IMG/VR virus record: IMGVR_UViG_3300044712_000810
Coordinates: 250,838-314,837 of that record
Length of the DNA stretch: 64,000 bases
Strand: one strand, 5' to 3'
The translations under genes were made by a program, and so were the position numbers. Of this stretch, positions 1 to 64,000 are shown in pieces. The notes beneath the pieces are model-generated. The model saw only the letters and a program-made list of their open reading frames with translations, had not been told where the DNA came from and did not search any database. Positions within the stretch are counted from its first letter, which is position 1; the number at the start of each line of letters is the position of its first letter.

Positions 1-1
1 C

Positions 2-403
2 TCCACAACAGATAACAATGATGAAACTGGAAGAATTGCATGTTATTTTGGAGTACTTGGATCATTTAAAGATTCAACCACATGTTTAAATGTGGATAAT
101 AAATTCAGAGTTTATACTGGATCACGTTTCGTTGAAATGGATATTGCATCTATTATCGAAATGCCAAATACCGGATATGAACTTGATGAAGATTTAATTA
201 AACAACTCGATGAAGTTATTGAAACGAGTGCAATGGCTAGAGTTGTTAAAACAACTACAAGTCCATTTTATACCGGAATGCGTACAGCAACTCCGACAGC
301 TAATATTACAAGTGCAAAAACTGAACTTACAGATCATGAAGAAGAATTTATGAAATATCTTGATGCTTCTGGTCCATTCACTTGGAGTGGAGCTAGTGTG
401 TAA
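2..403 (+). CDS. C-terminal part of a JAB/MPN (Mov34)-like protein, 5'-truncated by the window edge
   Basis: Frame is open from base 2: STTDNNDETGRIACYFGVLG. The SxxD..DE..FGVLG pattern resembles the end of prokaryotic JAB domains. Directly upstream of ThiF. The HxH motif would lie outside the window. Confidence 0.55.
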   Translation, partial: STTDNNDETGRIACYFGVLGSFKDSTTCLNVDNKFRVYTGSRFVEMDIASIIEMPNTGYELDEDLIKQLDEVIETSAMARVVKTTTSPFYTGMRTATPTANITSAKTELTDHEEEFMKYLDASGPFTWSGASV

Positions 404-1167
404 TGATATTCGATCAAATTCGTAATTTACACGTATTTCAAATTGGAGTTGGCGGAACTGGCTCATGGTTAGTTGCGCCAATTGCAAAATTTCTAAATAA
501 TCTATCTCAACGTTTTGGTGTAAATACTGAAATGTCATATACAATCGTTGATGATGATACTGTCGAGGATAGAAATATCTTAAGACAGAATTTTACTCAT
601 GACGATATAGGAAGATCTAAATCCGTAGTTCATGTTAGAAAAAACTTTATGGTTTTTAAAAATCTATTTCATGTTCCCAACAGACTTAAAACACCTGCAC
701 AAGTAAAAAACTTGTTTTATGGAGAGCTTGAAATAGATAAAGACGTAGTAGTACGTCGACAATATGAAAACTCATTAACAATCATATTTGGTTGTGTTGA
801 TAATAATGATGCGAGACAATTAATGTATTCATTCTTAAAAAATAGAATGGACACACCTGTTATATATTTTGACTGTGGGAATAACTTACATTCCGGTCAA
901 ATTGTAACTAATTGGTTTCGCATACCAGAAGAGTGGAATCTTACTGGTATTAAAAATAAACAAGTAAACTTTAAAAAAATGTTTCCAAAGAACGCAGAAG
1001 ATGGTCCAACCCAATCTTGCGCATTCTTCGGTGACCAATCGCAGAGTATTAATATGTTCTCTGCAACAATGGCGTTTGCTAACTTACAAACGCTTATAAT
1101 TAATAATCAAATGCCACCAGTGTTGAAAAACTTCAATAGTTCTGGTTATTCTACATTTGAAATATAG
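403..1167 (+). CDS. ThiF/E1-like adenylyltransferase
   Basis: IGVGGTGSW nucleotide-binding loop, DDDTVEDRNILRQNF, GCVDNNDAR, DCGN..GQ. Confidence 0.9.
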   Translation: MIFDQIRNLHVFQIGVGGTGSWLVAPIAKFLNNLSQRFGVNTEMSYTIVDDDTVEDRNILRQNFTHDDIGRSKSVVHVRKNFMVFKNLFHVPNRLKTPAQVKNLFYGELEIDKDVVVRRQYENSLTIIFGCVDNNDARQLMYSFLKNRMDTPVIYFDCGNNLHSGQIVTNWFRIPEEWNLTGIKNKQVNFKKMFPKNAEDGPTQSCAFFGDQSQSINMFSATMAFANLQTLIINNQMPPVLKNFNSSGYSTFEI

Positions 1168-1178
1168 GAGCATTAAAC

Positions 1179-1517
1179 ATGGATACACTATCTGCTTTTG
1201 CAATGGGTGCAGCTACTCGTGGAAAAGAAAAAAAAGTATTTGATTGGCATAAAGCCGCGAAACTTATAAATGAACATAATGCAATGGATGCTGTTGCTGG
1301 TTTATCTTCTGATATGGAATATACAGCAGGCGAAATCTTAAAAGATGGTAAAATTGTAGATCGTGATGAAACATATACATATTTGGCATCAACATGGGCA
1401 ACACCTGTGTTGGTACTCGATAATGATGAAATTCCATGTTATGTAATGGAAAGTGAAACTAATTGGGATGCTGAAACTTATTGGCCTGAAAGTGCCATAA
1501 AAATGCTTGACAGATAA
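1179..1517 (+). CDS. hypothetical phage protein
   Basis: ORF with AGGAG SD, followed by a terminator. Confidence 0.75.
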   Translation: MDTLSAFAMGAATRGKEKKVFDWHKAAKLINEHNAMDAVAGLSSDMEYTAGEILKDGKIVDRDETYTYLASTWATPVLVLDNDEIPCYVMESETNWDAETYWPESAIKMLDR

Positions 1518-1522
1518 CAAAT

Positions 1523-1538
1523 GGGGCCGAAAGGCCCC
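1523..1538 (+). terminator. intrinsic terminator
   Basis: GGGGCC-GAAA-GGCCCC followed by a T-rich tract. Confidence 0.75.
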
Positions 1539-1556
1539 AATTTTAATATTTTTGTG

Positions 1557-1570
1557 TTTCATATAGAAAT
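1557..1570 (+). promoter_or_regulatory. recurrent phage promoter-like motif
   Basis: TTTCATATAGAAAT after a terminator and before an ORF. Confidence 0.7.
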
Positions 1571-1610
1571 GGTAGGGTATATTTCTTATTAACGTTTTAA
1601 GGAGAATATT

Positions 1611-1889
1611 ATGAGTGACGACGGCGAAAAGAAAGAATTTTATGAGTCATCTGAACAAGAAATCGAAGCAGTTGCAAATAAGATCGAGGATCTTTCATTA
1701 ACATTAAAGAATCTTGCCGATAAAGGCGATCTTAATGCAAGATGTTTCCATGACATTCTTATTATTGCATATCATTGCATACAACATGATAAACTTCTAC
1801 AAGCACGTAATACTATTGTTGAATTTTATCAAAAAGAAATCGTTCATTCCGGTCAAGAAACTGAAGAAATGGACGTAGTCCTTAATTAG
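1611..1889 (+). CDS. hypothetical protein
   Basis: ORF with AGGAG SD. Confidence 0.7.
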   Translation: MSDDGEKKEFYESSEQEIEAVANKIEDLSLTLKNLADKGDLNARCFHDILIIAYHCIQHDKLLQARNTIVEFYQKEIVHSGQETEEMDVVLN

Positions 1890-1891
1890 TT

Positions 1892-2113
1892 ATGAAATAC
1901 TATTTTTACACCGGATCAATCCAATCAAAATGCACAACTGATATTTACATTCGTAGTAATGTATTATCAACAGAATTGGATTATTTTCCGTTTAACGTTG
2001 CATATGATGAATACAGAACTCAAGATGTAAGATTTACTATTATGGATTGGAAATTAATAAGTGAAGAAGAATTTAAAGCATATATAAATCGTCATAACCC
2101 GGTTGAATACTAA
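1892..2113 (+). CDS. hypothetical protein
   Basis: ORF tightly packed in the operon. Confidence 0.6.
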   Translation: MKYYFYTGSIQSKCTTDIYIRSNVLSTELDYFPFNVAYDEYRTQDVRFTIMDWKLISEEEFKAYINRHNPVEY

Positions 2114-2114
2114 T

Positions 2115-2582
2115 ATGTCTGAAAAACAAGAAACACACACTGAACAATTAATTATTACATATGAAGATTTTAGTAAATATATGGATGAAGCGGTGAAACA
2201 CTTTAAAGAGAAACCATTTGCTAATTATCATCCAATAACACATATTTATGGACCTCCTAGAGGAGCATGGCCAATCGTAGCACATCTTGCAAACCATTTA
2301 AATTTAAAAGTTATAACTGACTTACATGCATTTATACGCCAAGTCGATCACGATTGTGAAAATTATCAACATGGTATACTTATCGTTGATGATGTTGCAG
2401 ATTCTGGTAGAACTTTAGCGGATATTACTCGATTTATGATTGATTATGAATTTTATAACTATACTATTTATACTATTTGTAAAAAACCACAAACAGTAGT
2501 ATGGCCAAGTTATTATAATAAAGAAGTAAGTAATTACACATGGATTTACTTTCCATGGGAGGAATTACCAAATGATAGTTAG
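2115..2582 (+). CDS. type I phosphoribosyltransferase (Gpt-like)
   Basis: PRPP-binding LIVDDVADSGRTL, GPPRGA, C-terminal YFPWE. Confidence 0.85.
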   Translation: MSEKQETHTEQLIITYEDFSKYMDEAVKHFKEKPFANYHPITHIYGPPRGAWPIVAHLANHLNLKVITDLHAFIRQVDHDCENYQHGILIVDDVADSGRTLADITRFMIDYEFYNYTIYTICKKPQTVVWPSYYNKEVSNYTWIYFPWEELPNDS

Positions 2583-2751
2583 TGTTGGTGACGACGCAAA
2601 TGGACCTTCCAGTAAAGACGACTCAAGATTAGATAATCTTTCTTCGTTTTTATGCGGACTAATATTATCATTATTAGCAGTATTAGGATTGGGGTGGATA
2701 ATTTATGGAATTATTTATGTGTTTCAAGAGATTTTAAAAATATTACATTAA
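2572..2751 (+). CDS. small membrane protein (59 aa, not in ORF track)
   Basis: GGAGG SD, ATG at 2572, one hydrophobic segment. Confidence 0.55.
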   Translation: MIVSVGDDANGPSSKDDSRLDNLSSFLCGLILSLLAVLGLGWIIYGIIYVFQEILKILH

Positions 2752-2762
2752 AAGGAGTTTGA

Positions 2763-4724
2763 ATGATCTCCTCAGTTAACCTTAGCGCAATACCATTTCA
2801 ATCAAACACTGACAGTACCCGACTTCAAATGGCAGCCAAGCAATTGGCACAGAGTTTATCACATAGGAATTGTGAAGTTCCTTATGTAATTGGTAAAGAT
2901 TATAATTGTCTTTCTGATAACAGTCCAATCGGTTTATTATTTGCCGAAGATTCGGGCACTGTTTATTATAATAGAGATGATGTACTCATTTATCATTATG
3001 AAACTTTAAATAAATTGGAAGTAAAGTCGATTCCACCAATTAAAAAGACTCATGGAATTTATGCTAGTAGCTTAAGATCTTCACTTCCAGTAAATATGAA
3101 GTTTAATAAAGGTGATATTCTTTATGAATATGACTGTTTTAAAAATGGTATTCCAAGTATTGGCTATAATGCATTCTCTGCAATGATGCCTTGTTTTGGA
3201 TTTAACCATGAAGATAGTATTTTAATTTCTGAAAGTTTTGCAGAAAAAACTAGAGCAAATTTTGTTGATAAAGTTTATGTTCCGATTTATGAATATACTT
3301 TATTGCAACAACTATATGATCCTTCAACAAACCATTTTGGATTCTTTCCAAACATTGGTGAAGAAATCAAAAATAGTTTAATTTGTTGCACACTAACACC
3401 TAAAATTACTGATAACATGAAATATGGCGCACATGCCAATATGAAAAACAAAATGATGCTATTACTTAAATCTATGAACTTATCTGATTTACTTAGTATT
3501 CAAAACTCTTTACCAAACATGAACGTTGAAAAGATCAAAAGTAAACTTGAACATGGTAAAGTATCTGGTATTAAAATTCATAAACTTATGGATAACGTAA
3601 AGTTATTGGATAAGCGTTTACAAACTGTTCTTGATGGTTTATATAAACTATACACAAACGTTTTTATTGATGCATATCATGAACTTGAAACAAAGTTCAT
3701 GCAAGATGTAGCAAAAGATGTATTACGTCGTCACTATGTTTACAAAGATAAAGATAGTGTTCGAGGTAAATTAGATCTAAAAAACGTTGCATATGTATTG
3801 GAAATTGAAGTTACCGATGAGTGTCAATCACATGTTGGTGATAAATTTGCAAATCGTTATGCAAACAAAGGTGTAGTATCATTGGTATTTCCAGATGATA
3901 TTGCACCAATTGCAGTACAATCAAATAAACCGGTTGATATTATATTTAACCCCTTTGGTGTATTCTCACGTATGAACCTTGGACAATTAGTTGAAGGTAT
4001 CGTATCTAAAAACGTAATGCATTGTGATAGTTATATCAAAGAAGGAAATAAAAAAGATCTTAAAGCTTCTATCTGGTGGTTAAATGAATATATCATTAAA
4101 AACCTTAATGATATGGAATATTACAATCGTGTAAATTCAGAAGTGATTGCCAGATTGGATGAACCAAAGTTTAAAGAACAATTCATTGAAGACGTTAAAC
4201 AACATAACCTTTTCATTGAAGCGCCAACATTTGGTGAAATTAATGTTCGTAATATTCTTAAAAATGGTGTAAATCCAAACGAACAAGTATATATTAAGAA
4301 AGAATTTCTTCAATATATGAAAGACAAACTGAAATGTAATATTAATATGCCAATTCAGGATGTCGTATTGCCAAATATTTATTGTGCGCCGATGTATATT
4401 GAAAAATTATATAAATTGGCTAACAAACTTATTACGGCCCGAGATCTTGGTCCAATTAAAAGTATTACTGGACAACCAAAACGTGGACGCGCAAATGAAG
4501 GTGGATCACGTCTTGGACAGATGGAACTTGAAGGTATTCTTGCACATGGATGTGAAAGAACACTTAAAGAGTTCTTGACAGTTAAATCAGATCAACTTGA
4601 TGCAAAACGTGACTTGATTATGCAGTTAATGAAAACTGGTAATTATCGTATGCGCGATGAATATGGTGCATCTGGTAGAACAAAGAAAGTTGTTGACACA
4701 CTTTTACACTTCCTGCGAGAATAA
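2763..4724 (+). CDS. rpoB: multi-subunit RNA polymerase beta subunit, C-terminal half
   Basis: GDKFANRYANKGVV, PVDIIFNPFGVFSRMNLGQ, TGQPKRGRANEGGSRLGQME match conserved beta regions. Confidence 0.93.
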   Translation: MISSVNLSAIPFQSNTDSTRLQMAAKQLAQSLSHRNCEVPYVIGKDYNCLSDNSPIGLLFAEDSGTVYYNRDDVLIYHYETLNKLEVKSIPPIKKTHGIYASSLRSSLPVNMKFNKGDILYEYDCFKNGIPSIGYNAFSAMMPCFGFNHEDSILISESFAEKTRANFVDKVYVPIYEYTLLQQLYDPSTNHFGFFPNIGEEIKNSLICCTLTPKITDNMKYGAHANMKNKMMLLLKSMNLSDLLSIQNSLPNMNVEKIKSKLEHGKVSGIKIHKLMDNVKLLDKRLQTVLDGLYKLYTNVFIDAYHELETKFMQDVAKDVLRRHYVYKDKDSVRGKLDLKNVAYVLEIEVTDECQSHVGDKFANRYANKGVVSLVFPDDIAPIAVQSNKPVDIIFNPFGVFSRMNLGQLVEGIVSKNVMHCDSYIKEGNKKDLKASIWWLNEYIIKNLNDMEYYNRVNSEVIARLDEPKFKEQFIEDVKQHNLFIEAPTFGEINVRNILKNGVNPNEQVYIKKEFLQYMKDKLKCNINMPIQDVVLPNIYCAPMYIEKLYKLANKLITARDLGPIKSITGQPKRGRANEGGSRLGQMELEGILAHGCERTLKEFLTVKSDQLDAKRDLIMQLMKTGNYRMRDEYGASGRTKKVVDTLLHFLRE

Positions 4725-4725
4725 T

Positions 4726-4947
4726 ATGGCTAGACCTATAATTGCAATGGGAAATCCTAGTATGAATATGCATGGATTTAATATAACTGGTAAAAAAGAA
4801 GAGTCAGTAGCAAGTTTATTAAATGGTATTGATTTCGATAAATTATTCTCACTTCTTACTACAGATACTAAACTTAAAATTCTTGAATTACTAGAAGATG
4901 ATAAATTTGTATTAAAGCTTAAAAAGTCATGTATTGAGGATATCTGA
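4726..4947 (+). CDS. hypothetical protein with shared C-terminal helix (LKKSCIEDI)
   Basis: Operonic ORF; C-terminal similarity to the next ORF. Confidence 0.6.
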   Translation: MARPIIAMGNPSMNMHGFNITGKKEESVASLLNGIDFDKLFSLLTTDTKLKILELLEDDKFVLKLKKSCIEDI

Positions 4948-5180
4948 TGAGTACTTTACATATTGCAGATACAACAATGTGGATAACTAGAAATCAAGAA
5001 TATGATAGTGCGACTATAGCTGTTAATTATTTACAAGTTATTGTTAAAGCATTAAATGATCCGGATTTAATAAAATATATAAATGAAAACTTGAATGAAC
5101 AAGGTCGAAGAAATTTACTATCATTATTAAGTGATGATGCTAAATTTGAGTTAATAAAAACTGTAATAGAGGAGATTTAA
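4947..5180 (+). CDS. hypothetical protein with shared C-terminal helix (IKTVIEEI)
   Basis: Stop/start-coupled ORF. Confidence 0.65.
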   Translation: MSTLHIADTTMWITRNQEYDSATIAVNYLQVIVKALNDPDLIKYINENLNEQGRRNLLSLLSDDAKFELIKTVIEEI

Positions 5181-6388
5181 TGAATCTACTCAAAAAACAT
5201 ACAACAATTGTTAATGAACCTGGAAAGATTATTCTAAATGATTTTAGACAGGAACAATTTAATATGTTAGGATACTTTCTTGATCTTTCAATGAAATATG
5301 TATCCAAACAAAATAAAAATTATCTCGATGGATATAAGATTACAATTAAAGATAAATTCTCATATTGTGGTTTATATAATAACGAGATTAAAGAAGTATG
5401 TATTGAAATCAATGTTGATCATATTGATAAAGATACAGGTGAAGTAAAAACTGAAGTTAAGAAACTTTTAGATTTTTATGTTCCCAATCTTGTAGATAAA
5501 CAATTTTACATATTAAATGGAACGATCTATGTTCCAACAATGTATATATTAGATAAACCAATCAGTATCAAAAAGAGCAGTTTTAAATTATATGGATTAT
5601 TCAATAGTCTCACTGCATTTCTTGAAAAGAATATGGTAATCTTTACTGGTATTAACATGCCGTTTGATTACTTTTATCAACTATTTCTAAACAGTGAAGA
5701 AGATATTGAATTGTATAAGAAAATTGCTAAAGATCATAGTTTAGTTGAAAAAATACATACTACTGATAACATTGAAAAATATTTTGATGGTATTATTAAG
5801 AAAAGTACTATTGCAGAAGCGCAAGCACATTTTGACAATCTTCTTATCGATGATTACACAAAAGAATTATATTGTGCATGTTACAATATGAAACCTGAAG
5901 ATGTCACTACAAAAAACTTATTTAAAATGGCAATAGATATGTTTGTCACTGGTAAAGTTCCAGCATATATTAACTTAAATGCCAAGCGAATCATGTTCAT
6001 GGAACTTATGTTAGCACCTGTATTTAAAGTAATGGCAAGAGTAGCACAACAAGCATCTATTGGATATAAAGTCGATGAAATGAAACTCGACAAGTTTGCA
6101 CTTATTAAATACTTTTTGAAAAACAAAGAAAAGAAAAGCAAAAGTCCAGAGTCTATTGGACTCAGTGGAAACTACATATATAATATTGCAAACTTGATGT
6201 CTAGTGTTATGGTACACAAAGTTTGTTTCAAAAACCCTGGAAGTGACAATCCACCAAGCACAATATCTAATCTACATAAAAGTCATTTCCGTCGAATTTG
6301 TCCTGTTACAGTATCTAACGAAAATCCAGGCGAAACACTTAGCATCTTACCAGATATAAAACTCGATAAATTCGGTCAATTTTTATAA
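5180..6388 (+). CDS. rpoB: RNA polymerase beta subunit, N-terminal half
   Basis: LHKSHFRRICPVTVSNENPG matches the beta H.SHYGRICP..TPEG.N.G motif; FYILNG..YVP. Confidence 0.75.
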   Translation: MNLLKKHTTIVNEPGKIILNDFRQEQFNMLGYFLDLSMKYVSKQNKNYLDGYKITIKDKFSYCGLYNNEIKEVCIEINVDHIDKDTGEVKTEVKKLLDFYVPNLVDKQFYILNGTIYVPTMYILDKPISIKKSSFKLYGLFNSLTAFLEKNMVIFTGINMPFDYFYQLFLNSEEDIELYKKIAKDHSLVEKIHTTDNIEKYFDGIIKKSTIAEAQAHFDNLLIDDYTKELYCACYNMKPEDVTTKNLFKMAIDMFVTGKVPAYINLNAKRIMFMELMLAPVFKVMARVAQQASIGYKVDEMKLDKFALIKYFLKNKEKKSKSPESIGLSGNYIYNIANLMSSVMVHKVCFKNPGSDNPPSTISNLHKSHFRRICPVTVSNENPGETLSILPDIKLDKFGQFL

Positions 6389-6441
6389 TCCAATCAAATT
6401 ATCACGGAGGGGAGTAAAATCCCCTCCAATTGGAGATTCTT

Positions 6442-6855
6442 ATGAATTTAAAAGGTATTACAAATGCATTAAATACCGTATTTTCAGTATCTTCAGGTGC
6501 AACATCCGGTACTGCAAATATTTCATTTTCACAACCTGTTGCAACTACTACTGCAACAACATATTCAACAACTAGTAATGGAGCTGGACAATGGGTAACA
6601 TATCCATATGGACATCCATATAATCCTGCACCACAACAACCAGCACCTGTATCAGCACCATATCAACAAGTATACCCGACATATCCACAGTACATCCAAG
6701 TAGAACAATCAGCAGAACAGTTATTACTTTCACTTGACACTGAAAAAGTTAAAGAGAAATTAAAAGATATGTCAACTGTAAAACTTTTAGCATTTATTGA
6801 AATTCTTAACGAACTAAAAGAAGAAGCAACAAAAATGGCGGTAACAAATCTATGA
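6442..6855 (+). CDS. low-complexity hypothetical protein with shared C-terminal helix
   Basis: GGAG SD; Thr/Pro/Gln-rich; ends ATKMAVTNL. Confidence 0.7.
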   Translation: MNLKGITNALNTVFSVSSGATSGTANISFSQPVATTTATTYSTTSNGAGQWVTYPYGHPYNPAPQQPAPVSAPYQQVYPTYPQYIQVEQSAEQLLLSLDTEKVKEKLKDMSTVKLLAFIEILNELKEEATKMAVTNL

Positions 6856-7151
6856 ATCAACTTGATACACTTGTTGTTGATAGTTTACATGTAACTCAAC
6901 AATTTTCAGCATCTTCATATCTAACGTCCTTCAATGGAAGTGAAATACAAATATCTAATAACTTAATGGTTGGACAAAATATTAAATGTAAAACACTTGA
7001 ATGTGAAGATATAAAAATGTCTAGTACTAAGATTGTTTCATTTATGGAAGATATATTAAAACAAACACCAGTTGAACAAATCACTGCATATATTTTACAT
7101 TTGGAAGAACTTAAAACGATGGCACAAAAGGTAGCTTTGGAGAAACTATGA
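6852..7151 (+). CDS. hypothetical protein, C-terminal QKVALEKL
   Basis: ATGA-coupled ORF. Confidence 0.7.
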   Translation: MNQLDTLVVDSLHVTQQFSASSYLTSFNGSEIQISNNLMVGQNIKCKTLECEDIKMSSTKIVSFMEDILKQTPVEQITAYILHLEELKTMAQKVALEKL

Positions 7152-7546
7152 CAAAAAAAGAACTAAACAAAAATCTTCGTATGCTTGGTAAATTTATTTA
7201 TCATACTAAATGGAACGATGAACCAAGAAGACGATTATGTTCACATATCATGGATAAGGTATTTAATTATGGACCTATTAAAGATTTTCCAAATCAAAAT
7301 ACTCATGGTTGTGATATACCTGAAACTCAAGTAACACATCTTGGAAATTATGAAATTGAAACTAGAGATAATAAAAGAATTAGAAAATTTACACATGGAT
7401 TTAATTTTAAATTCGCAATAAGTTTTCAAAAATGGAGAGGCAGAGATAAAGAACATTATTTAGTTGATTATTTAGAATCAAATGGTGCACTTGAAGATGA
7501 AGCATATCTTCTTGAAATTACAAAACTTATGATTGAAGCAATATAA
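7148..7546 (+). CDS. hypothetical protein, C-terminal TKLMIEAI
   Basis: ATGA-coupled ORF. Confidence 0.7.
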   Translation: MTKKELNKNLRMLGKFIYHTKWNDEPRRRLCSHIMDKVFNYGPIKDFPNQNTHGCDIPETQVTHLGNYEIETRDNKRIRKFTHGFNFKFAISFQKWRGRDKEHYLVDYLESNGALEDEAYLLEITKLMIEAI

Positions 7547-7962
7547 TGACAGAACGACAATTTAAAATCTTATATAATAAAGTTATAAAAACTAGTTGTA
7601 AAAAGAAAACAATAAATCCCGGAACCCAATGGGAAAAACAAGTATCTGAATTTAATCATGAGATTATTCCAGATATATTAAAATTTGGAGTTTTTAAAAC
7701 ATTTGAATTAGAATCTGGATATCATTGTTGTTTAATTAAACCAAAAAATATTGAAGATTTTTCATTAAAACTTGATGCGTTCAATCTATCATTAAATATA
7801 GAAAAAATGGAAGCATATTATGTTGGCGGAACTATTAGAATTAAAGTATCAAATATGAAAAAAGTATACTTTAATTTCTTAAATTATTTAATTACAAATA
7901 AGGCACACGAGGATGAAGATTATATTATTAATCTTCAAAAAATACTAATAGTAAATCTATGA
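7546..7962 (+). CDS. hypothetical protein, C-terminal QKILIVNL
   Basis: Coupled ORF; C-terminal ~25 aa similar to the previous ORF. Confidence 0.7.
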   Translation: MTERQFKILYNKVIKTSCKKKTINPGTQWEKQVSEFNHEIIPDILKFGVFKTFELESGYHCCLIKPKNIEDFSLKLDAFNLSLNIEKMEAYYVGGTIRIKVSNMKKVYFNFLNYLITNKAHEDEDYIINLQKILIVNL

Positions 7963-8186
7963 TGGACATTTTATATTTCATTAAAACACATCGATATATC
8001 GAACTTGATGATATACGAATAATGTTCGATGGACAAATTAGAAAAATGCATGACTATAAACATATATTTAGTAATAATTTATATAGGACTATGACCATTG
8101 ATGAATTATTAAATAGATTTGACTTAGATTGTTTACCTGAATATTTTAGAATTGAAGTACAAAAACTTTTACTACTCGGAGTGTAA
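7959..8186 (+). CDS. hypothetical protein, C-terminal QKLLLLGV
   Basis: ATGA-coupled ORF. Confidence 0.65.
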   Translation: MMDILYFIKTHRYIELDDIRIMFDGQIRKMHDYKHIFSNNLYRTMTIDELLNRFDLDCLPEYFRIEVQKLLLLGV

Positions 8187-9449
8187 ATGTCACTAAAACA
8201 TATTTATGAAGCGATACAAGATATCGCGGCCTATTCCGGACGTATTGATAAAGAAAACTGTATTGAAAAATATAAAAATGATCCATTGTTTAAAGCAGTG
8301 GTTCATTTTGCAGTAAATCCATTTAAGAAATATAATATGACTTCAGTTGATTACATACCCGAACATGTAACCGAAGAAGTGAAAACTCATCAAACCAATG
8401 ACAATATATTTAAAATGTTGAATTATCTTGAGAGTAAGAATGGAGCTACAAACGCTGATAAGTTAAACTTGAATCTACTCGCATCAATAGATCGTGAAAC
8501 TGCCGAAGTCGTTAATATGATTGTGGCCAAAGATCTACGTTGTGGTGCAAATTCAAGAACTTTTAGAAAAATATTTCCTGATATTCCCGAATTTGGACTT
8601 ATGTTATGTGAGGATGAATTCAAAAAATTTGAGAAAAAAATAAAAATAGATAAAGTCGCACTTTGCGATTGTATGTGGTCTATTAAATTAGATGGTGTTC
8701 GAAACTATTGTGTTTCTTCACAAAAGATTCAACACTTATCCAGAAATGGTCGTGAATATCCAAACTTCGGCAAAGCATTTAATGAACATATTCATGAATG
8801 GACAAAGATTTGTCGTAAACAAACTGGTATTCGTGAACCAATTATGGATGGAGAAACAATTAGCAAATGTGATAACTTCCAAAACTTGATGACTCAAGTT
8901 AAGAAGCTTAAAGATGCAGATCCTAGTATTTTCAATTTCTTTGTATTTGATCTGGCCGTACCAAACATCAAACTGAAACAAAGATATGAAATGCTTGTAA
9001 GTATATTCGACGAGTTCCAAAAACTTGGTGACTCTAATATATTTTTACTTGAACATAAAACACTAACTAATATTAATACAGAACAAGAACTGTATGATTT
9101 TTCATATTCATATTCGGATCAAGGATATGAAGGATTGGTAATTAAAAATCCAGAAAGTTATTATGAACCAAAAAGATCGGCCAACTGGCTTAAGATTAAG
9201 AAGTTTAAATCACTTGATCTTCCAGTAATCGGTTGGGAGTACGGCAAAGGTAAATATGAAGACCTACTTGGTTACTTTATATGTGACTACAATGGTGTAA
9301 AAGTAGAAGTTGGTTCTGGACTTTCAGACGCTCAACGTGAAGAGTTTATGGAAGATACACCAAAACTTATCGAAGTTAAATACTTTGAAGAAACCAAAGA
9401 CAAAAGTTTGCGTTTTCCAATATTTTTAAGAGTGAGAGATGATAAATGA
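8187..9449 (+). CDS. ATP-dependent DNA ligase
   Basis: KLDGVR adenylation motif, DGE, VFD, EGLVIK, WLKIK, VGSG, LRFP. Confidence 0.95.
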   Translation: MSLKHIYEAIQDIAAYSGRIDKENCIEKYKNDPLFKAVVHFAVNPFKKYNMTSVDYIPEHVTEEVKTHQTNDNIFKMLNYLESKNGATNADKLNLNLLASIDRETAEVVNMIVAKDLRCGANSRTFRKIFPDIPEFGLMLCEDEFKKFEKKIKIDKVALCDCMWSIKLDGVRNYCVSSQKIQHLSRNGREYPNFGKAFNEHIHEWTKICRKQTGIREPIMDGETISKCDNFQNLMTQVKKLKDADPSIFNFFVFDLAVPNIKLKQRYEMLVSIFDEFQKLGDSNIFLLEHKTLTNINTEQELYDFSYSYSDQGYEGLVIKNPESYYEPKRSANWLKIKKFKSLDLPVIGWEYGKGKYEDLLGYFICDYNGVKVEVGSGLSDAQREEFMEDTPKLIEVKYFEETKDKSLRFPIFLRVRDDK

Positions 9450-9748
9450 TATTAAATTTTATATTATATGGTATATTTTGTGTCTTGAATTATTTTGATT
9501 ATGATACAACGAAACGTCTGTTAAATGATTATCCTGGCGAAGTATATGAATCAAATCCAGTAGTCGCTTATATAATTAATAAATTTGGAATGACAACATT
9601 TCAAGTTATAAAATTAGGTGTAATACCTATTATTGCCGCCTTTGTTTTAAATAATATTATAATGACAATAATCATTGTTGCATACGCATATTTTGTATAT
9701 AAAAACTATGATAATTTAAAATTCTTAGAAAGGAATGAAAATGAGTAG
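9446..9748 (+). CDS. small membrane protein (DUF5658-like)
   Basis: D..TT....E.NP pattern and hydrophobic segments. Confidence 0.6.
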   Translation: MILNFILYGIFCVLNYFDYDTTKRLLNDYPGEVYESNPVVAYIINKFGMTTFQVIKLGVIPIIAAFVLNNIIMTIIIVAYAYFVYKNYDNLKFLERNENE

Positions 9749-9917
9749 ATATTGTGTAAAATGCGATAAAGACTTTGAAATTACTGATGATATTTGTCCA
9801 ATCTGTAAAGCAAGATTACAAGTATCAAAAAATTGTCTTATCGTTACCGAATACGGTGATGTTGAAGATGTAATGCGAGAGAAAAATAAAAACAAAATTG
9901 AAATTTTAACAAGCTAA
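9735..9917 (+). CDS. small zinc-ribbon protein
   Basis: CVKC...CPIC. Confidence 0.6.
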   Translation: MKMSRYCVKCDKDFEITDDICPICKARLQVSKNCLIVTEYGDVEDVMREKNKNKIEILTS

Positions 9918-9969
9918 ATATACGGGGAGGGAAACCTCCCCATATTTTATTTTTTTATGGAGGAATACA

Positions 9970-11235
9970 ATGGCAGGATCTACAGGATTATATGAAATCT
10001 CATTTAAAATGGGAAAGAATGATACAAATAATATTCAACATTTCTCAATTATTAGAGTACCATTAGAAAAACATGCATCTTTTGCTATTTGTAAATTAAA
10101 TCTAAGTCCGACTCAGATTAAAGCAATTCAAACGGCTTGTGGGCAAAATAAATACATTGAAGCGGTTGTTGAAATATATCAAGTTGACCGTGAAACAAAG
10201 AAAAGACAATCTCCAATAAGTCAAAAGAAATATTTAATATTATCTGCAAAACCAGATAGTGGTGAAAATATTGATGTCCGCCAAGCAAAACAAAGTGCTA
10301 TATTAGTTTTGGCACACCCAGTATTATTTGAAATGAACTCAAGAAATCAATATAATATGAAACACAATAATATGACATGTCTTGATGCAATTAAACAATA
10401 TGAATCTAAAATACCTGAATATTATGGTGATGTATTTCATATAAATCGTATTGGTGAAAATACAAAAAAGAATGATTTCAGATATGAAGAACAATTAATA
10501 AAAGCACCAAATGATCTATATGTTCCAAGATTACTTACTGGTATGTATAAGTGCTATCATAGTTACAACTTATTCTTTTTCGATTGTTTTAATTTATCTA
10601 AAACTGCGAAAAAGGAGATTACTATACATCATTTAAACTTTTATGATCCAAAAGATTTTAAAAAGATTGACATTCATAAAAGTGATGATATCATAAAGTT
10701 TTCAATACCAGGAACTGAAACTCCATTTACAGATGTGAATCGTGAATATAACTTTACAACAGATCCTAATATTACATATATCACAAGTAACAATCAATAT
10801 ATTCATGAAAAGACAAAGGAAGGTCAATCTAAACAATACGATTCAAAAGATCGTGGAACACAAAAATTAGCAGGTGATCGTGAATATACTATTACACAAA
10901 CTGGAAGTGCAAAATACAAAAAAGTTAATCGCGGAACACAAACTATACAAGTAGAAGTGCCAGAAACTGATATTAAAAATGCCAAAGAAAGAATTACATG
11001 TATAAAAGAAACAAAAATTGAAAGTATTAAACAATTTGTGTTTCAAATGTGTTTACCGGACTTTCCAAACTTTGGTGAAATCTATAACTTGGAACTTGAT
11101 AATCGATCTGAATATTTATATACTCCAATTGCAATATGTAATAATTTCGTTCGTGAATCAGGAACAGATCCTTGGATGAAGCATTATTCTGAAGCAAATT
11201 TTGTAAAATATCAGTCTAAAACTACACAGGCATAA
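9970..11235 (+). CDS. hypothetical protein (possibly virion structural)
   Basis: 421-aa ORF with GGAGG SD; no recognised motif. Confidence 0.75.
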   Translation: MAGSTGLYEISFKMGKNDTNNIQHFSIIRVPLEKHASFAICKLNLSPTQIKAIQTACGQNKYIEAVVEIYQVDRETKKRQSPISQKKYLILSAKPDSGENIDVRQAKQSAILVLAHPVLFEMNSRNQYNMKHNNMTCLDAIKQYESKIPEYYGDVFHINRIGENTKKNDFRYEEQLIKAPNDLYVPRLLTGMYKCYHSYNLFFFDCFNLSKTAKKEITIHHLNFYDPKDFKKIDIHKSDDIIKFSIPGTETPFTDVNREYNFTTDPNITYITSNNQYIHEKTKEGQSKQYDSKDRGTQKLAGDREYTITQTGSAKYKKVNRGTQTIQVEVPETDIKNAKERITCIKETKIESIKQFVFQMCLPDFPNFGEIYNLELDNRSEYLYTPIAICNNFVRESGTDPWMKHYSEANFVKYQSKTTQA

Positions 11236-11252
11236 AGTTAAATATTTGCTTT

Positions 11253-11266
11253 CCTCATATAGAAAT
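11253..11266 (+). promoter_or_regulatory. recurrent promoter-like motif
   Basis: CCTCATATAGAAAT. Confidence 0.6.
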
Positions 11267-11286
11267 ATAGTATATAGGAGGCAAAC

Positions 11287-11916
11287 ATGAAACTTCGTTA
11301 TCACGAGCACGAGTCAAACTTACACTTGTATAAGAGTGATAGGAACATGACTTGGGCACAATTGTCAGAGGCAGTTGGTATAAAGCCAGCCGTGCTAATT
11401 GGATTATCAACTGGTTCAATTTCGCCATTTAAAGAAAATGGCGAAATGCGTAAAGGTATTCAAAGTCTTATCGAATATCTTGACGTGGAGTTTGAGGATG
11501 TGTTTCCGAGGTACTTCTGTCGTCTTAATAAAGCAGAAGAATCAATGTGTAACCTAGAACTTGTAATTAGTGAACATACGCTGCGAGCAGCAATTGATCC
11601 AGAACAACATCTAATCAATGCTGAGTATGTGGATCAATTGAAAAAACTCGATGATCTCAAGCCAAGAAGTTTTGAGGTCTTAAAGTTACGTCTTAATGGG
11701 TACAACTATGAAGATATTGGTTACAAATACAATGTAACTAATACCACCGTGCATGTTGAGTTGCATAAGATGCTTGAACGCTCTAACATTCTTCCCGAAG
11801 AAGCCCACAGTCGATTATCAACTGTTGTGGAAAAAAGGAAAAAAGAAGAAGAGCGGAAACAGCGAGAAGAACGAAAAAGTGAGGAACGACTTCGAAAACT
11901 TCGCATCAATTGGTAA
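11287..11916 (+). CDS. XRE-like HTH plus sigma70 region-4-like HTH protein
   Basis: MTWAQLSEAVGI N-terminal HTH; LKPRSFEVLKLRLNGYNYEDIG..YNVT r4-like HTH. Confidence 0.65.
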   Translation: MKLRYHEHESNLHLYKSDRNMTWAQLSEAVGIKPAVLIGLSTGSISPFKENGEMRKGIQSLIEYLDVEFEDVFPRYFCRLNKAEESMCNLELVISEHTLRAAIDPEQHLINAEYVDQLKKLDDLKPRSFEVLKLRLNGYNYEDIGYKYNVTNTTVHVELHKMLERSNILPEEAHSRLSTVVEKRKKEEERKQREERKSEERLRKLRINW

Positions 11917-11984
11917 GATAACAATGCAATTAACCTATTTATAAGGATGCCGAAAGGCTTCCTTTTTTTTCATATTTTCTTACA

Positions 11985-11998
11985 TTTCATATAGAAAT
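11985..11998 (+). promoter_or_regulatory. recurrent promoter-like motif
   Basis: TTTCATATAGAAAT upstream of terD. Confidence 0.7.
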
Positions 11999-12070
11999 GG
12001 TATACGTAATCGGATGTAAAACCGACATGTGTTTCATTAAAAACAACTGAAAAACAGGAAGGAGACAATC

Positions 12071-12691
12071 ATGGCCGAAGTGTTGAACCTGACCAAAGGC
12101 GAAAACATCTCTCTCGACAAAACCGCTGACCAGCTGACCAACATCTTCGTCGGTCTGGGCTGGAACCCGCAGAAGGGTGCCGGCGCTGATTTCGACCTGG
12201 ACGCCACGGTCTTGTGTCTCACCAAGGAAGGCAAGGCCCGCAACGCGGCTGACATGTGCTACTTCGGCAAACTGAGCCTGTACGACGGCGTCATCAAGCA
12301 CTCCCCCGACGATCTCACCGGAGGCTCGTCCGACGACGGCGACGACGAGATCATCACCTTCGATCTGACCAAGATGCCGGCCGATGTGGCCGAAGCCATC
12401 GTTGCGGTCACCATCTACCAGGCCAAACAGCGCGGCCAGACCTTCGGACAGGTCGACAATGCCTACATTCGCGTTGGCACCGCCGACGTGAAGGGCAACT
12501 TCGAGCTGGAAAACGTGAAGGTCCTCGCCAAGTTCGACCTCACCGAGAACGCCTCCGGCGCCTCCGCCGTCATCATGGCCAAGCTGTACAAGACGGACGA
12601 GGGCGAGTGGAAGTTCAAGGTCATCGAGGAAGTCTTGAAGGACTTCGAGATCTCGCACCTGGCCGATCGCTACGGCGTCATGCACAAGTAA
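12071..12691 (+). CDS. terD: TerD family stress protein
   Basis: LTKGENISL, VGLGW, FDLDA, D.LTG...GDDE, FGQVDNAYIR, EWKF. Confidence 0.93.
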   Translation: MAEVLNLTKGENISLDKTADQLTNIFVGLGWNPQKGAGADFDLDATVLCLTKEGKARNAADMCYFGKLSLYDGVIKHSPDDLTGGSSDDGDDEIITFDLTKMPADVAEAIVAVTIYQAKQRGQTFGQVDNAYIRVGTADVKGNFELENVKVLAKFDLTENASGASAVIMAKLYKTDEGEWKFKVIEEVLKDFEISHLADRYGVMHK

Positions 12692-12698
12692 CACCTGT

Positions 12699-12724
12699 GG
12701 GGTCGGCTCGAAAGAGTCGGCCCC
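12699..12724 (+). terminator. hairpin/terminator
   Basis: GGGGTCGGCTC-GAAA-GAGTCGGCCCC-TTT. Confidence 0.6.
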
Positions 12725-12742
12725 TTTCTACTGGAGACACAA

Positions 12743-13678
12743 ATGCAACACTACTCGTTCGCGAACATTTTGATCTTTGGATTGTGCGTAGTTTTAGCAC
12801 TTTTCATTGATCTCCACACTCACAAAAAGGACGAACCAATCAGCGTTAAAAGCGCTGCACTCTGGTCTGTCTTCTGGGTAGGTCTGGCGCTCCTGTTTTC
12901 CGTCTATATTGGCGCAACACACGGAGCCGATCAATCATCGCTATTCCTCGCCGGATATCTACTCGAGAAATCTCTCTCAGTGGACAATCTGTTCGTGTTC
13001 ATGGCGGTGTTTGCATCATTCGGAATTCAAGACAAATATCAGCACCGAATTCTATACTTCGGTATTATCGGTGCTCTCATCTTGCGATTTATCTTCATTG
13101 CCATCGGCAGCAGTTTCTTGCTCATTGCCGGAAAATGGGCATTAACAGCTTTTGCCTTATTCGTTTTGTGGTCCGCATGGAAAATGTGGAAATCCACGGA
13201 TGATGACAATGAAGAAATAGTCGATTACACGGATCATTGGTCTGTAAAAATCGCAAAAAAGTTCCTTCCGGTATATCCTCACCGAGACGGCCATAACTTC
13301 TTTCACAAAGGAGCTTGTACGCCGTTCTTCCTGTGTCTGATAGTAATCGAAGTCGCAGACGTAATGTTTGCATTCGACTCTGTTCCTGCCGTCATAGCAG
13401 TAACACAGGAACCATTCTTGGTATATACATCCAACATCTTCGCCATTCTCGGCTTGAGGTCAATGTACTTCTTGCTGTCAGCGGCTAAAAGATATCTCTG
13501 TCACCTTGAAAAAGCAGTTATCATCGTGCTGGTCTTCATCGGCGTCAAGATGCTTCTTGATGTCTTTGGGCTTGTCCACATTACTCCGGTGGCAAGCTTG
13601 ATCATCGTGGCAGCTGTACTCATCGGCGGCGTCATTTCGTCATTCTGTTACCCTGAAAAAGAAGAAATCACACAATAA
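12743..13678 (+). CDS. terC: TerC/Alx family membrane protein
   Basis: EKSLSVDNLFVF, DVMFAFDSVPA, SNIFAILGLRSMYF. Confidence 0.95.
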   Translation: MQHYSFANILIFGLCVVLALFIDLHTHKKDEPISVKSAALWSVFWVGLALLFSVYIGATHGADQSSLFLAGYLLEKSLSVDNLFVFMAVFASFGIQDKYQHRILYFGIIGALILRFIFIAIGSSFLLIAGKWALTAFALFVLWSAWKMWKSTDDDNEEIVDYTDHWSVKIAKKFLPVYPHRDGHNFFHKGACTPFFLCLIVIEVADVMFAFDSVPAVIAVTQEPFLVYTSNIFAILGLRSMYFLLSAAKRYLCHLEKAVIIVLVFIGVKMLLDVFGLVHITPVASLIIVAAVLIGGVISSFCYPEKEEITQ

Positions 13679-13689
13679 GGAGCTACATC

Positions 13690-14142
13690 ATGGGATTCTG
13701 GGACGATATCAAAGGTGCTGTTTCCAGCGGCTTTAAGTCGCTTTCGGATGAAGTGTCAAAATACAAAAACCAGCCCTTCCTGGATGCTGTCCTTGCTGCT
13801 GCCGCAATGGTCGCAGCAGCAGATGGTAAGGTCGATTCTTCCGAAAAGAAGAAGCTCATGTCGTTCGTCACAAACAACGAACTTCTTTCGGTCTTCGAAC
13901 CCGCCGTGGTCATCGAGACTTTCAAAAAATATCTCGACATCGTCGAACGCGATCCGGACTTCGGTCCAACTGAATGCATGGCAGTCGTCAAGAAGCTGAA
14001 GGGCAAACCCGAAGCTGACATTGCCATCAGCGTATGCTGCGCCATCGGCAAAGCTGATGGCGACTTCGATAAGGACGAAAAAGAAATCGTCAAACAAATG
14101 TGCGTTGCTCTCGGCATCGATCCGGCGCAGTTCAGTCTGTAA
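13690..14142 (+). CDS. terB: TerB family protein
   Basis: AAADG.VD.SE and IGKADGDFD.DE motifs. Confidence 0.9.
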   Translation: MGFWDDIKGAVSSGFKSLSDEVSKYKNQPFLDAVLAAAAMVAAADGKVDSSEKKKLMSFVTNNELLSVFEPAVVIETFKKYLDIVERDPDFGPTECMAVVKKLKGKPEADIAISVCCAIGKADGDFDKDEKEIVKQMCVALGIDPAQFSL

Positions 14143-14149
14143 CCCCTGT

Positions 14150-14169
14150 AGGGGAGGTTCGCCTCCCCT
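14150..14169 (+). terminator. intrinsic terminator
   Basis: AGGGGAGG-TTCG-CCTCCCCT followed by a T tract. Confidence 0.75.
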
Positions 14170-14192
14170 GCTTTTATTTTTATTTTCTCAAG

Positions 14193-14206
14193 TTTCATAT
14201 AGAAAT
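14193..14206 (+). promoter_or_regulatory. recurrent promoter-like motif
   Basis: TTTCATATAGAAAT. Confidence 0.7.
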
Positions 14207-14280
14207 GGTATAGACAGAGTAGGCACACTCTCTCCCCCTGGTAAAGTGGGGGAGTTTTTCGGCTGCTCCCCCACTTTTTT
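14207..14280 (+). ncRNA. candidate small RNA (~70 nt)
   Basis: Lies between a promoter motif and terminator AAAGTGGGGGAG..CTCCCCCACTTT-TTT; no ORF; hairpin AGAGT/ACTCT. Confidence 0.5.
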
Positions 14281-14302
14281 AATTGGTTTTTATTTTTTCT
14301 AG

Positions 14303-14316
14303 TTTTATATAAAAAT
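14303..14316 (+). promoter_or_regulatory. recurrent promoter-like motif (variant)
   Basis: TTTTATATAAAAAT followed by AATACCCATG, as at 23652. Confidence 0.55.
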
Positions 14317-14357
14317 AATACCCATGGACTCTTTTATTATTATAAATTGGAGAAAAC

Positions 14358-15326
14358 ATGCGAAAGTACATAAACTATTTAATGCCACATGAAACAATAT
14401 TAAAAATTCTTGAGAGAATGAATAAAAAGAGAGTCAACTTTTTTATTGACTTACAAAGTATCTGTAAAGGATTTTATAATAAAGACATCGTAATGTATGA
14501 AATATCTGAATATGCAACAAATAATGCAATATCAGACAAATTAATCACCGAACTTAAAGAATATCTTAATGGTCTATATTTCAAATATAAACCATATGAT
14601 CCATTCTTTGTAATTTTTTATGATGATGGTTATAACTCTCAAGCTAAAACCATCAATACTGCATATAAATCTGGTCGAACAACATTGAATATGTTCCTCG
14701 ATTCAGATCATGATGCAGAATTGTTTAGGCAAATAAAGAAATATTATTTTGAAAGAATCGCAGTAGATTTTAAAAAACCTGAAATATGTGAACCTATTTA
14801 TTTAAGACAGTGGGAATCAGATATGATTCCACATTATTGTATAATGAATAATTTATTTGATTCGCATGAAGCTGATGTGCTTAATATTATATTAAGTACG
14901 GATAAAGACTTATTACAGTCTTGTAAATATCCAAATACAATTCAAGTGTGTACAACATTCAGAACAGGCCAAAGTGGGAAAAAAGAAATCCATTTTGGTT
15001 TATATGATAAAAATAATGCACCTGAATATGTATATGAGAATTTCAAAAAAGGCATCGTAACAGCTGAACATATCCCATTGATATTGGCCATTGCCGGTGA
15101 CGACAGCGACAACATCAAAGGTATAAAGAAAGGTATTGGAAAGGCGCACGCTATAAAAATGATCGAACAATTCAATATTCCAACAAAAATACACGAGATA
15201 CGTCAACAACTCGACAAGATGCCAGAAGTTATACAAGAACACTTTGATAAACTTTGTGAAAACCTAAAATTAATAGATTTTGAAGAACAAATAACTAGAG
15301 TGCCACAAGCCGCACTCAAAATCTAG
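14358..15326 (+). CDS. 5'-3' exonuclease / flap endonuclease (T4 RNase H-like)
   Basis: YKSGR, ESD, STDKDLLQ, AIAGDDSDNIKGI..GIG (H3TH). Confidence 0.88.
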   Translation: MRKYINYLMPHETILKILERMNKKRVNFFIDLQSICKGFYNKDIVMYEISEYATNNAISDKLITELKEYLNGLYFKYKPYDPFFVIFYDDGYNSQAKTINTAYKSGRTTLNMFLDSDHDAELFRQIKKYYFERIAVDFKKPEICEPIYLRQWESDMIPHYCIMNNLFDSHEADVLNIILSTDKDLLQSCKYPNTIQVCTTFRTGQSGKKEIHFGLYDKNNAPEYVYENFKKGIVTAEHIPLILAIAGDDSDNIKGIKKGIGKAHAIKMIEQFNIPTKIHEIRQQLDKMPEVIQEHFDKLCENLKLIDFEEQITRVPQAALKI

Positions 15327-15339
15327 GAGGATCTGTTCA

Positions 15340-15738
15340 ATGTTACATGGAGAAATTAACGAGCTTCTGCGCATGGTCATTGATCAACTTGAGAAAGACG
15401 GATATAAACGTCGTGACATGTGCAATCTCACTCTCGGTAACCAATGTGGACCAATGTTCAGTGAATTTATGAAAGGTAAAGATCTCGGCGTAAAGCCACT
15501 TTCAAGAATCATTGATGCGTTTGGCTACGATTTACATTTAGTTCCAATTCCGAAGAAGTCTAACGTTGAGACAGCATCTCTCGTTGATACAACTACACGC
15601 GACTTTATTGAAAACTGCAAAATTGCAATGATCGGCAACTTAGATAATGCCGACGCTGTAAGTAAAGCAAAGAATAAAGTATCTGCTGTATTTGAAGAAA
15701 TTGGACAAGATCTCCTTAAAGAAGCCTTAGGCGAATAA
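15340..15738 (+). CDS. putative HTH DNA-binding protein
   Basis: LSRIIDAFGYDLHLVP resembles an XRE C-terminus. Confidence 0.55.
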   Translation: MLHGEINELLRMVIDQLEKDGYKRRDMCNLTLGNQCGPMFSEFMKGKDLGVKPLSRIIDAFGYDLHLVPIPKKSNVETASLVDTTTRDFIENCKIAMIGNLDNADAVSKAKNKVSAVFEEIGQDLLKEALGE

Positions 15739-15739
15739 T

Positions 15740-16015
15740 ATGAGTTATACTAATCTAGCTGAAATAAAAAAACATTTAGCATCAGTTATGATACAATTCA
15801 AAGATGATAATGGTGAATTTAATGTGGATAAAACAAATGTGTTTGAATTACACACATTGATGACAAATACAAAAAAAGATCTTGAAGAATATGCTTTAAA
15901 ATGTTCTGATGATGAAAAACATGATTTAAATATCGGTTTGAATTTGATCAATAATTTTCTCGAAACAACAACAAAAATTATAAATAAAGATATTAAAAAT
16001 ATTAAATTTAATTAG
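15740..16015 (+). CDS. hypothetical protein
   Basis: Operonic ORF. Confidence 0.65.
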   Translation: MSYTNLAEIKKHLASVMIQFKDDNGEFNVDKTNVFELHTLMTNTKKDLEEYALKCSDDEKHDLNIGLNLINNFLETTTKIINKDIKNIKFN

Positions 16016-16024
16016 GAGGCATAT

Positions 16025-16732
16025 ATGCCCCAGACATGGAATAATGTTATTGAATACATCAAGATTAATCTTGGTGGTCCATTAAATATGTTGGAAATCA
16101 ATGATGAAGATTTAGTTAAATTACTTAAAAATCAAGTGTTACCATTCTTTTCACAATACTCACCAGCACAAAAATATACTTATATTACGGACGCCGATAT
16201 GGAAGTAATTGAAAAAGCAGGCGCACCAATGTATATATATAAAATACCGTTGGCAGTAGATGAAAAGATTATTGACATCATTGATGTTTATAATAGTAAA
16301 CAAACAGCATTAGTTGATGCATTTGGTGGAGCAATTGTTACAGCTAGAACTGCAGAAGATTTAGTAATGAGTAACAGTTATATTGATGCCATTCGATCTT
16401 TATCAGTTCGAAATACATGGGAATTCTTTCCACCAAATAGAATAGGTCTAGATGTAGATATTACCGGATGTACAATTGTATATAATACGGTACACGAAAC
16501 ACTCGATACTATTCAACCAGATATGTATGAACTAATGTTTAAAAAATTGTGTCTTGCCAACGTTAAAGTTTGGATTGCAAATATGCGTTCGAAATTTAAC
16601 AACTTGGCGACACCATTTGGTCAAATGGATTTGAATTGGGATAGACTATTACAGGAAGGTCAAACGGAGAAACAGGAAGTTATGGTTGACCTTAATTCAA
16701 TTCCACCAGATCATTTCTTTGAGATTAGTTAA
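16025..16732 (+). CDS. neck/head-completion protein (T4 gp13-like)
   Basis: YIKINLGGPLNMLEI and W...RSKF.....FG.MDLN...L..EG patterns. Confidence 0.65.
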   Translation: MPQTWNNVIEYIKINLGGPLNMLEINDEDLVKLLKNQVLPFFSQYSPAQKYTYITDADMEVIEKAGAPMYIYKIPLAVDEKIIDIIDVYNSKQTALVDAFGGAIVTARTAEDLVMSNSYIDAIRSLSVRNTWEFFPPNRIGLDVDITGCTIVYNTVHETLDTIQPDMYELMFKKLCLANVKVWIANMRSKFNNLATPFGQMDLNWDRLLQEGQTEKQEVMVDLNSIPPDHFFEIS

Positions 16733-16802
16733 GGCAATTGCGGTTAATAACCGGAGAAAGAACCGCTGAGATCCGTGAAACTATTAAATAGGAGATTTAT
16801 TT

Positions 16803-17543
16803 ATGGCATCACTTACACCGCTAATGACACGAAGCATCACTGGTTACAACAAAGTTCAACTTAGTTTAGTTGAAGACAATGAAGCAGAACAATTCAAAAA
16901 TAGTTTTATCGTATTCATTAAAGGAATTGAAGCACAGAAGAACCAACAAGGTGGCAATGGACTTCAATTCGATTACAAAGGTTCCATCAATATGAAGATG
17001 GATGCCGAAGATTTGTTCGCTTTAGGCTTTGCTTGTCAAAAAGCGGCTGAAGGTCAAGGACCAAACTACGAAAAAGCATTTGGATCTTACAGTAAGTTTG
17101 CTGATTCGTCAAGAAGTTCATACTCAAATGGCGATAGCGCTGCTGGAACAAAGACTCTTCGTGTCGGTCAAATGTTAAACAAAGATCAAAAAACTGTTCT
17201 TAGTATTAGTTTTAATGCCGGTGGAAAAGGTGGCAAGAACATTGCTATTTCGCTTTCACCATATATGATGTTTGCATTCTCTAAAATTTGTTACGACTTT
17301 GCACAACGCATTCTAGATCTTGAATCTAGACGCGGTGGCGTTGCTGTAGCAAAACCTGGAGCACCTGCGGCTAAACCACAACAATATCAAAAACCTGCAT
17401 ATCAGAAACCACAACAGGCTCCACAAAATACTTTTGACAGTGAACCATCTTTTGGTGGCATTGAAGATAGTTTTGCATCTGGACTTGAAAGTGCAATGGG
17501 TGGAGACGATATGCCTCCTCCGATGGATGCACCACCGTTCTAA
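16803..17543 (+). CDS. putative single-stranded DNA-binding protein
   Basis: Folded N-terminus, Q/P-rich linker, acidic tail ending DAPPF like SSB C-tips. Confidence 0.5.
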   Translation: MASLTPLMTRSITGYNKVQLSLVEDNEAEQFKNSFIVFIKGIEAQKNQQGGNGLQFDYKGSINMKMDAEDLFALGFACQKAAEGQGPNYEKAFGSYSKFADSSRSSYSNGDSAAGTKTLRVGQMLNKDQKTVLSISFNAGGKGGKNIAISLSPYMMFAFSKICYDFAQRILDLESRRGGVAVAKPGAPAAKPQQYQKPAYQKPQQAPQNTFDSEPSFGGIEDSFASGLESAMGGDDMPPPMDAPPF

Positions 17544-17552
17544 CATAAATGT

Positions 17553-17572
17553 GGGCCTGGGAAACCAGGCCC
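17553..17572 (+). terminator. intrinsic terminator
   Basis: GGGCCTGG-GAAA-CCAGGCCC-TTTTTT. Confidence 0.8.
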
Positions 17573-17589
17573 TTTTTTAAGGAGAAGAA

Positions 17590-18261
17590 ATGGATATTAA
17601 AAAGACTACAATTCGTGCGGCTGTTGGTGTACCTGTCAAAATCACACTCGAATCAAATCCTACAACAGGATATTCATGGAGTGAACAACATGACAGAAAG
17701 AAAATCGTATTAGAATCTAAAAAGTTTAAGACTAGTTTCCCACTTGGTGAAACAGTCGGTAATTTATTTGGATGTGGCGGAATTGATATCTTTGATTTTA
17801 TGCCAACAAGAGATGATTGTATTACTGAAATTACTTTCACATATCTTTCCCCTTGTGGTGATATTGAAAGAAGAGAAGTATATGAAGTCATCATTGGCGA
17901 AGGTGAAGAAGTAATTGCGCCACTTGATTTTGATAAAGATGAAAGAGATGACACTCCAGTCATTAACGAAACAGATTTAGTCAATGCAACAACAATTGTT
18001 AGTACAATGAATACATATCAGAATGATGTGAATATTCCAGGTGTTGGTATTATACCTGCTCATATTATTCGTGAATCTTTCCATCATTGTGATTGTGAAG
18101 ATCAACCTACTCATACTCACCATTCATATGAATCACATTCTCGTTCTTGGGATGATTCATCAAGCTCAAGTTCGTCATATTCATCCGATTCCTCAAGTTC
18201 TTACTCTAGTTCTGATTCAAGTTCTTGTGGCGGTGATTCTGGTGGATGTGGCGGCGACTAA
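17590..18261 (+). CDS. chagasin/I42 cysteine-protease inhibitor domain protein with Ser/Gly-rich tail
   Basis: ITLESNPTTGYSW signature, FGCGG loop, Y..P. Confidence 0.7.
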   Translation: MDIKKTTIRAAVGVPVKITLESNPTTGYSWSEQHDRKKIVLESKKFKTSFPLGETVGNLFGCGGIDIFDFMPTRDDCITEITFTYLSPCGDIERREVYEVIIGEGEEVIAPLDFDKDERDDTPVINETDLVNATTIVSTMNTYQNDVNIPGVGIIPAHIIRESFHHCDCEDQPTHTHHSYESHSRSWDDSSSSSSSYSSDSSSSYSSSDSSSCGGDSGGCGGD

Positions 18262-18272
18262 CAGGAGACATT

Positions 18273-18467
18273 ATGAACGACAACTGGTTATCACCACAAA
18301 TACAAGCTTACTCAAGACTTTTACGTACTGAAATGCCTTTTATGGTTGATTATGAATCAACATTCGATTTATCAACGTTAGGTGATAGAATTGGACTAAC
18401 AAAAATAAAATCAAGACAAAAAGTTGATAAATTCAAAGATATTACTAATATATTAGATTGGGAGTAA
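18273..18467 (+). CDS. small protein, C-terminal LDWE
   Basis: AGGAG SD, ATG at 18273. Confidence 0.65.
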   Translation: MNDNWLSPQIQAYSRLLRTEMPFMVDYESTFDLSTLGDRIGLTKIKSRQKVDKFKDITNILDWE

Positions 18468-18469
18468 TT

Positions 18470-18664
18470 ATGGGAATTTTAGATAGTATAAGATATGAAA
18501 ATGAGAAACGCATGTATGAAAGACAATTAAGTACTAGAATAGGTAATATCAAAATAGGAAACCCATGTGGTGAATTAGTTACAAAAGGATATGTAGATTG
18601 TTCATTATCACCGTACAAATATAAATCAATGTCGGAATGTTTAAATATATTTGATTGGGAGTAA
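18470..18664 (+). CDS. small protein, C-terminal FDWE
   Basis: GGGAG SD. Confidence 0.65.
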   Translation: MGILDSIRYENEKRMYERQLSTRIGNIKIGNPCGELVTKGYVDCSLSPYKYKSMSECLNIFDWE

Positions 18665-18667
18665 TAT

Positions 18668-18889
18668 ATGTCAATAGATGATTATTTACAAGATAGTATG
18701 TGGCAACAACCAAATAATAATTCATTATTAAATCATCCAGGTCTACAAATGATTGGACCTTTAAAGAATGATACATTACCATATGCAATGTCACATGAAC
18801 AAATTGAAAAATTAAAGGAACTATTTGCAGTTCCTCAAAAGCAACCCAAAACAATGTCAGACATCTTCGACACACTAAACTGGGAATAA
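18668..18889 (+). CDS. small protein, C-terminal LNWE
   Basis: GGGAG SD. Confidence 0.65.
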   Translation: MSIDDYLQDSMWQQPNNNSLLNHPGLQMIGPLKNDTLPYAMSHEQIEKLKELFAVPQKQPKTMSDIFDTLNWE

Positions 18890-18890
18890 A

Positions 18891-20210
18891 ATGGATTGGA
18901 AATATGTTCACACCTTGACCAAATTTACATTTTCAGATCATGAAATTACTTTACTCAATCAACATGTTGATAGTTACTTAATTAGTTTAATTACAGGACT
19001 ACAACAACAATCATTTGGATTTGATACTGTTACAGAAGTAGCAAAACGAATCCGTGGTTTACGCGCGAGATTTGGTCAAGATAAAGAATGGTTTATTGAC
19101 TCAGGTGGATATTCCATTATTGTTGGGGATATCCACCCTAGAGATATGACAAAGTGTATTCAATGCTATAACTATTATTTAGAAACATTCGCTGAAAAGG
19201 ATTGTGATAAAATATTTAGTTTAGACATTCCAATACTACTTAAATATCCAGAATATAATACAGTTCAATATATTAAAGAACAGAATTATAAGTCTGGAGT
19301 AATGTCAAAAGAAATTTTAGACAGTAATAAATCATTATATGAAAAATTTATGTTCATTTGGCAGTTTAAAACTCTAAATCAGTATAAGATTTGGAAAGAA
19401 TATTATAATGATATTTATGCAGATACGACTGAATTGCATAATTTTGGTATAGGAGGTCAAGTCGGACTTCGACAAGCTGCCGGAATTGATTTCAGTCCAT
19501 TTACTGCACTGACGTATAAACTTATACAACTAATTCGAGAAAAAAACCTAAATAAAAAAAGTACAATTCATATGCTTGGGATATATTCTTATCCTGATCG
19601 TTTTTTAATGGCGTTTTTTCAAAAGTTATTCAATCAAGTTTACTTTAAAGATCTTGCGCCATCCGTCGAAATAACATTCGATACAGTTCATCATACTATT
19701 CAAGGACATTTTCGCGGCCAAACAATGACGCCGTTTATACTTGATGAGAATAATAATGTTCATAACAAATTTATTCCAGATTTAGTTGATAAACTTGATA
19801 ATATCATACATGATCCTGATGTTCTTAATGCGGTTTTAAAACAAGTTGAAAAAATCAAAAATGGTGAACGACTTACTGATCCCCATTTGATTGCGACGTT
19901 AGAAGTTATCAAACATTCACAAATTGATAAGGTTATTGATATGGTTCTTGACCAATATAACTTTATTGATTTATTTGTGCAATCTGGTAACTTCAATAAA
20001 TTTAAAAACAAAGCTACTGCAATATTTCAAACATTAGAACAAAAGTATCCAATCGCATTTAAGAATAGGACGGCTCAAAATCTACTTAATTTCCAATATG
20101 TGTATCCTTTACACAATTGGTTTGTAAATTCTGGTGATTTATCTAAATTCGAACCTATGATGGAAACATTTATCCGTCATATTAACTTCCCGTTTGACTT
20201 GAAGGAGTAG
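18891..20210 (+). CDS. TGT/DpdA-like guanine transglycosylase
   Basis: FIDSGGYS, FSLDIP, FGIGG, IHMLG motifs of the TGT fold; QueE nearby. Confidence 0.6.
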   Translation: MDWKYVHTLTKFTFSDHEITLLNQHVDSYLISLITGLQQQSFGFDTVTEVAKRIRGLRARFGQDKEWFIDSGGYSIIVGDIHPRDMTKCIQCYNYYLETFAEKDCDKIFSLDIPILLKYPEYNTVQYIKEQNYKSGVMSKEILDSNKSLYEKFMFIWQFKTLNQYKIWKEYYNDIYADTTELHNFGIGGQVGLRQAAGIDFSPFTALTYKLIQLIREKNLNKKSTIHMLGIYSYPDRFLMAFFQKLFNQVYFKDLAPSVEITFDTVHHTIQGHFRGQTMTPFILDENNNVHNKFIPDLVDKLDNIIHDPDVLNAVLKQVEKIKNGERLTDPHLIATLEVIKHSQIDKVIDMVLDQYNFIDLFVQSGNFNKFKNKATAIFQTLEQKYPIAFKNRTAQNLLNFQYVYPLHNWFVNSGDLSKFEPMMETFIRHINFPFDLKE

Positions 20211-20213
20211 TTA

Positions 20214-20450
20214 ATGTCTGTTGAATATGCATATCGTTGTGATTATTGTGGTGAAAAACTTGAAAGAATTAGTCATTCACCAAGTTGGGATGAAGGAGTT
20301 GAGACTACAATTTCAATGGAAACAAAAGTAGCATATAATTCTTCTCCAGAAAATTCACGACCAACTGAAACAACTTTACATTTTCATTTAGAATGTTTAA
20401 AGAAATTTAATGAAAAATTTGAAGATTTACTTGCAAATCCAACAAAATAA
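20214..20450 (+). CDS. small zinc-finger protein
   Basis: CDYC...HLEC. Confidence 0.6.
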   Translation: MSVEYAYRCDYCGEKLERISHSPSWDEGVETTISMETKVAYNSSPENSRPTETTLHFHLECLKKFNEKFEDLLANPTK

Positions 20451-20461
20451 TGGAGTAATCA

Positions 20462-20635
20462 ATGTCTGATAATAAAGTATCACCGGATGAGTTTTTGGAT
20501 AATTCAAAAGAATATAATCCAAATGCTGCCGATGAATCGCGTGAAAGACTTCGTAAACTATCAGATAGTACGAATATGAGTGCAAGTGAATACGCACAAC
20601 ATTTACGCAATATTCGTATGATTTATAGAGATTAA
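20462..20635 (+). CDS. small hypothetical protein (57 aa, not in ORF track)
   Basis: GGAG SD; fills the gap between genes. Confidence 0.55.
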   Translation: MSDNKVSPDEFLDNSKEYNPNAADESRERLRKLSDSTNMSASEYAQHLRNIRMIYRD

Positions 20636-20636
20636 A

Positions 20637-20858
20637 ATGATTATAGAGCATGTAACCAATCATGAACCTAAAAAAGCATTGTATTTATGTTTAGATAGAC
20701 ATGAATCAGCAGATTTTATTCAACATCTAGCATCAACATATGCAATGCAAACAGGTAAATATAGCGAAGAAGTATTTAATGACTTTGTTAAAATTATGCA
20801 AGGTCAAACTGAATTTGACGTTATCTTAAAATTCAACGACGAGAGACAAGAAAAATGA
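20637..20858 (+). CDS. hypothetical protein
   Basis: Operonic ORF. Confidence 0.6.
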   Translation: MIIEHVTNHEPKKALYLCLDRHESADFIQHLASTYAMQTGKYSEEVFNDFVKIMQGQTEFDVILKFNDERQEK

Positions 20859-21079
20859 TTTCACCTAATTTGGCGAGAACTGCTGCACTAGAACAGAAAA
20901 TTGATTACGATCTTAAATATAGCCCAACCAAAATGATTAGAATATCATTGGATGATAATGACTTATTTCAAAAATATTTAAAAAAAGAATACGAAAAACT
21001 CGGTTGGATTATAACATATTGCAAAACAGAAAATGAAATGTATGCAATATATCGTTTTACGGAAAAATGCGATGATTAA
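20855..21079 (+). CDS. hypothetical protein
   Basis: ATGA-coupled ORF. Confidence 0.6.
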   Translation: MISPNLARTAALEQKIDYDLKYSPTKMIRISLDDNDLFQKYLKKEYEKLGWIITYCKTENEMYAIYRFTEKCDD

Positions 21080-21260
21080 ATATCATATCGATCCTAGAAA
21101 TATTGATGTGTATGATTATCCTGAATTGAAAGCAACAATCGTTGGTCATTTTCCAAAAATCTCTCATCAAGAAATGCAAAAAATAATGTTATTAGTTACC
21201 CAAACATGTCCTAATTGTTTGGCAAAAAGTAAACATTCCTGTCACTGTTCGGAGGGATAG
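21072..21260 (+). CDS. hypothetical Cys-rich protein
   Basis: CPNC..CHC C-terminus. Confidence 0.55.
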   Translation: MIKYHIDPRNIDVYDYPELKATIVGHFPKISHQEMQKIMLLVTQTCPNCLAKSKHSCHCSEG

Positions 21261-21262
21261 TC

Positions 21263-21430
21263 TTGAGCTCAGAAAAAACTTGCGGAAACTGTCGTTACTG
21301 GAAACTTGAGGAAATGATTAAAGATGGTGCTGATAACTTTATCGCGCCATGTGTTAACATCAAATCCCCATATAAAAACAAGAAAAGTTCCATTGACAGT
21401 TCATGTGGTGAGTTTAAACGCGAATATTAA
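21263..21430 (+). CDS. small Cys-rich protein (TTG start, not in ORF track)
   Basis: GGAGGG SD; TCGNCRYW...C...C. Confidence 0.55.
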   Translation: MSSEKTCGNCRYWKLEEMIKDGADNFIAPCVNIKSPYKNKKSSIDSSCGEFKREY

Positions 21431-21441
21431 TGGAGAGTTAA

Positions 21442-22452
21442 ATGGCTAAAAAGCCAACAAAAAAAGAACAAGAAGTTATTAACGATATAAAAGAACATTT
21501 GGAACAAACAAAAGAACAAGTAGTTAAAGAGATATTAGATCCTTTAGGAAATAAAGAAACCGAATTACTTAATAAAAAATATGCCATTGCGCATATTGCA
21601 CAAGTATGTCTAACTATACAAGGCGAAGGACCAAAACTTGGAACTCCTTGTATATTAGTTAGATTTGCTGGATGTAATCTACAATGTCCATTCTGTGATA
21701 CAAAGTGGGCAAATAAAGAACTTCCAGATATGCTAACATTTAAAAATATATTAGAAACTGAATTTCCAATTAAGTTATCAACTAGTGATAATTCGATTGA
21801 AAAGTTTGCTAAATATTTAAAAGACACATATTTTGATCATTATCCGATTAAACATATTATGTTCACTGGTGGTGAACCTTTTATTTCAGATAATTTAAGA
21901 ATACTTACTGAAATCATGTCATTTTTAAATAATAAATTTCATACGGGAATTAAATCTATTGAAATTGAAACCAACGGAACGCTCGTAACCGCAAGTGATA
22001 TTTATAATCGATTTGTAAGTGCTAATTATGATGTACAATTAAATATTAGTCCTAAGTTAGATCTTACGGCACATAATAAACAGTATAGTTCGTTCCAGTC
22101 ACTTGTGGACAAGTTTAAAATTGTACATTTATATGTTTCAGATAGAAATAATGTATTAACAAATTTTAATTATAATTATAAATTTATTTATGATAAGGCG
22201 GGCGAAGATCTATTACGTTATTTTATAACGCAAGTAGGAATTCCAAGTGATAAGATTTGTATCATGCCACTTACTCCGCATTTGTCAAATATGCCAAAAG
22301 ATGAATTTTATAAAAAATTCAAGAAGTCATGCGAAGATACTATTTTATTCTGTGTAAAGAATAACTACAAATTTACTGACCGTGCTCATGTCTGGATTTA
22401 TGACATGAAAGAAACCAAAAACGAACTAGACGACGTCTTAAGGAGACAGTAA
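21442..22452 (+). CDS. queE: 7-carboxy-7-deazaguanine synthase (radical SAM)
   Basis: TIQGEG, VRFAGCNLQCPFCDT, TGGEP, IETNGT, ISPK. Confidence 0.88.
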   Translation: MAKKPTKKEQEVINDIKEHLEQTKEQVVKEILDPLGNKETELLNKKYAIAHIAQVCLTIQGEGPKLGTPCILVRFAGCNLQCPFCDTKWANKELPDMLTFKNILETEFPIKLSTSDNSIEKFAKYLKDTYFDHYPIKHIMFTGGEPFISDNLRILTEIMSFLNNKFHTGIKSIEIETNGTLVTASDIYNRFVSANYDVQLNISPKLDLTAHNKQYSSFQSLVDKFKIVHLYVSDRNNVLTNFNYNYKFIYDKAGEDLLRYFITQVGIPSDKICIMPLTPHLSNMPKDEFYKKFKKSCEDTILFCVKNNYKFTDRAHVWIYDMKETKNELDDVLRRQ

Positions 22453-22454
22453 TC

Positions 22455-22769
22455 ATGGCTGACAAAGTTCTTTACTTCGTGAATGAACATTTCTTTAACA
22501 TGAATCTGAACAACGCTGGCGATAAGTACAACAAGAAAATGCAGATCGACAATGTCACTCTTGATATCGTCGATGAATCACAGAAGTTTTATATCGACGA
22601 AGCAGAAAGAACTTTTTCGAAAGAAAAGTATTTCGAAACTCCTGGCGAAGCTGGTCAGTACATCCAGAAAAGGATGTCCGACGAACTGCAGAAGTATCGT
22701 GAAATCATCGACACCATCGATAAGGAACGCGAAGATATCGAGGTGGAGATTCTTTCCACCACAAACTAA
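22455..22769 (+). CDS. hypothetical protein
   Basis: AGGAG SD. Confidence 0.7.
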   Translation: MADKVLYFVNEHFFNMNLNNAGDKYNKKMQIDNVTLDIVDESQKFYIDEAERTFSKEKYFETPGEAGQYIQKRMSDELQKYREIIDTIDKEREDIEVEILSTTN

Positions 22770-23053
22770 TGGTTGTAAAACGTTACAATCCAAAAGATGA
22801 TCGTCGTACTGTATATTATGTATGGTACGACGATTCTGAATTTAATTTAAAAAAGATACCGGACTTGAAGATTATCAAAGTCGGTAAAAAATTAAAACGT
22901 CGAACATACGCTCGAAGACCTAAAGAAACAATTCATATCAATAGTTTTGATTCTTATGCTAGTATAGTATTTGAGAAGTTAAAACTATACAATCATTATA
23001 TTAGTAAAAATGAAATGTTAAATATAATGAAATATATAATTGCGGATATATAA
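22769..23053 (+). CDS. hypothetical protein, C-terminal MKYIIADI
   Basis: Coupled ORF; N-terminus similar to the next ORF (YVW.D). Confidence 0.65.
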   Translation: MVVKRYNPKDDRRTVYYVWYDDSEFNLKKIPDLKIIKVGKKLKRRTYARRPKETIHINSFDSYASIVFEKLKLYNHYISKNEMLNIMKYIIADI

Positions 23054-23314
23054 ATGGTTATTCGCAGATCATTAAGAGGTCGAGGCACACGATTTTATGT
23101 TTGGTTAGATGCTAAAGACTATGTCGCTGGTAACTGGCCAAATTATAGATTTAACTATGATGGTAATCGTCATAGTCCATTAACGTATGAAATTGAAAGA
23201 CCAAAAGATTCTATGCATACGTTAGAAAGAATTGCACGTAATGCCAGAAATGGTGTTAATGCAACTCCAGAACAATATTTAGCAATACAAAAGTTAATAA
23301 TAGAAAATTTGTAG
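23054..23314 (+). CDS. hypothetical protein, C-terminal QKLIIENL
   Basis: Coupled ORF. Confidence 0.65.
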   Translation: MVIRRSLRGRGTRFYVWLDAKDYVAGNWPNYRFNYDGNRHSPLTYEIERPKDSMHTLERIARNARNGVNATPEQYLAIQKLIIENL

Positions 23315-23323
23315 GAGCAGAAA

Positions 23324-23644
23324 ATGAAACTTGATCCTGAACATAATGTTCTTGAAGACAATACAAATATTGTCATGGATCTTTTCAAAGATGTAACCCC
23401 ACCGGAGATTGAACTTACCCCAACTGAACAGATTAAGAAACTAGCATGGGAAGTCGAAATCTATGTTGGTTACAAAGATCATATTTGGAAGACAGAAAAA
23501 CTATATATTGAGAAGAAAATTCCCGATAGTGAATGGATTGATATAATTAGTAAGGTTCTTAGTGAAAGATCAAATAGTGATCAAATTGAATTTTACGGCA
23601 TATATAATTACCCAGAAAACTACGAATCTGAAAAAATTGAATAA
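23324..23644 (+). CDS. hypothetical protein
   Basis: AGGAG SD. Confidence 0.65.
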   Translation: MKLDPEHNVLEDNTNIVMDLFKDVTPPEIELTPTEQIKKLAWEVEIYVGYKDHIWKTEKLYIEKKIPDSEWIDIISKVLSERSNSDQIEFYGIYNYPENYESEKIE

Positions 23645-23651
23645 TGTCTGA

Positions 23652-23665
23652 TTTCATATAAAAAT
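23652..23665 (+). promoter_or_regulatory. recurrent promoter-like motif
   Basis: TTTCATATAAAAAT. Confidence 0.65.
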
Positions 23666-23675
23666 AATACCCATG

Positions 23676-23814
23676 TCCAATCAACGACTAAATCCGTAGT
23701 ATCGTCTAGGCGAGTAAACCTCGGTTTTGTTCGATTGGAAACTCCTAGGAGGGGAGGAGTAGTTCCTCTCCCGGCCAACTTCGTGTTGACAGCCGGTGAT
23801 GATAAGCTCCTCCC
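23676..23814 (+). ncRNA. structured leader or small RNA
   Basis: Two closed domains: TCCAATC/GATTGGA and GGGAGGAG/CTCCTCCC, each with inner hairpins. Confidence 0.45.
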
Positions 23815-23846
23815 ACTTCTATGCCTTTAACTTACTGGAGACACTG

Positions 23847-24752
23847 ATGAAGAAATGCTTTTTTCACTCATCGGACATGGATGGATTCGCATCAGCTGCG
23901 ATCGTCCAACTGAAATATCCTGATGTTAAACTCATCGGGATTAACCATGGTCAGCCTTTCAGGCACGACATGATACGCAAAACCGATGAAATCTATATGG
24001 TCGACTTCTGTCTTGAGCCTGCAGATGAAATGCGAAAACTCGCAAATAACTGTAAAACTCTTTACTGGATCGATCATCATGTGTCTCAGATTGATAAGAT
24101 GGTTGAGGCTAAAATCAAGCTTCCTGGTCTTCTCAGTTACGACGACGATGAAAAAGAAGCACCTGAAGGCACTATCGCTGGCAGTTTTGCCGCGTGTGAG
24201 CTTGTCTGGCAATATCTGTTTCCTGACAAAGAAATGCCTTATGGTATATATTTGTTGGGAAGATATGACGTTTGGGATCTCGATGTAGATCCAAATGTCT
24301 TGAAATTTCAATACGGTTCTCGTTTACAATCTGTCTTTGTTGATAAAGATAGCGATTTCTGGAAGCGTTTATTCGCTTCTGATAAAGAATTCATGGATCA
24401 CATCATCGCAGAAGGTGATGTAATCTTGAGATATGAACGGCAAATTAATGCCAGACTCATGCGTGGGTATTCATATCTTAAAGATTTCCATGGATATCGT
24501 GCTCTTGTCATCAACAGACAATACTCGTCAACACTGACGTTTGAGTCTGTATGGGACGGAGATAAACATGATATCATGGTTGCTTACTCAAGAAACCCTG
24601 ACTGTTGGCTCGTCAGCCTCTACACCGCAAAAAAAGATATTGACGTATCTGCGATTGCGAGGTCATACGAACACAACGGTAAACGTGGCGGTGGTCATAA
24701 GAAAGCGGCGGGATTCCAAACTCAAGATATCTCGCCCTTGTTACCTGCCTGA
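23847..24752 (+). CDS. DHH/DHHA1 phosphoesterase
   Basis: H..DMDG, VDF, IDHH, GGGHKKAAGF. Confidence 0.9.
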   Translation: MKKCFFHSSDMDGFASAAIVQLKYPDVKLIGINHGQPFRHDMIRKTDEIYMVDFCLEPADEMRKLANNCKTLYWIDHHVSQIDKMVEAKIKLPGLLSYDDDEKEAPEGTIAGSFAACELVWQYLFPDKEMPYGIYLLGRYDVWDLDVDPNVLKFQYGSRLQSVFVDKDSDFWKRLFASDKEFMDHIIAEGDVILRYERQINARLMRGYSYLKDFHGYRALVINRQYSSTLTFESVWDGDKHDIMVAYSRNPDCWLVSLYTAKKDIDVSAIARSYEHNGKRGGGHKKAAGFQTQDISPLLPA

Positions 24753-24806
24753 ACTCTTCATACGAAATTATGAAGATTAAATAAAAAAAATCAAAAAACA
24801 AAATAA

Positions 24807-24882
24807 GCCTGATTAGCTCCAATGGTAGAGCAATTGCCTTGTAAGCAATGGGTTGTTGGTTCAAATCCGACATCAGGCTCCA
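24807..24882 (+). tRNA. tRNA-Thr(TGT)
   Basis: Cloverleaf, ATTGC-CT TGT AA-GCAAT, encoded CCA. Confidence 0.95.
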
Positions 24883-24891
24883 TCTTTAACT

Positions 24892-24909
24892 GGGGGTCGA
24901 AAGACCCCC
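24892..24909 (+). terminator. intrinsic terminator
   Basis: GGGGGTC-GAAA-GACCCCC. Confidence 0.65.
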
Positions 24910-24933
24910 CAACTTTTATTATTGTGAGAATTT

Positions 24934-25356
24934 ATGGAACTTACACAAAAACAAAAAGGCAATCTTTCAGAAATGAAAATTGCCGCAAAACTTATGGAAT
25001 ATGGATATACTGTTTGTTTTCCATATGGTGAAAATACAAGATTTGATTTAATTTTTGAATGCAATTCAAAATTATATAAAGTTCAAGTTAAAACTGGAAG
25101 ATACGACGAACAAACTGAAACTATTACAATTTCTTGTCGTAGTAATAAATGTTATATCAATCTTGAATCTACAGAAAATAGATCTCAAGATTATAAAAAT
25201 GATGTTGATTATATAGGAACATATTGTCCACAATTAGATAAATGTTATATGATTCCTATTAATGTTTGTGGAAAAGCTCAATTAAATTTACGAGTTGGAA
25301 ATTCACAAAAAACAAATCAACATGGTACAAATTACGCATCACATTATCAAATTTGA
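24934..25356 (+). CDS. free-standing PD-(D/E)XK endonuclease (group I intron-associated type)
   Basis: KGNLSE..., P.GE..RFDLI, KVQVKTG, Y..DVDY. Confidence 0.8.
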   Translation: MELTQKQKGNLSEMKIAAKLMEYGYTVCFPYGENTRFDLIFECNSKLYKVQVKTGRYDEQTETITISCRSNKCYINLESTENRSQDYKNDVDYIGTYCPQLDKCYMIPINVCGKAQLNLRVGNSQKTNQHGTNYASHYQI

Positions 25357-25396
25357 ATATTCTCAAATTTGATATGGAAATATTCAGTTGTACAAA
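25356..25396 (+). repeat. 41-bp direct repeat copy 1, containing the promoter motif
   Basis: 37/41 identical to 25938-25978. Confidence 0.8.
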
Positions 25397-25399
25397 TTT

Positions 25400-25478
25400 C
25401 CGAGGCCTAGCTTAATATTAAAGCGCCTATCCGTTACACGATAGGAGAATACTGGTGAAATTCCGGTGCCGAGGGCCA
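25400..25478 (+). tRNA. atypical tRNA-like gene 1 (Val-UAC-like, 10-nt anticodon loop)
   Basis: TAGCTT..AAGC D arm without GG; CCTAT/ATAGG; T loop TGAAATT; CCA. Confidence 0.55.
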
Positions 25479-25483
25479 TTTAT

Positions 25484-25560
25484 CGGGGACATAGCTTAAA
25501 AGAAAGCGCCTGTTCTTACAGACAGGAGAATCGTTGGTGTGATTCCGACATCCTCGACCA
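25484..25560 (+). tRNA. atypical tRNA-like gene 2 (Val-UAC-like, 8-nt anticodon loop)
   Basis: CCTGT-TCTTACAG-ACAGG; T loop TGTGATT; ACCA. Confidence 0.6.
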
Positions 25561-25565
25561 TTTAT

Positions 25566-25640
25566 CTCGGTGTAGCTTAATTTAGAGCGCCTGTCCTTAC
25601 AGACAGGAGATGATAGGCGAACCTCCTATCCCCGGGACCA
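25566..25640 (+). tRNA. atypical tRNA-like gene 3 (Val-UAC-like, 8-nt anticodon loop)
   Basis: CCTGT-CCTTACAG-ACAGG; T loop CGAACCT; ACCA. Confidence 0.6.
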
Positions 25641-25642
25641 AT

Positions 25643-25723
25643 TTTGCTGTGCATATCGAAAGATGTGTAGTTTTGCCTCATAGTAGTCGCGAGCTATATA
25701 GAGAAATCTATCACAGCAGACCA
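25643..25723 (+). ncRNA. CCA-ended non-cloverleaf RNA within the tRNA array
   Basis: TTTGCTGTG/CACAGCAGA closing stem then CCA; inner CATATC-GAAA-GATGTG hairpin. Confidence 0.4.
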
Positions 25724-25726
25724 TTT

Positions 25727-25801
25727 GCGGTTGTAACTCAATTGGTAGAGTGGCAGCCTTCCAAGCTGTTAGTACGAGTTCGAGTCTCGTCTGCCGCTCC
25801 A
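25727..25801 (+). tRNA. tRNA-Gly(TCC)
   Basis: Cloverleaf, CT TCC AA, CCA. Confidence 0.93.
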
Positions 25802-25937
25802 ATTAACACAAACCTGGAGGCCCCGAAAGGGGTCTCCAACTTTATTTTTGCATATCTTGTCGTCGCGGTCAAGAAACTCAGGCATGAGGAATTGGCGGGA
25901 GAACTGGTCACTTTCCCGCCAATTTAATCTGAAATTT

Positions 25938-25978
25938 AATATTCTAAAATTTGATATAGAAATATTGAGTTGCACAAA
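25938..25978 (+). repeat. 41-bp direct repeat copy 2, containing TTTGATATAGAAAT
   Basis: 37/41 identical to 25356-25396. Confidence 0.8.
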
Positions 25979-25982
25979 CAAT

Positions 25983-26060
25983 CGGGGCGTAGCTCAGTTT
26001 GGCTAGAGCGCCTGCTTTGGGAGCAGGAAGTCGCGTGTTCGAATCATGTCGCCCCGACCA
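25983..26060 (+). tRNA. tRNA-Pro(TGG)
   Basis: Cloverleaf, TT TGG GA. Confidence 0.95.
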
Positions 26061-26074
26061 TTTTTCTTTATTGT

Positions 26075-26161
26075 GCTACTGTGGTGGAATTGGTAGACAC
26101 CCGGGACTTAAAATCCCGTGACTGCGAGGTCGTGCCGGTTCGAGTCCGGCCAGTAGTACCA
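26075..26161 (+). tRNA. tRNA-Leu(TAA)
   Basis: Cloverleaf with V arm, CT TAA AA. Confidence 0.95.
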
Positions 26162-26173
26162 CAAAATTTCTGT

Positions 26174-26249
26174 GGGAGATTAGCTCAGCTGGGAGAGCGC
26201 CGCCCTTACAAGGCGGATGTCAGAGGTTCGATTCCTCTATCTCCTACCA
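26174..26249 (+). tRNA. tRNA-Val(TAC)
   Basis: Canonical cloverleaf, CT TAC AA. Confidence 0.95.
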
Positions 26250-26261
26250 CTTTTCCATTGT

Positions 26262-26344
26262 GCTCCAGTGGCGGAATTGGTAGACGCGCTAGCCTTAGGA
26301 GCTAGTGTTAATTCGTGGAGGTTCGAGTCCTCTCTGGAGTACCA
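26262..26344 (+). tRNA. tRNA-Leu(TAG)
   Basis: Cloverleaf, CT TAG GA. Confidence 0.95.
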
Positions 26345-26349
26345 CCTGT

Positions 26350-26427
26350 GCACCGGCCGTCTAATTGGCTTTGGACATCTCCCTTTCAAGGAGAAGATAG
26401 CGGGTTCGAATCCCGTCCGGTGTACCA
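26350..26427 (+). tRNA. tRNA-Glu(TTC)
   Basis: Cloverleaf, CT TTC AA. Confidence 0.93.
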
Positions 26428-26442
26428 TTAAATTTCTTAAAT

Positions 26443-26517
26443 TGGGGAGTCGCCAAACGGTAAGGCACTGGGTTTTGGTCCCAGCATCTGAGGGTTCGAG
26501 TCCTTCCTCCCCAGCCA
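26443..26517 (+). tRNA. tRNA-Gln(TTG)
   Basis: Cloverleaf, TT TTG GT. Confidence 0.95.
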
Positions 26518-26538
26518 AAAATTTCAAACAATCTCACA

Positions 26539-26552
26539 CTATACATAGAAAT
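26539..26552 (+). promoter_or_regulatory. recurrent promoter-like motif (variant)
   Basis: CTATACATAGAAAT ~10 nt before tRNA-Lys. Confidence 0.45.
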
Positions 26553-26562
26553 AGTGTAATAT

Positions 26563-26638
26563 GCGCCGTTAGCTCAGCTGGTAGAGCAGTTGGCTTTTAA
26601 CCAATTGGCCACAAGTTCAAATCTTGTACGGCGTACCA
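26563..26638 (+). tRNA. tRNA-Lys(TTT)
   Basis: Cloverleaf, CT TTT AA. Confidence 0.95.
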
Positions 26639-26644
26639 CCTTTC

Positions 26645-26668
26645 TTGAGGCACCGAAAGGTGCCTCAA
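26645..26668 (+). terminator. intrinsic terminator
   Basis: TTGAGGCACC-GAAA-GGTGCCTCAA. Confidence 0.75.
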
Positions 26669-26686
26669 ATCTTTTATTTTTGCAAT

Positions 26687-26700
26687 TTTCATATAGAAAT
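26687..26700 (+). promoter_or_regulatory. recurrent promoter-like motif
   Basis: TTTCATATAGAAAT before tRNA-Ala. Confidence 0.7.
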
Positions 26701-26714
26701 AATCAGTTAGAAGT

Positions 26715-26789
26715 GGGGGCTTAGCTCAGCGGGAGAGCACCTGCCTTGCACGCAGGGGGTCAAGAGTTCAAATCTCTTAGCCTCCACCA
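26715..26789 (+). tRNA. tRNA-Ala(TGC)
   Basis: Cloverleaf, G3-U70. Confidence 0.95.
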
Positions 26790-26802
26790 CTTTAAATTTA
26801 AT

Positions 26803-26878
26803 GGATACTTAGCTCAGTTGGTAGAGCACCTGCCTGAAGAGCAGGGTGTGCGCGGTTCGATTCCGTGAGTATCCACCA
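26803..26878 (+). tRNA. tRNA-Phe(GAA)
   Basis: Cloverleaf, CT GAA GA. Confidence 0.95.
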
Positions 26879-26947
26879 TTAAATTTATTCCTCGAAAGAG
26901 GAATAAGATACTCCGTAGCGACTGTCGCAAGTCGACGACTGCTACAA

Positions 26948-27103
26948 TGGGAGGTCTTTTAGGTTCCCTTTCAACCTCTTGAGGTTTTTGTCAAAATAAC
27001 ACTTTAGACTCCGAATCAAAAAGTGTTGCCGGACGCGAGGCGCCACCCTCACCCCTGATCTTTGACTACCTCTGCTGCTGGGAAAAAACTAACTGACCTC
27101 CCA
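26948..27103 (+). ncRNA. long-hairpin structured RNA
   Basis: Nested stems TGGGAGGTC/GACCTCCCA, TTCCC/GGGAA, GAGGT/ACCTC, GTCAAA/TTTGAC. Confidence 0.5.
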
Positions 27104-27143
27104 CCTTTTAACCTTCACCATAAACTCCAAAGGAGATAACAGA

Positions 27144-27320
27144 ATGGATGGAGCGCACCAAGAATCTACTGGCAAGAACAATTCACGGAAACAAGATTTT
27201 CCTTACCTCCGTGACAATCCTTTTGAATTTGGCTTTCATTTCGATGAAAGCCCTCTTTCTTTATGTTGTTACATGAACGAAGGATGTTCGTGGATTCCCA
27301 AAAGGAAGCCCTGTCAGTAA
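27144..27320 (+). CDS. small hypothetical protein (58 aa, not in ORF track)
   Basis: AAGGAG SD, ATG at 27144. Confidence 0.45.
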   Translation: MDGAHQESTGKNNSRKQDFPYLRDNPFEFGFHFDESPLSLCCYMNEGCSWIPKRKPCQ

Positions 27321-27328
27321 TCTAGAGC

Positions 27329-27418
27329 GGAAGTGTGGCCGAGTGGTTTAAGGCGGCGGTCTTGAAAACCGTTGGATCTTCACGGGTCCCTGGGGTTCGA
27401 ATCCCTGCACTTCCGCCA
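27329..27418 (+). tRNA. tRNA-Ser(TGA)
   Basis: Cloverleaf with V arm. Confidence 0.95.
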
Positions 27419-27430
27419 TTTTTAACTAAA

Positions 27431-27745
27431 ATGGCAAAACGAGATCAGCGTCGTAGACGCAAAGATCGGGGTCGAGAATTTATCGACCAATATAAAAAAC
27501 ATCAATGTTGTGTCGATTGTGGCACAAAAGAAAACTTAACCTTTCATCACGTCAAAAAGAAGGCAGCTAAAATTGCCTCAATGCCTGGAAAACACCAAAG
27601 TATCCGGGCCATTATGAAAGAGTTAAGAAAGTGTATCACGTTATGTGAAGACTGTCATAAAAAAGTCCATAATGAACCCGTTAAAAAACGCAATCGGGCG
27701 TTAACGGAAAAGATGCTTCAAAATGTTAAAAAACATTTGAGGTAA
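27431..27745 (+). CDS. HNH endonuclease
   Basis: CVDCG...LTFHH...KCITLCEDCH..VH. Confidence 0.8.
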   Translation: MAKRDQRRRRKDRGREFIDQYKKHQCCVDCGTKENLTFHHVKKKAAKIASMPGKHQSIRAIMKELRKCITLCEDCHKKVHNEPVKKRNRALTEKMLQNVKKHLR

Positions 27746-27756
27746 GGAGAAACGAC

Positions 27757-27951
27757 GTGGCAAAAGGTGATTCCAAAGGCGGTTCCAAGGGAGCTTCGAA
27801 AGCTGGAAGCAAAGCAGCTTCCGGAAACGTCAAGCGCGGCAAGGGTATTCCCAAGCGCACGTCAATCGGCCTGTCTCCTCAGAGCCGTCCGAAGAACAAA
27901 AACAAACGTCGTCTGGCTGGCAAACGCGTCTATCGCGGACAAGGCAGATAA
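27757..27951 (+). CDS. small highly basic protein
   Basis: AAGGAG SD, GTG start; KRTSIG...KRR..YRGQGR. Confidence 0.7.
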   Translation: MAKGDSKGGSKGASKAGSKAASGNVKRGKGIPKRTSIGLSPQSRPKNKNKRRLAGKRVYRGQGR

Positions 27952-27961
27952 ATAAAATTGC

Positions 27962-28052
27962 GGTGGGGTGGCAGAGCTGGCTTAATGCGCGAACCTGCTA
28001 AGTTCGTGGGTCTTAAAACGCCCCGAGAGTTCGAATCTCTCCCCCGCCGCCA
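27962..28052 (+). tRNA. tRNA-Ser(GCT)
   Basis: Cloverleaf with V arm. Confidence 0.95.
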
Positions 28053-28082
28053 TTTTTAACTACAAACACAACAGGACACAAA

Positions 28083-28466
28083 ATGAGTAAGTATTTCTCT
28101 TTTTTTGACGAATCTTCAAACATGAGTGTAATTGGTCTTATTAGCATGACCAGTAATAAAGTACATATGTACGAGATTGATTCGGCTTTCATTGAAGCTC
28201 ATCTTAATGCTATCAAACAATCAGAAAATGAAAATCTTGACATTAATGGAATTCTTGTATTTGGAGAATGTGAAAAAAATGATAAAGATCAATTTTCATT
28301 TGGTGATGCAGTTTGTGGATTTTATGAAGGTGTAAATATGAAAGACGAATTTTTAAAAGAAGATAATTCTAAGTTTTATAAAAAATATCTGATGGAAACT
28401 GTCAATCAATATCATGATGCGACAGATTTGATTTCCACAGGCTATGAAAATGCAACAATTAATTAA
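28083..28466 (+). CDS. hypothetical protein
   Basis: ORF with SD. Confidence 0.65.
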   Translation: MSKYFSFFDESSNMSVIGLISMTSNKVHMYEIDSAFIEAHLNAIKQSENENLDINGILVFGECEKNDKDQFSFGDAVCGFYEGVNMKDEFLKEDNSKFYKKYLMETVNQYHDATDLISTGYENATIN

Positions 28467-28968
28467 AATTATTCGAAAACAATACAAACTGGACTTCTTA
28501 AAAGGAGTTCATGGAATCTCCCATTGGGCGAGATTATATACATATGGAAACATACTCTGTGATGGAAATAGCAATATTGATCGCAAAGTTGTGTCCATGT
28601 TTTCTATTTTTCATGATTCTTGCAGATTAAATGATCATGATGATCCAGGACATGGTAAACGCTCATGTAAATTGCTTGAAAATATTTTACCAGATCTTGG
28701 CGGATTAAATATAGAACAATATACACAACTTTATTATGCGTGTGGCAGACATACGTTTGGTACACCTGATGAAGTTGATGATGTGACTATACTTACATGT
28801 TGGGATATTGATCGACTTGATTTATATAGAGTTGGTAATTATCCTGATCCTAAATTACTTTGTACACCAGCTGCAAGAGATAAAGATTTAATATGGCGTT
28901 GTAGTGAATTGGCCGAACATCATCATGTGTATCATGATGTAATAAATAATTGGGGAGTAGATATCTAA
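28444..28968 (+). CDS. HD-domain protein
   Basis: HGISHWAR, FHDS, HG, CWDIDRLDL.RVG. Confidence 0.85.
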   Translation: MKMQQLIKIIRKQYKLDFLKGVHGISHWARLYTYGNILCDGNSNIDRKVVSMFSIFHDSCRLNDHDDPGHGKRSCKLLENILPDLGGLNIEQYTQLYYACGRHTFGTPDEVDDVTILTCWDIDRLDLYRVGNYPDPKLLCTPAARDKDLIWRCSELAEHHHVYHDVINNWGVDI

Positions 28969-29396
28969 TGTACGTTTGTCCTTCATGTTATGGTATTTTC
29001 AATGAATTAGATAACTATGGTGATGAAGTACTTTGTCCAAATAAACTTTGTGATGAAGTAGAACTTGTACAGATTGATGAAGCATTATGTGATGTTATTA
29101 GCACTATGTGGCGTCAAGGAATTGAAACTAAATTCTGTTGTGCCGGTCATCTATATGAGAAATTTTCAAGAAGTTATATAGTTTTAGAAAAACCAATGTT
29201 AGTACACGTTGCAAAGATATTTAAACATTTCCCTAATGATTTTACTAATATTAAAATCGATCTCGAAAATGCACCTGAAGAATGTTTTGCACTTCGAGTA
29301 ACTGATGATGAAAACTTTAATGTATTTGAACGTATAAATATTCAAACAGAATTTTTAAAGTTCTTATACATGTTAACCGATGAATATCGGAAGTAG
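28968..29396 (+). CDS. hypothetical zinc-binding protein
   Basis: CPSC, CP..C, T.FCCAGH. Confidence 0.7.
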   Translation: MYVCPSCYGIFNELDNYGDEVLCPNKLCDEVELVQIDEALCDVISTMWRQGIETKFCCAGHLYEKFSRSYIVLEKPMLVHVAKIFKHFPNDFTNIKIDLENAPEECFALRVTDDENFNVFERINIQTEFLKFLYMLTDEYRK

Positions 29397-29637
29397 GATT
29401 TATTATCCAATTGACTCCGATAGTATTGTAGTAGGTTATATTACTAAAATTACACGTGAACGTGGACATAATTTCCTTGAAATGAGTTTTGACGGATGCG
29501 AATCAAAAACTCATATACGCGAAGATCTAGTATTTGAGTATCCAGAAAATTTTACTGGAACTCCAAAAGAATTAGTCGATCGTGCAACAGCATTATCATA
29601 TTTTCGCAACTTGTGCGCCCGTAGCTCAGCGGATTAG
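29380..29637 (+). CDS. hypothetical protein (3' end overlaps tRNA-Arg)
   Basis: Operonic ORF. Confidence 0.55.
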   Translation: MNIGSRIYYPIDSDSIVVGYITKITRERGHNFLEMSFDGCESKTHIREDLVFEYPENFTGTPKELVDRATALSYFRNLCARSSAD

Positions 29638-29691
29638 AGTACTTGGCTACGAACCAAGGGGTCGGAGGTTCGAATCCTTCCGGGCGTACCA
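29615..29691 (+). tRNA. tRNA-Arg(ACG)
   Basis: Cloverleaf, CT ACG AA. Confidence 0.95.
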
Positions 29692-29712
29692 CTTTTACCT
29701 GGAGATTAACTA

Positions 29713-30015
29713 ATGTGGAAAGACAAATTCGGAAGAGATGTAAATATCGGTGATTTTATCATTTATGGCCGTGCACTCGGAAGATGTGCCGGAATATCTA
29801 TTGGTAAAGTTATTGGATATAAAACATCAACTCCAAAATATTATACTAACCCAATTGAAAAATTGCAAATTATCACAGAGGAAGGAAGCAAGACTTATCT
29901 TGAATTCCCAAGTCGTGTAATTGTAATCCCTGATTATCATCCTGACGTTCCTGTCTTAAGACATGGAGCATGGGGTGAACCTAAATATGAACCAATAGAA
30001 TGGAAAGATGAATAA
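29713..30015 (+). CDS. hypothetical phage protein
   Basis: GGAG SD; KD.FGRDV.IGD start common in phage proteins. Confidence 0.7.
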   Translation: MWKDKFGRDVNIGDFIIYGRALGRCAGISIGKVIGYKTSTPKYYTNPIEKLQIITEEGSKTYLEFPSRVIVIPDYHPDVPVLRHGAWGEPKYEPIEWKDE

Positions 30016-30190
30016 GTTAACCAAACAACAAAAACGAAAATTAGAAAAGATAGTAGAAAGAATTAGAATAACTATAATGATTATTATAATATTAATAGGT
30101 ATTATAGCATTTGCGCTCATCGCTGCTAAAAGTGGCGGCAAAACTGCACCATCGGGGAATTATCCGTTGTTGTTATTCCCATTCTTCTAG
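30008..30190 (+). CDS. small membrane protein
   Basis: One strongly hydrophobic segment. Confidence 0.55.
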   Translation: MNKLTKQQKRKLEKIVERIRITIMIIIILIGIIAFALIAAKSGGKTAPSGNYPLLLFPFF

Positions 30191-30198
30191 GAATTAAA

Positions 30199-30522
30199 AT
30201 GACAAAATATGAAAGACTCAAACAAGAGCTAGAAACAACAGGCAAAGGTAATATGAAATGCTTCGGCAATAGTATGTTACCTATACTCGCAAATCCAACA
30301 ACTAATGAATATGTAAAATGTGAAGAATATGAAGTCGGTGATATCGTCTTCTGCAAAGTTAAAGGACGATATATCGATGCTCATAAGATCACTCAAAAAG
30401 CTGCCGATGGTAGTTATTTGATATCTAATAATAAAGGTCATGACAATGGCTGGACTAGACAAATCTTTGGCAAAGTTGTAAAAGCAACTGATAATGCCGG
30501 AAATGTCAAGGAGTTTAAATAA
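30199..30522 (+). CDS. S24/S26 peptidase-like protein
   Basis: GNSMLP, GDIVF, HKI. Confidence 0.7.
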   Translation: MTKYERLKQELETTGKGNMKCFGNSMLPILANPTTNEYVKCEEYEVGDIVFCKVKGRYIDAHKITQKAADGSYLISNNKGHDNGWTRQIFGKVVKATDNAGNVKEFK

Positions 30523-30618
30523 TGTCATATATCGAAACTTCTGATGAAGTACTCGATCAAGGCGAACAGGAAATTCAAGATGTTCATGACGTTCCTGAAG
30601 ACGAAGTTTAAATAATAT

Positions 30619-30705
30619 GCAGCTGTGGTGGAACTGGTAGACACGCTAGCTTGAGGGGCTAGTTGAAGCAATTCAGTGCAGGTTCGAGTCCTGTCAGCTG
30701 TACCA
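30619..30705 (+). tRNA. tRNA-Leu(GAG)
   Basis: Cloverleaf with V arm. Confidence 0.95.
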
Positions 30706-30719
30706 CTTTTGGAGGCTCC

Positions 30720-30959
30720 ATGAAACACTTCATGGTTACACTTAAACAGAATTGGACAAATAATATAACAACTGATGATCTTCGTAGATATCTCGAAGAA
30801 GATCATGATTGTAAAATTGATTTCATATCAAAAAGTAATAATTATGTTGCTATATTTGCGACTGATAATACTGTCGCAAGTCTTTTGATGAAGCCATCGG
30901 GGATCATCGAGACTATTTCTGAAGTGCAACCCATGAAAGCGTTGGAGACAAAATCATGA
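30720..30959 (+). CDS. hypothetical protein
   Basis: GGAGG SD. Confidence 0.65.
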   Translation: MKHFMVTLKQNWTNNITTDDLRRYLEEDHDCKIDFISKSNNYVAIFATDNTVASLLMKPSGIIETISEVQPMKALETKS

Positions 30960-31183
30960 ACTGGTATGTTCTCGGCATCGTGTGTGTACTCGCATTGGTG
31001 CTTTTCTCGATTCTTATGTTCTTGAAACTAATTGTGATGAACATCAAAACTCTTGTCGTATGCGGTATTATCGTTGCGGCGGTGTACTGGTGTTATAAAC
31101 GTTTCTGTTCAGGTAGCAATACCGGAAGCTAAATGTTGGTGCGGGGTTTCGACCCCGCATCCATTTAATCCTTCGAGATTATT

Positions 31184-31480
31184 ATGCGAAATCCAGTTAA
31201 ATTCAATGCAAATGAACATATATCTAGCCTTATTAAAGGCAAAGATTTTAAACATTTAAGAATTGTATTTAATCGAATTACGGATATAGTAAAGAAAGTA
31301 TCAATGGGTAGATGTTATGGTGTATCTCATAGAATGGCACCCGGAAGTATAAAATTTCAAAAATTTACAGACAACGGCATACACTTTGTAGGATATGGCG
31401 AACGTGGACTTGTAAATTTCTACGTCATATGCGATGAAGAAAATCGGGATGAAATAATCAAAGAGGTTGCCAATGTCTAA
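31184..31480 (+). CDS. hypothetical protein
   Basis: ORF after a hairpin. Confidence 0.6.
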   Translation: MRNPVKFNANEHISSLIKGKDFKHLRIVFNRITDIVKKVSMGRCYGVSHRMAPGSIKFQKFTDNGIHFVGYGERGLVNFYVICDEENRDEIIKEVANV

Positions 31481-31617
31481 CCCACATAAAATCTGTGGAA
31501 CTATATTAGCAATCATGTTGATGTTTGGAAGTATAATCATAGACGATGTAAATTGTCTTAAAGGACTATCAGCATCAGCATGGTTCTTAGTAATCTTAGC
31601 ATTACTTAAATAACAAT

Positions 31618-31694
31618 GCCAGCTTGGTGAAGTGGCCTAACACGGGGGTCTCATAAGCCCCTATTCACTGGTTCGAATCCAGTAGCTGGTACCA
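31618..31694 (+). tRNA. tRNA with CAT anticodon (Met or Ile2)
   Basis: Cloverleaf, CT CAT AA; position 1-72 paired, so not an initiator. Confidence 0.9.
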
Positions 31695-31713
31695 TTTAAA
31701 CACTGGAGGTTTC

Positions 31714-32172
31714 GTGTTCACTGAATTACTTGGTAAAATAATAGTTGATATCGAAATAGGACACGATGAAGAAGACAATGATGCAATATATTTCTTGTTA
31801 AATGATAAAACAAAACTCAAAATGTATCATCAACAAGATTGTTGTGAATCAGTATCAATTAAAGAAATAGTTGGAGACATAAATAATTTAATTGGGCATC
31901 CAATTCTCGAAGCGGATGAATCAGTTAAAGAAACTCGTGGCGATGATGAAGAATCTGAAACATGGACATTTTATAAATTAAGCACGATAAAAGGTAATGT
32001 AAACATATCATGGTATGGAACATCCAATGGATATTATTCTGAATCTGTTAATATTGCATATGAAGATTTTGATATGGAAGATGAAATCTTAAGACTTTCA
32101 AAAAAATTAACAGAAATAACCAATGGTGATGTTGCATTAGCAATTAAAAAATATATAATTGAAAATATGTAA
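31714..32172 (+). CDS. conserved phage protein with appended C-terminal helix (IKKYIIENM)
   Basis: YHQQDCCESV, TWTFY, WYGTSNGYYSE. Confidence 0.75.
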   Translation: MFTELLGKIIVDIEIGHDEEDNDAIYFLLNDKTKLKMYHQQDCCESVSIKEIVGDINNLIGHPILEADESVKETRGDDEESETWTFYKLSTIKGNVNISWYGTSNGYYSESVNIAYEDFDMEDEILRLSKKLTEITNGDVALAIKKYIIENM

Positions 32173-32220
32173 TTGGGAGCTATATGCTCCCATTTTTTTA
32201 GTTTGTTTTTTGGAGGTCTC

Positions 32221-32466
32221 ATGGATATTAAGGAAAACACAATAATCATTAGATGTGATTATTCTTTAAGTGATCAGAGTGACTGTAAATTATATAAATC
32301 AAATCCTGGACAAAATATGATGTTCAATGTGTGTGCACATATTTTAGGAACCAGATGTGATTGGTGTAATCATCCACAAAGAATTAAAGAAAAAATAGTT
32401 GAATTATATTTACAACATTTTGAAACACATGAAGAATTTCAGAAACTATTATTGGAAAAGATATGA
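32221..32466 (+). CDS. Cys4 paralog 1, C-terminal FQKLLLEKI
   Basis: GGAGG SD. Confidence 0.7.
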   Translation: MDIKENTIIIRCDYSLSDQSDCKLYKSNPGQNMMFNVCAHILGTRCDWCNHPQRIKEKIVELYLQHFETHEEFQKLLLEKI

Positions 32467-32738
32467 ATTTTGATCTACATGTCATGTGTGATTTTGATGA
32501 TGACTTTAATCAATGCCCATGTTTTAAAAAAGAAGAATATGCGCGTATGCAATATTACCATGATGAAAATGGAAAACCCGGACATAGAGAAGCGGGAGTA
32601 ATAACTACTTGTGAATTTTATGATTCAGATAATAATGGTTGTTATGAACAATCACGGTATGTACAAAGTGTTGTAGAACTATATTTACTACATTGTAAAT
32701 CTGAACTGTTTCAAAAGGTATTAATAGAAAAAATATGA
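32463..32738 (+). CDS. Cys4 paralog 2, C-terminal FQKVLIEKI
   Basis: ATGA-coupled. Confidence 0.7.
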   Translation: MNFDLHVMCDFDDDFNQCPCFKKEEYARMQYYHDENGKPGHREAGVITTCEFYDSDNNGCYEQSRYVQSVVELYLLHCKSELFQKVLIEKI

Positions 32739-33010
32739 TAGATCTACCATTTGAACCAACATGGGTTTTATATGAATGTCCTCATTGGTTAAGTTACGCA
32801 GTATATAAATTAAATCGTAATTGTGAATTTTATGAAGAAGGTAAAGTATATGAATCAGATTTAATGACACGTCGATGTAAATTCTCAAAAGAAATAAACC
32901 ATCGTGATTGTCGGTGTACTGAAAGACAAAAACGATTAATTATTAACGAGTATTTACGTTTATTTGAAACTCCTGAGGAGTTTCAAAAGTTGTTGTTGGA
33001 GAAAATATGA
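32735..33010 (+). CDS. Cys4 paralog 3, C-terminal FQKLLLEKI
   Basis: ATGA-coupled. Confidence 0.7.
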   Translation: MIDLPFEPTWVLYECPHWLSYAVYKLNRNCEFYEEGKVYESDLMTRRCKFSKEINHRDCRCTERQKRLIINEYLRLFETPEEFQKLLLEKI

Positions 33011-33318
33011 GTGCACATCAAGACTTTATGACAGCATTGGATACATATTTAGATTTACTTAAAACCACACGTATTCGAACTATTTATTTAAATGGATACA
33101 TATATGAATTAGTATTAGTAGAAGGCGAGTTATTAGTATATGAATTTTATAATCATGATAAAAGTGATCATATTGTGTATGAAACAAGATCTCATGATTA
33201 TCCTGGTGATTGTACAATGTTACAGACTCTTATGATGGGTGCACATATGCACTCATCAGATCAAAAAATGAAAGAATTAGAAATTGATATACAGAAACGT
33301 ATAATGGAATTAATATGA
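33007..33318 (+). CDS. hypothetical protein, C-terminal IQKRIMELI
   Basis: ATGA-coupled. Confidence 0.7.
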   Translation: MSAHQDFMTALDTYLDLLKTTRIRTIYLNGYIYELVLVEGELLVYEFYNHDKSDHIVYETRSHDYPGDCTMLQTLMMGAHMHSSDQKMKELEIDIQKRIMELI

Positions 33319-33602
33319 CAGATTATGATATTGATAATATTGCAGATGCATTATTAAACAATACTCCAATAATGGCATTTAGAGTAGAATATCACTGTGA
33401 CTATCAATTTTCAACAGATCGTACAGCGTGTCCATATTTTTCAAAGAGTAATTGGTCATCTAAACGGTGTAGTCACTCGCAACATGATGATCATAAATTA
33501 TGCGATAATAAAGAAAAAATTAAGAAAACAGTTGTTAAAGAATTCATTAAACATTTTGATAATATAACAGATTTTCAAAAACTTTTACTCGAGGAAGTAT
33601 GA
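33315..33602 (+). CDS. Cys4 paralog 4, C-terminal FQKLLLEEV
   Basis: ATGA-coupled. Confidence 0.7.
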   Translation: MTDYDIDNIADALLNNTPIMAFRVEYHCDYQFSTDRTACPYFSKSNWSSKRCSHSQHDDHKLCDNKEKIKKTVVKEFIKHFDNITDFQKLLLEEV

Positions 33603-33835
33603 TAAAATTAGAATACAAATGCGCACACAGCACTTTAAAAGAAAAACGCACATGTTCAAAATTTAAATTAGTATATCATAATGCAGGTACCGAATATAAA
33701 TATGCTGAATGTAAATGGATTAAATATGGCCAGTGTAATAATTTTGATCTTATGAAACAAGAATTATTACAAGAATGTTTAGTCATGTTTGATGATAATG
33801 AACTAGTTCAAAAAGCAATAATTGCCGAAATTTGA
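33599..33835 (+). CDS. Cys4 paralog 5, C-terminal VQKAIIAEI
   Basis: ATGA-coupled. Confidence 0.7.
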   Translation: MIKLEYKCAHSTLKEKRTCSKFKLVYHNAGTEYKYAECKWIKYGQCNNFDLMKQELLQECLVMFDDNELVQKAIIAEI

Positions 33836-33846
33836 ATATTGTCTGA

Positions 33847-33860
33847 TTTCATATAAAAAT
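33847..33860 (+). promoter_or_regulatory. recurrent promoter-like motif
   Basis: TTTCATATAAAAAT; upstream context nearly identical to the 23652 copy. Confidence 0.65.
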
Positions 33861-33883
33861 AGTAAACAAGTACGCGTGTAATA

Positions 33884-33963
33884 GGTGACGTGGCTCGAGT
33901 GGTCGAAGGCACGGGTCTGCAAAACCTGTATTACCGTCAGTTCGAATCTGACCGTCACCTCCA
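33884..33963 (+). tRNA. tRNA-Cys(GCA)
   Basis: Cloverleaf, U73 discriminator. Confidence 0.93.
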
Positions 33964-33987
33964 TTTTAACTTTTTTGGAGAAACACA

Positions 33988-34158
33988 ATGAAAATGCAAT
34001 TAATGGTTAAATGTCATTATTCAAACAAACGTGATTGTCCATTTTATGGCGAAACAGAATTTCATCATACTGAAGGATGTTCACATTGTGTAACTTCATT
34101 GTGTACCAATAAGATTGCAATTAGCGATTTTTTAAAACAACTTATAGCTGATAAATAA
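33988..34158 (+). CDS. Cys4 paralog 6 (56 aa, not in ORF track)
   Basis: GGAG SD; VKCHYSNKRDCPFY...CSHC...CTN. Confidence 0.65.
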   Translation: MKMQLMVKCHYSNKRDCPFYGETEFHHTEGCSHCVTSLCTNKIAISDFLKQLIADK

Positions 34159-34159
34159 A

Positions 34160-34234
34160 GCGGGTGTAACTCAGCGGTAGAGTTCAACATTGCCAATGTT
34201 GCTGTCGTGGGTTCGAATCCCATCACCCGCTCCA
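34160..34234 (+). tRNA. tRNA-Gly(GCC)
   Basis: Cloverleaf. Confidence 0.95.
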
Positions 34235-34246
34235 TCTTTCTTAAAC

Positions 34247-34322
34247 GGGTCAGTAGTTCAATTGGTAGAGCAGCGGTCTCCAAAACCGTTAGTTGTGGGT
34301 TCGAGTCCTACCTGGCCCGCCA
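34247..34322 (+). tRNA. tRNA-Trp(CCA)
   Basis: Cloverleaf. Confidence 0.95.
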
Positions 34323-34343
34323 CCTTTTAACCGGAGTAGTAAC

Positions 34344-34577
34344 ATGCCTGCATTAATTTGGTTGATTACAGGCGCAGCAACAGTCGTGTCAGCATTGAAG
34401 TATCTTGCCGACAAACAGGAAACCGACAACAAACAAACCGAACTTGGAAACAAGATTGTTGAACAGAATTTGAAAATTCAACAACTTGAACAAAAGATCA
34501 AGTCCGATGCAGAAGTTCGCGCCAAGGCAGTTAAAATCATCGAAGAACACTACAAGCCTGAAGAGGACGATAAGTAA
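34344..34577 (+). CDS. membrane-anchored coiled-coil protein
   Basis: GGAG SD; N-terminal hydrophobic segment. Confidence 0.65.
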   Translation: MPALIWLITGAATVVSALKYLADKQETDNKQTELGNKIVEQNLKIQQLEQKIKSDAEVRAKAVKIIEEHYKPEEDDK

Positions 34578-35299
34578 TGAAACGTTATCTTCTGCTCCTG
34601 TTTATGTGCATACTTCCTTTCATCACTGGTTGTGAACCTGGTGAAGGTGAAGTTAAGTACAAAAACAAATTCTTGCCATTACTATCTGCTCCTGAAGCAG
34701 CAATATATAAGAAAGTTCAAAAAGAATGGGATTATTCATATTTGATGCCAATCCGAAATGCGATTTATCTTCGTCTTTCAGCGCCGGCTGATACTGATCT
34801 TCCATTCTATGATATTGCACCAACATTGGTGTTCATGAATGAGAAATATCTTAAAGAAAAAAATAAAGATTTTAAATCCAAAAACATACTCTTTAGTGAT
34901 ATTAATGAATCATGGTGGGCGGCATTAGTTTCAAACGTTGAAAAAAGTGGCATCGATCTCAATCAAATGATGGTTGATAAAGATAAACAGATTATCGTAA
35001 CTATTTACGATGGTCGTCCACAAAAGAATCTGACTACTCCACAACCACCAAAGGTTGAAGTAAAGAAACCTGATATTAAAGAAACTAACATCGACAAAGT
35101 TGATGTTTCCGAATTACTTCCATATACTGAATATGAAATGCTTATGAAAGAAACCAAAACTTGCAGTTACGCGACTGAAATGCTTCTTAAGAAGCTTCGC
35201 GGTCAAAGATATCTATTCAAACAAGATAAAGATGAAATCATGCGTGAAGTTCTATTCTGTAAGAATATTGAACTTCAACAGCTGATTACAACTAAATAG
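34577..35299 (+). CDS. putative lipoprotein
   Basis: Signal peptide with ITGC lipobox. Confidence 0.7.
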   Translation: MKRYLLLLFMCILPFITGCEPGEGEVKYKNKFLPLLSAPEAAIYKKVQKEWDYSYLMPIRNAIYLRLSAPADTDLPFYDIAPTLVFMNEKYLKEKNKDFKSKNILFSDINESWWAALVSNVEKSGIDLNQMMVDKDKQIIVTIYDGRPQKNLTTPQPPKVEVKKPDIKETNIDKVDVSELLPYTEYEMLMKETKTCSYATEMLLKKLRGQRYLFKQDKDEIMREVLFCKNIELQQLITTK

Positions 35300-35307
35300 T
35301 ATAGCAT

Positions 35308-35383
35308 GTTGGCGGTAGCTCAGTGGTAGAGCGCCTGGTTGTGGCCCAGGTGGTCGCGGGTTCAAATCCCGTCCGTCACCCCA
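35308..35383 (+). tRNA. tRNA-His(GTG)
   Basis: G-1 and C73; TT GTG GC. Confidence 0.93.
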
Positions 35384-35412
35384 TTTTTACACATACCAAA
35401 GGAGACTAAACG

Positions 35413-35928
35413 ATGGCACTAGAGATCGAACGCAAATTCATGGTGAAGCGAGTTCCAACAGAACTCAAATGCATCAAAGAGGTGCATATTTGGCAAGGCT
35501 ATCTTGCCAATGCTCCCGGAAAGACCGTTCGAGTTCGAGTCATCGACTCTACTCCCGGTCCTCGTATTGGCATGTTGACCATCAAGATCAATGTGTCAGA
35601 TTTGTGCAGTAAACACAACTGCCGCGAGGAACTCGAATACGAGATTCCTTTGGAAGACGCATATCTACTCCTCAAGAACTGCGGAGGCATCGCAATCGAA
35701 AAGATCAGAAAGGTCTATGTTTGCGAACATGGTTATCATTGGGAAATTGACAATTTCCTGGATGAAAACAACAGAGGTCTCACAATGGCCGAAGTCGAAA
35801 TGAAGTCTGAACAGGATTACATCCCGGACAACAAACTTCCTGAATGGCTTGGCTATGAAGTGACCAATGATCCCAGATATCTCAATGAGAATTTGGCAAA
35901 TCGCGGATTTAACACTTGGGGAATTTAA
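35413..35928 (+). CDS. CYTH domain protein
   Basis: EIERKF, QGYL, VRVR, EYEIP, KIR, WEID, AEVE. Confidence 0.92.
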   Translation: MALEIERKFMVKRVPTELKCIKEVHIWQGYLANAPGKTVRVRVIDSTPGPRIGMLTIKINVSDLCSKHNCREELEYEIPLEDAYLLLKNCGGIAIEKIRKVYVCEHGYHWEIDNFLDENNRGLTMAEVEMKSEQDYIPDNKLPEWLGYEVTNDPRYLNENLANRGFNTWGI

Positions 35929-35934
35929 CAAAGT

Positions 35935-36012
35935 GGTCTGGTAGTTCAGTTGGTCTAGAACGCTACACTGTCACTGTAGAGGTCGAGGGTTCGAATCCCT
36001 TCCAGATCGCCA
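35935..36012 (+). tRNA. tRNA-Asp(GTC)
   Basis: Cloverleaf. Confidence 0.95.
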
Positions 36013-36034
36013 TTAACTTTTACACGAGGTAAAC

Positions 36035-36625
36035 ATGTTCGACCCGGCAACTGCACTTTTTGCATCAATCATGGCTCTTACAGGTTGGGGTTTCGTAACC
36101 GCAATCGGCACTTTCGTCATCGGATGTCTCGTCATGATCTTCATGCTCGAGGAGTCGATGTACGGTAAAGGTTCCATCACGATCATCGTGTGGTACGCAA
36201 TCATCGACTGGCTTCTCCAGTGGAAGATGTCACTCTTCATCTGGAACAATCCGATGAAGTTTGGCATTTACGTCGTTGCATTCTGCTGTATCGGCCTTGT
36301 CTGGTCGGTCATCAAGCTTATGTTCTACATGAGCAAAAGACGTTCGAAGTTCCAGGAATATAAAGATTCCTGGATGAAAGCGAATAAACCAAACATGTCA
36401 GACATTGATGCTGCATGGTTGGAACACTACAAAACAAATTATGTTCAAGGCATGATTCCTTCTTTCCCGAAGGCAAAGATCATGGCGTGGATGGCCTATT
36501 GGCCGTTCTCCATTTTGGAGTCATTCCTTAGTGACGTTGTGCGTAGTCTGTTCAACGCATTGTACGATACATTCGGAAAAATCCACAGAAACATTTACGC
36601 GTACTATCGCAAGCAATTCAATTAA
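36035..36625 (+). CDS. membrane protein
   Basis: Several hydrophobic segments; WMAYWPFS. Confidence 0.75.
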   Translation: MFDPATALFASIMALTGWGFVTAIGTFVIGCLVMIFMLEESMYGKGSITIIVWYAIIDWLLQWKMSLFIWNNPMKFGIYVVAFCCIGLVWSVIKLMFYMSKRRSKFQEYKDSWMKANKPNMSDIDAAWLEHYKTNYVQGMIPSFPKAKIMAWMAYWPFSILESFLSDVVRSLFNALYDTFGKIHRNIYAYYRKQFN

Positions 36626-36631
36626 CAACGT

Positions 36632-36707
36632 GGGAAGTTAGCTCAGTTGGTAGAGCGCAGTGCTGATAACGCTGAGGTCAGTGGTTCGATCCCACTACTT
36701 CCTACCA
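36632..36707 (+). tRNA. tRNA-Ile(GAT)
   Basis: Cloverleaf. Confidence 0.95.
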
Positions 36708-36731
36708 TTTTTACTAATACACGGAGAAAGC

Positions 36732-37247
36732 ATGAAACGCATCTTACCGTTGCTGTTACTTGCAGTGTTTCTCGCATCTTGCGGAGATAATAAACCTCCC
36801 AACCCTGTTCAGATTGAACAAACATCATCTGATAACGTCGTCACAAAAAAGATTGTGGTGAACAAAAACTCACCACTATTCTACGACGTGAAACTCAGTG
36901 ATGGAACAACTCGTCGGTTCGCAGCGACTTTCAAAGATGTCGAAAGACTCTCTGATGGTCGGTCAGTTCCGATTGATGTTGCATGGCAGGTTGAAGTGGC
37001 GGAAAAAGAGATCCTCAAAAACCAACTTGAGGAAAATCAACCATCAGAAGAACCTGCATACAAATACAAGTCTCGTAATGTTGAACTGTACTATCAAGAA
37101 AAACTTGTAGCACAGTATACAACACATGCACCATTCTCAACGGATGGTTGGACGTATGTTGGTATTGTTGGAAAAAACAATATCAATCATCACATTTACA
37201 TCAACGGTGCATACCGAATGGTATTAACTTCTGATGAAAACGAATAA
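36732..37247 (+). CDS. putative lipoprotein
   Basis: MKRILPLLLLAVFLASC lipobox. Confidence 0.75.
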   Translation: MKRILPLLLLAVFLASCGDNKPPNPVQIEQTSSDNVVTKKIVVNKNSPLFYDVKLSDGTTRRFAATFKDVERLSDGRSVPIDVAWQVEVAEKEILKNQLEENQPSEEPAYKYKSRNVELYYQEKLVAQYTTHAPFSTDGWTYVGIVGKNNINHHIYINGAYRMVLTSDENE

Positions 37248-37782
37248 ACTATATTCCGTGGCATTGATCTGGTTTCTCTTCATGGGAGACTCGATTACCC
37301 TCGGTCTAAACAAAAAAGAAAATCGTGATCTATTGCCCCAAAACAGCGTCGTAAAGGCGATGAATGGAGCGACCACGAATTTCATGTTGATGTACGACGA
37401 GTACATCTGGAAACCAAAACAACTCAAACGCGTGATTCTCATGTTCGGTGTGAACGAGATTTCTGCGACTTCATACAATGAGAACTTCCTTGTTAACTAC
37501 GAGGCGGAACTCAAGTATATCCAGAAGTTTCGACCGGACGTTGAAGTTTACGTGATGAGCATATTACCAGTGCGATCTAAGAAGATCAACAATATACTGG
37601 TAAGTGAAGCGAACCAACGGTTACAACAACTTGTTGAATCGCAACACAACTCCAAGATCAAATTCATTAACTGTCATGACGCATTTGTGTCGCCTGATGG
37701 GAAGATGAATATGGCACTATCGACTGATGGTATACACCTAAATCGAAAAGGCTATGAGGTCTTGGCAACCTTTATACAATGA
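37234..37782 (+). CDS. SGNH/GDSL hydrolase
   Basis: GDSIT, G.N, DGIHLN..GY. Confidence 0.85.
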   Translation: MKTNKLYSVALIWFLFMGDSITLGLNKKENRDLLPQNSVVKAMNGATTNFMLMYDEYIWKPKQLKRVILMFGVNEISATSYNENFLVNYEAELKYIQKFRPDVEVYVMSILPVRSKKINNILVSEANQRLQQLVESQHNSKIKFINCHDAFVSPDGKMNMALSTDGIHLNRKGYEVLATFIQ

Positions 37783-37822
37783 ACATCCGGGAGGATGAAA
37801 TACTCCTCCCGGTTTTCTAATT

Positions 37823-37908
37823 GCGATAGTGTCCCGAGCGGCAAAGGGGGAAGACTGTAAATCTTCTGTCATTCGACTTCGGTGGTTCGAGTCCATCCTA
37901 TCGCACCA
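37823..37908 (+). tRNA. tRNA-Tyr(GTA)
   Basis: Cloverleaf with V arm. Confidence 0.95.
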
Positions 37909-37929
37909 TTTTTAACTTTTTATTATTGT

Positions 37930-38024
37930 GCTCCAGTAGCTCAATTGGCAGAGCATCCGGCTTATACCCGGCTTAGCGGCTGATTACCGTAAGGTTGTGG
38001 GTTCGATTCCTACCTGGAGTACCA
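37930..38024 (+). tRNA. tRNA with TAT anticodon (Ile-UAU) and long variable arm
   Basis: CCGG-CT TAT AC-CCGG; ~24-nt variable region with GCGG/CCGT stem. Confidence 0.85.
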
Positions 38025-38051
38025 TTTTTTAACTTTTCTTTGGAGGCTTCT

Positions 38052-38234
38052 GTGAGTATCGAAATTTGTATGAGTGTTAAGAAAGCAAAGAAAATTATCG
38101 ATGCGATTGATAAATACGAAGAAACACTCCCAAAACTTGAAATTCAAGATGGTAATTTACAATCAGATACTTATGGAATTTTATCTACATTAGATGAACT
38201 TCGTAATATGATAGTAGAGGAAATGGATGAGTGA
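38052..38234 (+). CDS. small acidic protein
   Basis: GGAGG SD, GTG start. Confidence 0.6.
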   Translation: MSIEICMSVKKAKKIIDAIDKYEETLPKLEIQDGNLQSDTYGILSTLDELRNMIVEEMDE

Positions 38235-38409
38235 TATAACTGTTGGTTTATATAATGATGAAGTAGAAGATTTTATTGAAGCTATTGTTGATTTAAAACA
38301 TTTAGCAGAACAAACATCTATTGAAACGATTAATGAAAAACAAAGATTACATAATATTATTACACGCATTGAAGTAGTTCAAGGACATATCCTTGATGAA
38401 TATGTATAG
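38227..38409 (+). CDS. small acidic protein
   Basis: Coupled ORF. Confidence 0.6.
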   Translation: MSDITVGLYNDEVEDFIEAIVDLKHLAEQTSIETINEKQRLHNIITRIEVVQGHILDEYV

Positions 38410-38578
38410 GAGAAATAAATATGGCCGATGATACTTTTGATTTTATAGTTAAAAAGATCGAACAAGTAACCGATACTGTGTCCGAAGTGGCATCAGTTGA
38501 AAGTAAAATAACGGCTAAAAAGGAAGAGTTTAAGAAACTCATTGAAGAAGTTCTAACAGAGAAGGGAGTAATTTAGAA

Positions 38579-39199
38579 ATGCGTGATGATCTGACTGAAA
38601 TCGTATTTATTGTTGATCGTTCCGGTTCAATGGGCATGATTCGTAATGACGTAATCGGTGGATTCAACACATTTATCAAGGATCAAAAAGCTGTTCCTGG
38701 TAATGCAAATGTTAGTTTAATTCAATTCGATGATAAATACGAAGTCAATTATTTGACAAAAGATATTAATCAGGTTGAAGATCTGAATGCTGCTACTTAT
38801 CAGCCTCGTGGAATGACTGCTCTTAATGATGCAATCGGCAAGACTATCATCAGTGTTGGTGATAAACTTGCAAAGATATCTGAGACTGATCGTCCTGGAA
38901 AGGTCGTATTTGTTATCATGACCGATGGACATGAAAATAACAGCAAAGAATATGTTGGTGCCGCAGGTACTGAACAGATTAAAAAGATGATCACACATCA
39001 AAAAGAAAAATATAATTGGGAATTCTTGTTCATCGGCGGAGATCTGGATGTACAGGCAATGGCCCAAACTTATAACTTTGATACAAACAAGGTCCTTTGT
39101 TTTGATAAATCAGCCAAAGGAACTGAAACCATGTACGCCACACTGTCTGCTTCAATCAGCAACTATCGTGGTGGCGCAAAGCTTTCATTCGAAAAATAA
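38579..39199 (+). CDS. vWA domain protein
   Basis: MIDAS DRSGSM, TALNDAIG, TDGHEN. Confidence 0.9.
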   Translation: MRDDLTEIVFIVDRSGSMGMIRNDVIGGFNTFIKDQKAVPGNANVSLIQFDDKYEVNYLTKDINQVEDLNAATYQPRGMTALNDAIGKTIISVGDKLAKISETDRPGKVVFVIMTDGHENNSKEYVGAAGTEQIKKMITHQKEKYNWEFLFIGGDLDVQAMAQTYNFDTNKVLCFDKSAKGTETMYATLSASISNYRGGAKLSFEK

Positions 39200-39210
39200 A
39201 GGAGACCACT

Positions 39211-39264
39211 ATGTGGTAGGTGAAAACTAGTCCACCGTAGGGTAATTCTAGAAGTCCTCCTTAA
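39211..39264 (+). other. amber-containing micro-ORF / leader peptide MW*VKTSPP*GNSRSPP
   Basis: AAGGAG SD 6 nt before ATG; in-frame TAG at 39217 and 39238; TAA at 39262. Confidence 0.55.
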
Positions 39265-39317
39265 TCTAATTGTTGGTTGGTGCAATGCCATCTTAACTTT
39301 TAGACAGGAGAACTACA

Positions 39318-39662
39318 ATGTTTGGTCTTTACGATCTTAAGAATCATCAAATTCGTTTGGCAAAGGCTATTAAAAATAGTAACAACAATAAAATTGGTTA
39401 TTCTGAATTTCAATCAGAACTTGAAGGTTGTAGAAAAATCTACGGCGATAAAGCTTTAAAAAGAGCTTATTATGATGCCAGTTATGAATTCAGACATCAT
39501 CATATCGCATATTGTGAACTTCGCGGCAAAACTCGTGAAATGATTGAAATTCCAGCAGATAATCATTTACCAAACGAAGACTATATTAAGGAAATCAAAA
39601 AATTTTGGCAGGAGAAGATCGATGAAGCTTTACGTGCTCGTCAGGAAAGATCTAACTCCTAG
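39318..39662 (+). CDS. hypothetical protein
   Basis: AGGAG SD; FRHHHIAYCELRGK..E.IE. Confidence 0.75.
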   Translation: MFGLYDLKNHQIRLAKAIKNSNNNKIGYSEFQSELEGCRKIYGDKALKRAYYDASYEFRHHHIAYCELRGKTREMIEIPADNHLPNEDYIKEIKKFWQEKIDEALRARQERSNS

Positions 39663-39909
39663 TCAACAAGCGGTGCAGGCAGGTCATGCAGTCGCTGAAT
39701 ATTTAATTAAAAATACAAACCAATGGACAAACGAAACACTCGTTTATCTTGGAGTTCAAAACTTAGAAGAATTGCATAAGTGGATGCAGAAACTAGATTC
39801 AAAAAACATTGAATACACACAATTCAATGAACCAGATTTAGAAAATCAAGCAACTGCAATCGCTATTTGCAATAACGATAAGGAATTCAAAAAACTAAAA
39901 CTAATTTAA
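39622..39909 (+). CDS. short Pth2-like peptidyl-tRNA hydrolase
   Basis: KLYVLVRKDL...QQAVQAGHA, EPDL..Q.TAIA, LKLI. Confidence 0.75.
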   Translation: MKLYVLVRKDLTPSQQAVQAGHAVAEYLIKNTNQWTNETLVYLGVQNLEELHKWMQKLDSKNIEYTQFNEPDLENQATAIAICNNDKEFKKLKLI

Positions 39910-39984
39910 CTCTGTATAGCTCAGTGGCAGAGCTGGGAACTCTAAATTCCCCGGTCGCGAGTTCGAGTCTCGCTACAGAGGCCA
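39910..39984 (+). tRNA. amber suppressor tRNA (CTA anticodon)
   Basis: Perfect cloverleaf: CTCTGTA/TACAGAG, GGGAA-CT CTA AA-TTCCC, TTCGAGT T loop, G73-CCA. Confidence 0.92.
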
Positions 39985-39988
39985 ATAT

Positions 39989-40253
39989 TAAGTACAACTC
40001 TCCGTAAACCGCTAACATTCAACATCATAGATATTTATTGAAGAATGAAAATATACTTTTATGAAAGTATATTATATTTCTATGATGATCACACGATGAC
40101 AAAATTGAATGTATATGTTTACAAGAGGTCAGGGTAACGAGGCTTTGTTGACAGCCAAAGGCCACGGCTCGAGAAGCTAAGTGTCGACAGTTTATATAAC
40201 TTAGAATTATATTAAAATTTGTCGACGGTTGGTTCGAATCCAACGTGTACTTA
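39989..40253 (+). ncRNA. 265-nt structured RNA with tRNA-like 3' T arm
   Basis: TAAGTACA/TGTACTTA closing stem, GTTGG-TTCGAAT-CCAAC, several nested helices, followed by a terminator. Confidence 0.6.
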
Positions 40254-40258
40254 CAACA

Positions 40259-40282
40259 CGGGATGGTGTAAAAACCATCCCG
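40259..40282 (+). terminator. intrinsic terminator
   Basis: CGGGATGGT-GTAAAA-ACCATCCCG followed by a T tract. Confidence 0.7.
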
Positions 40283-40300
40283 AATTTTTATTATTTCTCT

Positions 40301-40314
40301 TTTCATATAGAAAT
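40301..40314 (+). promoter_or_regulatory. recurrent promoter-like motif
   Basis: TTTCATATAGAAAT. Confidence 0.7.
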
Positions 40315-40353
40315 AATACGAATACAAAACCTCATATGACGGAGGTATCAAAG

Positions 40354-40764
40354 ATGACAGAATTTACTGTCAAGAAAAAAATGAACATTATGTTCGATTT
40401 ACATGGGGTAATCGGTGAATATCCCGATCTTTTTAAACCTTTTATGAAATCCTTACGGATTCTTGATCATAAAGTATTTGTTTGTAGTGGTCCAACACTT
40501 CCAAAAATCAAACAAGAACTTGAAGATTTAGGATATCGCAGAGGATGGCATTACGATGAAGTTATTTCCGTAGTCGACTATCTCGTTGCAAATGGCACAG
40601 AATTCGAATACGATGAAAAAGGCGATCCTTGGACTGACGATGAAACATGGTTTAAGTCTAAAGGCGAAATCGCTAAATTAAACAACATTCATATTATGAT
40701 TGATGATTCTGAAAAGTACAAACAATTCGTGGACAAGGAAACATTATTTTTCCTAGTTAAATAA
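40354..40764 (+). CDS. HAD-superfamily-like protein
   Basis: MFDLHGVI, CSG, K, IDDS. Confidence 0.65.
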   Translation: MTEFTVKKKMNIMFDLHGVIGEYPDLFKPFMKSLRILDHKVFVCSGPTLPKIKQELEDLGYRRGWHYDEVISVVDYLVANGTEFEYDEKGDPWTDDETWFKSKGEIAKLNNIHIMIDDSEKYKQFVDKETLFFLVK

Positions 40765-40838
40765 CGTGTTATATATGCCAAGTTAGAGGTTTACATAATC
40801 TCTAATGAAACATATGTGACCAAACAAAGGAGTTTGAC

Positions 40839-42260
40839 ATGTTATGTCAAGACAACATTTTGGTTAATACTGATTCGTATAAATCTTCTCACTTCCTCCA
40901 ATACCCTCCTGGTACTGAGGTGGTGAGCAGTTATATCGAGTCACGTAACGCTGGCAGATGGCCTCGCACCATCTTTTTCGGTCTTCAGATGTTCATCAAA
41001 GAATATCTGCTCAGACCATTTACTCTTGCGGATATTGAATTCGCCAAAGATTTCTGGGAAATGCATGGCGAACCTTTCAATTTCGATGGTGCAAAATACA
41101 TCTATGATCAATATGGCGGATACCTTCCGGTCACCATTCAGGCGGTCAAGGAAGGAACAAATATTGAAACCAGTAACGTCCTTGTGCAACTGAGAAACAA
41201 TGGTGGTGAAAAAACCTCATGGATTACCAACTTCCTTGAAACTTCATTGCTTCGTGGTGTTTGGTATCCAACTTCAATTGCAACTCTCAGTTTCATGTGT
41301 AAGAAGATCATTTACAATGCTCTTCAACTCACAGCTGACAATCCTGATGCTGAAATTCTGTTTAAACTTCATGATTTCGGTTTCCGTGGAGTCTCTTCGT
41401 GGGAATCTGCCGCTATCGGCGGTTGTGCCCACTTGGTGAACTTCATGGGTTCTGATACAGTAGCAGGCGTTTTGGCAGCACGCAATTACTACAATGAAAA
41501 AATGGCTGGATTTAGCATTCCTGCATCTGAGCACAGCACGATTACATCGTGGGGTCCAGGTATGGAAGCAGAAGCATTCTTGAACATGATCAATCGTTTC
41601 GGAGGCAAAGGCAAGCTTTACGCTTGTGTGTCCGATTCGTATGATATTTGGAATGCCGTCGAAAACATCTGGCCATCTCTGAAAGACGCAATCATCGAGA
41701 AGGGCGGAACTCTTGTAGTTCGTCCCGATAGTGGAAATCCTGTAGCAGTTGTTGCAGGTGTCATTGAAAGACTTATGTCGAAGTTTGGATGGACTGAAAA
41801 CTCGAAAGGTTATCGTGTCCTTCCTGAATACATTCGCGTTATTCAAGGCGATGGAATCGATGAAGAATCAATTCGTGATATCTTACAAGAATTGCAATTC
41901 AGAAAGATCAGTGCATCAAACGTTGCTTTTGGCATGGGTGGTGCGCTTCTTCAACATCTGAATCGTGATACCCTTAGATTTGCAATGAAATGCAATAGCA
42001 TTAAGCGCAACGGTTCTTGGCAGGACGTAAGCAAAAATCCAGTAACGGATTCCGGAAAGGTATCTAAGGCAGGTCGTCTTGCCCTTATAAAAATCGATCC
42101 TGAAAAGGAAGGTCGCAGAGGCGAACCATACTTCAAGACCATCCGTGAGGATGAACTTGGAGATCGTGAAAATTGTCTCGAGACAGTTTTTGAAAATGGT
42201 GAACTGATGCGTGAACAGTCATTCTCTGAAATTCGTGAACTCGCAGCATCGAGTTTGTAA
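40839..42260 (+). CDS. nadV: nicotinamide phosphoribosyltransferase (Nampt)
   Basis: TDSYKSSH..QYP, KLHDFGFRG, SIPASEHS, VSDSYD, RPDSG, FGMGG. Confidence 0.95.
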   Translation: MLCQDNILVNTDSYKSSHFLQYPPGTEVVSSYIESRNAGRWPRTIFFGLQMFIKEYLLRPFTLADIEFAKDFWEMHGEPFNFDGAKYIYDQYGGYLPVTIQAVKEGTNIETSNVLVQLRNNGGEKTSWITNFLETSLLRGVWYPTSIATLSFMCKKIIYNALQLTADNPDAEILFKLHDFGFRGVSSWESAAIGGCAHLVNFMGSDTVAGVLAARNYYNEKMAGFSIPASEHSTITSWGPGMEAEAFLNMINRFGGKGKLYACVSDSYDIWNAVENIWPSLKDAIIEKGGTLVVRPDSGNPVAVVAGVIERLMSKFGWTENSKGYRVLPEYIRVIQGDGIDEESIRDILQELQFRKISASNVAFGMGGALLQHLNRDTLRFAMKCNSIKRNGSWQDVSKNPVTDSGKVSKAGRLALIKIDPEKEGRRGEPYFKTIREDELGDRENCLETVFENGELMREQSFSEIRELAASSL

Positions 42261-42261
42261 A

Positions 42262-42789
42262 ATGACAACTATACCAAGAGCTGGTGTATATATTGGACGT
42301 TTCTGTCCATTGCACCATGGACACATGAAAATAATCGATGAAATGATTAAACATCATGGAATTGATAAGTGTCTGATTCTTATCGGCAGTTGCAATGCCG
42401 ACATATCATTCAGAGTATTATTCAAACATAGTGATAGACGTCGTTGGATAAAAAGAATATATCCAGATCTTAAACAATTAGGATTGCCCGATTATCCCAA
42501 CGATGATACAGCATGGCTTACACAAGTAGAAGATATTGTATCTCTTGTATTTGGCAAAGAATGTGAACCTACGTTCTATGGCGGATGTCAAGAAGATATT
42601 GAAATCTTTTATGATGCAGGTCATCATGTAAAAATTATTGATAGAATGGAATATCCGGTAAGCGCAACAAATGTTAGACAATTACTATTAATGAATGAAG
42701 ATATTAATACGTTAGTCGACACTCGTATTTCGAGTGAAGTTATCGATGTATTTCGAAAACGTATGAAAGAACTTGACAAACTACGTTAA
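42262..42789 (+). CDS. NMN adenylyltransferase-like nucleotidyltransferase
   Basis: GRFCPLHHGH (HxGH), SATNVR; adjacent to nadV. Confidence 0.85.
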   Translation: MTTIPRAGVYIGRFCPLHHGHMKIIDEMIKHHGIDKCLILIGSCNADISFRVLFKHSDRRRWIKRIYPDLKQLGLPDYPNDDTAWLTQVEDIVSLVFGKECEPTFYGGCQEDIEIFYDAGHHVKIIDRMEYPVSATNVRQLLLMNEDINTLVDTRISSEVIDVFRKRMKELDKLR

Positions 42790-42842
42790 CCCAATGAGGA
42801 GGGGTACTATACCCCTCCTTTTTAACTACAACCGGAGATACC

Positions 42843-44522
42843 ATGTCTGAAGTGAAGAAGGCTGAAATCGGAAAGAAGCAGCATCTGCGTGACTCCAAGA
42901 AAGTCGAACGCCTGAAGAACGTTCAGTTCGAGTACCATCGTGGTGATCCCTGCATCATCTTCAAGACCCATGGCGAACCTCAGAAGGTAATGAACTTTGC
43001 TCACTTTCTGAACGGCCACGACGAGATTCGTCTCGACGGCATGGGCGAACGCATTCGCGTTCGTTGCACCGAACAGAACTTTGCAGAGATTCTCGACGAG
43101 ATCGCCACATGGGATGATGCAACAAAATATTCGGACTATTTCGATCAACTCAAGGTCGAACGCACTTCTTTCCAGGAGCGCGTTGAAAAAATCCTAACCC
43201 ACATCAGAAATCGTGGGCAGATTCAATTCGAGGATATCAATATCCTCCTGAAGAAGGATGTAAAAGTCCTTCTCAAGACTGGATTCGATACGGTCGAAGG
43301 CGGTGTCGTCGTCGATCTGTATCGCCAGACCTCATTCATGGGAGGCCAGTATTGGACCATCCGCGTCAATCAGATTGAATACGATGGCGGAAAATACCAT
43401 GAACAGACTCATCATTATTCCATTCACGAATACAATGGATACATGAATATCACGGATCTTCCGGTCCGTCCCGTCAATGACGAAGAAATGATCTCACTTG
43501 AAGAGCGTGGCAAAAAGTTCATGACTTATGCCAACAATGCATCCTACGTTTATTGCGAAGGATACATGTATCGCAAAAGCTGGCTTGGCATCAACAAATG
43601 GAACTCCGAAGGGCGTGTCATGATTGACAACGAATCCTTCGGAAAATTCGATTCGAACTACGGTCGTGGATATCGCGATGATGAACACGGCACCGAAGTC
43701 TCCAAAGACATGATTTTCGCTCTTCCTTCCACTGTGAAGGGATACTCGATGAGAATCAAGTATTGGGGCGAATTCCGCGTCGATGACCTTCGTCCTATCG
43801 AATTCCGCGAGAATGCTTTCGATCTTCTCGTTATGGACAACACCAAAAAGAAACTGGTGCGCGCTCTTGTCGAGAACAAGGCCACTTTCCGCGATCTGAT
43901 CTCCGGAAAGGGCGGCGGCACCATCTTCCTGCTCTACGGTCCTCCGGGAACCGGTAAGACCCTGACCGCAGAAACCGTTTCGGAATTCCTGAAGCGTCCT
44001 CTGTACATGGTCAGCGTCGGTGAGCTCGGAACCACCGCAAATGAACTGGAAGCTCGTCTTCGCGACATTCTGGAACTCGCTACCACCTGGAACGCGATTC
44101 TCCTGATCGACGAAGCTGATATCTTCCTGGAGAAGAGAACCACAAACAACATCGAACGCAACGCCATGGTCGGCATCTTCCTGCGCCTGCTGGAATACTA
44201 CTCCGGCGTTCTGTTCATGACCACCAACCGTGCGGAAACTCTCGATGAGGCATTCCTTTCGAGAATCTCCCTCGCCATGCACTATGACAAGCATGACGAA
44301 AAGACCCGCATGAAGATCTGGATTTCCCTGCTGTCCGAACAGGGCATCAAGCTGGATTCCCAGGATCTTGAAAAACTGGCCGTTTACGAACTGAACGGTC
44401 GTCAAATCAAAAACATGATCAAAATGGCCATGACTCTCGTCGCAAGCGACGGCGGTCGTGTTACCATCGAGGTGATCGAAGAGATCATCAAACATCAAAA
44501 GCTCGAAACCAAAAAGAGCTAA
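42843..44522 (+). CDS. AAA+ ATPase
   Basis: GPPGTGKT, LLIDEAD, FLRLLEYYSG, TTNR, NGRQIKN. Confidence 0.92.
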   Translation: MSEVKKAEIGKKQHLRDSKKVERLKNVQFEYHRGDPCIIFKTHGEPQKVMNFAHFLNGHDEIRLDGMGERIRVRCTEQNFAEILDEIATWDDATKYSDYFDQLKVERTSFQERVEKILTHIRNRGQIQFEDINILLKKDVKVLLKTGFDTVEGGVVVDLYRQTSFMGGQYWTIRVNQIEYDGGKYHEQTHHYSIHEYNGYMNITDLPVRPVNDEEMISLEERGKKFMTYANNASYVYCEGYMYRKSWLGINKWNSEGRVMIDNESFGKFDSNYGRGYRDDEHGTEVSKDMIFALPSTVKGYSMRIKYWGEFRVDDLRPIEFRENAFDLLVMDNTKKKLVRALVENKATFRDLISGKGGGTIFLLYGPPGTGKTLTAETVSEFLKRPLYMVSVGELGTTANELEARLRDILELATTWNAILLIDEADIFLEKRTTNNIERNAMVGIFLRLLEYYSGVLFMTTNRAETLDEAFLSRISLAMHYDKHDEKTRMKIWISLLSEQGIKLDSQDLEKLAVYELNGRQIKNMIKMAMTLVASDGGRVTIEVIEEIIKHQKLETKKS

Positions 44523-44527
44523 ACAAC

Positions 44528-44545
44528 AGGGGCCGAAAGGCCCCT
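44528..44545 (+). terminator. intrinsic terminator
   Basis: AGGGGCC-GAAA-GGCCCCT. Confidence 0.75.
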
Positions 44546-44567
44546 TATTTATTTTTATTTTCTAAAT

Positions 44568-44581
44568 ATACATATAGAAAT
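44568..44581 (+). promoter_or_regulatory. recurrent promoter-like motif
   Basis: ATACATATAGAAAT before the tRNA. Confidence 0.6.
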
Positions 44582-44592
44582 ATAGTTAATGC

Positions 44593-44668
44593 GCGCCTGT
44601 ACCTCAATTGGCAGAGGACCCGGCTCATAACCGGAGCGTTCGGGGTTCGAGTCCCTGCAGGCGCACCA
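44593..44668 (+). tRNA. tRNA with CAT anticodon (Met or Ile2)
   Basis: Cloverleaf, CT CAT AA. Confidence 0.9.
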
Positions 44669-44689
44669 AACTTTAACAAGGAGACTGTC

Positions 44690-44995
44690 GTGGAGCAATC
44701 GCCTTTTATCTTCCTTGCCATCGGTGCAGTAATCGCACTGGCAATCGGCATAATCGAGTCGAACCTGCAGAAGTATCGCGGATACGTTTCTCAGGAAATT
44801 CGGGAAAACTGCAAGAAAGAAGGCAGATCTGCCCCCGACCTGTCTCATGATTGGCCTGCACTCCAAAAGGCTGAAGCCGAACGGTGCATGACAATCGCAA
44901 CAGACGCCAAGAAGAAGGGTCCCTGGGTGAGAACCTGGGAGCGTGACCACGAGAATGGCGGTTGGAAGAAGGCCACGGTCGCGAAAGCGGCTTAA
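44690..44995 (+). CDS. membrane-anchored hypothetical protein
   Basis: AAGGAG SD, GTG start, N-terminal TM segment. Confidence 0.65.
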   Translation: MEQSPFIFLAIGAVIALAIGIIESNLQKYRGYVSQEIRENCKKEGRSAPDLSHDWPALQKAEAERCMTIATDAKKKGPWVRTWERDHENGGWKKATVAKAA

Positions 44996-45227
44996 CCTAA
45001 AAGGCGGGGGACAGGATGTTCCCCGCTGAATTATTTTTACTTGGAGAAATATGTCACAATCAACTGAAGAACTTGTAAATATAGCACATTATCATACAAT
45101 GAAAGCAAGAATGCATGAACTAACTGCATATTCATATTTAATTCCTGAAAAATTCATTGATGAGATGATTGACGAATTAGAAAATATAAAAATAAACTTA
45201 CTTAAACGCAAAATTGAGGACCTTTAA

Positions 45228-45638
45228 ATGTCAGAAAATAAAGAACCAAAACAAGTTATTGTCATGCGCAAAGATTTAAATATGCGCAAAGGCAAAATGT
45301 GTGCACAAGCAGCACATGCAAGTCTCGCTGTCATTTTAAGAAAGATGGTAGTTGAACAAAACTACGACATGGTATCACGCATGTTAGTTACAATAAAAGA
45401 TAGTCCATTCGATGAATGGTTGACTAATAGATTTAAAAAAGTAGTACTATCATGTGATAGTGAACAAGAAATAATCGATATCGAATCAAAATGCAACGAA
45501 CTTCGAATTCCAAACGCATTAATTACAGATGCAGGTCTTACTGAATTCGATGGAGTTCCAACAAAAACCTGCATAGCAATCGGTCCATGGGATCCTGATG
45601 AAATTGATAAAGTAACTGGAAACTTAAAGTTGTTGTAA
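45228..45638 (+). CDS. pth2: peptidyl-tRNA hydrolase Pth2
   Basis: KQVIVMRKDL.M.KGK.CAQAAHA, DAGLTEF, IGP, TG.L.LL. Confidence 0.92.
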   Translation: MSENKEPKQVIVMRKDLNMRKGKMCAQAAHASLAVILRKMVVEQNYDMVSRMLVTIKDSPFDEWLTNRFKKVVLSCDSEQEIIDIESKCNELRIPNALITDAGLTEFDGVPTKTCIAIGPWDPDEIDKVTGNLKLL

Positions 45639-45639
45639 T

Positions 45640-46179
45640 ATGGAAGAAGTTATAGAATGGGTTTGTATGACATGGTTAAGAATCTTTGGAAGTAAAAAAA
45701 CCAAAGAAAATATATATGCTGCTAAAAAATTAAACATGCCCATTGATGGAAGAATTTTTACAGTTGTAAATGAAGTTTTAGATACTACACTTGAACAACT
45801 TTGTACAAAAAAACAAATAACAGCATTCACACATGATAGAAATTCAGGAAATATAAAAGTTACATTTAACGGAAACATAATATTAACTACAATTAAATCA
45901 TCTGGACGATTTTTATCATATGGAAAAATATTCCGTAATGATAAACAAATTTATGAATGGAATTCTAACAATGATGATGGTAATATTTCACCAAGAAATC
46001 ACTACTTGTTTATAAAAACTTGTAATAATTTTGTGATAAATAATATAGTCGACAATAAAAATTTTAGTTTAAAAAATTTTGTTAAAATAGAAAATGATAC
46101 TGAAGTTTTACTTAACATACTTAATGAAATTGACGATGTTAAAATAGAACTACAAAAAAAACTAATACAGGAGCTATAA
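45640..46179 (+). CDS. hypothetical protein, C-terminal LQKKLIQEL
   Basis: Paralog of the next ORF. Confidence 0.7.
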   Translation: MEEVIEWVCMTWLRIFGSKKTKENIYAAKKLNMPIDGRIFTVVNEVLDTTLEQLCTKKQITAFTHDRNSGNIKVTFNGNIILTTIKSSGRFLSYGKIFRNDKQIYEWNSNNDDGNISPRNHYLFIKTCNNFVINNIVDNKNFSLKNFVKIENDTEVLLNILNEIDDVKIELQKKLIQEL

Positions 46180-46683
46180 GTGTTTAACACTATACGCGAA
46201 TGGTTTGCACCAAAAAATGTTCTTACTGATAAACGCGCAAGAGAAGCATTAGAATTAACAGGAAACCTTAATTATCCAATTGATACAACTCTTGATAGTG
46301 TTCTTTATAAATTATTAACAACAAGCGCATTAACAGAAGTAAAACAACAACCATATGAAATAGATTTTGCATTCTCAAATGGAATTAAGTTTGTTAATGT
46401 TTGGAATTCAAATAAATACTATGCATGGTTAAATAAAGGTAAAATCATAAATGAATCTGAAGTTCTATATGAATGGAATGATTCGTGTGTTACTCCTATA
46501 ACTATGGCCACATTGAAAGTAAAAATTGCACAATTTTGTGTAGGTAGAATATTATCACATCAAAACTTTAGTCTAATAAAACATATTGAAAATATTGATA
46601 ATTTAAACCAATTAACACGAATGTTAGATGAAATTGATGAAGCAAAAATATTATTGCAAAAGAAAATCATAACAGAATTATAA
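46180..46683 (+). CDS. hypothetical protein, C-terminal LQKKIITEL
   Basis: Paralog of the previous ORF (GKI...YEWN, NFSL). Confidence 0.7.
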   Translation: MFNTIREWFAPKNVLTDKRAREALELTGNLNYPIDTTLDSVLYKLLTTSALTEVKQQPYEIDFAFSNGIKFVNVWNSNKYYAWLNKGKIINESEVLYEWNDSCVTPITMATLKVKIAQFCVGRILSHQNFSLIKHIENIDNLNQLTRMLDEIDEAKILLQKKIITEL

Positions 46684-46708
46684 ACAGTTTAACCGGAGTT
46701 TAAGATTT

Positions 46709-47791
46709 ATGTATGTAAGTATTGTAAATGGTAAATTTCAATATGATTTAACTAAATTCAATTCTGAAACAGATTTAGAAAAACAAGAACAAATAGCAAT
46801 TGAAATAGTAAAAGAAATTTACGATAAAGCATCACAAATACAAAATGAAGGAATTGTTAGTGGTAATAGAATTATTATCATGGAAGTTTCTCCAGAATTA
46901 TCACCAGTGTTTCTTAAAACTATGATAAAAAATAGAGCAATATCAGAATTGCATGTTAAAAGAATTAAAGCGCATATTGAAAATAACACTTTTAATTTAA
47001 CTCCACAACCTATCATTTTTGATAGTGATTTTAAATTATCAGATGGACAACATAGACTTCACGCAATAATCAAATCTAAAAAAAGTATTCCACTCTATAT
47101 ATCATTTATGGATAAAAAGCATTCAGATTTAGAATATCTTGATCTTGGAAAAACAAGAACACGTTATGCAAACCATCTAATGCATACAAATGGTAATATG
47201 CCGTGGGATGAAGATGGTGATAAATTAATAAGCGTATTATATAATTTTTCAAGTGCATCTAAAAATAAAACACCATTAACATCAAACGGTTTTAGAATTA
47301 AACCATTAATGTCATACCAATCATGTATGACAATTTGGAATTATGATACAACTCTATGTGAAAATGCCATATCCTATGCAAAAGAAATCAAAGCACAATG
47401 TATTGGTAATAATAATCATTTAAGAGTATATACAAATGTTATAGCATTTTCACATTTTATTTTAAATTGGTCATGTCAAGATAACTATTATCGTCAACAT
47501 GTAAGAAATAATAAACAAGATGTTGATGATTTCTTTAATACATTATTAAATGGATATGACACTTCTGGAAGATCACCCTTAAATAATGCCGCATTAAAAC
47601 TACGAGATGTATTCCTTTCAGGAATTAATGCAAAAGATGATAATCATCGAACATTTATGCAAATAATGTTCATTTTTAAATGTTGGGATAATTATAAAAA
47701 TAAGATAGATACGCCGAATGTAAGTATGTCGGCATTTAATATAAAACATGGCTCTACTGTTGTATGGCCAATTATTGATAATTTAATTTAA
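46709..47791 (+). CDS. ParB-like N-terminal domain protein
   Basis: NR.IS..HV, LSDGQHRLHAI, D.GK.R. Confidence 0.7.
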   Translation: MYVSIVNGKFQYDLTKFNSETDLEKQEQIAIEIVKEIYDKASQIQNEGIVSGNRIIIMEVSPELSPVFLKTMIKNRAISELHVKRIKAHIENNTFNLTPQPIIFDSDFKLSDGQHRLHAIIKSKKSIPLYISFMDKKHSDLEYLDLGKTRTRYANHLMHTNGNMPWDEDGDKLISVLYNFSSASKNKTPLTSNGFRIKPLMSYQSCMTIWNYDTTLCENAISYAKEIKAQCIGNNNHLRVYTNVIAFSHFILNWSCQDNYYRQHVRNNKQDVDDFFNTLLNGYDTSGRSPLNNAALKLRDVFLSGINAKDDNHRTFMQIMFIFKCWDNYKNKIDTPNVSMSAFNIKHGSTVVWPIIDNLI

Positions 47792-47842
47792 AAAAATAAT
47801 ACAAAGGCCTTCGGGCCTTTTCTTTTTGTTTGGAGGAAATAT

Positions 47843-48730
47843 ATGGGCGCAAGAAATGAAATGCTATTAAATATAGCAGATAAAGAATGGGAAGGATTTA
47901 CACTTCCTGATTTAGATCCAAAACGTCAAGGACGTTACAGAGTTCATATTCCACAACTAATGGATCAAATGGAAGAGAATGAAGGAATATGGTGTCGTAA
48001 TCACTGTTCAAGTGGCAATTTAACACCTAGTAATCGTGGCGTTTATGGTTCCCAGTTACCGTTACAACCCAATACAAAAGTAATTGTTAAATTTAGAATG
48101 AATAGTTTAAATTCAGGTTATATTGAAAAGATTGTATCTGATAGTGAACCAAATAGTAACGTTGATGTTGGTAAAAATGAATCAAGTACTCCAGTAATAA
48201 GTGAATTTGATAGAGACGAACAATATATAGTAATGAAGACTCCAAAACGATATCAAATCATGTATATGAATGAAGATACTAGTACTGATCCAAATACTAT
48301 CTTTATTGTATTTAATAGGGATAATGGCCCAACATCTGGACGGAGCATTACTAAGTATAGTGAGGACGGTATTCATCACTATACTAGGAACAATTATCGT
48401 GAACGTATTTTACAAGATAAAACAGTTCAAATAGATGAAAATTACATGAACAAAATTGCTGGAAAAAAGAAAACTAGTATAGGTACTAGTAATCATCTTT
48501 CAATCGGTGAAGATAATATTATTGAAATCGGTGGAAAGAAACACGAAAAAATAAAAACTGAATATGTAATTCAAGTTGATGAAATACAAATTCAAGCAAA
48601 AAATATAGTATTTAAAGGTTCTGAAAGTATAGTAATTGATGCACCAGTGGTTGCAATAAATACTGGACCAAATGATAAATCAGTAGATACACCTGAACCA
48701 ACACCTATAGTTCCAAAACTGGAGGAATAA
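47843..48730 (+). CDS. baseplate central spike (gp5/VgrG-like)
   Basis: DPKRQGRYRVHIP OB-fold start; C-terminal beta-helix-like repeats. Confidence 0.7.
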   Translation: MGARNEMLLNIADKEWEGFTLPDLDPKRQGRYRVHIPQLMDQMEENEGIWCRNHCSSGNLTPSNRGVYGSQLPLQPNTKVIVKFRMNSLNSGYIEKIVSDSEPNSNVDVGKNESSTPVISEFDRDEQYIVMKTPKRYQIMYMNEDTSTDPNTIFIVFNRDNGPTSGRSITKYSEDGIHHYTRNNYRERILQDKTVQIDENYMNKIAGKKKTSIGTSNHLSIGEDNIIEIGGKKHEKIKTEYVIQVDEIQIQAKNIVFKGSESIVIDAPVVAINTGPNDKSVDTPEPTPIVPKLEE

Positions 48731-48756
48731 AAGAAAGGCCGCCGAAGCGGCCCTAT

Positions 48757-48978
48757 TTATTTGTTATAGTGTGCACGACATCTGGCTTTATCTTCTTCTG
48801 AGAGGTATTTCCCTTCCCAGTCCAAGATTCCAAGCCGTTTATCTATCGCCCACTGTTCTTCAGGCGATAACTTCATGAAGTTTGATGGGCGTTCGAATGA
48901 TTTTTCGAACATTGCACGTTCACGATCATAATCGTGTGGTTTATCACTGTTTAACACTTGTAGGCACCTCGTGTTCAA
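48757..48978 (-). CDS. hypothetical protein
   Basis: Minus-strand ORF ending at a convergent hairpin; start uncertain. Confidence 0.55.
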   Translation of the reverse strand: MNTRCLQVLNSDKPHDYDRERAMFEKSFERPSNFMKLSPEEQWAIDKRLGILDWEGKYLSEEDKARCRAHYNK

Positions 48979-49195
48979 TGATTGTAAATCTACTTATGAT
49001 GTCTTCGCCATTACCGAATCGTTCCGCAAATGCCTTTTCACTGATTACGGTTATAGTGTATGATGCGGTTTTGATGATGATTTCATCAACACCACATTCT
49101 TTAAGTCTCTGATCAGCAACAAACTTTAAAAATCCAAGGTCATTTACTAAAGAATCCATGACAGATACTACTCGATTTTTAATATCCTGAAACAT
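48944..49195 (-). CDS. hypothetical protein
   Basis: AAGGAGG SD on the minus strand. Confidence 0.65.
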   Translation of the reverse strand: MFQDIKNRVVSVMDSLVNDLGFLKFVADQRLKECGVDEIIIKTASYTITVISEKAFAERFGNGEDIISRFTIIEHEVPTSVKQ

Positions 49196-49219
49196 GTTTG
49201 CCTCCTTGGTTAATGATAT

Positions 49220-49233
49220 ATTTCTATATAAAA
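49220..49233 (-). promoter_or_regulatory. recurrent promoter-like motif, minus strand
   Basis: Reverse complement TTTTATATAGAAAT upstream of a minus-strand ORF. Confidence 0.65.
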
Positions 49234-49247
49234 GTGAGGAATATTAA

Positions 49248-50243
49248 ATGGGTTGCTTAATTACATCCGGTCAAATATCCGGAAATATGGATATAGATAT
49301 TAAACATTTAAAGACATTAATCAAATCAAGAATTCAAGATATGGCAATGGGATATCTTGAATCTCCACTTAACAGAGTAATGACTGGCACCAATGTACTT
49401 GGTGGAACAATGAATAGTATTAAAGATGCTATGAGTAATCCACAATTTCCATATATACCAAAAGATGGTGCTAGTATAAAACAAATGGTTAGAAATTTAG
49501 GTCAAGGAATATTACAGAATGGTCAAGGAATGGTTAAAAATATGATAACTTCTGGTATGCAGAATATCATAATGCCATTACCCGCAATGGCCATGAATAA
49601 TTCTAACTTAGCATTTGAAAACGTAAATGCATTCAGAAGTAATGTTAATAATTTACGCATACCATTATCCGATAGAACGTCGGCACTTAATTTACCAAAA
49701 ACAAAAGATGACATGAAGACTTTACTGACTGATATGTTTTGTGGTGGGGCGCAAAATCTACTTGGAATGTCTGGAAACTTCACTAGTGCAAGTCAATTTG
49801 GTAATATTACAGGTATGTTAAATCAAAATATGACACAATCATTAATGTCTGGTGCAATGGGTGCGCTCGGAGGTCTTGAAGGGAATTTATTAAGTCAAGG
49901 CATGGGTATGGAAAAACTTGCACCTATGAGTAAAATTACTAAAGTTCAAGATATGGAAATGAATTTAGGTCGTGCACCAACAGATTTTTCAGATACACTT
50001 GGAACTGCTGGATTAAAAAGTACAGGTGCTGTTGATTGGGTAAATCCAAATCTACAACCAGAAAATCCAGTACCGATGAGTCAACAAGTACAAGATAATT
50101 ATGAAATGGTAAAAGAAGAAATTAATACACATGTTAAAGATTTTGGTGATATGATTGATTCACATAGTGATAAAATGAAAGAGCTTTATTATAATAAAGA
50201 TTTTAATTTTTCAAATTATCAACAAGAAGTTGACAACTTGTAG
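49248..50243 (+). CDS. Met/Gly/Asn-rich hypothetical protein (possibly baseplate-associated)
   Basis: 331-aa ORF with SD. Confidence 0.7.
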   Translation: MGCLITSGQISGNMDIDIKHLKTLIKSRIQDMAMGYLESPLNRVMTGTNVLGGTMNSIKDAMSNPQFPYIPKDGASIKQMVRNLGQGILQNGQGMVKNMITSGMQNIIMPLPAMAMNNSNLAFENVNAFRSNVNNLRIPLSDRTSALNLPKTKDDMKTLLTDMFCGGAQNLLGMSGNFTSASQFGNITGMLNQNMTQSLMSGAMGALGGLEGNLLSQGMGMEKLAPMSKITKVQDMEMNLGRAPTDFSDTLGTAGLKSTGAVDWVNPNLQPENPVPMSQQVQDNYEMVKEEINTHVKDFGDMIDSHSDKMKELYYNKDFNFSNYQQEVDNL

Positions 50244-50251
50244 GAGTATAT

Positions 50252-50497
50252 ATGGGTAATGCGGCAAAAAATATTGGATTTGTCTTAAATCAAGCTAAAA
50301 CAAAAATCATGGGTTTTATGACATGGACATCAAAAGAACCACACAAATTAATGATGTTTAAAGAATCGTGTTGTTTTTATGTAGATTCAGAGACGAATTT
50401 ACCAATGGTTAAGTGGGCTGATAGCTCGGGCAAGATATGGAAAGGACAATTACAGTTAAATAGTATTGTTCCTGATGGTCAAGTTGAGAGTGAATAA
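50252..50497 (+). CDS. hypothetical protein
   Basis: AGGAG SD. Confidence 0.65.
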   Translation: MGNAAKNIGFVLNQAKTKIMGFMTWTSKEPHKLMMFKESCCFYVDSETNLPMVKWADSSGKIWKGQLQLNSIVPDGQVESE

Positions 50498-50514
50498 TAT
50501 TTAATATTCATAAG

Positions 50515-50528
50515 TTTGATATAGAAAT
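50515..50528 (+). promoter_or_regulatory. recurrent promoter-like motif
   Basis: TTTGATATAGAAAT. Confidence 0.7.
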
Positions 50529-50535
50529 ATTAATG

Positions 50536-50716
50536 AAAGCTCCGGAGAGGCATCGCCCCACCCCACGCTGGCCCGGACATGATCTGACGCCATAGCGTAG
50601 CTTCGCCACAGCGTAACCCGATAGGCAGATTTGCACACGGGCATCGGCCATCGACGCTAACTGGCGATCTGGCACATCGCCTCTCCACTCGCTTGAGGGG
50701 ACCTTCGGGTCCCCTT
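50536..50716 (+). ncRNA. candidate small RNA A
   Basis: GC-rich; GGAGAGGC/GCCTCTCC closing stem; terminator GAGGGGACC-TTCG-GGTCCCCTT. Confidence 0.6.
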
Positions 50717-50739
50717 TCTACTTTTTTTGTTTTCTGTAT

Positions 50740-50753
50740 TTTGATATAGAAAT
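50740..50753 (+). promoter_or_regulatory. recurrent promoter-like motif
   Basis: TTTGATATAGAAAT. Confidence 0.7.
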
Positions 50754-50761
50754 AGTAAAGT

Positions 50762-50885
50762 ACGCATAATGGAAACGCCGGGATGCCTCCTTGGCTCTTG
50801 TGGGATTGGCTCACAAGGGTAATAAGGTCCGGTTGATCCATGCGTGGTTGGCGGGGTAGAGTCTGTATAGATTCCCCCGCTAACC
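50762..50885 (+). ncRNA. candidate small RNA B
   Basis: ACGCAT/ATGCGT closed hairpin domain, then terminator GGTTGGCGGGG/CCCCGCTAACC. Confidence 0.6.
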
Positions 50886-50912
50886 GATATTTATTTTTTT
50901 AATATTTACTTG

Positions 50913-50926
50913 TTTCATATAGAAAT
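50913..50926 (+). promoter_or_regulatory. recurrent promoter-like motif
   Basis: TTTCATATAGAAAT. Confidence 0.7.
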
Positions 50927-50937
50927 AGTTAATTAAA

Positions 50938-51120
50938 GAGTTCTGTTCAAAAAAAACAAAACTCATCTAAGTAGCACCACCCGAAGAAATTCGGTACTTA
51001 GATGAAACCACCACCTAAGCAGAACTCAGAGAGGCCTCCCTTCAACCTACAGCACCACCCTACTGCTAAAGAGGGAGCCTCAAGACAACAACCAGGACAG
51101 TTTCACGACTGCCCTGTTTT
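50938..51120 (+). ncRNA. candidate small RNA C with three CACCACC motifs
   Basis: GAGTTCTG/CAGAACTC, CATCTAAGTA/TACTTAGATG, CTCCCT/AGGGAG stems. Confidence 0.6.
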
Positions 51121-51144
51121 CATTTCTTTTTTTGGAGGATTTTT

Positions 51145-51333
51145 ATGGGATGGATTAGAGATATAGATTGTCCATTTTGTGAACATGAGTTCGAATGGGA
51201 AGTCTGGGAAAATGGTAAATGTCCAAAATGTGGTGAAGAATTTTATTGGTCAGAAGATTGCACTGAAGATTATTCAGATTGTTGGGATAGTTTATGGTGG
51301 AATAAATGGGATGAAGAAAGGAGAAATAAATGA
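51145..51333 (+). CDS. small acidic Trp-rich zinc-ribbon protein
   Basis: CPFC...CPKC; GGAGG SD; overlaps the beta' start. Confidence 0.7.
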   Translation: MGWIRDIDCPFCEHEFEWEVWENGKCPKCGEEFYWSEDCTEDYSDCWDSLWWNKWDEERRNK

Positions 51334-52631
51334 AACTTAATTTATTAGATATAAATGAGTTTGTGACTAAAAACAATGTTAGACAAGTAAGTACAGTTCG
51401 TGTATATGAACGTCCAAATAAACTTGATGAAACCGGTCTATTTAGTGAAGTAATCTTTGGTCGTATTGGTTCAAATGACCGTCGTAAACGCTTTGGTTAT
51501 ATTAATTTAAAATGTCGAGTATTACATCCAGAAACTTATAGTTTACTAGTTCGTTTAGATCCTTCAATCAGTAAGTTTATAATGCAAAAAGCAACTTATG
51601 AACTTAGTGAAAATGGTGAACTCATAGAATCTGAAAATGGTGTTAATGGTGTATATAATCTTGTTGAATTCTTACCAAAAATGAAATTTGATAAGTTCAA
51701 GAATCAAGAAATTGCAAAATTTGTAAAAAAGAATCTTGATAAAATTATCATTGATAAAATTCTAGTTTTACCTGCAGGTATTCGTGACTTAAAATTATCA
51801 AAGATATCTGGTAAATCTCAAGTACAATTTGCTGAAATTAATAAATTATATGAAGCTATTATTAAACAATCAAACTCAATTCCTGATGATTTGTCTAGTT
51901 TACCACAAGAATTCTCATCAAGTTTTGTTCAAACAATTCAAAGAAAAGTACTTGAAATAAATGAATGGATCAAATCAAAAATGAAAGGTAAGTCTGGTCT
52001 TATTCGTGGTGGACTACTTAAGAAAGTAATCGACTACTCCGCCCGTCTTATCATTGTTTCTGATCCGACTCTTAAATTAGGTCAACTTGGTTTACCTTGG
52101 CAAGTAGTACTTAAACTTTATGAACCATTTACTTTAAATTACTTTTTACATAAAGATCAAACTTCATTAGCGCTTATTCAAGATAATCTTGGCGCAAACA
52201 TGACACCAGATATTAATGATCTTAAAAGATTTATTCAAAAAATAAATGAAGATCCAACAAGCATTAGTGAACTATTAAAAGACCATCTTATTGCTGCTGC
52301 ACATGACATTAGTAAAGGTAAAACCATTTTATATAAACGTGACCCGGTTGAAGCTCGTGACAACTATATGGGCGCTGATGTTCGTGTTGATCGTGAATCT
52401 AGTGTTGCACGTATGAATCCACTTGATCTTCCAAGATGCGGTGGTGACTTTGACGGTGACCAGATTGCTATATTCCCACTATTTACAAAAGAAGCAAATG
52501 CAGAAGCAAGTGCGAAGTTACATCCATCAAATTCAAAAGCAATGTGGACAAGTTCTGTAAGTTTAAGCAGACAACCATATTTCTTACAACTTGATGCAGC
52601 AACAACTCTTTATGCAATTACTAAGGAGTAA
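51330..52631 (+). CDS. rpoC: RNA polymerase beta' subunit, N-terminal part with catalytic motif
   Basis: GLFSEVIFG, RFGYINL, KGKSGLIR...K..DYSAR, GGDFDGDQ. Confidence 0.93.
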   Translation: MKLNLLDINEFVTKNNVRQVSTVRVYERPNKLDETGLFSEVIFGRIGSNDRRKRFGYINLKCRVLHPETYSLLVRLDPSISKFIMQKATYELSENGELIESENGVNGVYNLVEFLPKMKFDKFKNQEIAKFVKKNLDKIIIDKILVLPAGIRDLKLSKISGKSQVQFAEINKLYEAIIKQSNSIPDDLSSLPQEFSSSFVQTIQRKVLEINEWIKSKMKGKSGLIRGGLLKKVIDYSARLIIVSDPTLKLGQLGLPWQVVLKLYEPFTLNYFLHKDQTSLALIQDNLGANMTPDINDLKRFIQKINEDPTSISELLKDHLIAAAHDISKGKTILYKRDPVEARDNYMGADVRVDRESSVARMNPLDLPRCGGDFDGDQIAIFPLFTKEANAEASAKLHPSNSKAMWTSSVSLSRQPYFLQLDAATTLYAITKE

Positions 52632-52634
52632 AAC

Positions 52635-54578
52635 ATGTCAGAAGATCTATTTAATGAAATAATGGGATTCACAGTTGATCCACATCGTATTCAACAAACA
52701 TCAATGAATCAACCACAACAAGGATATATTGCACCAACAACAATGCAACAACATGATAGACAAGACTTTGGTATTGAATTTTCACATTGCGCAACAATGG
52801 AACCATGGCAACGTAGAATTTCTGACGTTTTAAAACATGGTAAAGATGTATATGTTGTTGCTGCACCAGGAGGTGGTAAAACACTTCCAGTATTTTGTCA
52901 CTGGACAAATAATATTCTTAATTTAAATACAATGATGACTGGCCCAGCAAACGATAAAGCATATACAGAATGTGTAAAAAATATATTTTTGGAACCTAAT
53001 AAAATACCAAAAATCCTATTCTTAGTTCCAACAAGATCACTCGCAATGCAAACAGAACAAGAAGTTCGTGCTGTATTTGGTGATATTATATCACAAACAA
53101 TGAATCGATTTTTAAAAGTAACACAATTTGAAGAATCGATTGATAGTGAAACTTTTGGACCATCCGCACCGGGACATTATACTCCTCATGATGCAGCACA
53201 AAGAGCTTATAATAACAATTTACAAAGACAAATATTTGAAAAACTTGGCAATAGCAATTTAATAATGATGATGACTGAAATTGCCAGACTTGCGGAAGAA
53301 CGTCGAAGTGCAACAAACGATTATGAAAAATCAAGAATTCGAAATATAATCGATTCATATAAACGTCAATTTAAACAAGAATTAATTGAATCTTTAAGAA
53401 ATTATATGAATGGAAATCTGTTACGAGTAAAAACTGGCGACTATAATATTGATGGAAATAATGCATTAGTTCATATTTCTATTTATGAATCCGCAGTAAA
53501 TATAGTTAATAATATGTCTAACCTAGGATTAATTATTATTGACGAAGCGCACTTAATTCAAAAGTCAGGTGAAATTGGCGACGAATCACGTAATAGACAA
53601 ATAGCAGAAGCATTATATACAGTTCTACATAAATTAAAAGGTAGTAAAACAAATATAGTTTTACTATCTGGAACTGAACATCCAGAAAGTGCACAAGAAA
53701 TCATTAAATATTTAAATCATTGTTTTGGAAGAAACTTTGAAAAATCTGATGCACTTATTCAAAGTTCCAGTGGAAACAGATCACAATTAAGTATTGTTCC
53801 AGATGATAGTTTGATGAATGATTCAAAACTTGTCGATATCGTCGTCAACGCTGTAAGGAAAAAAGATTGGGGTGAATTAATTGTATTATTTTCTGCAAGA
53901 AAAATTGTAAAAATTGCAGAAGAAGCAATTAAAAAATTAGGAACAAGAGATTTAAAAACTGTAAATACTAATGTTCAGTATGGTCATCAATTTACTAGTA
54001 TTTATGGTAATATAGAAAAACAAGCTCCATCAATGTCAATATCAAGAAATGATGCACATGCTATTTCACAACCAAAACCAGAATTATCTGATGCCTCAAA
54101 TATTAAAGATCCACTATTACGCGCATGTGTATCCGCTGGTTTTGGTTTTTATTTCCGTAATATGCCAGATGGTGGTGGCGAAGTAAGTGACAACGATAAG
54201 TTTATTGTAAGTAAATTATTTAAAGATAAAAAAATACACGCAATGCTCGCAACAGACGGTGTTGGTATTGGAGTTAATATTGACGTTAAACGTATTTATA
54301 TTCCAAGAATTGAAAAATTCGAAGCTATAATTGGTGATAATAAAGAAATTCCATTACGTGACTTAGCACAAATACTTAACAGAGCTGGTCGTGGTAAAAT
54401 TCCATTCGCATCAATATTTACACCATCAGGAAATGTTGAAATGGTAAGATCTGCATTATCAGCTACTGCAGAACAATTCAATGTTGTCCCCGCATATAGT
54501 AAAATTGGTTTTGGAATGATATGTCATAAGTTCGAAGCCTTCTATAGTATGTGGAAAGAAATGTCTGTCAAATTTTAA
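52635..54578 (+). CDS. SF2 DEAH-box helicase (Ski2-like)
   Basis: APGGGKT, VPTRSLA, IIDEAH, LSGT, GVNI, QILNRAGR. Confidence 0.9.
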   Translation: MSEDLFNEIMGFTVDPHRIQQTSMNQPQQGYIAPTTMQQHDRQDFGIEFSHCATMEPWQRRISDVLKHGKDVYVVAAPGGGKTLPVFCHWTNNILNLNTMMTGPANDKAYTECVKNIFLEPNKIPKILFLVPTRSLAMQTEQEVRAVFGDIISQTMNRFLKVTQFEESIDSETFGPSAPGHYTPHDAAQRAYNNNLQRQIFEKLGNSNLIMMMTEIARLAEERRSATNDYEKSRIRNIIDSYKRQFKQELIESLRNYMNGNLLRVKTGDYNIDGNNALVHISIYESAVNIVNNMSNLGLIIIDEAHLIQKSGEIGDESRNRQIAEALYTVLHKLKGSKTNIVLLSGTEHPESAQEIIKYLNHCFGRNFEKSDALIQSSSGNRSQLSIVPDDSLMNDSKLVDIVVNAVRKKDWGELIVLFSARKIVKIAEEAIKKLGTRDLKTVNTNVQYGHQFTSIYGNIEKQAPSMSISRNDAHAISQPKPELSDASNIKDPLLRACVSAGFGFYFRNMPDGGGEVSDNDKFIVSKLFKDKKIHAMLATDGVGIGVNIDVKRIYIPRIEKFEAIIGDNKEIPLRDLAQILNRAGRGKIPFASIFTPSGNVEMVRSALSATAEQFNVVPAYSKIGFGMICHKFEAFYSMWKEMSVKF

Positions 54579-54588
54579 TTTTGTCTTA

Positions 54589-54602
54589 ATTCATATAGAA
54601 AT
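54589..54602 (+). promoter_or_regulatory. recurrent promoter-like motif
   Basis: ATTCATATAGAAAT. Confidence 0.65.
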
Positions 54603-54806
54603 ATTACAATAACCATCGGTAAGGACAAAAACGTGAAGGAGAAGACATTCGAGCAAATTGCTGACGAATTTGATGAAGAATTCGAGAAGCAGATGTTCGC
54701 CCTTCTCGACGATGAAGAATATTTAAATTTATTGTTCAAAGTAGAAGAAGAATGTTCAGGTAGATCTTGTCGCGCCGATAGGCGTAAAACTGACAAGAAA
54801 TAATGT

Positions 54807-54883
<77 letters not shown>

Positions 54884-54893
54884 TATTGAAAGT

Positions 54894-55009
54894 TGGTGGA
54901 ATCCAGTAAAAGATCCTTATCAGGATCGATGCCAAACCGTGAAGTGGGTCCGAGTCTACGACTAACGGCACTATCCAACCGGGCATAAAAGAGACTGGTA
55001 CTTCCACTA
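54894..55009 (+). ncRNA. candidate structured RNA downstream of tRNA-Arg
   Basis: TGGTGGAA/TTCCACTA, CCAGT/ACTGG, GATCCT/AGGATC, ATGCC/GGCAT, CCGT/ACGG. Confidence 0.5.
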
Positions 55010-55015
55010 TCTCGC

Positions 55016-55037
55016 GGGGGCCTGTTCGCAGGCCCTC
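55016..55037 (+). terminator. intrinsic terminator
   Basis: GGGGGCCTG-TTCG-CAGGCCCTC followed by a T tract. Confidence 0.75.
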
Positions 55038-55065
55038 CTTTTTAACTTTTATTATAGGAGGATAA

Positions 55066-55512
55066 ATGGATTTAGAAACAGCAATAGCATTAGCAGTCGT
55101 TGCACATAAAGGTCAAGTTGATAAGGCTGGAAAGCCATATATTCTCCATCCTTTGCGTGTAATGAATAAACTTGAAGATGAATATGATATGATTACCGGA
55201 GTACTTCACGATACTGTTGAAGATTGTGATGTTACTCTTGATGATTTACGTAAAGCAGGATTTCATGAAGATATCGTATATGCTGTTGACTGTGTAAGTC
55301 GAAGAACAGGCGAATCATATAAAAATTTTATTGGTCGTGTAATGACCGATAAACGCGCAATTCGAGTAAAAATTGCAGACATTGAAGATAACCTTCAAGT
55401 TTGCAGAATGGCTATGATTGATAGTGAAAAGTTTTCCAAATTCACTAACAACATCAAAATGTATGTTGAATCTTATACGAAACTAAAAGAACGGCTAAAA
55501 CTTTTAAAGTGA
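55066..55512 (+). CDS. HD-domain (p)ppGpp-hydrolase-like protein (RelA/SpoT HD, small type)
   Basis: AH.GQ.DK.GKPYILHP, LHDTVED, VKIADIEDN. Confidence 0.85.
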   Translation: MDLETAIALAVVAHKGQVDKAGKPYILHPLRVMNKLEDEYDMITGVLHDTVEDCDVTLDDLRKAGFHEDIVYAVDCVSRRTGESYKNFIGRVMTDKRAIRVKIADIEDNLQVCRMAMIDSEKFSKFTNNIKMYVESYTKLKERLKLLK

Positions 55513-55678
55513 GGTTCACATGTTCCAATCTCTTCGTGACTACAAAGACTTGTTCGAAAATATCGGACTTGTTGCTTTAATGATCACCGTGTGTTCACTG
55601 TTTGTTGGTTCCGGTATTTGGAAAATGTTTTAAACAACCGGCGGGGAAACCCGCCATATTTTATTCTTATGATTCTGG

Positions 55679-55692
55679 TTTCATATAAAAAT
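55679..55692 (+). promoter_or_regulatory. recurrent promoter-like motif
   Basis: TTTCATATAAAAAT. Confidence 0.65.
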
Positions 55693-55749
55693 AATCCATA
55701 ATGACCGGATAACGGTTGTCAATTAAAACAATACATTAAGGAGCCTTTT

Positions 55750-56403
55750 GTGAAGAGAGAACTTATTTTGGCAGTAAAAGAATCAGATATTAAATTACCC
55801 GCGAACGGGTTTACATTAATTACGGAAGAAAATACAATTGAACTTGATGAAACAAACACATGGTTTGGTCCTAGATGCATTTTAGAAAATGATACGAGTT
55901 TCCGACAAATCATTCCATACGCGATTATCAAGAAAGATGATAGTATTCTAATGTATGAACGTCAAGTAACTGGCGGTGAAGCCCGTTTACATGGTCTTAA
56001 ATCTATCGGTTTCGGTGGTCACGTAAACCTTCGTGACGACTTCCCAACTGATGATGGAATGTTCGATGCAGAATATGTAATTCCTGAAAATTTTGTATAT
56101 AGTGCATATGCGAGAGAATTATATGAAGAATTGGGAGCTAATATATTTGAATACGTCAGTAATGTCAATAGCGTTGGATACATTCACTACGCTAACGATT
56201 CTGATGTTGATGATGTAAATAAAGTTCATATGGGTATTGTATTTATTGTTGATTTATCATCTGAGAGTGATGAAGAAACTATCTCTGCAGATGAACTTGA
56301 AATCGGCAAATGTACATGGGTTCCTATCTCAGAACTCGAATCACATATTCCTGATATGGAAATGTGGAGTAAAGAAGCAAGCAAATATTTGATCGGTCAA
56401 TAA
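55750..56403 (+). CDS. NUDIX-family phosphoesterase
   Basis: QIIPY, E.RLH...SIGFGGH, REL.EEL, VH.G. Confidence 0.85.
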   Translation: MKRELILAVKESDIKLPANGFTLITEENTIELDETNTWFGPRCILENDTSFRQIIPYAIIKKDDSILMYERQVTGGEARLHGLKSIGFGGHVNLRDDFPTDDGMFDAEYVIPENFVYSAYARELYEELGANIFEYVSNVNSVGYIHYANDSDVDDVNKVHMGIVFIVDLSSESDEETISADELEIGKCTWVPISELESHIPDMEMWSKEASKYLIGQ

Positions 56404-56441
56404 TTACACTTTGATAATAAAATATAAATAGGAGTCATTTA

Positions 56442-59228
56442 ATGGCTGTTAAGAAGAATCCATATGAAGGTATTAACTGGACTCAAAGAGAAGCTAAAAT
56501 CGTTGCAATGGACGGAACTGTCAAATTCCAAGAAACAGTTGAGTTTCCTGATTATTTTGATGACAATTCCGTTGGGATCGTTGCTAGCAAGTATTTATGT
56601 AATAGCGCAAAAAAGAAAGAAAAAAGCCTCAAAGACTTAATTGATCGTGTTTCTGATACGATCACTAATTGGGGTGAAAAAGACGGTTACTTTGCAAATA
56701 AGAAAGCACGTGATGAATTTAATTATAAACTAAAACGTTATCAAGTACAACAATATTTTGCATTTAACTCACCTGTTTATTTTAACGTTGGATTAAAAGA
56801 TAATCCACAAGGCAGTGCATGTTTCATTCTTGATATTCAAGACAACATGGATAGTATTTTTGATGTAGCAAAACTCGAATCACGAATCTTTAAACAGGGT
56901 TCTGGATCGGGAATGAATATTAGCACGCTAAGATCTGCTAAAGAACCAGTTACCGCTGGTGGATATGCATCTGGTCCAGTTAGTTTCATGAAAGCTCATG
57001 ATACTGTAGCCGGTGTTATTAAATCTGGTGGTACTCTTAGACGTAGTGCTAAAATGGTATGTATGGATGTTGATCATCCAGATATTGAAGAATTTATTAA
57101 TTGTAAACAATATGAAGAAGAAAAACTTCGTGTATTAAGAAATGCCGGAATTCAATCAAAACCAGGATGTGAATTAGGCGACGAAGTATTCTATCAAAAT
57201 ACAAATATTTCTGTAAGACTTACAGAAGAATTTATGAATGCCATCGAAACCGATGGAGATTTCTTCACAAAGTTTGTTGCCAATGGTACTCTTTGTGATA
57301 AATTTAAAGCCCGTGATCTACTTAAACTCATTGCACAAAAGGCATGGGAATGTGCTGATCCAGGTTTAATGTATCATGATAATACAAATAAATGGCACAC
57401 TTGTAAAAACAGTGGACCAATTGTCGCATCTAATCCATGTGGCGAATTTGTATTTATTAACAACTCCGCATGTAATCTTGCAAGTATTAACTTACTTAAA
57501 GTATTTAATAAAACTAAATGTGACTTTGAAACATTTAGTGACGTGATTGAGATCGTAACATTAGCACAAGAAATTATTATCGACAATGCATCATACCCTG
57601 ATTCTAGGATTCGTGAAAATAGTATTAAGTTTAGACCGATTGGTTTAGGTTATACAAACCTCGGTGCACTTCTTATGCTCTTTGGTTTCCCATATGATAG
57701 CGACGAAGGTCGTGAACTTGCGGCAACAGTAACAGCAATATTAACAGGTGTTTCATATCTTACAAGTTCCGCAATTGCTATGCGCAAAGGTCCATTTAGT
57801 GGATTTAGTGAAAACAAAGAAGCATTTTATGAAGTAATGGATCTTCACACAAAAGCAGCACGTGAAAATTTTAGAAATGGAAAAAACAAAGAATTGTGTG
57901 AATATGCACTTGATGTTTGGGAAAAGGTCAATGATATTTGTCATAAGAAAGGACCATTTAGAAACGCCCAAACAACATTGTTAGCACCAACTGGAACTAT
58001 TAGTTATCTAATGGGTGCGGCAACAACTGGTATTGAACCTGAATTTAGTCATATCAAATATAAAAACTTATCTGGTACTGACGGTGGTTGTATTAAACTC
58101 GTTAATCCAATTCTTGAACAAACACTTAGAAATCTTGGATATACCGAAAAAGAAGTTCAACTGATGAAAGAAGAAATACTTGCATCAGGACATCTAGAAA
58201 ATAGCCAATACATTAATGATGAACATTTGGCAATCTTTGATACTAGTACTAAACCATTTGGTGGATCAAGAACGATTCATTATATGGGTCATATCAAAAT
58301 GCTCGCAGCAGTTCAACCATTCCTAAGTGGAGCTATTAGCAAAACATGTAACTTGCCGAATGAAATCACGGTTGACGAGATTTATAATATATTTGTCGAA
58401 GGCTGGAAAATGGGTCTTAAAGGTATTACCGTTTATCGTGACGGAAGTAAGACTTTTCAAGCACTTAGTACATCGTCAAAAGATGAGAAAAAAGAACAAC
58501 CCACTTTCGACTTGTCCGAATATTTCGGACCCGACGAAGTGGAGGAAGTAAAAAATCAATTAGAGATTATTAAACAAAAAGTAGTTGCAAGACGTACTAG
58601 CCGTAAGAAACTCCCAGATGAAAGAAAGGCCGTAAACCACAAATTTAATATCGGAACAACAAAAGGTTACATTACATGTGGTCTTTATGACTCTGGTGAA
58701 ATTGGTGAAGTATTTGTAAAGGTAGCAAAACAAGGAAGTACTCTAGCAGGACTTCTCGATGCACTTGCAACAATTACTAGTATTAGTCTACAATATGGCG
58801 TACCACTCAAGGTACTAGTAAAGAAACTAATGAATCAAAGATTTGATCCGATGGGATTCACATCTAATGAAAACATTAGAACAACTTCAAGTATTGTTGA
58901 CTATCTATTTAAATATTTGGGAATTAAGTTCCTAAATAAAAAAGACCAAGAAGAACTTGGTATTGCACTTAAAAAGAAAATTGTTGAAGAAGTACCAGAT
59001 CAAAGTGTTGTAAAACAAGTGACTGATGAACTTCTAAATACAATTCTAGGCGATGGTGATTTTGATTTACCATCAGCTGAAGATGATGACACACAAGAAT
59101 ATATTGATGTATATGATTATTCTGGAGACAGCGTAGGCAGTTGTCCAGAATGTGGTTCCCTTTTAGTTCGTAAAGGATCTTGCGATTTTTGCGTAAATTG
59201 CGCATATAATGGCGGATCTTGCGGCTAA
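56442..59228 (+). CDS. nrdJ: vitamin B12-dependent (class II) ribonucleotide reductase with TSCPD domain
   Basis: FNSP, SACF, SNPCGE, CNLAS, APTGTIS, AISKT, C-terminal zinc ribbon. Confidence 0.95.
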   Translation: MAVKKNPYEGINWTQREAKIVAMDGTVKFQETVEFPDYFDDNSVGIVASKYLCNSAKKKEKSLKDLIDRVSDTITNWGEKDGYFANKKARDEFNYKLKRYQVQQYFAFNSPVYFNVGLKDNPQGSACFILDIQDNMDSIFDVAKLESRIFKQGSGSGMNISTLRSAKEPVTAGGYASGPVSFMKAHDTVAGVIKSGGTLRRSAKMVCMDVDHPDIEEFINCKQYEEEKLRVLRNAGIQSKPGCELGDEVFYQNTNISVRLTEEFMNAIETDGDFFTKFVANGTLCDKFKARDLLKLIAQKAWECADPGLMYHDNTNKWHTCKNSGPIVASNPCGEFVFINNSACNLASINLLKVFNKTKCDFETFSDVIEIVTLAQEIIIDNASYPDSRIRENSIKFRPIGLGYTNLGALLMLFGFPYDSDEGRELAATVTAILTGVSYLTSSAIAMRKGPFSGFSENKEAFYEVMDLHTKAARENFRNGKNKELCEYALDVWEKVNDICHKKGPFRNAQTTLLAPTGTISYLMGAATTGIEPEFSHIKYKNLSGTDGGCIKLVNPILEQTLRNLGYTEKEVQLMKEEILASGHLENSQYINDEHLAIFDTSTKPFGGSRTIHYMGHIKMLAAVQPFLSGAISKTCNLPNEITVDEIYNIFVEGWKMGLKGITVYRDGSKTFQALSTSSKDEKKEQPTFDLSEYFGPDEVEEVKNQLEIIKQKVVARRTSRKKLPDERKAVNHKFNIGTTKGYITCGLYDSGEIGEVFVKVAKQGSTLAGLLDALATITSISLQYGVPLKVLVKKLMNQRFDPMGFTSNENIRTTSSIVDYLFKYLGIKFLNKKDQEELGIALKKKIVEEVPDQSVVKQVTDELLNTILGDGDFDLPSAEDDDTQEYIDVYDYSGDSVGSCPECGSLLVRKGSCDFCVNCAYNGGSCG

Positions 59229-59235
59229 AAAAGAC

Positions 59236-59263
59236 AAGGACCGGGTATTTCTACCTGGTCCTT
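59236..59263. terminator. bidirectional terminator
   Basis: AAGGACCGGGTA-TTTC-TACCTGGTCCTT between convergent genes. Confidence 0.7.
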
Positions 59264-59274
59264 TTTAAATTTTT

Positions 59275-59439
59275 TTATTGCGGTATCGCAAGCTGGTCAT
59301 GTTCTTTGGGCGGTTTCTCGACGACAGTGTATTCATCGTGCGAAAGATCGAGGATCTTAATCTTTTCGACTTTCGCGATATACACTCCGAAGAATCCTCT
59401 GACTTGTGTGATTTCGAGCGCATCAATCTCAGTTACCAT
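59275..59439 (-). CDS. small hypothetical protein
   Basis: ATG just after the stop of the upstream minus-strand ORF. Confidence 0.5.
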   Translation of the reverse strand: MVTEIDALEITQVRGFFGVYIAKVEKIKILDLSHDEYTVVEKPPKEHDQLAIPQ

Positions 59440-59440
59440 T

Positions 59441-59719
59441 TCACTTCCCCGCTTCTTGTAAAGTTGATGGCCAAGGACCGAGGTATTGTTTACCTTCCGG
59501 ATCCTTGATGTATAAGTAGCAAATGGGTCCGAATCTAGCTTCGGTGCCATATTCATGATCGGGTGAGGCTTCATTGATTTCCCGACAACACTGGATACAA
59601 TACCACGCATGTGTATATTTGTTCCAGCATTTTGCACGGCGATTATCACACGCTGTGCGATTACATTCACCGTTGTACACTTTGCCTTTATTGGGAAGTG
59701 TTTCTTCTTTTTGATTCAT
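59441..59719 (-). CDS. Cys-rich hypothetical phage protein
   Basis: G.CNRTAC...YC..C...IN. Confidence 0.7.
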   Translation of the reverse strand: MNQKEETLPNKGKVYNGECNRTACDNRRAKCWNKYTHAWYCIQCCREINEASPDHEYGTEARFGPICYLYIKDPEGKQYLGPWPSTLQEAGK

Positions 59720-60180
59720 TGATGCATCCTTACAAATCCATCAACGACGTTATTTGGAAGCACGAACTGATCGACTTCCAAATTGTTGTACAACGTGTCA
59801 AAATCCATACCGTCGTTAAGAGCTTCCAGAAACAGGATCAAATCCCGTCTGGTTTTGATCGTTGAAAGACGATCATACTTCTGATGGTTACCATATGCAG
59901 AACATATGGCGTACATATCGGGTCTGTCAATTGGAACCGCGTTCACAGGTTTGTGCGCATAGATATATGAGCCAACGGCTCGACATAATATCTTAAGATT
60001 ATCCGGCACACCTGTGATCTTCACACCTTTTTCGGTTTTGTCATACCGAAGGTATAAAGCATCTGAATCAAGTCGAATCACGCGATATCCATTGTCGACT
60101 AAACTGAACAGAATGGTTAAGATTTGTTCAATGTTATGAAACGTGATTGAATCATTAATCGATGAATACATTTGAAACAT
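59716..60180 (-). CDS. hypothetical protein
   Basis: GGAGG SD on the minus strand. Confidence 0.7.
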   Translation of the reverse strand: MFQMYSSINDSITFHNIEQILTILFSLVDNGYRVIRLDSDALYLRYDKTEKGVKITGVPDNLKILCRAVGSYIYAHKPVNAVPIDRPDMYAICSAYGNHQKYDRLSTIKTRRDLILFLEALNDGMDFDTLYNNLEVDQFVLPNNVVDGFVRMHQ

Positions 60181-60221
60181 GAGGATGCCTCCCAAGTTTA
60201 TAGGTTAATCTATACTTAAAT

Positions 60222-60235
60222 ATTTCTATATAAGT
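60222..60235 (-). promoter_or_regulatory. recurrent promoter-like motif, minus strand
   Basis: Reverse complement ACTTATATAGAAAT. Confidence 0.6.
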
Positions 60236-60268
60236 GAATTGAATATTAAAATAAAAAATGAGGTAGTT

Positions 60269-60733
60269 ATGGATAATTCATCATTATTAAATAATATTCT
60301 GAATTTTTTAAAATTTAATGATAAACGTAATTTTTCTAAACCATTAAAGGAATTACCAAAAGATGAAACAAACCCATTTGAAAGTGAAATTGATGAACAA
60401 GAATTAAAAACGGAAATAAGTAAACATTTAGACTTATTACCAACAGATGTTTTTGAAATAGATTTTGAAAACGTCAAATTAAGTAAACAAGGTTTTAGCG
60501 CTTTATTAGAATCCATATTTGAGACTCACAAGAAATCCTTAAATTCATTAGAAGAAGGACAAGAAGATGAGTTTCATATGGACAATGTTTTTGAAAAGAG
60601 ACATGTTAAAACATATTATACGATTAAAAAACAACTTGTAATATGTGCATCAATTAACATGTTATTAGGTATATTTGAAATTCCCGAAGAACACTGGGAA
60701 GTTGACTATAATGATGAAATAAGGTGGCATTAA
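60269..60733 (+). CDS. hypothetical acidic protein
   Basis: GAGG SD. Confidence 0.65.
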   Translation: MDNSSLLNNILNFLKFNDKRNFSKPLKELPKDETNPFESEIDEQELKTEISKHLDLLPTDVFEIDFENVKLSKQGFSALLESIFETHKKSLNSLEEGQEDEFHMDNVFEKRHVKTYYTIKKQLVICASINMLLGIFEIPEEHWEVDYNDEIRWH

Positions 60734-60734
60734 A

Positions 60735-61238
60735 ATGAAAATAGCATATTCTGGAACTCATGGTACTGGGAAAACAACTAAAGTAAGTAAATTATTTAAC
60801 GAAATTAAAATACAAGAACCTAAAAAAAGTGTCGGATTACTACTAGAAAATGCAAGTTTTAGCCCACTTCCAATAAATAAAGACACTTCCGAATTATCTC
60901 AGTTTTGGATTTTCACAAATCAAATGGCTGAAGAAATTCGTTTACATAATCATTATGACATACTTGTAACTGACCGAAGCATCATGGATGCTATTGCATA
61001 TAGTAAAACAATGGGTTATGATTCATGGAAAGGAATGTTTGAACATGCCAAATATTTCATGAATACTTACAATAGAATATACTATGTAAGCATTGAAAAT
61101 AACGATTATTGGCATAATGATGGTGTTCGAGATGCAGACGATTTAGAATATAGAAGAGATGTTGCAAAAAATCTTTTAGAATTGTATTTAGCATTACTTA
61201 AACGGAAAGACTTCACGTTTAAGTTTGAAATTATATGA
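60735..61238 (+). CDS. P-loop nucleotide kinase-like ATPase (NadR/Ttd14 type)
   Basis: SGTHGTGKTT, TDRSIMDAIAY, DGVR. Confidence 0.8.
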   Translation: MKIAYSGTHGTGKTTKVSKLFNEIKIQEPKKSVGLLLENASFSPLPINKDTSELSQFWIFTNQMAEEIRLHNHYDILVTDRSIMDAIAYSKTMGYDSWKGMFEHAKYFMNTYNRIYYVSIENNDYWHNDGVRDADDLEYRRDVAKNLLELYLALLKRKDFTFKFEII

Positions 61239-61636
61239 ATAAGGAACTTAACTTCTTACTATTCGCATTAACTACGGGAGATCTAAGATATAAAGAAGAA
61301 GACATAGAAGAAGTATTTAAACGACAAGGATTTAACGTCGTCCCAGTTAATGACGATGATAATGGTCCAGGTTTTGAAGTTAATGTTGGAACCCCATCTT
61401 CACTATATCATTTTAATGAAAGAAACTTATGGGGTTACAGCATTACGTTTTATGAAAACACTCCACGGACGAATGTTATTACAATTTGTCCAGAAGTTTT
61501 AAATAACAGTGTATTTTATGACTTTTGGAAAACTGTTATTGATGAATTTATTATTGAAGTGTTGGAACAAACAGATGCTTTTGTTATAGATAATTTTATT
61601 CTGGATTTGAAGAAAATTCTAATTCAAGAAATATAG
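61235..61636 (+). CDS. hypothetical protein, C-terminal LKKILIQEI
   Basis: ATGA-coupled ORF. Confidence 0.7.
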   Translation: MNKELNFLLFALTTGDLRYKEEDIEEVFKRQGFNVVPVNDDDNGPGFEVNVGTPSSLYHFNERNLWGYSITFYENTPRTNVITICPEVLNNSVFYDFWKTVIDEFIIEVLEQTDAFVIDNFILDLKKILIQEI

Positions 61637-61645
61637 GTGGAAATA

Positions 61646-63436
61646 ATGGCAAGTTTATCATCAAATATAACTTTAGATGAGTTATATACAAAACTACGTA
61701 CAGGTTCAAAAATAACCGATAAAATATCATACAGTAGCAAAAAGACTGATGGAAAAGCAATGCGCATGTCCATTGGTAGAGTAATAGTTAATGAAATATT
61801 ACCTGAAGACTTTGAATTAGTCAACGAAGTACTTAATGCAAAAGTTCAAAGTAAAATATTTAAGAAACTATTTGATAAATATGGACCAAAACAAGCTGGT
61901 GATATATTATCGGAATTACAACTTGAAATGTTTAAAATGGCATCAATGATTCCAAGTTCATTTAATATTAATGGTCTTACATTTCCTGATGAATTTAAAG
62001 CCATGAAAGATGATTTTAAATCAAAAGCAAAAGACATGTCATTAAATGAATATAATAAAGAAACAGACAAACTAACAAAATACTTACTTGACTATACTGA
62101 TGGTCAAGACCTTCGTGTTAATAACTTAATGAAATCCGGTGTAAAAGGCGATCCCATTAGTGACTGGAAGAACTTAATGGTTGCCAAAGGTTTTGTTATT
62201 GATATTGAAGGAAATATTAAAGGCCCGATTCTGAATGGTGTGGCCGAAGGTTTTAGTCGGAAAGCTTATTATGATGCTGCGGCAGAAGCAAGACGTGACT
62301 TCTTCTATAAAAGTACAATGTCTGCGGAACCAGGTTATCTTGCACGTAAGATTGTTATGGCAAACTCAAACATCGTAATTGATCCTAAAACCAAAGATTG
62401 CGAAACAAAAAAATATTATGAATTATATGTCAATAATAAGAATAAGAATATTATTATTGGAAGAACATATAATAAGAATGGTAGATTAACTAAGATTACA
62501 GAAGATAATGTTGATGATTTAGTTAATAATCCAATAAAGTTAAGATCACCATTATACTGCAAAGCTGAAAATGGAATTTGTCAAACATGTTACGGTGATT
62601 TATTTAAATCATTAGATACATCTGCTATTGGTGTTCTTGCAGGTGGTGCGGTAAACAAAGTAGCACTTAACGATATGATGAAAATGAAACACAAAGCATC
62701 ACAAGTTAACGTTGTTGACATTGACTTTATTGATATTATCAAGAAATCTCGTCTTGATCTTAAAGAACTATCACAATATCTTGATATTGAAAAGAAAGAA
62801 ATCAAAGCAAAAGTCGAATTAAGTTTTACAATTGATAAGAATGATTATAAAGAAGAAACTGAATTTTTAGATTGCGGTGAATACTTCGCAACTCCTGGTA
62901 TGTTAGACTTTGAAGTTGGTATTCCACCAAATATTACATCATTTACATTACCATTTGCATTTAAATTAGATCTTTATAAACCACAAGATATTGAAGGCGA
63001 AGGTAAAATAATCAAATTGCATTATAAGCCAGGTGAAACTATTACCAAAATGAATATGTATGTTGAGGAAGTCGATCCAGGCGTTCTTAACAGACTATTT
63101 GATGGTGGTGCAAAATATATTAAAACACCTGAAGGTCTTGTTGAAATTATTAGTGGACGTATTCCAAGCGTTGACTTATGTCACATCGAAACCATTGTCG
63201 CAAACATGTTTAGACGTGCGGATGATGATTCTGAACCTTGTAGAAAACGTGGCGATTATAAAAACGCAGTAATATATGGTCAAAAGAAACTTCCATTTAT
63301 TACATCATGGTTAACAAGTTTAAGTTTCGAAAACGTAAATAAGGCTATTGAATACGGATTAATTTCCGGTAAACATGCTAACTTCGATCCTTTTGAAAAG
63401 ATCGTACTTGAAAAGTTTGGTGGAGGAGAAGTTTAA
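61646..63436 (+). CDS. rpoC: RNA polymerase beta' subunit, C-terminal part
   Basis: SIGRVIVNEILP, SGVKG, AEPGYLARK (bridge helix), LRSPLYC..GICQTCYG, SWL..LSFE. Confidence 0.9.
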   Translation: MASLSSNITLDELYTKLRTGSKITDKISYSSKKTDGKAMRMSIGRVIVNEILPEDFELVNEVLNAKVQSKIFKKLFDKYGPKQAGDILSELQLEMFKMASMIPSSFNINGLTFPDEFKAMKDDFKSKAKDMSLNEYNKETDKLTKYLLDYTDGQDLRVNNLMKSGVKGDPISDWKNLMVAKGFVIDIEGNIKGPILNGVAEGFSRKAYYDAAAEARRDFFYKSTMSAEPGYLARKIVMANSNIVIDPKTKDCETKKYYELYVNNKNKNIIIGRTYNKNGRLTKITEDNVDDLVNNPIKLRSPLYCKAENGICQTCYGDLFKSLDTSAIGVLAGGAVNKVALNDMMKMKHKASQVNVVDIDFIDIIKKSRLDLKELSQYLDIEKKEIKAKVELSFTIDKNDYKEETEFLDCGEYFATPGMLDFEVGIPPNITSFTLPFAFKLDLYKPQDIEGEGKIIKLHYKPGETITKMNMYVEEVDPGVLNRLFDGGAKYIKTPEGLVEIISGRIPSVDLCHIETIVANMFRRADDDSEPCRKRGDYKNAVIYGQKKLPFITSWLTSLSFENVNKAIEYGLISGKHANFDPFEKIVLEKFGGGEV

Positions 63437-63441
63437 AAAGA

Positions 63442-63463
63442 AAAAGCCCCTTTCGGGGCTTTT
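63442..63463. terminator. bidirectional terminator
   Basis: AAAAGCCCC-TTTC-GGGGCTTTT. Confidence 0.75.
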
Positions 63464-63464
63464 A

Positions 63465-63791
63465 TTACACTTCTTTGAATCCTTGCGATTTAAGGAACTC
63501 AACACAGTCTTCGACTGTTGTTCCATAATAAATAAAATCTTCTGCGTCAAATGTCAATTCCATTGCCATGACAAACTCATCGTTATTATTATAAGATAAA
63601 TGGAAAGGCCATACGCCACCATCGAATTTGTCATCAGGAATAAAATACACTTCCATGAATTTTTCATCAGGATTACTATTGATAGTAACTGCCCAATCTT
63701 CAGGATTTGCTGTTAATGGAGTTGATAAATGAGTCCAAGAAGAATTTAAGTTGGCCAATTCAACTGCTGTGTATGGAATTAATTTAAACAT
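63465..63791 (-). CDS. hypothetical protein
   Basis: AAGGAGG SD on the minus strand. Confidence 0.7.
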   Translation of the reverse strand: MFKLIPYTAVELANLNSSWTHLSTPLTANPEDWAVTINSNPDEKFMEVYFIPDDKFDGGVWPFHLSYNNNDEFVMAMELTFDAEDFIYYGTTVEDCVEFLKSQGFKEV

Positions 63792-63816
63792 AATTCCTCC
63801 TTTTATTTCTATAGCA

Positions 63817-63830
63817 ATTTCTATATTAAC
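63817..63830 (-). promoter_or_regulatory. recurrent promoter-like motif, minus strand
   Basis: Reverse complement GTTAATATAGAAAT. Confidence 0.55.
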
Positions 63831-63864
63831 CTTTTAATTATTAAATTTCAGGAGAAATTTACAA

Positions 63865-64000
63865 ATGCTTTCAGTAAAAGATCAAAGTGCTAGTCCAACT
63901 TTAGCATCAAATATGGTAACAATTTATACTGACGGCGGTGCTAGAGGAAATCCAGGTCCTGGAGGATGTGGTGCTGTTATTAAAGATGGTTCCGGTAAGA
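63865..64000 (+). CDS. rnhA: ribonuclease HI (3'-truncated by the window edge)
   Basis: IYTDGGARGNPGPGGCGAVI. Confidence 0.85.
   Translation, partial: MLSVKDQSASPTLASNMVTIYTDGGARGNPGPGGCGAVIKDGSGK

Follow-up and report, generated by a model that had tools for sequence, protein, structure and literature searches.

A putative stop-codon-gated stalling leader lies beside an amber-suppressor tRNA in a giant phage and recurs in dozens of uncultured phages

Ribosome arrest peptides of the RAPP/RGPP type (ApdA, ApdP, ApcA, and SecM with RAGP) carry a C-terminal R-[A/G/S]-P-P core in a small upstream ORF, close to its stop codon, and the regulated gene lies downstream on the same strand. The known ones are long secreted or membrane "monitoring substrates" that sense Sec or YidC activity. 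RGPP and RAPP are the strongest, EF-P-resistant arrest motifs, while RSPP and RDPP are partly permissive, although RSPP was also recovered in random arrest screens (PMC12992588), and the stalled state has been described (PMC10951233). In the translation attenuation of ermC, ermB, and cat, the ribosome that pauses in a short SD-led leader appears to melt a hairpin sequestering the SD of the next gene, the pause requiring an antibiotic bound in the exit tunnel. In the autoregulation of prfB, an early in-frame UGA probably acts as a kinetic sensor of termination capacity, RF2 being reported by +1 frameshifting within the gene itself. Engineered leader peptides containing UAG, built on tna or trp attenuators, make downstream expression dependent on amber suppression by unnatural amino acids (reviewed in PMC6412442). 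In phages, suppressor tRNAs clustered with an aaRS and a release factor form the "code change module" of stop-codon-recoded genomes, proposed to switch decoding during infection (10.1101/2021.08.26.457843), "orphan" amber suppressors without known target occur in standard-code jumbo phages (XacN1, PMC5852040), and Pth2-like peptidyl-tRNA hydrolases (PF01981) have been noted in jumbo phages (PMC7824862).

Here, we analysed a locus in a 64,000-nt stretch (the window) of IMG/VR record IMGVR_UViG_3300044712_000810, where an SD-led leader ORF with two in-frame TAG codons and two Pro-Pro units precedes a 114-aa gene, a gene for a predicted Pth2-fold protein, a tRNA(CUA), a structured RNA with a tRNA-type T-arm, and a terminator-like hairpin (Table 1). 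Every element noticed in the first-pass annotation was found to be present. Compared with the RAPP-type arrest peptides, the leader shares the RxPP core and the downstream gene whose SD is predicted to be masked by a hairpin that a stalled ribosome would open, but its peptide, like those of the related loci, has only 10–20 residues and no signal sequence, and the leader in the window, with 17 codons, contains no hydrophobic segment. Thus, it would work like an arrest leader but it is not a Sec/YidC monitoring substrate. Its input would be the decoding of in-frame stop codons placed before the arrest motif, and the genes downstream encode a predicted Pth2-fold protein and an unknown partner next to a suppressor tRNA in a phage. 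In contrast to the erm and cat leaders, the condition here would be passage through TAG and the pause would be intrinsic to RxPP, and in contrast to prfB, the escape would be due to a dedicated suppressor tRNA, with a separate leader as sensor and an arrest peptide plus an SD hairpin as read-out. The logic resembles that of the engineered UAG leaders, but the present design is natural, widespread, and tied to its own tRNA. The report on the code change module mentions no hydrolase and describes neither a leader nor a sensor.

Table 1. Features of the leader–tRNA(CUA) locus (positions in the 64,000-nt window)
Position	Strand	Feature	Details
39199..39204	+	Shine-Dalgarno sequence of the leader ORF	AAGGAG, 6 nt before the ATG; its first A is the last base of the TAA of the preceding gene
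39211..39264	+	Leader ORF	M-W-TAG-V-K-T-S-P-P-TAG-G-N-S-R-S-P-P-TAA; amber codons at 39217-39219 and 39238-39240; RSPP motif (AGA AGT CCT CCT) at 39250-39261; TAA at 39262-39264
39253..39314	+	Predicted hairpin pairing the SD of the next gene	5′ arm includes the Pro-Pro codons (CCUCC, 39256-39260); 3′ arm includes AGGAG (39306-39310), 7 nt before ATG 39318
39318..39662	+	"HHH" gene, 114 aa	Motif FRHHHIAYCELRG.TRE.IE.P; basic, predicted all-helical protein of unknown function; stop codon TAG
39622..39909	+	Predicted Pth2-fold gene, 95 aa	Overlaps the HHH gene by 41 nt; TAA stop abuts the tRNA
39910..39984	+	tRNA(CUA), amber-suppressor anticodon	75 nt; short variable loop; encoded CCA; discriminator G
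39990..40253	+	Structured RNA (265-nt RNA)	Closing stem 39990-39996 paired with 40246-40252; tRNA-type T-arm at 40228-40244
40259..40290	+	Intrinsic-terminator-like hairpin and T-run	9 bp, 6 of them G-C; likely 3′-end of the transcription unit

To determine whether this arrangement is conserved, homologs of the HHH gene were collected, which yielded 112 loci and a family of 1493 clusters at 50% identity. Of 74 distinct loci with enough downstream sequence, 67 had the Pth2-like gene and 61 had tRNA(CUA) in the same order and on one strand, with overlapping ORFs and a median gap of 7 nt between the stop of the Pth2-like gene and the tRNA. In addition, HHH and the Pth2-like domain were found fused in three proteins (P0005, P0075, and P0136). 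No cultured relative was found: the HHH protein gave no match among phage isolates and only four MAG contigs among 185,579 species genomes, while a DNA similarity search of 50,697 phage records gave no near match, the distant search hitting only the NAMPT gene. ORFs on the minus strand under the region had no family match.

The leader was examined in the same way. In 62 of 87 distinct loci the HHH gene was preceded by a start codon, 1–9 codons, TAG, an open frame, and then Pro-Pro, whereas this design occurred in 0 of 87 reverse complements and, on average, in 0.12 of 87 shuffled sequences. An SD-like motif was found within 20 nt upstream of the start in 59 of 65 related leaders, two codons preceded the first TAG in 43 of 65, and 31 of 65 contained two TAGs. 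The endings were mostly RGPP (21), RSPP (9), or RAPP (6), all of which are published arrest motifs, besides [YLF]KPP (12) and RDPP (1). About a quarter of the loci had variant endings (R-G-S-P-stop, R-S-P-stop, K-P-P-stop), whose arrest behaviour is not documented in the papers we read. The first-pass annotation had emphasised a repeated SPP unit, however, the conserved peptide unit proved to be R-x-P-P (RSPP in the window), which is accompanied in about half of the loci by an earlier x-P-P-TAG unit. The window leader contains a 21–24-nt direct repeat (GTAGG..CTAG..TCC[AT]CC) and two palindromes (ACTAGT and TCTAGA), which could point to a chance ORF or to a purely RNA- or DNA-level element such as a protein-binding repeat or a processing site. 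This possibility seems remote, since it is contradicted by the controls, by the frame and codon statistics described below, and by the recurrence of the two-unit form with different nucleotides in six of the loci (L085, L086, L090, L094, L138, and L152).

The TAG gate and the CCNCCN were in the same frame in 60 of 63 loci (21 expected), and the frame was open in 58 of those 60, although the spacing varied between 3 and 32 codons. Arg of the motif was encoded by AGA or AGG (29) as well as by CGT or CGA (10), and Ser by AGY (7) as well as by TCN (2), and the context of the gate was conserved as ACR-TAG-RTT. These data support, although only by comparison, translation through TAG. Alternatively, the two-codon ORF (M-x-stop) might work alone as a minigene, comparable with the lambda bar minigenes, which would cause peptidyl-tRNA drop-off and load Pth, and the RxPP stretch would be translated separately or act only as the anti-SD RNA. 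The two codons before the first TAG in most leaders, the Pth-type gene downstream, and the fact that CCUCC of the Pro-Pro codons is also the anti-SD, so that part of its conservation is at the RNA level, are in line with this model. Nevertheless, it appears very unlikely, because the codon following TAG is ATT, GTT, or ATA, which are not efficient starts, and the SD would be located too far upstream. Moreover, the frame is maintained despite the variable spacing, the Arg at −4 uses both codon families, 22 of 65 leaders have 3–8 codons before the TAG, 31 have a second TAG preceded by Pro-Pro, and the stop codon changes together with the tRNA anticodon in Lak phages (see below).

Folding of the leader region of the window predicted a hairpin between the Pro-Pro codons and the SD of HHH (MFE fold, z = −2.9 to −4.4). 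In the relatives, the SD was paired in 57 of 59 loci, and in 53 of 59 its partners were inside the footprint of a ribosome stalled on Pro-Pro (mean z = −4.3), while the stem sequences differed between loci. When a ribosome was simulated in the window by masking, its placement at either TAG left the hairpin closed, but a ribosome on CCT 39256 freed GGAG. It should be noted that longer-range alternative pairings appeared in the window when more flanking sequence was folded.

The tRNA was identified by ARAGORN and by Rfam (RF00005, 63.3 bits against a gathering score of 29). Its anticodon loop reads CU-CUA-AA, with U33 and a purine at position 37, and the same loop was seen in 65 distinct tRNAs of the module, which are otherwise very diverse, having A, G, or U as discriminator. 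The tRNA has no close paralog among the 26 other tRNAs of the window. Leader and tRNA(CUA) co-occurred (48, 1, 8, and 4 loci in the four cells, Fisher p = 0.004), and three HHH loci lacking both the Pth2-like gene and the tRNA also lacked the leader. Interestingly, gate codon and anticodon changed together in Lak megaphages: Lak-A2 and Lak-B5 have tRNA(UUA) with a TAA-GTT gate followed in frame by S-R-G-S-P or D-R-G-P, the Arg codon being AGA in one and CGT in the other, and an inverted repeat covers the next start region, although homology of the Lak 128-aa ORF to HHH was not detected. Furthermore, 27 Pth2-like genes carried exactly one in-frame stop, always TAG and mostly in one variable loop, which would be a second amber gate.

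Since relatives such as the Lak megaphages are reported as stop-codon recoded (10.1101/2021.08.26.457843) and Pth2-like genes can contain an in-frame TAG, TAG might be an ordinary sense codon in these phages, as in code 15. In this case, the leader would simply be an RxPP arrest leader, constitutive or relieved by its products, with incidental TAGs. However, TAG ended 14 of 82 long plus-strand ORFs of the window, and ORF coverage was 0.81 under code 11 and 0.85 with TAG as sense, a smaller gain than with TGA (0.87) or TAA (0.92) as sense. A virion structural gene of the window is intact in the standard code, the 5-kb flanks of related loci are not TAG-recoded, and contig positions 231.5–251 kb are densely coded in the standard code. 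Three TAG-ended ORFs in frame with the next gene (15740/16025, 23054/23324, and 61235/61637) gave no support for programmed read-through, as their number was that expected by chance and the PHROG match of 16025-16732 starts at its own N-terminus. TAG recoding was thus not seen in the 83 kb examined of this 315-kb genome, but the remaining 231 kb of contig Ga0453684_0000144 were not examined, and two 10-kb steps along the contig reached no block of structural genes, and late genes were not seen. A rare sense codon would not be fixed at one place, codon 3 in 43 of 65 leaders, and in one context, and the in-frame stops of the Pth2-like genes number exactly one per gene and cluster in one loop. 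Even in a recoded phage, an early TAG would still act as a gate until the suppressor accumulates. Considering these data, which cover only 83 kb of this genome, recoding seems an unlikely explanation.

The 95-aa protein passed the Pfam PF01981 cut-off (27.5 bits against 23) and matched phrog_1866 and phrog_3668. Its AF2 model (pLDDT 95.2) matched only Pth2 structures, as the top 15 Foldseek hits in PDB were all of this kind (E-values from 1e-6 to 1e-2, TM 0.63–0.81; TM 0.71–0.81 to 2zv3, 1wn2, 3erj, 1xty, and 1q7s). On the other hand, it is about 20 residues shorter than archaeal and eukaryotic Pth2 and reached only 17.3 bits against the cut-off of 126 for the NCBIfam equivalog PRK04322, hence it belongs to a divergent subfamily and is not an equivalog. 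Q19, H22, E70, and D72 are invariant and the Q..HA motif is conserved, but in the profile alignment to 2zv3 the loop is two residues shorter and lacks the conserved Lys of the GKGK loop of archaeal Pth2, while the invariant E70 aligns with the catalytic Asp. The missing Lys and the low NCBIfam score make hydrolase activity and substrate uncertain. For HHH (AF2 pLDDT 86.7, helical), searches of Pfam, PHROGs, and NCBIfam and a PDB profile search gave nothing, Foldseek gave no PDB hit below E = 0.5, and only two uncharacterised phage proteins were found in BFVD.

The 265-nt RNA folded far better than shuffled sequences (z = −6.1), and its T-arm matched a pattern that had 20 hits in the window, 19 in tRNA genes plus this one, against 0.22 expected. 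Neither Rfam, at gathering or E-value thresholds, nor ARAGORN identified it as a tmRNA or an intron-containing tRNA. At lowered stringency only a poor pseudo-tRNA was seen at 40158-40254, and the third pair of the stem is G-C instead of the G3:U70 pair of tmRNA. Rfam found nothing for the leader either. As blastn and nhmmer detected no homolog of the RNA in 170 loci, it is specific to this window and is not a conserved member of the module, although the first-pass annotation had counted it as part of the module. The terminator scan detected the following hairpin plus T-run at 40259-40282, and the hairpin was also seen in the fold of the RNA.

Considering these results, the proposal of the first-pass annotation that the micro-ORF is the substrate or sensor of the suppressor is the best-supported reading, and the comparison of homologous loci, which could have refuted it, gave the opposite result. 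With moderate confidence, and on comparative evidence only, we suggest that the region is a suppression-gated translational switch in a conserved phage operon. If release factor 1 wins at TAG (codon 3, and again codon 10 in this phage), the ribosome would leave, the hairpin would stay closed, and HHH and the Pth2-like gene would not be translated. If the charged tRNA(CUA) decodes the TAGs, the ribosome would reach R-S-P-P and stall, covering the 5′ arm of the hairpin and freeing the SD, by which HHH would be translated and the Pth2-like protein would follow by translational coupling through the overlapping ORFs. Two TAGs in series would make the response steeper. Read-through, stalling, and SD unmasking are all predicted, and RSPP, the stalling of which is untested in a nascent peptide of only 17 residues, is a weaker motif than RGPP or RAPP.

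The output is most likely an HHH/Pth2-like complex that hydrolyses peptidyl-tRNA and is made only when stop-codon read-through is active, to clear the stalled or dropped-off products that suppression creates. It may also release the arrested leader itself, which would close the loop. This role, similar to the recycling function proposed in the first-pass annotation, is still an inference, and nothing in our data speaks to the anti-defence function also proposed there. It is also possible, though doubtful, that the pair acts with the opposite sign, hydrolysing aminoacyl- or peptidyl-tRNA(CUA), so that read-through of the leader caps suppression as in a homeostat. The linkage of the Pth2-like gene to this one tRNA and not to the 26 other tRNA genes of the window, the loss of the canonical Lys loop, which suggests an altered substrate or mechanism, and the basic helical, sometimes fused partner, which could give tRNA specificity, are in line with this model. 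However, Pth2-fold genes also occur in jumbo phages without an adjacent suppressor tRNA, such as RAS14 and XacN1 (ORF364), which argues for a general role, and the tight spacing could equally reflect co-transcription and RNase P processing.

In the literature searched, no paper links a suppressor tRNA, a Pth2 gene, and an amber-containing leader. It is somewhat more likely than not that the module is a natural sensor of the genetic-code state, in which the stop codons of the leader are matched to a linked suppressor tRNA (TAG with CUA, TAA with UUA), report how well the infected cell reads that codon as sense, and switch on a dedicated two-protein unit that manages the consequences of suppression or sets its level. 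If so, it would be the first natural leader peptide known to sense stop-codon reassignment and the first arrest-peptide switch in a phage, and the design could also serve as a compact natural part for synthetic genetic-code-expansion circuits. Phage-encoded suppressor tRNAs are common, but how and when an infected cell changes its reading of a stop codon is still an open question, for which the module would offer a handle by supplying a concrete, conserved first target for the suppressor, the leader of its own operon. It would extend RAPP-type arrest peptides, so far tied to protein export and a few bacterial operons, to viruses and to a new input, the competition between termination and suppression. 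It also points to a widespread, unannotated protein family that appears to work with a divergent Pth2, a partnership that may reveal how cells or phages cope with read-through products.

The contig (IMGVR_UViG_3300044712_000810, 314,837 bp, also recorded as Ga0453684_0000144) belongs to a jumbo phage that has phiKZ-type split multisubunit RNA polymerase genes, DNA ligase, ribonucleotide reductase and NAMPT, and no phage in GenBank is close to it at the DNA level. An HNH endonuclease gene lies between two fragments of the RNA polymerase beta-prime-like genes. The window carries 27 tRNA genes, which cover 19 amino acids plus amber, tRNA-Asn being the only one missing, and one of them, called Ile(UAU), is unusual for an Ile tRNA because of its length and an insertion of about 20 nt in the variable region. 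The leader sequence reported in the first-pass annotation proved to be exact, and the elements described there downstream of it were also found. The features are collected in the table below.

Coordinates of the features of the module, of neighboring elements and of related loci (L165, L176, L010, L023 and L169 denote individual loci retrieved in this work)
Feature	Record	Position	Remarks
Leader SD	window	39199-39204	AAGGAG
Leader ORF	window	ATG 39211 to TAA 39262	ATG, TGG, TAG (39217), GTG AAA ACT AGT CCA CCG, TAG (39238), GGT AAT TCT AGA AGT CCT CCT, TAA
SD of the HHH gene	window	39306-39310	AGGAG, 7 nt before the HHH ATG
Possible long-range pairing	window	39201-39208 with 39323-39330	leader SD region (GGAGACCA) with codons 2-4 of the HHH gene (UGGUCUUU)
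HHH gene	window	39318-39662	114 aa, stop codon TAG at 39660-39662; the next in-frame stop is a TGA at 39696-39698
Pth2-like gene	window	39622-39909	95 aa, overlaps the HHH gene, stop codon TAA
tRNA(CUA)	window	39910-39984	starts at the base after the TAA of the Pth2-like gene
Structured RNA	window	39990-40253	264 nt; closing stem 39990-39996 paired with 40246-40252; T-arm 40228-40244
Terminator-like hairpin	window	40259-40282	
tRNA genes	window	24807-54883	27 genes
tRNA called Ile(UAU)	window	37930-38024	95 nt
Virion structural gene	window	16025-16732	intact
ORFs ending in TAG and in frame with the next gene	window	15740-16732, 23054-23644, 61235-63436	including a virion structural protein and an RNA polymerase beta fragment
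HNH endonuclease gene	L169	2199-2909	contig 243.4-244.1 kb
Leader with TAA gate and adjacent genes	L165 (Lak-A2)	1734-2790	
Leader with TAA gate and adjacent genes	L176 (Lak-B5)	841-1560	
tmRNA-like gene called by ARAGORN	L010	222-597	within 3 kb upstream of the Pth2-like gene
tmRNA-like gene called by ARAGORN	L023	1356-1751	within 3 kb upstream of the Pth2-like gene

The 95-aa protein passes the Pfam PTH2 threshold, and with an alignment of 47 relatives it gave a confident model (pLDDT 95.2), whose best 15 PDB matches are all Pth2 structures. However, it is a divergent Pth2. A profile alignment to the M. jannaschii Pth2 showed that the Q..HA motif is kept and that an invariant Glu sits where the catalytic Asp lies, while the GKGK loop is shorter and has no conserved lysine, and the NCBIfam equivalog score is far below its cut-off. 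The 114-aa protein, called HHH after its FRHHHIAYCELRG.TRE.IE.P motif, is basic (pI 8.8) and predicted to be all-helical (pLDDT 86.7), but it has no match in Pfam, PHROGs, NCBIfam, PDB sequences or PDB folds. The HHH family is large, with 1493 clusters at 50% identity, although it is absent from cultured phages and among 185,579 species genomes it hits only four MAG contigs. Interestingly, three family members of about 195 aa (the representative proteins P0005, P0075 and P0136, 194-199 aa) are single polypeptides with an N-terminal HHH domain and a C-terminal Pth2-like domain, which, together with the overlapping ORFs, supports a joint function of the two proteins. The HHH gene of this phage ends in TAG; suppression would extend it by 11 codons, whereas in relatives the HHH stop is mostly TAA. 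Minus-strand ORFs under the region match no family.

To examine the conservation of the module, viral and metagenome contigs were searched with the Pth2-like protein and with an HHH alignment, which resulted in 160 loci. Of 74 distinct loci with at least 600 nt after the HHH stop, 67 have the Pth2-like gene and 61 have a tRNA(CUA) after it, and the median gap from the Pth2-like stop to the tRNA 5′ end is 7 nt. CUA is by far the commonest anticodon in these loci, with 85 genes against 12 for the next. In 39 of 61 module loci the Pth2-like stop codon lies within 10 nt of the tRNA 5′ end, and in one locus (L016) the ORF, as extended computationally, overlaps the tRNA by 10 nt. RNase P processing would therefore leave the mRNA ending at or inside its stop codon, which hints at an interplay between tRNA maturation and termination of the Pth2-like ORF.

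The 150 nt upstream of the HHH start hold the design SD, ATG, 1-9 codons, TAG, an open frame, then Pro-Pro in 62 of 87 distinct loci, while it occurs in 0 of 87 reverse complements and in a mean of 0.12 of 87 shuffles. The last four residues are RGPP (21), RSPP (9), RAPP (6) or [YLF]KPP (12), and two codons precede the first TAG in 43 of 65 leaders. Two TAGs are present in 31 of 65 leaders, where the first unit ends x-P-P-TAG, exactly as in the window. Several loci without Pro-Pro end in R-G-S-P-stop, R-S-P-stop or R-G-P-stop, as read by eye. Three results indicated that selection acts on a translated frame running through the stop codon, although read-through itself is inferred. First, among 63 loci with both a gate and a later CCNCCN, 60 have them in the same frame, against 21 expected, and in 58 of those 60 there is no TAA or TGA between them, even though the spacing varies from 3 to 32 codons. 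Second, Arg is encoded by AGA or AGG in 29 leaders and by CGT or CGA in 10, and Ser uses both AGY and TCN. Third, the context ACR-TAG-RTT is conserved at both gates, and a purine following UAG probably favors suppression.

The putative stall site appears to be connected to the ribosome-binding site of the next gene. In the window, CCUCC of the Pro-Pro codons pairs with the AGGAG of the HHH gene in the predicted fold. Across relatives, the SD of the HHH gene is paired in the minimum-energy fold in 57 of 59 loci, and in 53 of 59 its partners lie within the stretch covered by a ribosome whose P site is on the first Pro codon. The mean z against dinucleotide shuffles is −4.3, and the stems differ in sequence from locus to locus. 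In constraint folding of the window, a ribosome sitting at TAG1 or TAG2 left the hairpin closed, while a ribosome on CCT 39256 freed GGAG. When more flank was folded, the SD region of the leader paired with the beginning of the HHH gene, which may be a long-range clamp or may be due to chance.

RAPP and RGPP are the most potent, EF-P-resistant arrest cores, while RDPP and RSPP are partly permissive and under-represented in proteomes, and RSPP came out of random arrest screens in E. coli (PMC12992588). PTH2 genes were noted in jumbo phages and proposed to help ribosome rescue (PMC7824862), and a "code change module" of suppressor tRNA, aaRS and release factor was described in recoded phages (10.1101/2021.08.26.457843). 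The authors of the XacN1 genome could find no target for its tRNA(CUA) genes (PMC5852040). Engineered UAG leaders exist in synthetic biology (PMC6412442), but neither the former papers nor our full-text literature searches linked a suppressor tRNA, a Pth2 gene and a stop-codon-containing arrest leader.

The strongest single test was provided by loci where the gate codon changes together with the anticodon. In the Prevotella megaphages Lak-A2 and Lak-B5 the arrangement is tRNA(UUA), then the leader, then a 128-aa ORF, then the Pth2-like gene, and the in-frame stop of the leader is TAA instead of TAG. The 128-aa ORF is not detectably related to HHH (hhalign probability 3.6). The Lak-A2 leader reads M-K-L-Q-H-W-TAA-V-T-L-S-R-G-S-P, while the Lak-B5 leader reads M-E-L-Q-H-W-TAA-V-T-C-D-R-G-P-TAA. 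The stop is followed by the same GTT context, Arg is AGA in one leader and CGT in the other, and an inverted repeat covers the next start region. Conversely, three HHH loci with neither a Pth2-like gene nor a tRNA(CUA) lack the leader, and leader and tRNA co-occur overall (48, 1, 8 and 4 loci in the four cells; p = 0.004).

In 27 loci the Pth2-like gene itself holds exactly one in-frame stop, which is always TAG and lies mostly in the same variable loop just before the invariant Trp, although the flanking 5 kb look like standard code. This looks like a second amber gate. The gene of the window has none, while in Lak-A2 the Pth2-like ORF begins ATG AAT TAG. Recoding of TAG in the window phage was not seen in the examined part of the contig, that is, the window and another 20 kb upstream, which is densely coded in the standard code. 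TAG ends 14 of 82 ORFs, reading TAG as sense adds less coverage than reading TGA or TAA as sense, extensions after TAG are not clearly shorter than after TGA, and a virion structural gene is intact. Three ORFs that end in TAG are in frame with the next gene, but their number is as expected by chance and the downstream proteins look complete on their own. As these data do not extend to the other 231 kb, a late-gene role for the suppressor remains possible.

The RNA downstream of the tRNA, about 265 nt, is highly structured (z = −6.1) and is shaped like an oversized tRNA, with an acceptor-like closing stem, a perfect T-arm and three long internal hairpins in place of the D and anticodon arms, but without CCA. 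The T-arm is of a genuine tRNA type. The T-loop pattern has 20 hits in the window, 19 in tRNA genes plus this one, against 0.22 expected. Although it is real as a structure, it has no Rfam family, no tmRNA or intron-tRNA call and no counterpart in any related locus. It was left unexplained and outside the conserved module.

Considering these results, we concluded that the best explanation is an amber-gated arrest leader. According to this model, termination at TAG means the OFF state, while suppression carries the ribosome to RSPP, where it stalls, opens the hairpin and allows translation of HHH and, by coupling, of the Pth2-like protein, and two gates in series sharpen the response. The conservation, the frame, the pairing and the joint change of gate codon and anticodon were observed, whereas actual read-through, stalling of a 17-residue RSPP peptide and control by the hairpin are inferred. 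The output is the weakest part of the model. A suppression-induced peptidyl-tRNA hydrolase or rescue unit, possibly one that also releases the arrested leader, is favored, although the exclusive linkage to this tRNA and the altered active-site loop suggest the alternative of a homeostat acting on the suppressor tRNA itself. The proposal of the first-pass annotation that the micro-ORF serves as the substrate or sensor of the suppressor is supported by the test proposed there, namely the search for the leader and the tRNA(CUA) linkage in homologous loci. Regulation by an arrest peptide that unmasks an SD is already known, while the inferred input (stop-codon suppression by a linked tRNA), the phage setting and the regulated pair appear to be new.

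What the first reader, a model, noticed from the sequence alone, without database searches (positions are those of the whole stretch)
50515..51120. Cassette of three tandem promoter-sRNA-terminator units with no coding capacity
Seen: three promoter motifs (50515, 50740, 50913), each followed by a GC-rich, extensively base-paired 125-185-nt sequence and a terminal hairpin with a T tract, in a genome that is otherwise AT-rich and densely coding. The three RNAs are unrelated in sequence. Inference: independently expressed phage small RNAs (host takeover, anti-defence decoys or protein sponges).
Basis: partly seen in the sequence, partly recalled or inferred. Interest (0 to 1): 0.72.

Follow-up and report, generated by a model that had tools for sequence, protein, structure and literature searches.

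The report
Three tandem small-RNA genes in jumbo phage
A 650-base gap just upstream of an uncultivated jumbo phage's RNA polymerase gene holds three separate small RNA genes with no known relatives, each with its own phage promoter and terminator; two of them expose loops that match the start regions of the phage's own early messages, so they may regulate translation.

Summary
Window 50498-51144 is a 647-nt gap with no credible gene. It contains three perfect copies of the phage's own promoter motif (TTTSATATAGAAATA with an upstream AT box). This motif has about 75-90 copies genome-wide and also drives tRNA genes.

Each copy is followed by a structured RNA of about 195, 140 or 200 nt (43-60% GC; genome 33%; fold z-scores -3.6 to -6.6). 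Each RNA ends in a GC hairpin plus T tract. The three RNAs are unrelated to each other.

None has a relative in Rfam, in the rest of the 315-kb genome, in about 85 related phage loci, or in viral, metagenome and genome pattern scans. A near-identical RNA1 from a wastewater sample carries one compensatory base-pair change.

Function is not shown. The best leads are:
- **RNA2** exposes GAUGCCUCCUUGG. At least 9 nt of it match the ribosome-binding site of 13/48 promoter-proximal genes, against 7/345 other genes.
- **RNA3** has three CACCACC loops. One is 12/12 complementary to the 5' end of another transcript that starts at a copy of the same promoter motif.
- **RNA3** may also serve as leader of the downstream Zn-ribbon/RNAP beta'/helicase operon.

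I rate this a new member of a known kind (phage small RNAs), of moderate interest.

The parts
50498..50529 (+). Promoter 1: AT box (TTTAATATT) plus core TTTGATATAGAAATA (50515-50529)
   Evidence: 0-mismatch motif hit; member of the genome-wide family of about 75-90 sites
50535..50728 (+). RNA1, about 194 nt, 60% GC. Multi-branched core 50537-50694 closed by GGAGAGGC/GCCUCUCC; unpaired CCACCCC at 50558-50564; terminator hairpin 50694-50716 (UUCG loop) plus U tract. The 5' end is inferred, not mapped.
   Evidence: Fold dG -76.7, z -3.6. Terminator scan hit. Wastewater variant about 97% identical with a compensatory 50565 A>G / 50598 U>C.
50720..50754 (+). Promoter 2: T/AT-rich box overlapping RNA1's U tract, plus core TTTGATATAGAAATA (50740-50754)
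   Evidence: 0-mismatch motif hit
50758..50900 (+). RNA2, about 143 nt, 49% GC. An 89-nt rod-like hairpin (50761-50846) followed by a long interrupted terminator hairpin (50846-50885) and a T run.
   Evidence: Fold dG -64.9, z -6.3. The + strand folds much better than the - strand, -64.9 vs -44.8.
50782..50794 (+). RNA2 anti-RBS segment GAUGCCUCCUUGG. It lies in internal loops flanking a weak 4-bp helix.
   Evidence: Perfect 10-12-nt complements at the RBS of at least 13 phage genes. At least 9 nt match at 13/48 promoter-proximal starts vs 7/345 others, Fisher p 1e-8. Duplex with the RBS at genome 160990 is -25.5 kcal/mol.
50893..50927 (+). Promoter 3: AT box (TTTTTAATATT) overlapping RNA2's T run, plus core TTTCATATAGAAATA (50913-50927)
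   Evidence: 0-mismatch motif hit
50932..51134 (+). RNA3, about 203 nt, 43% GC, C>G skewed. Hairpin domain 1 (50938-51027) has a 15x12-nt internal bubble; domain 2 is 51031-51081; an A/C-rich linker follows; then terminator hairpin 51093-51116 and a U tract.
   Evidence: Fold dG -58.2, z -6.6. Terminator found by my own scan. No antiterminator alternative fold.
50974..50980 (+). RNA3 unpaired loop GCACCAC (first CACCACC motif)
   Evidence: Unpaired probability >0.6
51006..51017 (+). RNA3 unpaired internal loop AACCACCACCUA (second CACCACC motif)
   Evidence: Unpaired. ACCACCACCUAA is 12/12 complementary to genome 153075-153086, which lies 5-16 nt after the promoter copy at 153055. Shuffle test p 0.037. 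Duplex -25.9 kcal/mol.
51055..51063 (+). RNA3 unpaired loop CCACCCUAC (third motif, GCACCACCC)
   Evidence: Unpaired
51145..51333 (+). 62-aa zinc-ribbon ORF. Its SD (GGAGG) lies inside the end of RNA3's T tract, and no promoter of this class lies in between. It is the first gene of the Zn-ribbon / RNAP beta' (51330-52631) / helicase (52635-54578) run.
   Evidence: ORF list. Zn_ribbon_6 weak hit and phrog_9188. The next promoter motif is at 54589.

Best explanation
The gap holds three separate RNA genes.

How they are made (shown from sequence): each RNA starts a few bases after a perfect copy of the phage's own roughly 35-nt promoter. The same signal elsewhere drives tRNA genes and short-leader protein genes. 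From the genes it fronts I infer it is an early or middle class, but its timing was not tested. Each RNA ends at a constitutive intrinsic terminator. For RNA1 and RNA2 the terminator's T run doubles as the AT box of the next promoter. The products are about 195, 140 and 200 nt, non-coding, GC-enriched and tightly folded from the first to the last base.

How they act (inferred): most likely in trans as riboregulators that use exposed C-rich loops.
- RNA2 carries an anti-ribosome-binding-site segment (GAUGCCUCCUUGG). It matches the standardised RBS (CAAGGAGGCA) of the phage's promoter-proximal genes, so it would cover their Shine-Dalgarno sequence and damp their translation.
- RNA3 carries three CACCACC loops. 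One pairs 12/12 with the extreme 5' end of the transcript at genome 153075, upstream of a 44-aa membrane-protein gene.
- Read-through of RNA3's terminator probably also supplies the Zn-ribbon/RNAP beta'/helicase operon.
- RNA1 is a compact multi-helix RNA with no convincing target, which fits protein binding better than base pairing.

Confidence differs by layer: that these are discrete non-coding RNA genes, about 0.85; that base pairing is how RNA2 and RNA3 work, about 0.3-0.35. The overall figure of 0.45 is a compromise between the two layers.
For: - Promoter family and its use at tRNA genes.
- The motif core is conserved in relatives with 40-73% identical RNAP beta'.
- Folds and z-scores.
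- Terminators without a competing fold.
- No ORF and no protein-family hit.
- Near-identical RNA1 in another biome with one compensatory pair.
- RNA2 anti-RBS enrichment, 13/48 vs 7/345, p 1e-8.
- RNA3 12/12 match sitting in its largest C-rich unpaired loop.
- Promoter-driven unknown RNAs in relatives keep their helices through compensatory changes, 2 and about 10 pairs.
Against: - There is no transcript evidence at all. The one RNA-library fragment spans promoters and is probably DNA, and no RNA run was listed for RNA2-RNA3.
- The complementarity statistics are post hoc and modest against shuffles: p 0.02 for RNA2 and 0.037 for RNA3.
- The RNA2 result largely reflects a CCUCCUU core that any anti-SD-like sequence would share.
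- Four bases of the RNA2 seed are paired in the predicted fold.
- RNA1 has no target; its longest match to a promoter-proximal 5' region is no better than shuffles.
- For RNA1 and RNA3 the opposite strand folds even better, so fold energy alone does not fix the strand.
- No homologs exist for a covariation test.
- The host and any RNA chaperone are unknown.
Confidence: 0.45

Rival explanations
1. The array is a cis-acting leader and insulator. The three terminators would stop transcription coming from the late structural genes upstream. RNA3, and possibly all three units, would be the 5' leader through which the Zn-ribbon/RNAP beta'/helicase operon is transcribed, with partial or regulated read-through. 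On this view the short RNAs are by-products.
For: - No promoter of this class lies between RNA3's terminator (T tract ends about 51133, overlapping the SD) and the start codon of the 62-aa ORF at 51145. The next one is at 54589.
- Three relatives have promoter + unrelated structured RNA + terminator immediately upstream of beta': L021 2990-3240, L140 640-950, L139 217-385.
- The same promoter-leader-terminator-gene layout recurs in this genome at 37220, 147737, 175300 and 240868.
Against: - RNA1 and RNA2 are followed by another promoter, not by a gene.
- No alternative antiterminator pairing exists for the RNA2 and RNA3 terminators, so the 5' arm stays free. Only a weak one exists for RNA1.
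- An insulator needs hairpins, not 90-160 nt of extra GC-rich folded RNA.
- Most relatives have beta' directly behind a small ORF with no leader.
Confidence: 0.25
2. The RNAs are protein-binding RNAs: decoys or sponges for a host factor or defence protein, or scaffolds for a phage RNP such as the phage's own Ro60 ortholog or its RNA polymerase. They would act through shape and repeated CCACC loops rather than through base pairing.
For: - GC enrichment and multi-helix compaction are typical of structural RNAs in AT-rich genomes.
- Four unpaired CCACC-type loops are shared by RNA1 and RNA3.
- The RNAs are singletons in a variable locus: the same spot holds an IS200/IS605 element in L013 and different RNAs in L021 and L140. 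That fits accessory, fast-evolving functions.
- The phage encodes Ro60/Rsr and RtcB.
Against: - No partner was identified.
- The Y-RNA slot is already filled by a YrlA-like RNA about 650 nt downstream of rsr. RNA1-3 lie about 260 kb away and lack the YrlA hit and the tRNA-like domain.
- The complex prediction was not run by the tool, so it gives no evidence either way.
Confidence: 0.2
3. The gap holds non-functional filler: decaying remnants of inserted foreign GC-rich DNA or a mobile element, caught between the phage's standard terminator-promoter punctuation marks.
For: The locus is an insertion hot spot in relatives (IS200/IS605 in L013). The RNAs have no homologs anywhere.
Against: - All three promoter cores are perfect, whereas most of the genome's copies carry 1-2 mismatches.
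- Folds begin right after the presumed start and run up to the terminator, with z down to -6.6.
- About 97% identity with a compensatory change in a wastewater relative.
- No similarity to the L013 element.
Confidence: 0.07
4. One or more units encode a very small protein, for example the 17-codon AUG frame at 50769 in RNA2 or the 54-codon frame at 51002 in RNA3.
For: Open frames exist. A relative's similar unit (L014 10989-11125) does look like an SD-led 25-aa hydrophobic peptide gene.
Against: None of the frames here has an SD, whereas the phage's genes use strong GGAGG sites. The frames cross terminators and promoters. There are no family hits.
Confidence: 0.03

Closest known systems
T4 stable RNAs 'species 1 and 2' (RNA C and RNA D), encoded with the phage tRNA cluster (from my own knowledge, not checked in a paper here)
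   Same: Small, stable, structured, non-coding RNAs of a large tRNA-rich lytic phage. They are expressed from the same kind of transcription signals as the phage tRNAs, and their function is unknown.
   Different: No sequence or Rfam relationship. The T4 RNAs are processed out of the tRNA precursor, whereas here each RNA has its own promoter and terminator and lies next to the RNAP gene, not in the tRNA array.
C-rich-loop base-pairing sRNAs of Gram-positive bacteria (RsaE/RoxS type), and anti-SD sRNAs in general (from my own knowledge)
   Same: Terminator-ended sRNAs of about 100-200 nt that expose C-rich single-stranded motifs and pair with G-rich Shine-Dalgarno regions. RNA2's CCUCCUU core and the CCACC loops of RNA1 and RNA3 fit that design.
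   Different: No homology (Rfam found nothing). The RNAs are phage-encoded. The candidate targets are the phage's own promoter-proximal mRNAs. The RNA3 motif (CACCACC) pairs with GGUGGUG, not with a canonical SD.
T4 RegB endoribonuclease, which inactivates early mRNAs by cutting GGAG in their SD (from my own knowledge)
   Same: Works like it, if the RNA2 reading is right: a phage factor that selectively silences the phage's own early messages through their ribosome-binding sites.
   Different: RegB is a protein nuclease. Here the agent would be an antisense RNA, and nothing is shown experimentally.
Y RNAs / YrlA bound by Ro60 (Chen et al. 2014, PMC4201824)
   Same: The phage encodes a Ro60 ortholog. 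RNA1 has paired 5' and 3' ends closing a multi-branched body, and RNA3 domain 1 is a long stem with a large internal loop.
   Different: Not within 4 kb of rsr. There is no YrlA model hit, no GNCGAAN0-1G motif near the 5' end and no tRNA-like T/D arms. A separate YrlA-like RNA sits next to rsr.
ncRNAs reported from transcriptomes of jumbo phages phiKZ and PA5oct (PMC8244752, PMC7318152; seen as titles and abstracts only)
   Same: Non-coding RNAs in jumbo phages, some of which carry their own multisubunit RNAP.
   Different: Those were found by RNA-seq and are unrelated in sequence. I have not seen a tandem three-gene cassette with perfect promoter copies described for them.

Membership tests
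Any Rfam 15 family | Covariance-model score at or above the gathering threshold, or at least E<0.01 in a local search | tested here: not met
   The window at gathering threshold gives only tRNAs. For 50400-51250 at E<=10 the best hit is snoR09 at E 0.22 on the wrong strand. The rest of the genome gives only tRNAs.
tRNA / tmRNA | Cloverleaf or tRNA-like domain recognised by ARAGORN or the Rfam tRNA clan | tested here: not met
   27 tRNAs in the window, none in 50498-51144
Y RNA (YrlA type) | Encoded within about 4 kb of the Ro60 gene on the same strand (PMC4201824) | tested here: not met
   The rsr ortholog is at genome 37360-38982. The cassette is at genome 301335-301981, about 260 kb away.
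Y RNA (YrlA type) | YrlA covariance-model match, GNCGAAN0-1G motif near the 5' end, and tRNA-like T and D arms | tested here: not met
   No YrlA hit at E<=10 in the cassette, while L223 2628-2747 next to rsr scores 36 bits, E 2e-5. By reading the sequence, the motif is absent from the 5' ends of RNA1-3.
Y RNA (YrlA type) | Binding to Ro60 | not testable with these tools
Riboswitch / transcription attenuator leader | Terminator whose 5' arm can alternatively pair with an upstream segment (antiterminator), placed directly upstream of the regulated gene | tested here: not met
   With the 3' arm withheld, the 5' arm of the RNA2 and RNA3 terminators stays unpaired or only trivially paired; RNA1 shows only a weak alternative. 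Only RNA3 is followed by a gene.
Trans-acting base-pairing sRNA (anti-SD type) | Own promoter and intrinsic terminator, with no ORF | tested here: met
Trans-acting base-pairing sRNA (anti-SD type) | Accessible seed complementary to the RBS or 5' UTR of target mRNAs beyond chance | tested here: inconclusive
   RNA2: 13/48 vs 7/345 starts with a match of at least 9 nt, p 1e-8, but shuffle p is 0.02 and the seed is partly paired. RNA3: 12/12 match in an unpaired loop, shuffle p 0.037. RNA1: none.
Trans-acting base-pairing sRNA (anti-SD type) | Target regulation lost on seed mutation and restored by a compensatory mutation | not testable with these tools
   Needs reporter assays
6S RNA | Rod of about 180 nt with a central open-promoter-like bubble; Rfam 6S model match; RNAP binding | tested here: not met
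   No 6S hit at E<=10. RNA3 domain 1 has a 15x12 bubble but is only 90 nt. RNAP binding cannot be tested here.

The most novel reading that the evidence does not exclude
RNA2 is an RNA-based shut-off switch for the phage's promoter-proximal genes. It would be a phage sRNA whose anti-RBS is tuned to the standardised leader (promoter, about 10 nt, CAAGGAGGCA, 3-5 nt, AUG) shared by a quarter of those genes, so that its accumulation silences them together. That would make it an antisense counterpart of the T4 RegB nuclease. RNA3 would add gene-specific control through its CACCACC loops. Together the cassette next to the RNAP gene would time the phage's developmental programme.
Probability: 0.2. 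Interest if true: 0.7.

Novelty: new member of a known kind. Interest (0 to 1): 0.5.

Why it matters
Large phages with their own RNA polymerases are mostly known from protein annotation, and their RNA genes are nearly unmapped. This cassette is a clean, sequence-defined example. It has three RNAs with no known relatives, bounded by a promoter signal that can be read across a whole uncultivated phage clade.

The same signal gives a simple way to list non-coding RNAs in these genomes. Several more turned up here and in relatives, some with compensatory changes.

If the RNA2 reading is right, it would show a phage regulating its own early translation with an anti-RBS RNA. That is testable with reporter fusions even without the unknown host.

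If instead the RNAs are decoys, the variable locus would be a place to look for RNA-based counter-defence.

Tried and rejected
**Homology searches that found nothing**
- Rfam at gathering and at E<=10.
- blastn 'distant' against 50,697 phage records.
- blastn and nhmmer against own genome and 2.1 Mb of related loci.
- Single-sequence covariance models of the three cores against 866 kb, covering the own genome plus about 85 relatives' loci.
- Exact 22-30-mers from each RNA in viral, metagenome and genome collections.

**Pattern scans that gave only chance or irrelevant hits**
- A triple-CACCACC pattern in viral contigs returned 16 hits. All are Gly-rich coding repeats read on the opposite strand, so they were rejected.
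- The full promoter pattern in IMG/VR gave only single chance hits, so no relative with this promoter is served there.

**Synteny**
- RNAP beta' relatives (40-73% identity) do not carry the cassette. The closest one, at 73%, has a divergent promoter there.

**Expression**
- The single read-laying run showed only one fragment of about 298 nt, 97% identical, in a wastewater 'RNA-Seq' run. It also covers promoters and so is uninformative about transcripts.
- No RNA run was listed for RNA2-RNA3.

**Readings considered and dropped**
- Coding: Pfam and PHROGs on all frames and alternative stop-codon readings.
- Y RNA: rejected on location, motif and model.
- Ro60-RNA1 complex prediction: the tool did not fold it, so it is no evidence either way.
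- Attenuator: no antiterminator fold.
- Minus-strand RNAs: that strand folds better for RNA1 and RNA3, but it has no promoter motif and no proper terminator.
- IS605 omega-RNA remnant: no similarity to the L013 element.

Full report
**Context.** The window is the last 64 kb of a 314,837-bp IMG/VR virus record with direct terminal repeats. The record is 33% GC and has 32 ARAGORN tRNA genes. The gene just downstream of the finding (51330-52631) is the N-terminal part of a multisubunit RNAP beta' subunit. It is under 30% identical to the split RNAPs of AR9-, PBS1- and phiKZ-type jumbo phages. It is 40-53% identical to many metagenomic proteins, with one at 73%. The phage therefore belongs to an uncultivated jumbo-phage clade, and its host is unknown. 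The source sample is a rhizosphere metagenome, and a near-identical relative occurs in a wastewater sample.

**The observation.** Between the stop of an 81-aa ORF (50497) and the start of a 62-aa zinc-ribbon ORF (51145) lie 647 nt without a credible gene. TTTSATATAGAAATA occurs with no mismatch at 50515, 50740 and 50913. This is not a chance AT-rich word:
- The window has 21 matches at <=2 mismatches against 1.9 expected.
- The genome has 90, of which 71 are on the + strand, the strand most genes use.
- About 75 of them carry a TTTTAATATT-like box roughly 10 nt upstream.
- Most are followed within 10-25 nt by GGAGG and a start codon.
- Four are followed within 10-22 nt by a tRNA gene (Pro, Ala, Cys, Met). 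This places the transcription start within about 10 nt of the motif's end.

The core TATAGAAAT also recurs in relatives' loci, including the 73% relative. I call it the phage's promoter. I infer an early or middle class from the genes it fronts. Its timing and the polymerase that reads it were not tested.

**The three RNAs.**

| RNA | Window coordinates | Length | GC | dG (kcal/mol) | z-score |
|---|---|---|---|---|---|
| RNA1 | 50535-50728 | 194 nt | 60% | -76.7 | -3.6 |
| RNA2 | 50758-50900 | 143 nt | 49% | -64.9 | -6.3 |
| RNA3 | 50932-51134 | 203 nt | 43% | -58.2 | -6.6 |

In each RNA the first helix begins 7-11 nt after the motif, and the last element is a GC-rich hairpin followed by a T run. 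For RNA1 and RNA2 the T run merges into the AT box of the next promoter. This terminator-promoter composite is the genome's usual punctuation. With the 3' arm withheld, the terminators' 5' arms have no competing partner, so termination looks constitutive.

The frames that exist lack an SD, cross the signals and hit no Pfam or PHROG family. Reading TAG or TGA as sense changes nothing. The RNAs do not resemble one another or anything else in the genome.

One caveat on strand: for RNA1 and RNA3 the opposite strand folds even better, because the + strand is C-rich. The strand assignment therefore rests on the promoters and terminators, which exist only on the + strand.

**Conservation.** Rfam 15 recognises nothing here or elsewhere in the genome except tRNAs. 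No search found a relative. The searches were blastn against phage records, exact-word scans of viral, metagenome and genome collections, nhmmer over 2.1 Mb of related loci, and single-sequence covariance models over the whole genome plus about 85 relatives' loci.

The only near relative seen is one fragment of about 298 nt in a wastewater library. It covers 50497-50794 with six substitutions and two single-base deletions. Two of the substitutions are the two sides of one predicted RNA1 pair (A-U to G-C), and one breaks a pair. Because the fragment also spans two promoters, it says nothing about transcripts.

**The locus in relatives.** Most relatives have beta' directly behind a small ORF. 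Other arrangements at the same spot are:
- L013 has an IS200/IS605 element there.
- L021, L140 and L139 have a promoter, an unrelated structured RNA and a terminator immediately upstream of beta'.

Elsewhere in relatives there are further promoter-driven unknown RNAs. L174/L176 keep their helices through 2 compensatory pairs and L145/L142 through about 10. Promoter-bounded structured RNAs are therefore a habit of the clade, they turn over fast, and the spot in front of beta' is variable.

**Leads to mechanism.** The unpaired parts of RNA1 and RNA3 are C-rich and alike: CCACCCC in RNA1, and GCACCAC, AACCACCACCUA and CCACCCUAC in RNA3.

- **RNA3.** A search for perfect complements in the genome found that ACCACCACCUAA pairs 12/12 with genome 153075-153086. 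That site lies 5-16 nt after the promoter copy at 153055, in the leader of a 44-aa membrane-protein gene. The leader itself folds its SD into a hairpin.
- **RNA2.** GAUGCCUCCUUGG (50782-50794) pairs over 10-12 nt with the RBS of at least 13 genes, whose consensus is CAAGGAGGCA. A match of at least 9 nt occurs at 13 of 48 SD-led starts within 90 nt of a promoter, against 7 of 345 other starts (Fisher p 1e-8).
- **Limits.** Against dinucleotide shuffles, the longest match to the 72 promoter-proximal 5' regions is only moderately unusual: p 0.02 for RNA2, 0.037 for RNA3, and none for RNA1. These leads are post hoc. The RNA2 core CCUCCUU is also simply anti-SD-like, and four of its bases sit in a weak helix.

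I take these as the best available pointer, namely riboregulation of the phage's own promoter-proximal messages, and not as proof.

**A cis role for RNA3.** There is no promoter of this class between RNA3's terminator and the 62-aa ORF, and the next one is at 54589. The Zn-ribbon/beta'/helicase run probably depends on read-through, or on a promoter class I cannot recognise. Together with L021, L140 and L139, this makes a leader/insulator reading a serious rival for RNA3. It fits RNA1 and RNA2 poorly, because each is followed by another promoter.

**The Ro60 lead.** The phage encodes a 540-aa Ro60/Rsr ortholog. It matches PDB Ro60 chains at E 4e-16 and the Pfam families vWA_Ro60 and TROVE. The phage also encodes RtcB. 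Y RNAs are the usual partners of Ro60 (PMC4201824). However, a YrlA-like RNA (36 bits, E 2e-5, below the gathering score) lies about 650 nt downstream of rsr on the same strand, as that paper's criteria require. RNA1-3 are about 260 kb away and lack the model hit, the 5' motif and the tRNA-like arms. The protein-RNA complex job was not folded by the tool and counts for nothing.

**Verdict.** The feature is real and is best described as three independent small-RNA genes with no known relatives. It is a new member of a known kind (phage-encoded small RNAs). The anti-RBS reading of RNA2 is interesting but unproven. Overall interest is moderate.

Noticed in passing
L220:769-2391 (genome 37360-38982); L223:2628-2747 (genome 39627-39746); L221/L222 (genome 42592-43626): The phage encodes a Ro60/Rsr ortholog of 540 aa (PDB Ro60 E 4e-16; Pfam vWA_Ro60 and TROVE). 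A YrlA-like Y RNA candidate (36 bits, E 2e-5, below the gathering score) lies about 650 nt downstream on the same strand, and an RtcB RNA ligase about 3.6 kb further on. Together they form an RNA quality-control and repair module beside a second tRNA cluster.
   Followed up: partly
window 25357-25610: Three tandem tRNA-like genes follow the promoter copy at 25368. They show D-arm-like TAGCTTAA..AGCGCC, an anticodon-stem-like CCTGT-TCTTACAG-ACAGG with an apparent 8-nt loop, and ...CCA ends. Neither ARAGORN nor Rfam calls them.
   Followed up: no
genome 163756-164242 (in L124): A GC-rich gap holds tRNA-like halves (T-arm GGTTCGAATCC / GGTTCAAATCC and CCA ends) separated by long AT-rich inserts. 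These may be intron-containing or split tRNA genes. ARAGORN does not call them.
   Followed up: no
window 39910-39984: A tRNA with anticodon CUA (ARAGORN labels it 'Pyl') is an amber-suppressor-type tRNA. It hints at TAG recoding in part of the genome.
   Followed up: no
window 14193-14290: A fourth short promoter-RNA-terminator unit (about 75 nt) has three mutually complementary segments (CUCUCCCCC / GUGGGGGAG / CUCCCCCAC). It looks like a terminator/antiterminator switch and is followed at once by another promoter (14303).
   Followed up: no
genome 37220, 147737, 175300, 235769, 240868 (in L117, L123, L124, L127, L128): Further promoter copies are followed by 80-155 nt of structured non-coding RNA and a terminator, mostly directly upstream of a gene. 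The 37220 unit precedes the Ro60 gene.
   Followed up: partly
genome 39426-39981 (in L223): A motif CTTTTGNAAGGTAA(N10-16)TTCAACG is repeated four times between the tRNA genes next to rsr. Its function is unknown.
   Followed up: no
L145:1325-1790 and L142:30-340; L174:2958-3102 and L176:2108-2252; L013:2764-3110; L021:2990-3240; L140:640-950: Related phages carry their own promoter-driven GC-rich RNAs of 130-450 nt that are unknown to Rfam. The two pairs that can be aligned keep their helices through 2 and about 10 compensatory changes.
   Followed up: partly
L013:7580-9760: In one relative the spot in front of the beta' gene holds an IS200/IS605 element: a TnpA-like frame interrupted by a TAG stop, TnpB, and a GC-rich 3' region that is probably its guide-RNA scaffold.
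   Followed up: no
genome 243265-243401 (in L128) and L018:16165-16225: A shared non-coding motif, CGGTGAAACTCCT...AATACCGAGCCAAGC.TCT...AGAGA.AAGGTGTA, occurs in this phage and in a relative whose RNAP beta' is about 51% identical. It has no Rfam hit at gathering score.
   Followed up: no
L205:2166-2410 and 3418-3662; L218:382-597; L177:2327-2560; L190:4901-5123: Group I introns in or next to the RNAP beta' gene in L205, L218 and L177, and one group II intron about 60 nt downstream of it in L190; this explains some GC-rich islands there.
   Followed up: no
window 27746-27961: A 53% GC island encodes a short, very basic Lys/Gly/Ser/Arg-rich protein between tRNA genes. It is not an RNA gene.
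   Followed up: no

What the first reader, a model, noticed from the sequence alone, without database searches (positions are those of the whole stretch)
50938..51120. sRNA C displays three CACCACC motifs in unpaired positions (sponge-like architecture)
Seen: GCACCACCC (50974), ACCACCACC (51007) and GCACCACCC (51052) fall largely in a bulge, an internal loop and a hairpin loop between perfect stems (e.g. CATCTAAGTA/TACTTAGATG). Related C-rich runs occur in sRNA A (CCCCACCCCAC) and the 26948 RNA (GCCACCCTCACCCC). Known: CsrB-type RNAs titrate proteins by presenting repeated short motifs. Inference: a multivalent decoy for an RNA-binding protein, or seeds pairing with GGUGG-containing RNAs.
Basis: partly seen in the sequence, partly recalled or inferred. 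Interest (0 to 1): 0.62.

Follow-up and report, generated by a model that had tools for sequence, protein, structure and literature searches.

The report
Orphan jumbo-phage small RNA, three CACCACC loops
An uncultivated giant phage carries a roughly 190-base structured small RNA gene, with its own promoter and terminator, that shows the short motif CACCACC three times in predicted unpaired positions. It has no detectable relatives and no identifiable partner, so the idea that it acts as a sponge is untested and it is only moderately interesting.

Summary
CACCACC occurs at 50975, 51009 and 51053, and nowhere else in the window in this orientation except 17530. The copies sit in a 7-nt bulge, a 12-nt junction strand and a 9-nt hairpin loop of a strongly predicted fold (-58.4 kcal/mol, z -6.3), with mean unpaired probability 0.79-1.0.

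The unit lies behind the phage promoter-like motif TTTCATATAGAAATA, which also precedes tRNAs, sRNAs A and B and protein genes. It ends in a hairpin plus U-tract that abuts the ribosome-binding site of a Zn-ribbon/RNA polymerase beta'/helicase gene block. The host genome is a 315-kb, 31% GC jumbo phage with 27 tRNAs.

The repetition is only modestly beyond chance (about 1% of shuffles). There is no Rfam match and no homolog or paralog by nhmmer or a covariance model in about 1.3 Mb of related-phage loci. The closest relatives have unrelated protein genes at this position. Conservation and covariation therefore cannot be tested.

Nothing supports a CsrB-type protein sponge: there are only three sites, the motif differs and no binder is known. 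Phage translation starts in the window are not enriched for complementarity.

Best reading: a lineage-specific, moron-like sRNA, possibly also a leader, whose C-rich single strands act as pairing seeds like those of RoxS, FsrA and RsaE. Confidence is low.

The parts
50913..50929 (+). Phage promoter-like motif TTTCATATAGAAATAGT, with its core ATATAGAAATA at 50917-50927.
   Evidence: The 11-mer, allowing up to 1 mismatch, has 29 hits against 5.4 expected, 24 of them on the + strand. The same motif sits 9-19 nt before tRNA genes (25983, 26563, 26715, 44593). It also precedes sRNAs A and B and SD-ATG protein starts (11287; 49195 on the minus strand). The three sRNA promoters align over 41 nt (D1).
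50938..51027 (+). Domain 1. P1 is 50938-50947/51018-51027. An A-rich internal loop lies at 50948-50962. P2 is 50963-50973/50995-51005. The bulge GCACCAC is at 50974-50980. P2b is CCGAA/UUCGG with a GAAA loop at 50981-50994. The junction strand AACCACCACCUA is at 51006-51017.
   Evidence: MFE and centroid folds agree. The z-score is -6.3 against 200 dinucleotide shuffles. The inverted repeat is perfect (I4).
50975..50981 (+). CACCACC copy 1, in the bulge; its last C is paired.
   Evidence: Unpaired probability is 0.98-1.0 for CACCAC.
51009..51015 (+). CACCACC copy 2, in the junction strand between P2 and P1.
   Evidence: Unpaired probability is about 1.0 and 0.75-1.0 across contexts.
51031..51081 (+). 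Domain 2: a hairpin formed by GAGGC.CUCCC ... GGGAGCCUC, with an apical stem AGCA/UGCU and the 9-nt loop CCACCCUAC.
51053..51059 (+). CACCACC copy 3. Its first CA lies in the apical stem and CCACC in the hairpin loop.
   Evidence: Unpaired probability is 0.2-0.3 for CA and about 1.0 for CCACC.
51093..51133 (+). Terminator-like hairpin at 51093-51116 (9 bp with a 1x1 A/C internal loop), followed by the U-tract UUUUCAUUUCUUUUUUU at 51117-51133.
   Evidence: Folds. The mismatch explains why the strict scan reported this hairpin only on the minus strand, where it becomes a G-T pair. The modest stem suggests partial read-through, which is an inference.
51134..51333 (+). SD GGAGG (51134-51138) and ATG (51145) of a 62-aa Zn-ribbon gene. 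Its end overlaps the start of the RNAP beta' gene (51330-52631), which is followed by a DEAD-box helicase gene (52635-54578).
   Evidence: No copy of the promoter motif lies between 50927 and 54010. Any transcript reaching these genes therefore carries the sRNA C sequence as its leader.
50530..50895 (+). Sibling units sRNA A (about 50530-50716) and sRNA B (about 50755-50895). Each has the same promoter motif and a strong terminator.

Best explanation
The locus is a lineage-specific small RNA gene of about 190-200 nt, the third of three tandem promoter-RNA-terminator units. These were inserted, in the manner of phage morons (self-contained promoter-gene-terminator insertions), into a hypervariable spot just upstream of the non-virion RNA polymerase beta' gene of an uncultivated 315-kb jumbo phage.

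The phage polymerase starts transcription a few bases after TTTCATATAGAAATA. The RNA folds into two stable domains. Most transcripts stop at a modest hairpin plus U-tract, and the rest read through into the Zn-ribbon/RNAP beta'/helicase genes.

The three single-stranded CACCACC(C) elements are most likely redundant C-rich seed regions. [quoted passage not shown]

Shown: the sequence features and the predicted fold. Inferred: transcription, the ends of the RNA, accessibility in vivo and every functional step.
For: - Promoter motif: significantly enriched and strand-biased (29 hits against 5.4 expected). It precedes tRNAs, sRNAs A, B and C and protein genes at a constant short distance.
- Base composition: GC is 0.43-0.52 against a background of about 0.3.
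- Fold: -58.4 kcal/mol, z -6.3, with none of 200 shuffles as stable.
- 3' end: a hairpin plus a 17-nt U-rich tract.
- Coding: no Pfam or PHROG family for the only internal ORF, which also has no SD.
- Motif exposure: the motifs are highly accessible in the ensemble and across contexts.
- Repetition: an exact 10-mer repeat, and a triple 7-mer in only about 1% of shuffles.
- Precedent: multiple unpaired C-rich regions used for pairing are the documented working parts of B. subtilis RoxS and FsrA and S. aureus RsaE (PMC8216469, read).
- Lineage-specific insertion: relatives with 45-73% identical RNAP beta' have unrelated protein genes, or a TnpB, at this position. The upstream 331-aa gene has no homolog at all.
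Against: - No homolog or paralog was found, so there is no covariation or motif conservation.
- There are no expression data.
- The repetition is only modestly significant, and a C-rich, G-poor RNA leaves C-runs unpaired by default.
- The 106 translation-initiation regions in the window pair no better with the motif loops than random windows do (mean -7.3 against -7.2 kcal/mol).
- The one exact 9-nt complement (41936-41944, inside the NAMPT gene) is at chance level. GGTGGTG sites are mostly ordinary Gly-Gly codons.
- CACCACC cannot pair with the canonical GGAGG Shine-Dalgarno sequence used by this phage.
- The host is unknown, so host targets cannot be scored.
Confidence: 0.35

Rival explanations
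1. The structured RNA is a cis-acting 5' leader or attenuator of the Zn-ribbon/RNAP beta'/helicase genes. It sets how much transcription passes the terminator or how accessible the SD is. The repeated motifs would be binding sites for a regulatory protein, as in TRAP, HutP or PyrR-type attenuation, and the terminated sRNA would be a by-product.
For: The terminator's U-tract abuts the SD (51134-51138) and ATG (51145). No copy of the promoter motif lies between 50927 and 54010. The terminator stem is interrupted by a mismatch. The A-rich loop at 50947-50960 is 12/14 complementary to 51123-51136, which spans the U-tract and the first SD bases (I2).
Against: - Relatives have no leader of this kind. 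Their RNAP beta' genes follow tightly packed, unrelated protein genes.
- Sibling units A and B have the same promoter-RNA-terminator layout but are followed by another promoter, not a gene.
- No alternative antiterminator fold appears in the ensemble.
- The A/U complementarity is low-complexity.
Confidence: 0.2
2. The RNA is a multivalent protein decoy. It would titrate a host or phage RNA-binding protein that recognises single-stranded CACCACC or CCACC, for example a defence nuclease, Rho or a KH/cold-shock-type protein.
For: Three exposed copies sit on a rigid scaffold. The RNA has strong C>G skew, up to -0.35. Protein sponges with repeated short motifs are established (CsrB, RsmZ, CrcZ; general knowledge).
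Against: - There are only three sites, in three different structural contexts. Known sponges carry 5-22 similar hairpin-loop sites.
- The motif matches no known bacterial RNA-binding-protein consensus that I can name.
- No RNA-binding domain was found in the neighbouring genes or in the 20 larger window proteins scanned.
- There is no Rfam sponge family match.
- Conservation cannot be tested.
Confidence: 0.1
3. The RNA is real, but the triple motif has no function of its own. It would be a by-product of C-rich composition or of a small internal duplication, and the RNA works through its shape or other parts such as the A-rich loop.
For: Some 7-mer repeats three times in 1-3% of shuffles. With 55 C and 31 G, C-runs are left unpaired. 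No target or binder was found.
Against: The exact 10-mer repeat plus a third near-copy, all in loops rather than stems, is more ordered than composition alone predicts.
Confidence: 0.25
4. The region is not an RNA gene. It would instead be a short protein-coding ORF (51002-51166, 54 aa), or a DNA-level element such as iterons or operator repeats in front of the polymerase genes.
For: An ATG-initiated 54-codon ORF exists. There are three direct repeats spaced 34 and 44 bp apart.
Against: - The ORF has no SD, overlaps the next gene's start out of frame, and has no Pfam or PHROG match.
- The promoter motif, extensive helices, z-score and U-tract all point to an RNA.
- The repeat spacing is not helically phased, and the region is GC-rich rather than an AT-rich unwinding site.
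Confidence: 0.05

Closest known systems
RoxS/RsaE, FsrA and CsfG: Firmicute sRNAs with several C-rich regions
   Same: These are stand-alone sRNAs of about 100-200 nt with a Rho-independent terminator. They carry two to four unpaired C-rich elements that serve as redundant pairing seeds (PMC8216469).
   Different: Their motifs are CCCC or UCCC and pair with GGAGG-type ribosome-binding sites. CACCACC cannot pair with GGAGG. There is no Rfam match to RsaE or FsrA even at E<=10. This RNA is phage-encoded and an orphan, and no target was found.
CsrB/RsmY/RsmZ and CrcZ protein-sponge RNAs
   Same: A short motif is repeated in unpaired positions on a structured scaffold.
   Different: Those RNAs carry 5-22 copies of ANGGA (CsrA/RsmA) or about six A-rich CA motifs (Hfq/Crc), mostly in similar hairpin loops (from general knowledge). 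Here there are three copies of a different motif, in a bulge, a junction strand and a loop. There is no Rfam match and no cognate protein.
6C/B11 sRNA of Actinobacteria
   Same: It has C-rich loops that pair with G-rich mRNA sites.
   Different: 6C has two hairpins, each with a loop of at least six C (from general knowledge). There is no match here, and the low-GC phage context is different.
RosA/RsaI sponge RNAs
   Same: They are multivalent sRNAs with three accessible short repeats.
   Different: Their repeats are G-rich and soak up C-rich sRNAs. sRNA C has the opposite polarity and would be a client or mimic, not such a sponge. Only a minus-strand transcript would be G-rich, and no promoter motif supports one.
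Stable small RNAs of lytic phages (T4 RNAs C and D; predicted phiKZ sRNA)
   Same: They are phage-encoded, promoter-driven small structured RNAs of unknown function in tRNA-rich large phages.
   Different: The T4 species are co-transcribed with tRNAs (from memory, not tested). The single predicted phiKZ sRNA could not be confirmed by Northern blot (PMC8244752). There is no sequence relationship.

Membership tests
CsrB/Rsm-type protein sponge | Many (at least 5) GGA/ANGGA motifs, mostly in hairpin loops | tested here: not met
   The motif is CACCACC. There are three copies in three different contexts.
CsrB/Rsm-type protein sponge | Match to a curated covariance model | tested here: not met
   There is no Rfam hit at gathering score, and none relevant at E<=10 in 50300-51300.
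CsrB/Rsm-type protein sponge | A cognate RNA-binding protein that is titrated | not testable with these tools
   The host is unknown. No RNA-binding domain was found in the neighbours or in 20 larger window proteins.
C-rich-region sRNAs (RoxS/RsaE/FsrA) | Several unpaired C-rich elements on a terminator-ended sRNA | tested here: met
   Three C-rich elements have mean unpaired probability 0.79-1.0, followed by a terminator hairpin and U-tract. This rests on prediction only.
C-rich-region sRNAs (RoxS/RsaE/FsrA) | Sequence or structure homology to the family | tested here: not met
   No RsaE, FsrA or other sRNA model matched at E<=10.
C-rich-region sRNAs (RoxS/RsaE/FsrA) | Seeds pair with G-rich ribosome-binding regions of targets | tested here: inconclusive
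   Phage TIRs in the window are not enriched (mean -7.3 against -7.2 kcal/mol). Only two of 106 carry GGTGG upstream of the start. The host transcriptome and 250 kb of the phage are unavailable.
Riboswitch or attenuator leader | Conserved position upstream of the regulated gene in relatives | tested here: not met
   Thirteen related loci, and the 73%-identical L005, lack any comparable leader upstream of RNAP beta'.
Riboswitch or attenuator leader | Mutually exclusive terminator and antiterminator folds | tested here: not met
   The ensemble keeps one architecture in all contexts. Only a possible low-complexity A-loop/U-tract pseudoknot was seen.
Independent phage sRNA gene (moron-like unit) | Own promoter, non-coding structured body, own terminator, and lineage-specific presence | tested here: met
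   Transcription itself was not tested.

The most novel reading that the evidence does not exclude
sRNA C is a phage counter-measure RNA. On this reading it is a rigid scaffold displaying three single-stranded CACCACC elements. These contain the commonest tRNA 3'-terminal sequence, CACCA, and are complementary to GGUGG-type sites. The scaffold would act as a multivalent decoy for a host factor, for example a tRNA-end-directed defence nuclease or transferase, Rho, or G-rich regulatory RNAs. That would fit a phage that also carries 27 tRNAs and NAD-salvage genes.
Probability: 0.08. Interest if true: 0.75.

Novelty: new member of a known kind. Interest (0 to 1): 0.33.

Why it matters
Small RNAs of lytic and jumbo phages are almost unexplored. 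The phiKZ transcriptome study could predict only one and could not confirm it. This window holds three tandem, promoter-driven, terminator-ended structured RNAs beside the phage polymerase genes.

If they are expressed, they would be a clean entry point for studying RNA-based host takeover or anti-defence in an uncultivated jumbo-phage clade. They would also supply a defined phage promoter consensus. As it stands the element is an orphan with no partner, so its value is as a candidate for experiment, not as a finding about mechanism.

Tried and rejected
1. Rfam at gathering score over the whole window, and at E<=10 over 50300-51300, gave only tRNAs and noise.
2. blastn of 50400-51400 against 50,697 phage genomes gave no match.
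3. Synteny route. Relatives of RNAP beta' were fetched from IMG/VR, JGI metagenomes and Logan.
   - nhmmer over 1.4 Mb and a single-sequence covariance model over 1.04 Mb found only the query itself.
   - Upstream regions in the relatives are protein-coding and unrelated.
5. A promoter-plus-motif scan returned 26 hits against my rough expectation of about 23 by chance, and only the query itself matched the model.
6. A tandem-promoter scan for sRNA arrays returned 58 hits, none with a GC-rich structured insert apart from the query itself.
7. The upstream 331-aa protein has no homolog in 5.8 billion proteins.
8. Target hunting found nothing convincing.
   - Duplex scans of the window, of A/B/C against each other and of 106 TIRs showed nothing beyond chance.
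   - Three GGTGGTG sites in the NAMPT gene are explained by its higher G content and, for two of them, by Gly-Gly codons.
9. The minus-strand fold is also stable (z -4.9) but has no promoter motif or U-tract, so that strand was rejected.
10. Host inference from the high-GC TerD/TerC island found only 65-70% partial matches.
11. I noted short complementarities of the motif to conserved host RNAs recalled from memory: the 16S helix-34 region GGUGGUGC and the T-box GGGUGGU. I rejected them as evidence, because matches of 7-8 nt are expected by chance when many candidates are tried.
The genome-contig scan was not used.

Full report
**What is there**

AGCACCACCC is an exact 10-nt repeat (D5). The named stem is an 11/11 inverted repeat, 50963-50973/50995-51005 (I4).

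**Genomic context**

- The window is the last 64 kb of IMGVR_UViG_3300044712_000810, a 314,837-bp viral contig.
- It is about 31% GC outside islands and carries 27 tRNA genes, including a CUA-anticodon suppressor.
- It encodes split multisubunit RNA polymerase genes typical of jumbo phages: beta at 2763-4721, beta' N-half at 51330-52631 and a further beta' piece at 61637-63433.
- The beta' N-half is only about 27% identical to the nearest cultured phages, which infect Listeria, Staphylococcus and Bacillus.
- It is 45-53% identical to many metagenomic proteins and 73% identical to one 1.9-kb Logan contig.

**A transcription unit**

The 11-mer ATATAGAAATA, allowing up to one mismatch, occurs 29 times against 5.4 expected, and 24 of these are on the + strand. 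In extended form the motif is TTTcATATAGAAATArTA. It sits 9-19 nt upstream of four tRNA genes, about 20 nt upstream of SD-ATG protein starts, and in front of three consecutive GC-rich non-coding blocks:

| Unit | Approximate span |
|---|---|
| A | 50530-50716 |
| B | 50755-50895 |
| C | 50935-51133 |

The three promoter regions align over 41 nt and each ends in AAAG just before the first helix (D1). A and B end in strong GC-rich hairpins with U-tracts. C ends in a 9-bp hairpin with one A/C mismatch (51093-51116), followed by UUUUCAUUUCUUUUUUU.

That U-tract abuts the GGAGG/ATG of a 62-aa Zn-ribbon gene, which overlaps the RNAP beta' start. No further copy of the promoter motif occurs before 54010. 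Whatever else it does, the C sequence is therefore the 5' leader of any transcript that reaches these genes.

**Fold and accessibility**

The + strand folds at -58.4 kcal/mol, against -33.6 +/- 4.0 for shuffles (z -6.3).

- Domain 1: P1 closes an A-rich 15-nt internal loop. P2/P2b is a 16-bp helix interrupted by the bulge GCACCAC. A 12-nt strand, AACCACCACCUA, returns to P1.
- Domain 2: a hairpin with the loop CCACCCUAC.

MFE and centroid structures agree. Mean unpaired probabilities of the three 7-mers are 0.85, 1.0 and 0.79, and they change little with longer flanks. The minus strand also folds (z -4.9), but it lacks a promoter motif and a U-tract.

**Is it more than chance?**

Partly. Three copies of one 7-mer appear in 1.2% of shuffles of the 129-nt core, or in 3.1% when the poly-A run is included. 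With 55 C against 31 G, C-runs have little to pair with. Their exposure is therefore expected and is not independent evidence of function.

**Conservation**

None could be established.

- Rfam has nothing, and INPHARED phages have nothing.
- I fetched 114 loci (1.4 Mb) around RNAP beta' homologs from IMG/VR, JGI metagenomes and Logan.
- nhmmer with A, B and C and a covariance model of C, run over 69 of these loci plus the window (1.04 Mb), recovered only the query.
- In 13 related loci the polymerase gene is preceded by tightly packed, mutually unrelated small protein genes. In L006 a TnpB gene lies two genes upstream.
- In the closest relative (L005) a divergent protein gene starts 30 nt upstream. 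It is driven by the same ATATAGAAATA motif.
- The 331-aa gene upstream of the cluster has no homolog at all.
- Pattern scans of IMG/VR were either swamped by antisense Gly-rich coding repeats or returned chance-level hits. None of the 26 promoter-plus-motif hits matched the model except the query itself.

The A-B-C block, together with its orphan neighbours, is thus a lineage-specific insertion in a hypervariable spot. That fits moron-like acquisition. It argues against a conserved cis-regulator of the polymerase genes.

**Testing the interpretations**

*Protein sponge.* No positive evidence.
- There are only three sites in three different contexts, and the motif matches no known consensus.
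- No RNA-binding domain appears in the neighbours or in 20 larger window proteins.

- CACCACC cannot pair with the GGAGG sites this phage uses.
- The 106 translation-initiation regions pair no better than random windows.
- The sibling RNAs show no special complementarity.
- The only exact 9-nt complement (41936-41944) and the other GGTGGTG sites are mostly ordinary Gly-Gly codons.
- The host and 250 kb of the phage are unavailable.

*Leader.* The physical arrangement favours some read-through, and a low-complexity A-loop/U-tract complementarity exists (I2). However, no alternative fold appears and relatives lack any such leader.

*Coding or DNA-level readings.* Unlikely.

**Verdict**

This is a real, well-delimited candidate sRNA gene with a genuine but only modestly significant triple C-rich motif in predicted single strands. 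It works most like the C-rich-region sRNAs, but it belongs to no described family. The sponge label is not supported by anything beyond appearance.

I rate it a new member of a known kind, a phage-encoded regulatory-type sRNA, at interest 0.33. Its main value is as an experimental candidate, together with siblings A and B and the promoter consensus.

Noticed in passing
window 50530-50716 and 50755-50895: Two further orphan structured RNAs, A and B, stand in tandem with C. A is 64% GC with z -3.7, and B has z -5.6. Each has the same promoter motif and a strong terminator. Neither has an Rfam or nhmmer match.
   Followed up: partly
window-wide, e.g. 11257, 25954, 26691, 40305, 44572, 50519, 50744, 50917, 54593; also L005 72-82 (minus strand): There is a phage promoter-like consensus, TTTcATATAGAAATArTA. 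It has 29 hits against 5.4 expected, is strongly + strand biased, and precedes tRNAs, sRNAs and protein genes. The 11-mer core is conserved in the 73%-identical relative.
   Followed up: partly
window 39910-39984: This tRNA has anticodon CUA (an amber suppressor, labelled Pyl by ARAGORN). I did not check whether phage genes carry in-frame TAG codons.
   Followed up: no
window 12057-13675: A 59% GC island in a 31% GC genome encodes TerD (12071-12691) and TerC (12743-13675), which looks like a recent foreign acquisition. There are only 65-70% partial DNA matches to plasmid ter loci.
   Followed up: partly
window 40839-42257, 55066-55512, 55750-56403: Genes for NAMPT-family nicotinamide phosphoribosyltransferase, an HD-domain protein and a NUDIX protein are present. 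The set is reminiscent of phage NAD+ salvage against NAD-depleting defences.
   Followed up: no
window 50947-50960 vs 51123-51136: The A-rich internal loop of sRNA C is 12/14 complementary to its own terminator U-tract and the first SD bases. This could be a pseudoknot or 3'-tail capture, or it could be a low-complexity coincidence.
   Followed up: no
L005 1237-1476: In the closest relative, the RNAP beta' reading frame is interrupted by about 240 nt between residues 373 and 374, at the catalytic DxDGD motif. It may be an intron, an intein-like insert or an assembly artefact.
   Followed up: no
L006 2142-3416: A relative carries a TnpB (OrfB_IS605/Cas12f-like) gene two genes upstream of its RNAP beta' gene. 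In this phage the sRNA cluster sits upstream of the homologous gene. This marks the site as an insertion hotspot.
   Followed up: no
window 26879-27143: A 265-nt non-coding stretch lies after tRNA-Phe. It holds GCGCCACCCTCACCCC and CCTCCCACC and a terminator-like hairpin at its start. Its fold is ill-defined (z -3.6, MFE frequency 0.0002), and it may be a 5' UTR of the gene starting at 27145.
   Followed up: partly
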